The notes under the pieces: model-generated
Told to the model about the DNA's origin: nothing
The model's input: the letters and a program-made list of their open reading frames with translations, nothing else
The model's database searches: none
Assembly (NCBI GenBank): GCA_977016875.1
Contig: CDRNST010000088.1
Coordinates: 1,178,001-1,242,000 of the forward strand
Direction: 5' to 3'
DNA: 64,000 bases
Source: Pavona decussata
Lineage: Eukaryota
Shown: positions 1-64,000 of the stretch, in pieces
Position numbering within the stretch: position 1 is the stretch's first letter
How the letters are laid out: every line of letters starts with the position of its first letter
Position numbers and translations under genes: made by a program

Positions 1-48796: not shown

Positions 48797-51700
48797 AACG
48801 TTTAGTAAATGTTTTGTCTATTTTCGTACTTTCCACCACACTTGGCGCTTAATTATACCAGTTTCTTCCACAATACAACGGCTGCTTGGTAGTGTGATTG
48901 AAATCCTTTATAAATGAATTCTTTTGTCTTTCTTTTGTTTTGCTTTAATCTCTTGATTCGATTTCACCCAATTGATTCCAAACAGACACTTTCTAGTCGC
49001 GTCTTTATTAACTCTGTGCCTCAGTGTGTTACTGTTGAAATGATCTGCAAAACATAAACATTGTTCAAAGAGTTTCAGTTTGCAATATTCTGCCAGAGGC
49101 GAAGGGGCTTAAGATGGAATCTTTCCAAAAAACCTATTGTTTACAGTGTTGACAACTCCTAATTATAAATTAAACTATGGCAGGTGCTGTCTGGCCGGAG
49201 GGTGTCTGCAGGTTCGAATCTTTGTCAGCCATGACTTGCTAGTACTAAGGAAACAGGTTCAGGATTTTATTCAACACTACGGGAAAGCCGACGGCCAAAT
49301 AAATAGCTTTTATTCAGTTTAGACGAATGTTTGGTTTTATGAACAGTGTTGAGTAGGTATATTTTGGCCACCGCCAGAGGATCTAGTGCTAACGTTTCTG
49401 ACCTGAGGTTAAAAACACTGTAAAACGTTAAGAGCCCAGTAGAAAATGTACTTCTTAGTAGAATTGTCTGAGTTGAAGAGTCGAAAAACATCGGAAAGCA
49501 TTATAAGCAATACTACAGGAAAGTTTTGTAAGGGCGCACTCACTTACGAAGGCACCTTAAAGAAATAAGTTTCCAAAAACTAGGTTTTTTTTCAGTTTCG
49601 ATAACGTCTAATTATAACTGAACTGTGCCAAGTGGATTCCTAGCCAAACCTGACTTGTTAATATCAAGGGAACAGGTCACTACCAAAGATCTGCTGTTTG
49701 CTTAGCTTAATCCCTACTCCCGTTTGCTACCAACTTAGAAATAATAATAATAAAAATTCAAAATGTTGAGAACCTTATGGAAAATGTATTGCTCCAGTCA
49801 GAGTGGCTCTCACAGGAAGAGTCAATTGGGTCAATTCAGACAGGTTCAAAAGTTGGAAAGCGTCCTCGTACAGAATGACATATTTAACGCAAAACCAAAC
49901 GATTTATTGCAAAACAAATAGATACAACTGGCATGTTCCACTGACGAAATCCGTCACTAAAGTGCTCATTACCAGTTATCGGCCCGGTGTGGTTGTTTTC
50001 TGAGTAGACTGAGCTCATGCGCAGTTTCAGTTGGGATAATTAACACTCACTGTCAGTCTCAATGTGGATGAAAGTGAAGCTGGATGTGAGCATTAAGCAG
50101 AACTTTCTGTCAAGCTGTGTATTATGTCAGGTTATTGATTCCAACTCAGGTCCCTAACTTTGAGTGTTTATATATTCATATAGAAGCTCTGGTTTAGCAA
50201 ATTGTTCCTGTACTATTACCTCTAATATCAGACAGGGTATTTTCAATAGGATACAACCAATGCGTTACGATTCCTCAAATGAAAGCTTGTTTGCAGAACT
50301 TTCCTAATTTAAAATTATACCTTGCTTGCTAGTGGCTGTGAATTTTCGCGGTGCACCCCAGCCTTCTCAGTGTAATGTTCAAAATTTCTTACTGCTTAAT
50401 CATGTATATGCCCTCGACTGTAAACGGTTGCCACTGACCTAATTACACTCGCAATAAAGAAGCGGACGTCTTCTAAACCTAAAGCAGATGTAATTATGTT
50501 GCCCATATTACTAAAAACGTTTAAGGACGTGTACAAGCACTTCAAATTAACATAAAATATCTTGTTTCGTTTAATTTGCGTCCTATTTTTTTAAACCGTA
50601 CATTTTCTTCCCTGACTTGTAATTCTTTTTGTGTCTATCAATTTCCATAGCCAAGCGTCGATAAGCCGACCTTTTTAATTATTGGCTCCCATAATTTTCA
50701 TTTTCAAATATCTGCCAGCAAACGTATTTTATTGCGTATTTACAGATGGTTCATTTTTTGCTATAAAACTGATTTCAGTTAAATGCTTCTGGAAAAGAAA
50801 AAATGACTGAAATCTTCCGTTTTGTCGGCATTCGGCGTCCTGTAATGTCTCGTAGGGAAGGTAATTTTGGTATAATGCCGTAAACGAAGAAAAGATCCAG
50901 ACGATCTAATCAACCTAGCTGTGAGGTCTGAAGACAAAATAACTTTTTTAAACGATTTTATCTCACGTATTCAACATCATGATCAAAACACTGTTGAAAC
51001 TCCATAACATTTTTTTTAATGAAACGTTATTATGCCAAAAATTCTTTACTCACCAAAAAAAGCAGAATTGCGCAGTGTTTTGTTAATTCTGAATGCACAT
51101 AGTCAGAAAGCTTTGAGAGTCTGCTTTTGTCATTTTCCCAGCATCAGAGCTCGACAAAACACCAATTTAGCATGCTCTACTCATTGCAGCAGAAGACCCT
51201 CGACCGCGCGATAGGAAGCCGTTTTAAGGGGGCTTTTTGACAATAAATCCTTTCAGGGGTCATTTAAAGTAGAGAGGTAGTCGTTTATGGACGTTCGATG
51301 GTATGAGGTTCTCGGAACGAGAAGGTCAGAATTGACGAGTTAGATCTTCAAACTGAAAATATCAGACTTACCGCATCAGTTTGGTTAGGATTTTAACGGT
51401 CTGTCCATATCAGATTCAAAACGAAAAGAGTTTAACGTCTGGCACGATTTTCATTCCTCGAAAAACCCGCAGAATAGGTTAACTGCAAAAGTATCAAGAG
51501 AGCTGCAGTTCACGATTACACATCACGCCAAAAAGTGGTCAGAGCTTTGAATCATGTGGTTTAAACGGGAACATTCTATTGGTGGAGTCGAAAGTTATCT
51601 CTGGGTAAATGGTGGCACTATTACCACTATTATTATTAATACCTGCTTAATTATAGTGGAGCCATGATTCCATAGTATTTTAAATTAATTTGCCTTTTCT

Positions 51701-52434
51701 AGAAGGTATATATTTAAGTGGAATAAAAATATCGTTTTCATATTTTAACTTTGGAGATAGGGAGCTAGCAACGTGCAATGAAAATCTCTTTGCTTATCGT
51801 AAACTGAAAGATGTGCTTTGAGTTTCATTTGTATATGCATTTCATTCTTGTCAACTTTTCGTGTAATATTATGGAAATTTTTCGTTGCCTGGGGTCTTGT
51901 TTTCTGTTTCAAAGTAATGCCTTCGTTTCATCATTATTAAACTGTGCCGAACACTGATTTCACGAGTACTAGCCCAAAAAAATCACGTGCAAAACTGTTT
52001 TTATCCGTTTTTGAGTGTCGATGGGCATTAGATTGATTAGAAACGAGCGATGGGATTTTTATTTTTCAAAAATAGATTTCTTTGAATGGAGTTGTCGGTA
52101 TATCAGTAGGTGACGTAAACGATATCTTCGTTGTTAATTTGACAACCAGAGAATCATTGGCTACTGAAACTAAGACCTCTTTTGTTTAATTGTTGGGCAC
52201 ATTTGAATAACGAAAAGAATGTTTGTAAACAAATCTCTTTCTTCTGAATTACTATTAGATCTAGCATGTTTTTTAGTCCGAGGAAAAATTTTCACCCAGT
52301 TCTTCGGCTCTGGCATGACACCCTATCTACTCCTATCTCTCCTATCAGGAGAGGGCTGTGTTTTGCCCCTTGAAACTCTTGGCAATAAAACCGTTATAAA
52401 TGTAATACAAGTGGACGAATAATAACATTTTACA

Positions 52435-52685
52435 TGATCCGTGACAACAGCGTGAGAAACCTGATACGTGATGGGTGGAGCGTGAGATGTGCTTGGTACG
52501 GTGCGCGATTCGTGATATGCGTGGTATAGGACGTGATGTCGATATATGCGTTATGGGGCGCAGTTCGTAATACGCGTGGCAACGGGTGATTCGAGGGGCG
52601 TCATTAGCGTTATGCGTGGTATGGTGCGTGGTTCGTGATATTATTTGTAACGGGTTGTATTTCACGACGTGATGGTGCGTGGTAT
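52435..52685. repeat. Degenerate CGTG/CGTGAT-rich short-period repeat
   Basis: Recurrent gcgtg/cgtgat units about every 7 bp, CpG-rich against an AT-rich background. Confidence 0.6.
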
Positions 52686-54589
52686 AAACTCCGTATTTTT
52701 CAAGCGGATTCTTGGAATCTTCTTACCAAATAAAGTAATTTACATATAATGTCAATATGCTGCTCTGTATTGAATGTTTTGTCAAGTAAGCCGGATGAAC
52801 ATCGATCTATTTGTATTTTCCGCAAATCGGTTCAATCTCAGTAGCCAGAAGGGTTGCAACTAAGTGCCGTATACATAAGGCATGGTCAGTCTTGCTTTTA
52901 TCATACATATTTATCTTCTAGTTTAATTTAAGGATATTGGTTTTTAATGAATTTCCTAGTCGGTATTATATTATGTGTTAACATTTTTTTTTGCGTTTGT
53001 TGGTTTTTGTATAAACTTTACTTGACGTAGATCTCATATCGTACATGATAATTAACAAGTGATACAAAATCTCAGATTCCCATCAGACACCACAAAAGTC
53101 ATTGTTTATTTTGTTATCTGTTCGTGTTTTAGCTTTCCAAAACACAGGATTAGTCTAGTGGTTTATTCAGGGAGTAAAATACTGAAATGTTATATTTTCA
53201 CCGGAGAAATCAATTTTTCGCACGATTGGTTTATGTTACTTGTGTCGAATGGCGAATTTCAGTATCTCTTCAAAAACCCGGCTATTACGTAATTGGCTTT
53301 CAAGGAATAAAATGCAAAATCTCCTTAAAAAATAATTCAAAACACTTCAGTTTGGTTAACATTCAAAGAAAGTCTGTGAAAGGTTTTGTTCCCAATCGCG
53401 AACACTCTATCTATGATCTTATCAATCCTACTTTTCAAATTACGGAAATGCGTTCAATAAAACTATGAAAGTAACGAACGTGTGGAAAATATTTCCTCTA
53501 GACAAAACCGGAGAACATTGATTTTTGAGAGGTACGCCCGCCGATGCGAATGTCTTAATAATTTAGTATGCTGGAGTAGTTTGTGTTATATAAGCAAAAA
53601 CGACTAGTTTAAAAATGATGTTATTTAATAACAATACTTATTTGGAAACGCGAAATACATCTCTCGACTCTCATAATATCTGCAAAGGGCCGGTTCTCAA
53701 CTGTCTGGACGGGTATTCAGGACTGTAGACTACGGCGCAGTGTCAAAACGTGGTTTTCATATAACGGCAGTGTGGATAGCTGCATGATGTTAAGCGATTA
53801 ACTATAGCAAATATGAACGCAAGTACTTCACCGATATCGATTCGCTATCGGCAGTAAAACCATATTCATCAAAACTATCGTACTGTCTAAACAATTATGA
53901 AAGCATAGGTTTAAGCACTTTAAACATAACATTTCTGGAATCTAATGTTTAGTGTAAAAATTTGTAACAACTGACACAAACCAGTTTCAAATGACTTACC
54001 CCAGTTTAGTCCCGGTAGAAAAGACAAGATCTTTCGACTGCCAGATCGACTATCGACTGTCAACAAATGACTTATTTCATATGCATGCTAACCGCTGTCG
54101 CTTGACTCCCTTTTGATTAGGTGTTTCGAAGTCAGGACGCACACATACATATTAATCGTACACTGCCGAAGCAATTAGTCGGCGATTCATATCTCTAAGT
54201 GTTGACTCCCACAAATTAACAAATCGCTTCTTTCACAATTTTATGCTTTGTGTGGCAGCTGAGTTGGTTCACACGACGGGAAAAATTCCTGTTTTACTCG
54301 ACGTATACATAGAGGCAGACACAGTTGACACCACTTCATTAGCATCATTTATTCTTCGCCTTCTTCCAGCTCAGAGAAATCATTGTCGATTTCGCTTTGA
54401 TTCTTTCCAGCCTGACAACTTCTTACAATTTCTTGGCCTTTTCTTGTGAAAGCAGCCGGATCAGTAGAAGATGTTAAAACGTGTGTGGAAAACATATAAT
54501 GTAATAAAATTTATTCAAAACCACCTTGGGTATTTACATTGTTACCAATCCATTTGGTTACCAGGAAGCATATCTAAATGGGAAACATC

Positions 54590-55050
54590 CACGCTGGTGT
54601 TCCACATATATATGCTCAACCATCGCCTTGCAGTCTCGTTTGAAAACTAGCCACTCGAAGCACGTTGATGACGTTACAATTTCCGAACTTGTCCCCTTTG
54701 ATGCACCCTCTACCCTACAAGCTGACCTTAACATCATATTGAGATGGACTATAACCAAACATGAATCTCAACCCAAAGAAATGTAAAGAAATGATCATAT
54801 GTCCGTTTAAAACTCCCCTGGATGTGAAAGAGAATATTAAATAAATCGTAACTAAGGCCTCTAAGAGGCTGCACATAATTAGAGTGCTAAAACGTGCTTG
54901 AATCCCGCCCCATGACCTGTTACGTATGTACTTTACGCTCATTAGATCAGTGCTCGAGTAGGGATGTGTCGCACGAGCAACAGCCTCCAGGAATACGTAA
55001 GAGCCAAGTTAGAAACGGTCCAGAAGCGTGCGATGTGCATTTTGTTCCCC
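54590..55050 (+). pseudogene. Decayed CR1/L2-group LINE reverse transcriptase fragment
   Basis: Frameshifted, internally deleted pieces: KHVDDVTISE (YxDD equivalent), NMNLNPKKCKEMII, KASKRLHIIRVLKRA, LIRSVLE*G, LETVQKRA. Confidence 0.75.
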
Positions 55051-58000
55051 GAAACCCATTAACGGGACACCTCGTACGTATCAAGAGAGAACTGCATGCA
55101 AATTCTTGCCTCTGCAAAACTTACGGATCCGATTTCATTTGTGCGGCTGCACTCTCGGATACCTTGCGTTGTATTCTTGTTCTCCAAGAGATGTTTTCGG
55201 CTCTTCAGTCTGTTGAGACTTTGTTACTTCAAGTTAATTGTTTTGATTCTAAATCTGCGCAGGCAAACAAAAAAACGTACGTCTTGCCTTCGGTAGTCTT
55301 GCTTCGTTTGTTAACAAGTCAGGTTGAGGAAATCAGTCCAGCCCAGTGTATTAAAGAACTCTGTTGAATTTAGTACGCAATCCTGGTAAAGGGACTGTGG
55401 TTCAACTTTGAGATGGTTCCGCGTTGGACACTTTACAAATGTTCATACGCATACGCCCTTCTCAGTTGCGGTTTCCAACAGTGCTTCATTGTGGCTGTCT
55501 TCGTGCTTGCGATTTTCCGGTGCATCTCTTGTGGGTAGTCAAGGTACCTTACATGTACATTTGGTCTGAAATCGTGTATTTATTCCTGGTACTTTATTTC
55601 AAACTTTGACGTTTCCGCCATTTCGGATGAACATTTTCTATACTCGCTGGAGATGTTTCCCTTACATTTTCCTTGTAGAGTTTCATCGGATATCAAAGGG
55701 AAAACTGTTTAGACCGGTCAAACGAAAAGCACTAGCTCAGTCCAATTTCTCTTTCTAGTCCCTTTAAATTTGTATATGAAGAGAAGATTAAAAGCGTAAA
55801 GTTTGCATGAACACAACGTGGGAAGCACCCTGAGATAGAGAATTTTGCGAGAACAAAACTGGTGGCTAACAGTTAGCTTGAACATATACCCAACGATATC
55901 AGAGACGCTTGCGTTTTCAGAAACGGTCTTACGTCTTGGCCTTGAATTGAAGGATTCCCGCAATTGTTTGTATTCTACTTTGCAATATTTTTGAGCGAAC
56001 TGCGCACGCGTTACACTTTCAACTACTGGGAACGCACAGTGCCAACTCTAAGTGTGGTTTGCGTGCGCTGTAACAAATCATTCCACTTAACTCCGGATGT
56101 GTTCATGCTGTAGCCGTCGCTATACATTTCCTACTCAGCTATTTTTGGCCAATCATCTTTAGTTCCACGACTACACTTAGGCCTTGAATACTAATCACTG
56201 CCATACCGAGAGATCAAAGGCACCGCGCTGCTTTGAATATTTGCTGAATCAGGCATTTAAAATAGGCAGCGGTAGCTTTACTGGATTCCATCGTTTTCTG
56301 AATTCTACACAAACTTTCCTATTGAAAGCTATGGTAAGAGCACTTACACGGCGTCGAATATTAAACTAATTTGCATAAACTGACTAACTTTGTTAGCTAA
56401 CTTTAATAGTACATGATTACATGTAATGTTAAATATATTAACTTAAAATTTATGAATGTTCTAAAAACTGGCTTAAAGAAAATAATTTGGAGAAAATAAT
56501 TTGGAGCCTTTGGAGTGGTTAACTTTGAAAGGCGAAAAAAAAAAAAAAAAAAATTAATCCAAGCCCAATCAGCCCTAAGGTGGACTCGAATCCTAGACTT
56601 CCAGATCGCCACGTTTTGACCAATCGACACCTGGAGGTCTGGGATGGGTGACCGACACGAAACATACAAGGAAAAAAAAGAAAAAAGAAAGCGACAGAAA
56701 GAAACAATATGGTTAAGAATCCCATCTGGCGGACCAGCTGGCTATACTTACAAGAGAGGCCGAGGGCAGCCGAGAATAAACAATTTTATATTCTTGGGGA
56801 ATTTGATCTTCTCATCACGGAAAGGGCTAGAATTTCAAGGATCATCTGAGTGTTCATCGTCAGTTTCGACGCCTGAAACATAATCTTTCTAACTGCTCTT
56901 GGAAAACTTACTTGTTGTTGCAAAATCGTGTTGGTGCGTATTCGTTTTCACTGTTTGGCCGTTCCATAGTTTAGAATGCTAGTATTGGCTTTCTTAATGA
57001 ATTCTGGATCGAGCAAAATTAGCGTTTTATTGTTTTATTTATCGTTCTCATGAAAATATCGATTTTTTTCAAAGTGTCCATCCTGGCAATCAATAATTGG
57101 TACAAATCTAACCCCTTTCGACTAAGAAAAGACTACGGTAAAAAAGTTAGGTATGGTCGCCAAAAAACACCTTAATTGACACTGTTGCAAATCGAAAAAC
57201 CAATATTCAATCTTATTCGGCGAAGTAGTCTCAGCCGTTGGAAATAATAATTAGGAAGAGTCTAATGGTCTTAAGATTCTCAACGTCAACAAATATTTCT
57301 CCCGGCAATGTCTATGGTACTTATCAGCAGTAAAAAGCCATTGACAAAGGGATTCCTTCCGCTATAAAGTATTGTACCGGAATAAATTAAATATTGAATG
57401 AGACAAAGGCGGAGGCGAATCATTTGCCATCAGCTCGAGAGTGGCCATATTAAGACACCTTTGAGAGTCAAACGTGTTTTGGCAGTTGGCAGTTTTTAAT
57501 TGTTGACCCTGGCTTGGACCACTTTGGACTCTGTTTTCAATTAGCACTTTTTTTTAGAGTATTTCTGTATGAGTTTTTTTAAATGGACGTTTGCCATCTG
57601 CTTGTGTGGCATTGTGGGTAACTTAAGGTTTAGAGCTCTTCCAATTTTCAAGGGCTGTGAACCAAAACATGTCTAAAACATAGCATGTAGTGAGTTGTTG
57701 AAAGTTTCTGTAAAAGAAAACGCGTTGGAAAAAGCAGTTTAAGAATAAACTTTAAAAACAAGAAGGTGACTTCTTGCAATAAGAAAAAACTAAAATAAAT
57801 ATTGAGTGAGACAAAAGTGGAAATAGGACATTTTGCCATCAACTTAAGAGTGGCAATTTTAAGACATCTTTAAGAGTCTTTCGTGTTTTTCTTCCCTACC
57901 AAATGTGAATTCACACACAATGACAAACACTCGCACTTATTCATACAGGGAGGGATTTCTGTCAGAAGAACAAGAACATGTTTGACGTTTGTATACGTAA

Positions 58001-59336
58001 GACGCACTTAGAGAATTTCAATTGTTATCATTTTAATTGAAAATTTCTTTCTTTACTGACTGATATAAATTCAACTCTGTATCAACCACTGCATTTGCAA
58101 ATGTCGAAACAAGTGTTATTTATGCAAAGAAAAGCAATTCTGATCTATCATTAGTCTGCTTCTATTTAGAGCCTAAGTTAACCATTCCTAAGGTTCCATA
58201 TGCAATTTCGAAAGACTGAAAAATTTGGTTATCCATGTTCGAGCATCGCGCCTTATGCTTTCCACTGGGTCGTAGTTTCTTGTAGTGCTGTTTGTATTGG
58301 TAGTGTTAAACCTACAGCATATAATAACAAATATAATTCGTTGTTACTGTAATTAAAACCGAACAAAACTCAACAAAAAAAAACCCCTAAAACCAGTACA
58401 TAACAAAAAATATACTAAAATTATATAAATGAGCGATTAGACAGCTTACCTTCACAATGAAAATCTTTTTGCTGGTGCTTTGGCCCTCGGTTCTCAGTGT
58501 TGCTTGTTACGTTTTTTTATGACGGAGGAAAGTCTGTAAATTTAGTGGAATTTAAGGTAAATAGCAAAATAAGGATTTTTCTCAAATTACAAGAAATTAA
58601 ATTGACATATTGACAAACTATCAATTTTTATTTAAAAAGCCCTATATTAAAAACTTCGATTAAATGTCAAATTGTAAAATTTACATATTTTTAAAATCTT
58701 TTCTTCTGTGTTTTATTGTTGACCAGAGACGGGAAAAGGATGTCACACGTTTGCCACAATAAAAAAATCGAATTATTTTTATATCTCTCAAAGCAACATA
58801 TGTAAGTACTTTTTCGCATGATTTTGTCAGTTTCTCATTGAGAAATCAGACAAGTGAGATGAATTGGAGTTGCTGTCATTAAGTTTTTTTTCTGTCATTT
58901 GCAAAACAAATGTTTGAAGAAAGTCTGACCCAGAAACTACATAGGGTCACGGCGAATTGGCTGAACTCATGCAAGGAGGAATTTTTATGGAATAAGACAG
59001 CTTTTTGCAGGTGCTTTTTCAGATACTAGGGTAGTATTTCTCATGAGAGGCGCAAACATGACAATTCTCCATTAAAAGATAAAAGGTAGTATTTTTTACA
59101 GCAAAGCGTTTATTGAGGGGAAATATACACCAAAAAAGAGCGAGTGCAAATATGATGCAATGTCGAAACGCAGTCGAAATGAAAAAAGGCTTAAACAATT
59201 GGTGCGAGAACTGGGATGACCGTAATCTTTCACCTGAACAAGCTAGACTAGCAGTAATAAAAGATTATAGGAGTGCGTTCGAAACTTCCCTTTGGCTGTT
59301 TCTTATCTTCTATTGCTTTGCAGAATACTTGAAGTA

Positions 59337-59552
59337 ATATATCAAACACCAGACACAGTGTTTCATCACAAATCAAACACCGAGAAGAGATTTGAAAAAC
59401 GACGCTTAGCGGAGTATTTTCGACGAACTTCGAGGTTTTTGATATTCTGATGAAACACAGTGTGACGAGTGTTTTATATAACTTCTCTTAGAAAATGGTC
59501 ACACCCACTCAGCCAATCAGTGCCCAGTATTTGTGTGCTCTATATCCAATAA
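59337..59552. mobile_element. Hairpin-type element
   Basis: Hairpin 59337-59480 (atatatcaaacac..gtgtttcatca / tgatgaaacac..gtgttttatata; centre cgc-tta-gcg), followed by cagccaatcag. Confidence 0.7.
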
Positions 59553-61421
59553 ACCGTCTTAAATTTTGTAAAGAGGCGGGGGCTTTGAAGCTCAGGGAAA
59601 TTGTGGGGTAAAATAATTACTCATTAATATGCTCTATATAGAGCATACTAATGAGTATATAGAGCACGGGTACGGGTACGGCTTGCCATCACCTCTCATG
59701 ACTTCCAATATGAATCTTGTAAGCCAGTAATTTACCTCTCAATTTGTGTGTTTCGGTATTAAGCCCAGGCTCGATAAACGTTTACCGACCACGCGGTACT
59801 TTGTCGAGTTTTCTTTGAAATTCTGTCTCTTTCTCTTTGCTCAATTTCGTTCACTGTGGTAGGCTTTTGGAAACATACACTTTTATCGAATTCCTTCCCC
59901 AAGCACTCGGACATGGCTACGCTCTCAAAAGCAAGTTACTCTTGAGTGGCAAGGACGGCTTCAAGTTCCTTGAGCTCTGTATACTGGCTCATAGCCAGAG
60001 TAAATGAGCCATCAAAACAACAAAGAATAAACAATACTCCAAAGAAAGAAAAGCATTGTTATTCATAAAATTCTACCAACATTACGGGGACATCCCAAAC
60101 AAAATAACAACGTAATTCCCAAGTGTGAATGACACAATTAAAATACGCTCATAAATAGAATCTGCATAAGATATGGTTTCATCGCGGATGTGATCACGTT
60201 CTAAGTCTGTGCTCGTGTCCTTTGGGAAATAGCGCCTCTAGCATTAGATAGAAGAGCCAGTAGGATTTCGTCTTTATGATTAAGTATCATAATAGTCTTT
60301 AAAAATAGATAGTTCCCAAGAAAGACAAGATGGCAGTTCTTAATTAAACTTAGGTATTGAAAACCTTGAAAACACTGTTTTCAATTAACACTCTCTTCAG
60401 AGTATTTCTGCAGGAGTTTTTTTTATTGGACGTTTGCCATCTGCTTGTGTGTTTCGTTTAGGACACTTCCAATTTTCAAGGGCTGTGAACCAAGCATGTC
60501 TGAAAAATAGATAATTAATCAGAAAAACATCTAACAAATAGTTGTGGAAAAACCCTGGTGGAAATTACTGCAAAAAGAAAACGCGCCAGAAAAACCAGTT
60601 AGGAAGAAACTTTTCAAACATAAATCTTTTCTTCGGTGTTTTCATTGTTGACCAAAGAGGGAAAACAAGCTCCACACGTTTGCCACAAAAAATGGCCAAT
60701 GTAAACTTTGCATGTACTGTTTCCGTTTTCAGGTACAACTGATTCAAATTACAACAAAGAATCGGATTTATATTCCCTTTTCAACTTAACGACCATTCAT
60801 CTCTCATAGTAAAGTGTGTTACTTTTTATTTTGGTATAATTTACTGCCATTTTCACTGGGACTTTAACGTCTTTAAGAATTTTCCTAGAAAATGGCAATC
60901 GGACACGTGAGATGAATTGTAGTGGCTGTCGTTAAGCCTTTATCTGTCATTTGCAAAACAAATGTTCGAAGAAAGTATGGCAGAAAAAAAATAGGGAGAC
61001 AGCGAATTTTGGCTGATCTCAAGGAGGAATTTGTATGTAATAAAATAACTCGAATTAACTACTTTTCCCGGCCTTAAATTGTGGAAAGCAACTGCACATT
61101 TCTACTCGTCTGTAGTATCGGCTTTAAAATACCCTCTTTTATTCACACTTTGAACTCTGACTCCAAAGGAAACTTGTCCGTCAACCGAAAATAATATGTT
61201 CTAGGTTCCTAGGTTCGTGGATATTCTTTCCTAGTTGAAAATTAACTTAATGACCATCCTTATCTTGAAAGACGCATAATTCGTCTCAGGTGCCTAATGC
61301 ATCTGTTCAAGATAAATATGGAGACTATAAAACAACAGCAAACGAATGAAACCTTGACGAGAGGGATAGGTTATAAGAGCCCCCATAGTAATATTGGGGG
61401 GAAAATTTATTTGAACTGAGA

Positions 61422-61864
61422 GGCCCCATCCACACTAAAGCGTTTTCAAAAGTGTCCGTTTTTATCTCGACAAAAACGAAGCGAACTATTTTCATTCACA
61501 CTAGCGTTTTCGTATCGGTTTCGCCTATCCACACTAAAACGCTCGAAAACGATGAAAACGACTGGAACCTAGGATTGCGCATGTGTTAGCATCACAAGAC
61601 CATCCGCCATCTTGGATAGATGCTCCGTTTTGGACTGGAACCGATTGCATGTGACGCCTCTGTTTTTCGTCACTGTTTTTAAAAGTCTCCGTTTTCACCT
61701 GTCCACAATAGAAACGATGCGTTTTCAAACGTCTTCACTTTTGAAACCGTTTTCGAAAGTCTCCGTTTTTATCGGTGCTTTTGGGCGTTTAGTGTGGACG
61801 ATAGGCGAAAACGCATCAAAAAGTATGCTTTTTCAAACGAAAACGCATTAGTATGGATGGGGCC
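61422..61864. mobile_element. PIF/Harbinger-like MITE
   Basis: TIR ggccccatccacactaaagcgtttt / aaaacgcattagtatggatggggcc, with many CGTTTT repeats. Confidence 0.8.
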
Positions 61865-61879
61865 CAAACATGATGGCTA

Positions 61880-62228
61880 TAGGGACCTTACAAACACACG
61901 ACGACGAAGACAAAAGGTTTAATGAGCAAAATAATGGCTCTTTACGTGAGTTAAAAAAAACCCTTTTCTTTGACTTCCTCTGCAAGACAACGACGTGAAA
62001 TGACCAAATTCAAAGTTTTACGGAGAACGTGGGCACAAGACGGTGAATTTTTCTTTCTCTTTCTGGCCTTGAACGTCGTTACTACTAATAATAACTCGAC
62101 TAATTCGTTCACATTGCTCGAGTTGAACGCATTGGAATAACCACAAATTAGATCAGATAACGTAAATTTTATTTCTAAGTGACGTTTTTGTCGGTTGGCG
62201 TTGCCGTCGTGCATTCGTTAGGTCCCTA
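61880..62228. mobile_element. MITE with TAGGGACCT termini
   Basis: tagggacctta..cacgacg / cgtcgtg..ttaggtcccta. Confidence 0.7.
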
Positions 62229-62754
62229 TTTATCACAAATCAAAGTCAGTCCAAAACCAACAGGTGCAGATAGTTTTTGAATCAGAAAGCCGTACAAGAA
62301 AACGGAGCTACAGCCAAATGATGTTCGAAAACGGAAACAGCAGTTCCTTAAGCCGTCCTACTACGTTTAGCGCCGACTCAGAAAACAAAAAAACAACGCA
62401 GTCGAAATGAAAAACACTGCAACAAACGGTGGGAACAGGGATGACCACAGTCGAATTGTAGGAACAAGTTGGGACACAAAGCCTTAGTGCTAAGTGCTTC
62501 TGTTTCATGCGTCTTGACCAATGTGGAGCGACCTGCACCGTTTGCAGCGTCTCACTGACATTATTGGTCGAAAGAGCAGAAGAACAAAAAACAAAACAAT
62601 GATGCTGGACATAAAAACAATGGAGCTGCAGGTTATTTGGGTCCAGTGATAACAGAGCGGGCTCTGACGAATAATTTGTCTACCAAGATAAATACGGCCA
62701 AGATTATCTCATTGATAAGGCCATTGCATCCCTTTTCCCTGTTTATCAAATAAA

Positions 62755-63018
62755 AGAAAGATCCTCGCAGTTAGTACGCAACTTAAGCAGTCGCGAAAAG
62801 AAAGCCTGAAAAAAAAAAAATTCAGGCTTGAACGGGATTTGAACCCATGACTTCTGCGATGCCGGTGCAGTGGTCTACCAACTGAGCTATCAAGCCAACT
62901 GGGAGCTGGTCATATTGCGAGCTCGTAATACACCCGTGAAGGCAAGATCAAATAGAAGAAAGATCCTCACAGTTAGTACGCATTTTAAGCAGTTGCGAAA
63001 AGAAAGCCTGAAAAAAAA
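62755..63018 (-). mobile_element. tRNA-cored repeat, family A, second locus (tail-core-tail)
   Basis: The reverse strand reads ggcttgatagctcagttggtagaccactgcaccggcatcgcagaagtcatgggttcaaatcccgttcaagcc. The tail agaaagatcctc.cagttagtacgca occurs at 62755 and 62957. Confidence 0.85.
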
Positions 63019-63027
63019 TATAGTCGA

Positions 63028-63325
63028 TATGCCTGCGTCACTTTCTTGAATAATCATCATTCTCATTCATTCACCAGGCTGGAAATATACCATCACATTT
63101 CTCTCATATACTACACGTTCGACATTCAAATCCTAGCAGTATGCAGGATGTTTGTCCCATGAACCTAGTTTAATGACCTTAGCACCCACGAGTCTCCTGT
63201 AGCTCAGTGGTAGAGCATCCAAACTAGTAATCGGAAGGTCGTAGGTTCGACTCCTGATAGGAGCACTCGGATTTCTTTTTTCCGAGTATGCCTGCGTCAC
63301 TTTCTTGAATAATCATCATTCTCAT
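63028..63325 (+). mobile_element. tRNA-cored repeat, family B: 259-bp unit with 39-bp terminal redundancy and a TSD
   Basis: Identical tatgcctgcgtcactttcttgaataatcatcattctcat at 63028 and 63287. Flanking ATAGTCGATAT at 63020-63030 and 63324-63334. tRNA-Thr(AGT)-like core at 63193-63264. Confidence 0.88.
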
Positions 63326-64000
63326 AGTCGATATTGTTTCAAAATTTCGGGTCGGTCGGGCGGAGTCTGAGACAAGAAGACGTAGTAACCTAACATCATC
63401 TGGAAACCTGGTTGTGGTCACGAAATCAAGATGTAAGTTGTGGTCCGAGCTCGCAAGTAAGTAAGTACGTAACTTTATTTCTGTGTCAGACACAAAAGAT
63501 TAGCGGAAGGAAAGAATCCTTCTAATAATAGGGGACACATAAAAGGATAAAATTAAGCAAAATTTCAAAAAACTATTTCATGATAAAAACTAAATATGCA
63601 GATAAGATCAATTTTGAAAGAAACAAACATGATAAGTTAAGAAAACTTCATATATAAAATGACTAATAAATTAAAAATGACAAAGGCAGCAGTTGAAACT
63701 TTCATAGTTAAAAAGCAGCCATATGAATACTAAATAACACAATGCTCCCAAAAGCACGATTTAATTTTATAGTTGTTGGTAAATGCCGCGGAAGGAAGCG
63801 ATCCGCAGAAAGCAAAGATATTTCATACTTAACCTGACTTAAGTCAAAACATAAATTACGAAAAACGTATTGTAATCTGTAAAGAAACTCCCTGGCCAAA
63901 CACTGATCTCTTTGTTAACTTATGAATATTTTTTCAGTAAAACTTATGCGTACGATTTAAACTTACCATACAAGTTTTAGGTACCTTGAAGGGGCAACAG

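Follow-up and report, generated by a model that had tools for sequence, protein, structure and literature searches.

The insert at positions 63020–63334 of the window, by which we mean the whole 64,000-nucleotide stretch of Pavona decussata DNA that was analysed, is most probably (we put the probability at about 0.85) a copy of a young, non-coding coral retroelement family with a 259-bp unit, whose spread depends in trans on a Penelope-like element (PLE). Of all eukaryotic retrotransposons, the PLEs are the class about which least is understood. The small parasites of PLEs known so far, namely the animal retrozymes, have a hammerhead ribozyme and a circular RNA as their defining features. Non-autonomous PLE-dependent elements are already known, in the form of the animal retrozymes and of MRC1 (PMC7229834; bioRxiv 10.64898/2026.07.22.740005; PMC8557442), and we found no description in the open-access literature of such an element which bears a tRNA and is free of a ribozyme.

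Within the window the insert proper (63028–63325) is 298 bp in length and contains 1.15 copies of the 259-bp unit. Comparison of the window with itself revealed an exact 39-bp direct repeat with a spacing of 259 at the two ends of the insert, and the whole is bracketed by an exact 11-bp repeat which overlaps the insert ends by 2–3 nt (Table 1). The unit, the terminal repeat and the target-site duplication with its overlapping ends had been proposed in a preliminary description made from the letters alone; all were confirmed, and both repeats were found to be exact. Its placing of a tRNA-like segment in the interior, followed by a T-run hairpin, was borne out by the Rfam tRNA call and by the predicted stem next to it. 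The layout is not a product of chance, because the 259-bp unit recurs at 96–100% identity across the genome. No open reading frame was found in the unit when tandem units were examined, the longest stop-free run being 58 aa. The window copy is a direct-only member of the family, with the form [1-259][1-39] and an end at the short site S. The left edge of its 5' partial unit (unit 1) is a cDNA stop; on the template the T-run hairpin lies directly 5' of it.

Table 1. Features of the 259-bp-unit insert and of the older element in which it lies (window positions).
Feature	Positions	Strand	Basis or comment
Older Ala(GGC) element, its 5' part being the insertion target of the 259-bp element	62745–63025	-	ARAGORN, Rfam, 79-bp repeat
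Target-site duplication, left copy (ATAGTCGATAT)	63020–63030	.	Last 2–3 nt are microhomology with the insert
5' partial unit (unit 1–39), pseudo-LTR-like	63028–63066	+	Exact 39-bp repeat
'Tail' segment (unit 40–80), between start sites S and L	63067–63107	+	End mapping of loci
Non-coding body (unit 81–165), including the 16-nt motif (63172–63187) and the second 5'-end hot spot (unit 124–135)	63108–63192	+	
tRNA-like core, Thr/Leu-like, degenerate	63193–63265	+	Rfam tRNA, 36.6 bits; ARAGORN on the consensus
Hairpin, stem ctcgga/tccgag, loop formed by the T-run TTTCTTTTT	63266–63286	+	Predicted stem
3' terminal piece (unit 1–39), ending at the short site S (...CATCATTCTCA(T))	63287–63325	+	39-bp repeat, locus comparison
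Target-site duplication, right copy	63324–63334	.	11-bp repeat

In the same genome (602 Mb) at least 173 scored matches to the 259-bp unit, with 96–100% identity, were obtained from 2,419 first-look candidates. Copies of the unit are dispersed over many contigs and also occur as seamless tandem arrays of up to ~17 units. Judged from its sequences the family is young. The unit was re-aligned by BLAST to 35 distinct loci, and these alignments formed the basis of the end mapping. An apparent common 5' start at unit 210 proved to be an artefact of partial alignments in the initial search and was gone once BLAST had been run on the loci themselves.

At the 35 loci the insertions were strings of units with a variable 5' truncation, of the form [x-259][1-259]n[1-38 or 1-80]. 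Two fixed 3' ends were observed 42 nt apart, a short end S (...ATCATCATTCTCA, unit ~38) and a long end L (...CACATTTCTCTCAT, unit 79–82), which have a short motif in common; the 3' ends read ...TTCTCA or ...TCTCAT and stand directly against the target duplication. The ...ATCATCATTCTCA end of the window copy also abuts the target duplication in S-ending arms at other loci. Head-to-head (inverted) insertions made up 24 of the 35 sampled loci (~70%), and in every one of these 24 a single arm ended at S and the other at L, with the 42-nt tail (unit 39–80) present at exactly one end. If the choice of end were free and even, the chance of such pairing at 24 of 24 loci would be ~6e-8. Direct insertions ended at S or at L, with the exception of one locus (L015) at which the match stops at unit 150 and no flank duplication is present.

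AT-rich duplications of the flank were found at all 24 inverted loci, with a maximal length of 11–15 bp (~10–11 bp net), mostly 13 bp, and at five of the nine direct-only loci tested (the tandem array on contig C144 was left out). They include 1–3 nt in common with the element ends. The two arms of an inverted insertion meet with an overlap of 0–7 nt or with filler of up to 20 nt, and this inner junction differs locus by locus.

The 5' ends of 58 arms were distributed unevenly over the unit. Nine lay at unit 1–3, eleven at unit 124–135 and four at unit 157–163, and none of the 58 lay at unit 29–76, 164–180 or 240–259. The hot spot at unit 1–3 is directly 3' of the T-run hairpin, with no ends within the hairpin itself, and the hot spot at unit 124–135 is just 3' of another predicted helix. 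The 5' ends are non-random in the manner expected if a reverse transcriptase moving 5'-ward pauses at the bases of these helices, and the T-run hairpin is probably one such pause site. Small hairpins with loops rich in A and C are predicted next to both start sites, S and L each lying 3–4 nt to the 3' side.

Sequence variants were then compared among the arms and units of single insertions. Both arms carried the same haplotype in 22 of 24 inverted loci, where random re-pairing gave 8.7 +/- 1.9 (P ~0.0002), and the units inside one arm were homogeneous in 172 of 173 site cases. Rare variants were common to all parts of an insertion, as with 9T in all four segments of locus L031 and 147A in both arms of locus L035. 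Each insertion event would therefore copy one RNA species, because arms and units share both subfamily alleles and rare variants. The array of ~17 units (L002, G000:C144:4519322-4523780) contains private variants that return every three units (88G+240G / 194A / none), a pattern that indicates segmental duplication at the DNA level after insertion. Tandem arrays of this kind could supply multimeric transcripts.

We propose that the PLE protein, a reverse transcriptase/GIY-YIG endonuclease predicted to act as a dimer, would cut both target strands ~10–11 bp apart, that each 3'-OH would prime cDNA at one of two internal start sites (S, L) on the element RNA, and that the two cDNAs would run 5'-ward over at least one unit and then be joined by microhomology. 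In the window copy synthesis would have proceeded from S only, through one full unit plus 38 nt, to a halt at the base of the T-run hairpin; the 39-bp terminal redundancy would then arise because this is the distance from start site S (38/39) to the stop at unit 1. The cutting and priming steps are taken from published PLE biochemistry and genomics. Craig et al. (PMC8557442) reported partial tandems of PLEs (pseudo-LTRs) with an adjacent inverted 5'-truncated copy, a PLE tail of 30–40 bp which is often found at one end only, and N-terminal-endonuclease PLEs which are without hammerheads. Frangieh et al. (PMC11167929) found with purified protein that a PLE cuts both DNA strands and extends them, and that reverse transcription begins at two adjacent internal stem-loop sites, the tail being the stretch between them. 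Hammerhead cleavage was dispensable in that in vitro system, which used mainly unprocessed RNA as its substrate, and the authors proposed a multi-copy transcript as the template. With the anole PLE in vitro the two start sites were used without strand preference, and primer and start site had no homology (PMC11167929), which tells against our reading in view of the strict S/L pairing and the usual microhomology in the 259-bp family.

The preliminary description had likened the monomer-plus-a-bit layout to that of Penelope-type elements, and the end mapping strengthens this likeness by adding inverted arms, a 42-nt one-sided tail and duplications of 11–15 bp. It had also taken the insert for a non-autonomous retroelement other than an ordinary tRNA-SINE, which agrees with our finding that copies start elsewhere than at the tRNA and carry no simple-repeat or poly-A tail. 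Of the findings that it had named as grounds for giving up its reading, fixed 3' ends and an integration mechanism that had already been described were both observed; a start at the tRNA 5' end was seen in 0 of 58 arms.

If the insert were a conventional tRNA-derived SINE that is moved by a LINE, with inverted forms generated by twin priming, the tRNA-like core and its apparent A and B boxes would be accounted for, and the variable-length target duplications, the 5' truncation and the microhomology at inversions do resemble the products of L1 twin priming. We regard this origin as very improbable given that the tRNA is internal to the unit and none of the 58 arms starts at unit 164–180. Moreover, the copies lack a poly-A or simple-repeat tail, their two fixed internal 3' ends, which are 42 nt apart, are paired one of each at 24 of 24 loci, ~70% of the sampled loci are inverted and several seamless units are found per insertion, and a run of six T residues separates the tRNA from both 3' ends. 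Spread at the DNA level, either as a satellite through extrachromosomal circles or as a foldback-type DNA transposon with tandem-repeat inverted arms, is suggested by the arrays of up to ~17 units and by the higher-order periodicity of the C144 array. Long inverted arms together with duplications of 9–13 bp also recall the Foldback/Mutator-type elements. Each inverted locus nevertheless has an inner junction of its own, so that a single inverted master was not the source of the loci. The outer ends are asymmetric, with S on one side and L on the other, the duplications vary in length and have microhomology to the element ends, and the 5' ends cluster at predicted RNA helices. Spread by this route is accordingly held to be highly unlikely; the features of the junctions, ends, duplications and 5' stops fit target-primed reverse transcription and do not fit cut-and-paste or circle integration.

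The 39-bp repeat of the window copy contains a 36-bp TG...CA sequence on either side of an internal domain with a tRNA-like sequence, and viewed alone this copy could be taken for a miniature LTR-type element (TRIM, Helenus/Ajax-like). Non-autonomous LTR elements with tRNA-like sequences have been described (PMC10886601). At the level of the family, however, the 'repeat' is only as long as the stretch between S or L and a 5' stop of variable position, and so differs by locus, the duplications are 10–13 bp (maximal length 11–15 bp) rather than 4–6 bp, and inverted arms and many-unit arrays do not fit integrase-mediated insertion. The end mapping across the family refutes the LTR-type assignment, and we give it practically no weight beside mobilisation by a PLE.

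The window copy and four tandem units were searched against Rfam (E <= 10) and only the tRNA was returned, with no ribozyme. As a control we confirmed that Rfam finds canonical type I coral hammerheads, and it missed minimal PLE hammerheads even at E <= 1. Such minimal hammerheads (CUGAAGA, helix II, GAAA) are present in the 3' untranslated regions of two resident PLE copies (L059 and L067). Because the minimal ones are missed, PLE-type hammerheads are not excluded by a negative Rfam result on its own, and for this reason a direct search for the CUGANGA core was added; the core was absent from both strands of the circularised consensus. The earlier failure to see a hammerhead core was thus upheld by both searches. 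The suggestion that the tRNA fold, through RNase P/Z cleavage, stands in for the ribozyme was not: none of the 58 arm 5' ends falls at unit 164–180 (the tRNA 5' end is at 166) or at 240–259, directly beyond its 3' end, and excision by RNase P and RNase Z would leave circles without the tRNA, yet all units keep it. A need for a circular RNA template is likewise unsupported: genomic tandem arrays exist and a PLE used unprocessed RNA in vitro (PMC11167929).

A retrozyme-like cycle without a ribozyme, in which the unit RNA would be circularised and then copied by the PLE reverse transcriptase as a rolling circle into seamless multimers, is compatible with integration of the PLE type and differs from transcription of an array in the form of the template only. 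Several observations are in keeping with it. Private and rare variants are shared by all units and arms of an insertion (172 of 173 site cases homogeneous), arms of two to four units are common even though the source loci in the genome are mostly short, strict use of a single S and a single L per event would be expected if a monomer offers each site once, and the circular monomer folds better than shuffled sequences (z = -3.9). Stony-coral hammerhead retrozymes are known to form circular RNAs (PMC7229834). Against these points stand the lack of any self-cleaving motif (nothing from Rfam at E <= 10, no CUGANGA) and of arm 5' ends that would mark RNase P or RNase Z cuts, together with the removal of the tRNA from the circle that its excision would entail. 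Homogeneous genomic arrays are a possible source of multimeric transcripts, the C144 array exhibits higher-order duplication at the DNA level, and the authors who observed use of unprocessed RNA by the purified PLE in vitro proposed a multi-copy transcript (PMC11167929). The haplotype data fit reiterative copying of a monomer (by a circle or by serial jumps) and a transcript of a homogeneous array equally well. On balance we consider circularisation of the unit RNA possible but rather unlikely. Summed depth of the tRNA-like part relative to the rest was ~20x in three small runs and 2.6x in a larger run, but the contigs are of uncertain kind and this part is common to other families, so that depth cannot rank the parts of the unit.

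EN+ PLEs are resident in the genome. A search yielded 933 GIY-YIG candidates, often arranged as head-to-head pairs, with open frames of up to 1,041 aa and belonging to several lineages. Like the 259-bp unit, these PLEs have a short and a long end. Copies of one of them (PLE family 1) end at ...CTTCTTTTATCA or 85 nt farther, giving an 85-nt tail, the L067-type PLE ends at query 353 or at 418–424, and a hammerhead-bearing repeat has a short end and an end ~85 nt longer. The 3' region of the 259-bp unit was compared with the 3' ends of eight sampled PLE lineages and of the hammerhead retrozyme, a sample that does not include N-terminal-endonuclease PLEs, and gave z <=1.8. No match to the unit was found at the 3' ends of the family-1 PLEs, of seven further lineages or of the L067-type PLE, and the S, L and tail motifs did not occur outside unit copies in the 343 kb of genome sequence searched; these negative results weigh against mobilisation by a PLE. 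A reading of the tail as a hammerhead remnant, which was based on a by-eye likeness (AGGCTGG...AAATATA), was discarded when alignments to eight PLE 3' regions and to the retrozyme were no better than those of shuffled sequences.

The 85-nt tails of PLE family 1 (L051–L062) and of the hammerhead repeats (L082–L090) are alike by eye (...GATCAG...ACGTATACCAGCAGGATTATCGT... and ...GATTAG...ACGTCAACTGACAGCATTATCGT..., respectively). The sequences suggest that PLE family 1 may be the helper of the L082–L090 hammerhead retrozyme family. A head-to-head copy of the 259-bp element (L051:212-765) also lies close to a family-1 PLE copy, ~380 bp from its 3' end; this nearness is probably a coincidence.

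The tRNA-like core of the window copy scored 36.6 bits with the Rfam tRNA model, against a gathering score of 29, and array copies of the unit scored 49.6 bits. ARAGORN called no tRNA on the window copy; on the family consensus it returned a cloverleaf whose anticodon loop is aberrant and whose first acceptor pair is T-C. Sequences resembling Pol III A and B boxes were read by eye in the core, and we interpret 63193–63265 as a tRNA-like relic with apparent A and B boxes and not as a working tRNA. The T-run hairpin looks like a Pol III terminator. A Pol III transcript which terminated normally would lack the start sites, because the T6 run lies between the tRNA and S/L, and the span of a single read-through Pol III transcript was matched by one of the 58 arms (L011, [157-259][1-81]). 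As to what the tRNA-like module does, our guess is that it is a Pol III or chromatin-opening promoter, or else a part of the RNA bound by the helper.

The target of the insertion is itself an element of similar design. A tRNA-Ala(GGC) was called by ARAGORN at 62824–62896 (-) and scored 51.1 bits with Rfam, and the element around it comprises a hairpin whose loop is T12, a 3' region and, upstream, a partial copy (62947–63025) that forms a 79-bp repeat of 90% identity. This Ala family comprises 2,444 candidates of 90–93% identity, with short and long ends (a tail of ~48 nt) and inverted partial copies, and its order of body, tRNA, T-run-loop hairpin, 3' region, short end and ~48-nt tail is that of the 259-bp unit. 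Most Ala copies have a unit of ~250 bp; the copy in the window has a period of 202, with the short end joined almost directly to the next unit and the tail missing, which could be due to a template jump or to a deletion.

A 16-nt motif, ATGAC(CT)TAGCTCCCA, was found just upstream of both tRNA-like cores, at 63172–63187 (+) and 62900–62913 (-) (P ~0.006 versus shuffles). It may be a promoter element or may reflect common descent with a swapped tRNA, and the sharing of this upstream motif by the 259-bp and Ala families suggests that the module has been kept for a reason. Outside the tRNA the motif was the one likeness detected between the Thr-like and Ala families, as neither the hairpin/3' region nor the tail was significantly alike. 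One scan of public metagenomes found no S-tail junction, and a second, made with the tRNA 3' half, found one contig (L103, Ga0099808_1639414, ~680–775) with a related 5'-truncated copy. Over the tRNA 3' half and hairpin this copy has 86% identity, and its diverged 3' region still ends ...CATTCTCAT.

It is conceivable, as a speculation which we consider rather unlikely, that the 259-bp family and its Ala-type and ~250-bp sister families are the PLE counterpart of SINEs. They would then use a Pol III promoter, their unit-length RNA would be copied reiteratively by way of a circle or of template jumps without a ribozyme, and a dimeric helper RNP would obligatorily use one start site per DNA strand.

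A young, high-copy, tRNA-bearing and ribozyme-free family with the scars of PLE integration suggests that a ribozyme is not needed for PLE-dependent spread, which agrees with the in vitro data. The 259-bp family preserves the traces of thousands of recent natural integration events, and it contains a feature that the in vitro system did not reveal, namely the use of the start sites one per strand in 24 inverted events. For annotation it is of practical concern that 259-bp copies can easily be mistaken for tRNA genes, SINEs, satellites or LTR elements.

Among known systems, tRNA-derived SINEs have in common with the 259-bp family a tRNA-like sequence with apparent A and B boxes, a non-autonomous nature and thousands of copies. 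They differ in that the tRNA of the 259-bp family is not at the 5' end, its Pol III-type terminator is upstream of the 3' ends, it has no LINE-type tail, and its insertions are multi-unit and inverted. The Schistosoma Sm-alpha element, reportedly described by Ferbeyre et al. in 1998 as a tandem repeat resembling SINEs in which a Pol III-type promoter is accompanied by a hammerhead, is said to combine a short tandem and dispersed repeat, a tRNA-like promoter region and a retrozyme-like organisation, all of which are features of the 259-bp family; it differs in encoding an active hammerhead, of which the 259-bp family has none.

Metazoan non-LTR retrozymes are tandem repeats of ~170–400 bp with type I hammerheads, found in Acropora, mussel and axolotl (PMC7229834), and it has been argued that they are non-autonomous PLE derivatives (bioRxiv 10.64898/2026.07.22.740005). 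Like the 259-bp family they have non-coding units of ~200–300 bp which range from monomers to long arrays, with duplications larger than those of LTR-type elements, and hammerhead-bearing elements of the coral genome have the same short-end/long-end behaviour. The 259-bp family differs in having no known self-cleaving motif and in carrying a tRNA-like gene and a T-run hairpin in every unit, and the sampled hammerhead family has no sequence similarity to the 259-bp unit. With PLEs and their non-autonomous derivatives (for example Chlamydomonas MRC1, PMC8557442) the family shares partial tandems, an inverted 5'-truncated neighbour and a one-sided tail of tens of nt, as well as two internal start sites by stem-loops, AT-rich targets and signs that both strands are primed. 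Unlike autonomous PLEs it has no open reading frame and no 3' similarity to those sampled, and it carries a tRNA-like module. Relative to the PLE reaction in vitro (PMC11167929), S/L pairing in the 259-bp family is strict (24 of 24) and microhomology of 1–3 nt is usual.
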